Translations under genes and position numbers: made by a program | Part shown: in pieces, positions 1-14,427 of the stretch | Numbering within the stretch: position 1 is the stretch's first letter | Layout: the number at the start of each line of letters is the position of its first letter | Source of the DNA: Tubiluchus corallicola | Lineage: Eukaryota > Animalia > Priapulida | DNA length: 14,427 nt | Assembly: GCA_030141605.1 (NCBI GenBank) | Contig: JAQGDQ010002116.1 | Span: 1-14,427 of the forward strand | Direction of reading: 5' to 3' | Notes under the pieces: model-generated | What the model saw: only the letters and a program-made list of their open reading frames with translations | Databases searched by the model: none | Told to the model about the DNA's origin: nothing

Positions 1-1562
1 TAAACTAATCAAGACAGATTTTTTATGACTATCTGGTATGTTACCAGGAATTAGACTCATCAAGACAGATTTTTTATGACTATCTGGTATGTTGCCAGGA
101 ATTAAACTCATCAAGACAGATTTTACATGAATATCTGGTATGTTATCAGAAATTAGACTCATCAAGACAGATTTTACATGACTATCTGGTATGTTACCAG
201 AAATTAGACTCATCAAGACAGATTTTTTATGACTATCTGGTATGTTGCCAGGAATTAAACTCATCAAGACAGATTTTACATGAATATCTGGTATGTTACC
301 AGGAATTAGACTCATCAAGACAGATTTTACATGAATATCTGGTATGTTACCAGGAATTAAACTCATCAAGACAGATTTTTTATGACTATCTGGTATGTTA
401 CCAGGAATTAGACTCATCAAGACAGATTTTTTATGACTATCTGGTATGTTACCAGGAATTAAACTCATCAAGACAGATTTTACATGAATATCTGGTATGT
501 TATCAGAAATTAGACTCATCAAGACAGATTTTACATGACTATCTGGTATGTTACCAGAAATTAGACTCATCAAGACAGATTTTTTATGACTATCTGGTAT
601 GTTGCCAGGAATTAAACTCATCAAGACAGATTTTACATGAATATCTGGTATGTTACCAGGAATTAGACTCATCAAGACAGATTTTACATGAATATCTGGT
701 ATGTTACCAGGAATTAAACTCATCAAGACAGATTTTTTATGACTATCTGGTATGTTACCAGGAATTAGACTCATCAAGACAGATTTTTTATGACTATCTG
801 GTATGTTGCCAGGAATTAAACTCATCAAGACAGATTTTACATGAATATCTGGTATGTTACCAGGAATTAGACTCATCAAGACAGATTTTACATGAATATC
901 TGGTATATTACCAGGAATTAAACTCATCAAGACAGATTTTTTATGACTATCTGGTATGTTACCAGAAATTAGACTCATCAAGACAGATTTTTTATGACTA
1001 TCTGGTATGTTGCCAGGAATTAAACTCATCAAGACAGATTTTACATGAATATCTGGTATGTTACCAGGAATTAGACTCATCAAGACAGATTTTACATGAA
1101 TATCTGGTATATTACCAGGAATTAAACTCATCAAGACAGATTTTTTATGACTATCTGGTATGTTACCAGGAATTAGACTCATCAAGACAGATTTTACATG
1201 AATATCTGGTATGTTACCAGAAATTAGACTCATCAAGACAGATTTTTTATGACTATCTGGTATGTTACCAGGAATTAAACTCATCAAGACAGATTTTTTA
1301 TGACTATCTGGTATGTTAACAGGAATTAGACTCATCGAGACAGATTTTACATGAATATCTGGTATGTTACCAGGAATTAGACTCATCAAGACAGATTTTG
1401 TATGAATATCTGGTATGTTACCAGGAATTAGAATTATCAATACAGATTTTGTATGAATATCTGGTATGTTACCAGGAATTAGAATTATCAATACAGATTT
1501 TGTATGAATATCTGGTATGTTACCAGGAATTAGATTCATCAAGACAGATTTTGTATGAATAT
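1..1562. repeat. 51-bp satellite/minisatellite, ~30 copies, runs off the left edge
   Basis: Unit TCATCAAGACAGATTTTTTATGACTATCTGGTATGTTACCAGGAATTAGAC recurs at 57, 108, 159, 210... (period 51). It contains an internal inverted repeat CTGGTA-tgt-TACCAG. Copies diverge near 1390-1560. Confidence 0.97.
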
Positions 1563-1601
1563 GAAATCTGTTAAAGAAATTACGTTGTTTCTATATAGTG
1601 C

Positions 1602-1607
1602 TTTAAT
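1602..1607 (-). terminator. Candidate polyadenylation signal (ATTAAA) of the Ly6/Quiver-like gene
   Basis: tttaat on + = ATTAAA on -, ~40 nt downstream of the stop codon and ~40 nt before the 51-bp satellite starts. Confidence 0.4.
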
Positions 1608-1646
1608 TCACATCATCCACATACAACATAGAACTTGATTAGACAG

Positions 1647-1852
1647 TTACATTAATTTCAGAAAAACAGCCACCACTGCTGACAATGTGACTACAAATAT
1701 AACAGAAGCCCTGTTTCTTCCTCCATAATTGCAAAGATCTGTGTCACATATGCAAGTCACTATAGTTACTCCTTCTCCAGAACATTTTATACAACCATTG
1801 TCGTATTGTGCATCATACGAACAATTTCTTGTCACAAAAGCCTCTCCCCCAC
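1647..1852 (-). CDS. Ly6/uPAR three-finger (Quiver/Sleepless-like) protein, coding exon 3 (last)
   Basis: Acceptor tattgtag|GT (phase 1). Encodes (S)GGEAFVTRNCSYDAQYDNGCIKCSGEGVTIVTCICDTDLCNYGGRNRASVIFVVTLSAVVAVFLKLM*. Has the R-x-C and CxCxxDxCN Ly6/Quiver motifs, then a hydrophobic GPI-signal-like tail. Confidence 0.9.
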
Positions 1853-2111
1853 CTACAATATTACAGTATGTTAAGTACTTTTATAAATGATTAGCTATAA
1901 TAATAATCATCTAGAATGGTGTTGCATTCTACTAAATTTTGTAGCCTACAAAGTCATAGTCGACGCTAAGATTTTAATTCTGATTAAGTCTTTTCAACTA
2001 AGAATTTTAATGAGCTGTCTAAGTGGTAATCATTATTAAGAGCTGCCATTGTTAGAGGAGGTAAAACAGGAACGTGTGTGCATACATACGAAATGTCTAT
2101 TGTAATGTTAT

Positions 2112-2118
2112 AATGATG

Positions 2119-2169
<51 letters not shown>

Positions 2170-2216
2170 CTGATGCTGCTGCTGATGATGATGATGATGA
2201 GGAGGAGGAGGAGGAT
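2112..2216. repeat. Compound (GAT)n/(GCT)n/(GAG)n microsatellite in intron 2
   Basis: Directly visible trinucleotide runs. Confidence 0.97.
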
Positions 2217-2390
2217 AACAATAAGGCTTTAGTCACCGATGGTAAATAAAAAACCGCACCTATTATTGCTCAGCTTTTACCCAGGCAGGGCAACAGCAGG
2301 TAAAATTGTCTTTGGTATTACACGGCAGCGGTATCGAACTCATGACCTCGGAGACGGAATGCTGACGTGTACACTACTACATGGTACAGT
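2112..2390 (-). mobile_element. tRNA-derived SINE (MetaSINE-like central domain), probably with a (CAT)n tail
   Basis: On -: B-box-like GAGTTCGATACC (2330-2341), then TAATACCAAAGACAATTTTACCTGCTGTTGCCCCTGCCTGG..CTGAGCAA, which resembles the conserved core of Meta-type SINEs as I recall it, then a simple-repeat tail. The A box is degenerate. Confidence 0.55.
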
Positions 2391-2593
2391 CTTCATTAGA
2401 AAATAATTACCTTTTTAAAAACCCGACGAAACAAAGGCAAAACTGCGCATTTCTTCGAGCATCAATCTCTTTCAGTCTTCTTGCAGTACATACGTTCTAA
2501 TACTCACAGCTTGTGATTGTTTTTTTGGAAAAAGAAACCCTGACCTAATTTCCTATTTGTCTTCCGCAATGTTCTAATTGATTTAAGCCTTAC

Positions 2594-2716
2594 TTTCTCC
2601 TTTTGCTTTTAGGCAGTAGGTGCAGCCCGTCTCTTCCCAGTCTGCGTCCGCTTGAAACTCATCTTCACATCCGGAGGTTGGAGGATAGGTACATTTGTAG
2701 CATTTGATACCCGCAC
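2594..2716 (-). CDS. Ly6/uPAR (Quiver-like) protein, coding exon 2
   Basis: Acceptor tttgtgtag|GT, donor A|GTAAGG, 123 nt, phase 1-1. Encodes (S)AGIKCYKCTYPPTSGCEDEFQADADWEETGCTYCLKAKGE, with the canonical N-terminal (L/I)xCYxC and CxK motifs. Confidence 0.9.
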
Positions 2717-2789
2717 CTACACAAATTGTCAAATATCTTGATGTTACAACTGTTCCGACGCATTTGTAATAAACAAACAGCATAATTAA

Positions 2790-3603
2790 CGAATGAATGA
2801 CCGAACGAACGAGCAAGCAGACAGACGACGGAGCAGACGGACAAGCAAACAAACAGACGACCGAGCAGACAAACAAGCAAATAAACAGACGACCGAGCAG
2901 ACGGACAAGCAAACAAACAGACGACCGAGCAGACGGACAAGCAAACAAACAGACGACCGAGCAGACGGACAAGCAAACAAACAGACGACCGAGCAGACGG
3001 ACAAGCAAACAAACAGACGACCGAGAAGACAAACAAGCAAATAAACAGACGACAGAGCAGATGGACAAGCAAACAAACAGACGACCGAGCAGACGGACAA
3101 GCAAACAAACAGACGACCGAGCAGACAGACAAGCAAACAAATAGACGACCGAGCAATGGACAAGCAAACGAACAGACGACCGAGCAGACGGATAAGCAAA
3201 CAAACAGACGACCGAGCAAATGGCCAAGCAAACAAACAGACGACCGAGCAGACGAACAAGCAAACAAACAGACGACCGAGCAGACGGACAAGCAAAGAAA
3301 TAGATGACCGAGCAGATGGACAAGCAAACAAACGGACGACTAAGCAGACGGACAAGCAAAGAAATAGACGACCAAGCAGATGGACAGCAAAAAAATAAAC
3401 GACCAAGCAGATGGATAAGCAAACAAACAGATGACCGAGCACACGGACAAGCAAACAAACAGACGACCGAGTCGACGGACAAGCAAACAAACAGACGACC
3501 GAGTAGACGGACAAGCAAACAAACAGACGACCGAGCACACGGACAAGCAAACAAACAGACGACCGAGAAGACGGACAAGCAAACAAACAGACGACTAAGC
3601 AAA
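2790..3603. repeat. 32-bp minisatellite, ~25 copies, in intron 1
   Basis: Unit ACAAGCAAACAAACAGACGACCGAGCAGACGG recurs at 2841, 2873... The + strand is almost T-free. Confidence 0.96.
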
Positions 3604-3639
3604 TGGAGGCAAATATACAATTAAGATATTTATAAATCT

Positions 3640-4974
3640 ACAAGACTGCAACCTCATTTCAAAGCTACTTTGGAAAACCTCGGCATTTAACTGTTCAGTT
3701 CATCACCTACGGGTCAAAGGTCAAGAACAATCTCTGAATAACTTATTTCGTTTAGTTTGTCTCATTGAGACCTTTTATTTGATACACTGCAAGTTAGTTT
3801 CGGTTAACACGTAAAGGCATTTGTCTTTTTGACGCCTAGTTTGCCCCTGCTGGGGTCAGAGGTCAATCAGTCTTGGCATAACTTATACCATTCAATTTGT
3901 TTCATCGAGACCTGTCATACAAGCTTGCTCCGTTGACACTAGGATAAATTTGTCTCGCTGACCCCCAATTTTGTCCCCTAGTGAGGTTGCAGGTTAACCA
4001 TTCTCATTGTAACCTATCCCATTCGATTCGCCTCATTGAGACCTTTCATTTGATATGCTACATGGTACTATTCCTAGACACTTAATGCATTTCTCTTTCC
4101 GACTCTCATTTTTCGGTTTTTGACCACTACTGCGGTCAGAGGTCAACCAGTCTCCGTATAACTTATACCATTTGGTTTGTCTCATCGAGACCTTTCATTT
4201 GACACTGAAAGGCAATTGTTTCCTCGACCCCTATTTTGCCCCATAGCGGGGTAGCAGGTTAACTATTCGATCCGTCTCATCGAGACCTTTCATTGATCAA
4301 CACATGGTGCACTTCTGTCTCTGACCCCCATTTTTCGGTTTTTGCCCCTAGCGGAAAATTTTTCCACACAAGCATGTCCCATATTTTGTGATATTCAAGG
4401 GTACGACCTTCCCTACCGACATACTAAATATTGTGGCCCTGGCTCAAAAACTATAGGAGCAAACGGATCCTGAAGAAAAGTAAATGAAGACCCGCCTGGT
4501 CTATGACCTTTGACCCAACAACTTGGGTCACGTGTGTATGCAGATAACTTTGCCCAGAGAGTGACCCTGTGAGTTTTATGTCCCTAGTCATCAACATGTG
4601 AAAGGTCACCAGTTTGGGACCCAGATTTTGCACTTTGGCCCTTCACTTGGGCTTTTAAAGCCACGGTGCACACCTGCCCCACAGTACCTAAATACTTGCG
4701 AAAAAAATTAGAAAAACCGAAAGCCCTAGGAGTTGTGTCTTAAAGGAAAAACTGACCACTGCCCTTGACCAGTGGTCAGTGATCGCCACATTGTTGTGCG
4801 TTATCCTGCCCAGAGCTACCACCCCTGGGAGTTGGTTAGCCCTAGCTTGCAAGGCTTAGGAGTTATTAAGCGTTAAAATTGCGGAGAATAAATAATAAAT
4901 AAATGACTCAAATGAAAAACGGTAAGATTTGCTATAGCAAAATCTTTATAAATAAATAAATAGCAAAATCTTAA
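3640..4974 (+). mobile_element. Probable non-autonomous Helentron/Helitron-like (HINE-type) element with internal tandem subrepeats
   Basis: Begins ACAAG. Has five diverged ~115-150-bp subunits (GGGTCAnAGGTCAA...TCTCATCGAGACCTTTCATTTGA near 3711, 3852, 3982, 4132, 4247), an (AATA)n tract and a terminal hairpin AAGATTTGCTATAGCAAAATCTT (4924-4946). No TIR/TSD pair and no ORF. The class is inferred from architecture only. Confidence 0.5.
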
Positions 4975-4983
4975 TTAACTCAC

Positions 4984-5041
4984 TTTGCTGAACTTGAAAC
5001 AGAACAAAAGCACTGAGAATGATAATTGCAAATGTCTTCAT
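4984..5041 (-). CDS. Ly6/uPAR (Quiver-like) protein, coding exon 1 (signal peptide)
   Basis: CAAAATG start context. Encodes MKTFAIIILSAFVLFQVQQ + 1 nt. Donor A|GTGAGT is phase 1 and matches exon 2, giving ...QQSAG^IKCYKC. 58+123+206 = 387 nt = 128 aa + stop. Confidence 0.88.
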
Positions 5042-5086
5042 TTTGCTGCTAAACTCAACCTGTCTTCAAAAAGGCTCGAGGTTATA

Positions 5087-5119
5087 TGAGTGAATTCTTT
5101 AGGCCGTGTTTCATTTATA
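5087..5119 (-). promoter_or_regulatory. Candidate core promoter: TATA box plus Inr-like site
   Basis: TATAAA on - at 5119-5114, with TTCACTCA ~28-32 nt downstream and ~50 nt before the ATG. AT-rich DNA makes chance matches possible. Confidence 0.4.
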
Positions 5120-5130
5120 TTATCTCAACC

Positions 5131-5250
5131 TACACACAGGCTTATCTATGTGACTATGTAATGAAAAGATGGTACTAAATACTAAACTATTTTTTATGAT
5201 TTACACACAGCTTTTTCTATGTAACTATGTAATGAAAGGATTGTACTAAA
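5131..5250. repeat. Diverged ~49-bp direct duplication (period 71 bp)
   Basis: TACACACAG..TCTATGT.ACTATGTAATGAAA.GAT.GTACTAAA at 5131-5179 and 5202-5250. Confidence 0.85.
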
Positions 5251-5445
5251 CAATGTTTTACAATTTTATAGCACGAAGGAAATGAATTTTATGTGTAACT
5301 GTGCTCTCTATAAAACTCTGTTTCAACAATAAGGAGTGTTGTGTATACAATTCAGCCTGCTGATAAAAACGCCCATCAACAAAATTTAAATCAATAAAAT
5401 TTAAGGTGCAATGTTTTACCTTGACATAGGTTGGATAGCAACACT

Positions 5446-5735
5446 TTTGGTGAGATACGTTAACAATTCAACAAGTCGATTATGTATCTTACTGCTGAAT
5501 TCACAGTGACACGGTCATCGTCATTGCTATCATCATCATCAGTAGCTGACGTATTTAACGCTTGACGTGAACCATATGCCTGAGACACAGGTGGCTGAAC
5601 TGTCTCTATTAATTCATCATAATGTTTTGTTAGTTCAGCGAAGTACCTTTTTATGCTTGTTTGTGGTCCTTCTACAGCTGCCCTATGCTGAACAAAGGTT
5701 TCCTCTGTTGCCAAAAAAGGATTATTGTCACCAAG

Positions 5736-5770
<35 letters not shown>

Positions 5771-5802
5771 GTGGGATACGTTAACAATTCAACAAGTCGA
5801 TT
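5446..5802. repeat. 36-bp direct repeat pair (5446-5481 and 5767-5802)
   Basis: TTTGGTG(A/G)GATACGTTAACAATTCAACAAGTCGATT, 35/36 identical, 321 bp apart. Confidence 0.93.
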
Positions 5803-5916
5803 GTTAGATGGGTTTTTTTGCATATCATTTCGATCATAAAGGAATTTCACTGCTTCTAGTTCAAACTGTCATCACAATTTGCAAATGTCGTTGAGAAAGG
5901 CATTAAAGCTGAGCAT
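5493..5916 (-). pseudogene. Probable disrupted exon encoding a death effector domain (FADD/caspase-8-like N-terminus) plus acidic linker
   Basis: From ATG 5916: MLSFNAFLNDICKL**QFELEAVKFLYDRNDMQKNPSNNRLVELLTYPTK, then a (TA)14 frameshift, then VLGDNNPFLATEETFVQHRAAVE...SATDDDDSNDDDRVTVNSA|GTAAGA donor. The F-xxx-L-x-DI...EL-xx-(V/L)KFL pattern matches DED helices 1-2 as recalled. Confidence 0.45.
5739..5766. repeat. (TA)14 microsatellite
   Basis: Directly visible. Confidence 0.97.
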
Positions 5917-6042
5917 TTAATGGATGGGTGAATCCCTAGAAACTCACTCTGGATGGTTCACACGCCATACCGATTACGGCTGTTTACCTCATGAAGGGAC
6001 AGTGTGTTCAGTTCGCATCCAAATGCCTCTGATGGTTCAGTG

Positions 6043-6509
6043 CAGGGATGAGAATTTTCCGCGGATGTGCGGAATTCCGAGTTTTTGGAAGACCAGTAGT
6101 GCCATTTTTGTAAATCGCGTAAATTCATTGAGAAATTTTTACGGGCCCAGTACATTATTTCACAAGCTGACCGCTAGTTGGCAGGCCGTCACTTTGTTTA
6201 CATCACGTACATCAGTGTAACCACGTGTATATCTCTATGTATAAAAATATAGAATCAATTGTGTGGAGTTATTTGAGTCAATTGCAGACAGTTTTTATAT
6301 ACTTTTGCGTAGGAGTGGCCAGTACTTAGCCATTTTTGAGACAATTAGGTATCATGTATCCTTGATAGTTGGGTATTTTAAATTATGCATGAAACAAGGT
6401 AACTGATATTTTAAGTCCACTTTGAGGCTCCCTATGGTCACAAAATTGCAATTTGTTGCTGCCTACGGCCTGTTTCAGAGTTTTTTGAAATTTGTCATTC
6501 TCATCCCTG
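6043..6509. mobile_element. hAT-like MITE, 467 bp
   Basis: Perfect 13-bp TIRs CAGGGATGAGAAT (6043-6055) and ATTCTCATCCCTG (6497-6509). Flanked by direct repeat TCAGTG. Subterminal palindromes such as CGGAATTCCG. No transposase. Confidence 0.8.
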
Positions 6510-7285
6510 TCAGTGGTTCATCTTAGAGGGTTGATAATGGGTCGGGTTCCAGTCTCGCCGCGAGCATTCAAGTTGAGTAGGCCCCGTGTTTGCGTGCACT
6601 TTGTTGAATTTTTATAAAACAAATATAAAATTTTGCTGAATTATTTATGTTTTTAGGACGAGACGAGGTTAAAGTCGGTTTGTGTTGCTGCTCAGCCGAT
6701 TGACTTCAAGGTTTATAATCAGAAGCTGATCTCAGATATCAACTCTATGATGGCCGAATGAGAGACAGCGAGACCAACTTTGTGGGATGATAACATTCAT
6801 ACTGGATCAGTATATTAGATATTTGATCGAGACTGATGTATATTTTTTGAGACAGCCTGTATGTGTGTTAGATAACCTGACCAGTGAATCAGTCTGAATG
6901 TGATTACAGGTACGATAATTACCTGTGTAAACAACCTATATTAAAGTTTGTGACATGAGTGAACATTTTGAGACGACAGGGAAATGGTAGATTTCAGTAA
7001 ATGATGGTACTAGACAAGTTGGCTTCTCATATTTGCACCTGTTTCAGGGTCTTGCTGACATTGCGTTGGAAGGAAACTTTATTGAATTTATTAAATGCTA
7101 CGTTCTCGCTAACTTTTGCAAATTATTCGAAAATAACATTACAGTCAATGCTCAGTGTAACACCTGCTTCGCTTAATGCCCTTGTTTTTAGCAAAACAAA
7201 TCTCTATCTTTGCATAGACATGTTTGTATTAATGCACCTAATTGTAATACCAAATAAGACCAATTTCTTTACAGTTGCAAAGTTG

Positions 7286-7663
7286 GTGTCATTTGCAAAA
7301 GTTTAAGACCAAAGTGATTTTTTCATGAAAATTGGCAAAACCATCTTTTAACACGGTTCCATGTAAAAACTATTCATTTATTCTTCTAGGAAAATATACT
7401 ACAGCATAGTTTGTATGTTTTTATCCAAAAGTAGTCACAGGCCTTGAACGATTTTTTGCCCATTTTTTGGATCACAAGAAAAATAGAAAAACGGCCGATC
7501 TGTATGGATAGCGGCAGGCAAATGAGCCACTCATACTCACTAGACGTACTGTTTCAAACCACTAGCAGTTGATGCAATCAACAAAGAATCTGGTGCAATC
7601 AGGGTACAGTGTGATGAAAATCCCGAAAACTCGAGCTTGGTCTTAAACTTTTGCAAATGACTC
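7286..7663. mobile_element. Tc1/mariner-like MITE, ~378 bp
   Basis: Perfect 25-bp inverted repeat GTCATTTGCAAAAGTTTAAGACCAA (7288-7312 / 7637-7661), 26/27 when extended. TA follows the right end; TG lies on the left. The TIR resembles Tc1-type CAGT...CAAAAGT ends. Confidence 0.78.
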
Positions 7664-7835
7664 TAGATGCCACGGAGAAGTGTTGCTCATTGTTACAATA
7701 AATATGTTTTGTACTGTAATTACGAGATAACAGTTTTTTTTCTGTCTTGGAAACCAGTCAAACATTTCCTAGGTGGCTAATTCTTCCTGCAACTAGAAAG
7801 TGAAAAAAATTAGGGGATTTTTGAAATCACTTTAA

Positions 7836-8161
7836 GGCAGTAATCGATTATTGAGGTCGCCCGGGCGGCATCCGTTTCAAAACAGGGGTGGCTAACCTAA
7901 ACCCGTGTGCTCGCAGTGCGTACGAAAGCTTAACTGACATCACTGAAGGTGCCCCCCCCCCCGAGTTTGAAAGTGTTTGCATCCGCGATTTACACGCGTT
8001 GAAAATTATTTCAAACGCATTTTGCATTTTTCGCACGTCAATTTTTTATAAATTGATTAATGAAAAAGTAATTATTTAAAATTCAATCGACACAAGCTAA
8101 TTGATATCAGAGAGTTTCAGGCAACTAATCGGTTACTTGTAGTCGATTATGCCCACCACTA
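7836..8161. mobile_element. Degenerate hAT-like MITE remnant
   Basis: The right end reads TAGTGGTGGGCATAATCGACTA on -. A partial match GGCAGTAATCGATTA lies at 7836. AATCGA-type subterminal motifs are present. The left terminus is incomplete and there is no TSD. Confidence 0.35.
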
Positions 8162-9940
8162 ATATACAATTACGATGCTTGCAGTATTTGTTTTTTTTTG
8201 CATCTTAAATGAAATGGAAATCTTGGTTCTATAGAAACACTAAATTTCCAAATTATGTGACACTGATGTTTATTGGCTGCAAAGTTTAGACTGTAATCAT
8301 GTTAAACTTTGGGTTTTTCTTTTGTTAATCTCTGTAAAGTTATTTTTTCACCTTGGAATTACTGATGTATCGAGTGTTCAAATTTTTAATTATTATTTAT
8401 GATAGTAATTTCAAGAATGATAATGATAAAATGAACCCACAATTACTAATTTTCATATAGCTGATTATCCAAATGTTCACGGTTCAAATCCGCACTGACC
8501 CATTTTTTTGCAATTCCTTCTTTCACGTAAATTTGGTTTTGCAAAATTATAATTGTGGCGTTTTCCATCATTAAAACTTCAGTGTATGAAAAGTAGTTTG
8601 CGTGTTTATTCTTTGAACGGTGCACAAAGAAATAAAGGAACAGTTGAAGTTTTGTAAACAATTTTTTCATCTTTTCTTATACAATTTTTGATGATTTATA
8701 AAAGTATAAAATTCGTACAAAAAAAGTTATTACAAAATCAGCAAAGATTACAACGATTAGTATTTGTAGGTAATAATAAAACTAGTTACTGATTCATTTA
8801 TGTTGAAACAAAATGCATGAACTTATCATATAAAACATCAGTACAGAGCAAGTTGATAAGTTTAACCCACAGTATACAAATGAGAAAATTTACTTACCTG
8901 CTACCTAAAGTACTTTTTATACGTAATACAAAACAACTGATGCTAAAAAACTTGACATACATACAGCGCTTCATGTTTAATCACTATTAGCTTAATCATG
9001 ATGCAAAAAATCTGTACAAGATTTCACAACCACAATTTTGATAACAAATGGTTAAAACATCGACTTCACACGAACGTGTAAAAAATACTATTAACATTAA
9101 TACAGTTCACCATCGTTTCTTGAATAATTTACAGTGACTATGCAAAATAAATAAGTATAGACAACATAATAAAATAACGATATTCCGAGACGAAGGTTAA
9201 AATCAACCGAACAAGTTAAGGAGTGTTCAGAAACGTGCCATTTGTGTCTATAAAAACGTATTTACAACCTTTTGCAAACTGTTATACCGTGCATAAGTAA
9301 AAAAAGATACGGATAATGTTCATTTTTCCAGCATTTGGGCTATAACTACAGATTAACTGTAAAACTTTGTTAATCAATAATTATAAGCCCAAATTGCCAA
9401 GCTGATGACTGTACGCAAGCGGATATTTTGATAAATACGCAGTTTAACGTACGTCTAGCACAAATACTAACAATTATTCTCGTTAACGAGGTCTGTTTGC
9501 CCACAATGATCCACCCGGCGATCAAACAACATGAAGCTAAACAGCGAAAATTACCAAGTTCGTAGCTGAGTATGGGTGATGTCATTTTCTCTTAGTCTAC
9601 CGAGTTTGTGACGCAGTGGCGCCCTCACACACAATTTTCACTGATCACTTGAAAATTCTATTTTTGAACCTGTAGTTCACACAATTGGAAAAGATGATGT
9701 GATTTATCACTAAGCGTATGGCTACCAGGGTAAAACACTTTTTGGCTAGAGTCAAAATTGAAATATAAACAGCAACAGACATCTGCTCAAAAGTGCTAAA
9801 AAACCTTTTGGTAACATCATAGTTAACACACCATCAGACGGCTTGCAGTCAATATATATTCTTATTACATGATAAATATAAAATTGACAGAAAGATAGCC
9901 TTCACTAAAATCTCAAGCACGTGTCCCGATTTTACTAATA

Positions 9941-10112
9941 TGAACAATGTTGACAAATATTTGTCTTTGAACAATGCTGACAAATATTTGTTTTTGAACA
10001 ATGTTGACAAATATTTGTTTTTGAACAATGTTGACAAATATTTGCTTTTGAACAATGTTGCACAATGTTGACAAATATTTGTTTTTGAACAATGTTGACA
10101 AATATTTGTTTT
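9941..10112. repeat. 27-bp minisatellite, ~6 copies
   Basis: Unit TGAACAATGTTGACAAATATTTGTTTT, containing the palindrome ACAAATATTTGT. One copy is interrupted near 10060. Confidence 0.94.
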
Positions 10113-10508
10113 TGGTATGGAGCAAAGATCTAGAAATACTAACAATTGTTTGTAACCTAATAAATAAAATGTTTTGTGAATAGGAGGAAGCCATATAATT
10201 TTGTATTTATAAAATTGGATTGTTAGTTTTAGTGTGTTGAATGTTTATGTGAAGTTGGGTTGATGACATACATCAGTGTTTGATGTTGTTTTTGTTTTTT
10301 TGTTTGGTAATGTGCTACCATCTTGTACATACATTTGTTTTGTCTGGTGCTTTGTAATTAATGACCGTATAATTTTGTTACTGTATTTTCACCCAGTAAA
10401 TTATAAATGACTGTAAAACATCATATGCCCAGAGTACCAATCTCAATGTGGTTAGTTACACAGTGAATGAAACGATTGGAAAATGATGGTGGTGACTTCG
10501 GCTTGATG

Positions 10509-10559
10509 CTATAATTCTTCGAAGAAAGCAACTCGACTCTTCGTTGATCCTGCTTTGAT
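10509..10559 (-). CDS. NF2: Merlin (neurofibromin-2), last coding exon
   Basis: Acceptor gtgtttcag|ATC, phase 0. Encodes IKAGSTKSRVAFFEEL*, matching the 16-aa Merlin isoform-1 C-terminus (human LTLQSAKSRVAFFEEL) and unlike the ERM ending (IDEFEAM/L). Confidence 0.95.
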   Translation of the reverse strand: MKAGSTKSRVAFFEEL

Positions 10560-10713
10560 CTGAAACACGCAATATGGGAAGAAACGTTTACCTTCAACAG
10601 GATAGTGTAAACGCTTGCCAAAGCTACGAAGAGTTGGCAAAAATATGGCAGTCTCTAATATGCTAAAATGCTTGATACCTTCACTGCTTGCCCCCTTTCA
10701 GTCTCCACTGTTA

Positions 10714-10912
10714 CAGTGATGTGAATCGATTATCGTTTTATCAAGGAAAAATCGTTTTTTCATCGATTTTCAAAACGATACAAAACAAAATCAATTTCTT
10801 TTCTATTATCGGATCCGTGAAATAAATGATTATCACCACAGAATATTGATGCTATCGGAACATCGATATCGAAATCTCTGTGTGTGATTTGAGCGATTAT
10901 TTGTGTGCCCTA
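10714..10912. mobile_element. ATCGAT-rich, possibly hAT-derived remnant in the last Merlin intron
   Basis: Starts CAGTGATGTGAATCGATTATCG and ends CGATTATTTGTGTGCCCTA, with many ATCG/CGAT motifs. The ends are not good mutual inverted repeats. Confidence 0.25.
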
Positions 10913-10990
10913 GCAACAATAAACAATATTGAGAACCTAGCAACAATAAACAATATTGAGAACCTAGCAACAATAAACAATATTGAGAAC
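10910..10990. repeat. 27-bp tandem repeat x3
   Basis: CTAGCAACAATAAACAATATTGAGAAC, three copies. Confidence 0.95.
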
Positions 10991-11438
10991 AATAGTTGCT
11001 TTGGACATTAAGAGATGGCTTGTTAGTGTACATAGATAAACTTTCTTTTATTAACGGTTGCTAAGTGTATTACAGAAACACGACAAAAAACAAGGGCTAA
11101 TTTTAATAGCGATTTTCTCAAGGTTATGTTTTTCATGGTGCAACCTGTACCTCAACTTCAATGTGGATTATCTCAGCTTAGAAATAACATAGAGTGACGA
11201 ACTTGGTATCAAAATGATCCTCATGAAATGGAGATTCGGGATACGTGAATAGAAAAGCTTAGTTGTCGACTTACGGACAATTTTGCTATGCAAGCACACA
11301 TCACATCTGGAAAGCACTTGCTTGTGGTGCAAAGAGATATGGAAAAAATGGCGTACAGCAAATTCAATCATATCATGCAAATACTAATAGTGCGCATAAA
11401 TTTACTCTAAAAGCCAGCAACGAATTACACAATCTTAC

Positions 11439-11598
11439 CTTGTTCAAGGTAGTATACTTGTTTTCACCCTTGTTAGAACTTTCCTCATGCAGACGGTCCA
11501 TGCTTGTCTGACGATCTTCCATCTTCAATGTCTCTATCTCCGATTTGAGGTCGTTTAGTTGAATTTGCAGGTGTTTGCTCCGTTCAAAGTATTCAACC
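11439..11598 (-). CDS. NF2: Merlin (neurofibromin-2), penultimate coding exon (equivalent to human exon 15)
   Basis: Acceptor cttttctctctag|G, donor AAG|GTAAGA, 160 nt, phase 2-0. Encodes VEYFERSKHLQIQLNDLKSEIETLKMEDRQTSMDRLHEESSNKGENKYTTLNK, similar to human [44 protein letters not shown]. Confidence 0.95.
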
Positions 11599-14360
11599 CT
11601 AGAGAGAAAAGCAGGCTGTGATAAGTCAAGATAGCAAGACGAATTTCAAGATGGCTATTCAACCCTAGAGAGAAAAGTAGGCTGTGATAAGTCAAGATAG
11701 CAAAACGAATTTCAACATGGCTATTCAACCCTAGAGAGAAAAGCATGCCGTGATAAGTCAAGATAGCAAAACGAATTTCAACATGGCTATTCAACCCTAG
11801 AGAGAAAAGCAGGCTGTGATAAGTCAAGATAGCAAAACGAATTTCAACATGGCTATTCAACCCTAGAGAGAAAAGCAGGCTGTGATAAGTCAAGATAGCA
11901 AAACGAATTTCAACATGGCTATTCAACCCTAGAGAGAAAAGCAGGCTGTGATAAGTGAAGATAGCAAAACGAATTTCAACATGGCTATTCAACCCTAGAG
12001 AGAAAAGCATGCTGTGACAAGTGAAGATAGCAAAACGAATTTCAACATGGCTATTCAACCCTAGAGAGAAAAGCAGGCTGTGATAAGTCAAGATAGCAAA
12101 ACGAATTTCAACATGGCTATTCAACCCTAGAGAGAAAAGCAGGCTGTGATAAGTCAAGATAGCAAAACGAATTTCAACATGGCTATTCAACCCTAGAGAG
12201 AAAAGCAGGCTGTGATAAGTGAAGATAGCAAAACGAATTTCAACATGGCTATTCAACCCTAGAGAGAAAAGCATGCTGTGACAAGTGAAGATAGCAAAAC
12301 GAATTTCAACATGGCTATTCAACCCTAGAGAGAAAAGCAGGCTGTGATAAGTCAAGATAGCAAAACGAATTTCAACATGGCTATTCAACCCTAGAGAGAA
12401 AAGCAGGCTGTGATAAGTCAAGATAGCAAAACGAATTTCAACATGGCTATTCAACCCTAGAGAGAAAAGCAGGCTGTGATAAGTGAAGATATCAAAACGA
12501 ATTTCAACATGGCTATTCAACCCTAGAGAGAAAAGCATGCTGTGACAAGTGAAGATAGCAAAACGAATTTCAACATGGCTATTCAACCCTAGAGAGAAAA
12601 GCAGGCTGTGATAAGTCAAGATAGCAAAACGAATTTCAACATGGCTATTCAACCCTAGAGAGAAAAGCAGGCTGTGATAAGTCAAGATAGCAAAACGAAT
12701 TTCAACATGGCTATTCAACCCTAGAGAGAAAAGCAGGCTGTGATAAGTGAAGATAGCAAAACGAATTTCAACATGGCTATTCAACCCTAGAGAGAAAAGC
12801 AGCTGTGACAAGTGAAGATAGCAAAACGAATTTCAACATGGCTATTCAACCCTAGAGAGAAAAGCAGGCTGTGATAAGTGAAGATAGCAAAACGAATTTC
12901 AACATGGCTATTCAACCCTAGAGAGAAAAACATGCTGTGATAAGTGAAGATAGCAAAACGAATTTCAACATGGCTATTCAACCCTAGAGAGAAAAGCAGG
13001 CTGTGATAAGTGAAGATAGCAAAACGAATTTCAACATGGCTATTCAACCCTAGAGAGAAAAGCAGGCTGTGATAAGTGAAGATAGCAAAACAAATTTCAA
13101 CATGGCTATTCAACCCTAGATAGAAAAGCATGCTGTGACAAGTGAAGATAGCAAAACGAATTTCAAGATGGCTATTCAACCCTAGAGAGAAAAGCAGGCT
13201 TTGATAAGTGAAGATAGCTAAACGAATTTCAAGATGGCTATTCAACCCTAGAGAGAAAAGCGGGCTGTGATAAGTGAAGATAGCAAAACGAATTTCAAGA
13301 TGGCTATTCAACCCTAGAGAGAAAAGCATGCTGTGACAAGTGAAGATAGCAAAACGAATTTCAAGATGGCTATTCAACCCTAGAGAGAAAAGCAGGCTTT
13401 GATAAGTGAAGATAGCTAAACGAATTTCAAGATGGCTATTCAACCCTAGAGAGAAAAGCAGGCTGTGATAAGTGAAGATAGCAAAACGAATTTCAACATG
13501 GCTATTCAACCCTAGAGAGAAAAACATGCTGTGATAAGTCAAGATAGCAAAACGAATTTCAAGATGGCTATTCAACCCTAGAGAGAAAAGCAGGCTTTGA
13601 TAAGTGAAGATACCAAAATGAATTTCAAGATGGCTATTCAACCCTAGAGAGAAAAGCAGGCTTTGATAAGTGAAGATAGTAAAACGAATTTCAAGATGGC
13701 TATTCAACCCTAGAGAGAAAAGCAGGCTTTGATAAGTGAAGATAGCTAAACGAATTTCAAGATGGCTATTCAACCCTAGAGAGAAAAGCAGGCTTTGATA
13801 AGTGAAGATAGTAAAACGAATTTCAAGATGGCTATTCAACCCTAGAGAGAAAAGCAGGCTTTGATAAGTGAAGATAGCTAAACGAATTTCAAGATGGCTA
13901 TTCAACCCTAGAGAGAAAAGCATGCCATGACAAGTCAAGATAGCAAAATGAATTTCAAGATGGCTATTCAACCCTAGAGAGAAAAACATGCTGTGATAAG
14001 TCAAGATAGCAAAACGAATTTCAAGATGGCTATTCAACCCTAGAGAGAAAAACATGCTGTGATAAGTGAAGATAGCTAAACGAATTTCAAGATGGCTATT
14101 CAACCCTAGAGAGAAAAACATGCTGTGACAAGTGAAGATAGCAAAACGAATTTCAACATGGCTATTCAACCCTAGAGAGAAAAGCAGGCTTTGATAAGTG
14201 AAGATAGCTAAACGAATTTCAAGATGGCTATTCAACCCTAGAGAGAAAAGCATGCCATGACAAGTCAAGATAGCAAAATGAATTTCAAGATGGCTATTCA
14301 ACCCTAGAGAGAAAAGCATGCTGTCACAAGTGAAGATAGCAAAACGAATTTCAAGATGGC
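11590..14360 (-). repeat. 66-bp satellite, 42 copies, built from the Merlin intron/exon junction
   Basis: Unit on -: GCCATSTTGAAATTCGTTTTGCTATCTTSACTTATCACAGCCTGCTTTTCTCTCTAG|GGTTGAATA. Length 2771 = 42x66 - 1 (1-nt deletion near 12801). The last unit overlaps the real exon start. Confidence 0.97.
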
Positions 14361-14427
14361 GAGGAAAATTTCCAGTTTGGTTCCTACGTTTTCGCGCAAC
14401 TGTCTGATGACTATTTAGCACCAAGAA

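Follow-up and report, generated by a model that had tools for sequence, protein, structure and literature searches.

The 14,427-nt stretch of Tubiluchus corallicola DNA analysed here (hereafter the window) carries on its minus strand the 3' end of a gene that we recognise from its predicted product as Merlin/NF2, and a 66-nt minisatellite adjoins the penultimate coding exon of this gene. The array is best understood as a 'mirage' minisatellite, in which an intron/exon boundary of Merlin itself has been amplified in tandem and which has furnished the gene with 41 spare acceptors that are each followed by two in-frame stops and that are tolerated by the host. We consider this explanation probable as a whole, including the view that the stops are likely a by-product of the amplification. 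The real acceptor is the one used in the single transcript found.

Host gene and anatomy of the array

Domains corresponding to FERM_M, FERM_C, ERM_helical and ERM_C are found in the product of the host gene, its best named relatives are called merlin and, as judged from its sequence, the gene is Merlin/NF2. Among the matches listed, the best relatives exhibit approximately 58-69% identity and, where named, are chelicerate, mollusc, nemertean and insect proteins. The match between the penultimate exon and the C-terminal chain of human Merlin (4ZRJ_B) covers residues 21-74 of that chain. The donor of this exon (Table 1) was scored with a nine-position consensus. Three AATAAA sites on the minus strand are candidates for the 3' end of the gene, of which the one at 11052 lies inside the last intron and those at 8610 and 8274 are located approximately 1.9-2.2 kb past the Merlin stop.

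Two features by which 'mirage' minisatellites are known, namely a tandem repeat unit that spans an intron/exon boundary of its host and the retention of splice signals within the units, are both evident in the Merlin array. Each unit is composed of 57 nt from the end of the intron and 9 nt from the start of the exon, and carries a branch-point-like sequence (TTGAC or TTCAC) at approximately position -28, a pyrimidine tract and a TAG acceptor. The TAG is kept in 42 of the 42 units, and the nucleotides from -5 to +9 are identical throughout (42/42 units); the decoys are complete acceptors. The exon-proximal unit (11655-11590) is the authentic one, which leaves the other 41 of the 42 acceptors as decoys, and units at a distance of 2.7 kb are no less intact than those nearby. 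Given the position of the sole 65-nt unit, use of the decoys is predicted to generate a ladder of +66n nt for the first 18 of them and of 66n-1 nt for the distal 23.

Table 1. Coordinates of features in the window (position 1 is the first nucleotide of the window; a minus sign denotes the minus strand)
Feature	Position	Strand	Remarks
66-nt minisatellite	11590..14360	-	42 units (one of 65 nt); TRF 42.0 copies, 95% matches; 42 acceptors; 21 distinct unit strings
65-nt unit (1-nt deletion)	12786..12851	-	sole unit of that length; the 23 distal decoys are offset in the ladder
Authentic acceptor AG	11599..11600	-	P0001 runs from the upstream exon directly into V-E-Y, no insertion
Authentic penultimate coding exon, Merlin/NF2, 160 nt	11439..11598	-	phase 2 start, phase 0 end; Pfam ERM_C E=7e-17; PDB 4ZRJ_B Merlin E=1.3e-13; 100% identity to P0001
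Donor AAG/GTAAGA	11433..11438	-	strong; 8/9 consensus positions
Last coding exon, 16 codons + stop	10509..10559	-	follows 879-nt intron; stop 10511-10509; P0001 ends with the translation of the penultimate and last exons
Junction-made TAG, nearest decoy	11655..11657	-	codon 3 after decoy acceptor at 11664; same in 41/41 decoys
Native intronic in-frame TGA	11646..11648 (decoy 1)	-	codon 6, plain intron sequence; present in 41/41 decoys
32-nt minisatellite, 24.8 copies	2805-3595		
27-nt array	9941-10114		in presumed Merlin 3' UTR
Second, different 27-nt array	10909-10990		in Merlin last intron

Several other elements are apparent elsewhere in the window. A 51-nt minisatellite of 30.6 copies (4-1562) begins just past an acceptor-like site near 1568, and one of its minus-strand frames runs for 530 codons without a stop as far as the window edge. 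This array could be a repetitive coding exon, or the open frame could be due to chance. Pfam matches to BON_like and CesT within it include no single stretch that passes on its own; these look like artefacts of summing over repeats. Also on the minus strand are two exons (2714-2592 and 1847-1650) of a Quiver/Ly-6-like gene, a type with a three-finger fold, which match the Pfam QVR profile with E=0.0052 (profile positions 1-40) and E=5.3e-05 (profile positions 46-86), each below the cut-off when taken alone. The exons are followed by a hydrophobic tail that resembles a GPI-anchor signal.

Transcript evidence and the stops behind the decoy acceptors

A protein search with the penultimate exon returned one match from four candidates, a 518-aa protein (P0001) that is 100% identical over the exon and that derives from one 3,241-nt Logan contig. 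Given that a 3.2-kb contig is too short to accommodate these introns, P0001 appears to originate from spliced RNA. It spans both junctions with authentic sequence, the proximal acceptor having been used, and thus shows the terminal authentic copy forming a normal mRNA in this one contig, whose animal may carry a different array. The sequence-only reading of the decoys presupposed that the upstream exon, which lies outside the window, has phase 2, and this holds. A K immediately precedes V-E-Y in P0001, which fits a codon completed by the first G of the exon, and in an alignment of 120 Merlins, made up of P0001 plus the 119 highest-ranking others in the list, the column before V-E holds R in 118 sequences and K in two, such that the predicted phase is supported by R or K in all 120.

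No truncated or decoy-spliced form is present in the 90% cluster of P0001, which has one member. Likewise, the 120 best listed of 3,690 matches, obtained by scoring 7,991 candidates among proteins of 284-907 aa, include no near-identical shorter Merlin, all of the others being at most 69% identical. Among proteins of 30-283 aa, none of 32 short candidates scored against residues 340-451. The 120 aligned Merlins comprise none that is cut short and none with an insertion at this point; counted from the Y column to the end, 67 residues are found in 119 of the 120, 110 residues in one, and fewer in none. This absence of decoy products from the protein collections is weak evidence, because forms of low abundance are lost from assembled contigs and NMD would conceal the products of decoy use.

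The authentic exon reads G GTT GAA TAC, and all 41 decoys read G GTT GAA TAG, wherein the G of the stop codon is the first base of the following unit. Selection of the two nearest decoys (acceptors at 11664 and 11730) would give exons of 226 and 292 nt; in the nearest of them, the TAG and the TGA lie 216 and 207 nt, respectively, ahead of the last junction. AS-NMD substrates are expected to carry a premature stop that precedes a junction by at least 50 nt, and the product of the first decoy would do so (216 nt). Downstream of V-E there are 67 residues, and decoy use would remove 67 of the 76 residues in the ERM_C match; in 33 of these 67 columns, at least 90% of 119 relatives are identical. 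The numbers offered in the sequence-only reading (V-E-stop in the decoys, exons of 226 and 292 nt, and 67 aa lost) were all accurate. Its statement that mis-selection leads to NMD targets or to Merlin without its last 67 aa is also supported, in that any decoy use would give a stop at least 216 nt upstream of the last junction and the loss of 67 aa, but the contrast that it drew with a 22-aa insertion is not.

In that contrast, the stop created at each repeat junction was credited with turning a 22-aa insertion into a poison product. Three codons after the junction TAG, however, every decoy carries the native TGA of the intron, which renders the junction stop redundant. Because all 41 decoys contain this TGA, none of them could ever have given a 22-aa insertion, and the proposal that the junction stop prevents one was rejected. 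Also rejected was the argument that 41 stops exceed chance expectation, since these are copies of one junction and not independent events.

Duplications across the Merlin acceptor were simulated in 6,600 combinations of 15-124 intron nt with 1-60 exon nt, all of which share one intron sequence and therefore are not independent. In 5,911 of these (90%), the resulting stop precedes the last junction by more than 50 nt, which applies to all 4,400 of the frameshifting duplications and to 1,511 of the 2,200 that are in frame. A stop made by the junction itself arose in 43 of the 2,200 in-frame duplications (approximately 2%), and in 22 of 645 when units of 40-100 nt were considered. Within the next intron, 498 of 822 intervals of 57 nt (19 codons) hold a stop in a fixed frame. 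Thus, the junction stop has odds of approximately 2-3%, yet it has no added consequence. Because one junction was copied, because the TGA makes its stop redundant, and because 90% of the simulated duplications would equally become targets under the NMD rule, the stops are likely a by-product of duplication rather than a built-in device, and the supposed 'poison' property is not special to this array.

A related suggestion was that the stops are the reason why the array is tolerated. The stops do conform to the NMD rule, but this suggestion is weakened by what has been described for human Merlin, in which the C-terminal domain binds the FERM domain, as the earlier reading had stated, and truncation of the C-terminal domain is mentioned as a way to release auto-inhibition (PMC4493278). 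A truncated product that escaped NMD therefore need not be harmless. The same concern applies to the view that the array is leaky and is buffered by NMD, wherein the nearest decoys would be used measurably, Merlin output would be slightly reduced, and the premature stops would let the array persist, with no regulation involved. We judge this view to be unlikely. It draws on the completeness of the decoys as acceptors, on the ordinary exon sizes that the two nearest would produce with stops well ahead of the last junction, and on the description of a duplication in the CBS gene as able to yield two mRNA variants (PMC11017215). However, any such buffering would be independent of the junction stop given the TGA at codon 6, and no decoy product is present in the protein collection.

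Variation among units and the case for regulation

Among the 41 units of the same length, to which the column analysis was confined by leaving out the 65-nt unit, 17 of the 66 columns vary. At column 6, the authentic unit and most distal units have C, and the proximal and middle units have G. An MFE fold of approximately three units (-34.5 kcal/mol) was set aside, as it came without a shuffled control. We consider it exceedingly improbable that the array or its copy number is an assembly artefact, given the 17 variable columns, the 1-nt deletion, the position-ordered blocks of variants and the 21 distinct unit strings. Furthermore, both ends of the array join unique sequence cleanly, as is the case for real minisatellites. 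The ordered variants suggest that local expansion took place after the original duplication.

Nineteen contiguous columns are invariant, and these extend from position -5 through the 9 exonic bases and a further 5 bases into the unit that follows. A run of 19 columns was reached in 5,056 of 200,000 column shuffles (P=0.025), and the corresponding value was P=0.039 when only non-singleton variants were used. For the TAG and TGA columns alone, invariance has P=0.15. A value of P=0.001 for a 20-column core was dropped in favour of the run test, because its columns had been picked after viewing the data. A purely neutral array does not predict an invariant run of 19 columns, and the invariance of the acceptor core and junction is the one result that, weakly, favours maintained decoys. 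The same pattern could also arise if decoys exchange sequence with the one functional unit, in which both the splice site and the codons are under constraint.

These data bear on the possibility of regulated unproductive splicing, in which the decoys would be retained by selection to act as poison acceptors and the dose of Merlin would be tuned through copy number or by splicing factors. The invariant core and junction, the 2% frequency at which a junction stop is expected, and the conservation of the 67 residues that would be lost are all compatible with such a role. Nevertheless, we regard it as very improbable. The stop columns by themselves are unremarkable, the invariance can be produced by exchange with the functional unit, the junction stop is redundant, units lying 2.7 kb off are no more degraded than near ones, and there is no truncated isoform in the 120 Merlins. 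Similarly, we give very little credence to a more specific proposal in which the decoys are selected and tunable by copy number, such that the length of the array would set the share of Merlin pre-mRNA that ends in NMD or yields an open Merlin without its tail, with the invariant core and junction as the footprint. If this were true, the minisatellite would be a heritable dial on Hippo-pathway dose.

Proposed mechanism and comparison with known systems

Under the preferred interpretation of a tolerated boundary amplification, slippage or unequal exchange would have enlarged a single 66-nt duplication within a region prone to repeats; tandem repeats make up 5,465 of the window's 14,427 bases. 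Splicing would then proceed by exon definition over the 160-nt purine-rich exon (purine content of 0.62, versus 0.37 for the unit), wherein the strong donor would pair with the nearest acceptor at the end of an intron that exceeds 2.8 kb. A donor search in the array found no GT that scores above 5/9, compared with 8/9 for the real donor. Given that the array contains no strong donor, the decoys cannot form exons of their own and can only lengthen the real one, by what would be U-rich intron sequence. For the same reason, the idea that they serve as micro or cassette exons was rejected, and a poison cassette with its own donor, as in some AS-NMD systems, is not present in the Merlin array. As an ordinary back-up, NMD would clear the occasional mis-spliced mRNA, like most splicing errors, on the assumption that NMD operates in this animal. 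The 50-nt rule for NMD has been described, and the dependence on the exon junction complex differs among lineages (PMC6173133).

The closest parallels are the mirage minisatellites of lancelets, which have been reported for the globin gene BflGb6 (the 3' end of an intron plus the 5' part of exon 2), Adh3, troponin C and PGBD5, and which are reported not to disturb splicing (PMC3087553, PMC3902484). Like the Merlin array, these consist of head-to-tail copies of an intron/exon boundary with splice signals, and normal mRNA is made from the terminal authentic copy. The Merlin unit of 66 nt falls within the range of lancelet mirages (10-160 bp), whereas the array comprises 42 units, compared with 3-6 in BflGb6, and resides in a different gene. 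Given these reports, and with no decoy-spliced product found in the protein collections, the earlier proposal that the array acts in unproductive-splicing regulation is not supported.

Among human examples, CBS 844ins68 is a 68-bp duplication across an acceptor that introduces two nonsense codons (PMC11017215), and splicing to the downstream copy yields normal mRNA (PMC2630376, PMC13282417). The similarity to the Merlin array is considerable, in that the unit size and make-up are nearly identical, nonsense codons lie behind the duplicated acceptor, and the downstream copy is strongly favoured. However, CBS carries one extra copy of 68 nt that shifts the frame, whereas the Merlin array carries 41 extra copies of 66 nt that remain in frame. 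An acceptor duplication that leads into stops has therefore already been published. In the 37-bp VNTR of human F7 intron 7, the terminal unit is the real splice site, and the identical pseudo-sites are functional yet silent (PMC1557585). The F7 repeat concerns the donor side, and transcription reaches its real site ahead of the pseudo-sites, whereas the real acceptor of Merlin is preceded by 41 decoys in the transcript.

Poison exons and regulated unproductive splicing couple an alternative splice choice to NMD. Merlin decoys would resemble them by placing a premature stop ahead of the last junction, and differ from them in that there is no cassette exon and no donor in the units; if used, a decoy would work as a poison acceptor. 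Repeats that change gene structure, rather than silent acceptors, are treated in another report (PMC2812944). Our literature search, whose coverage lay mostly outside subscription journals, found no report of such an array in the Merlin gene.

The Merlin locus thus offers a natural reporter, in which 41 near-identical complete acceptors are transcribed before the real one and differ from it only beyond base +9 and in their distance to the donor, and it could be used to test exon definition versus first-come scanning in an invertebrate. If decoy use scaled with copy number, it would constitute a new way to tune the dose of a tumour suppressor. The junction stop is no evidence of design, and the Merlin array is a new, large but ordinary member of the known mirage class.
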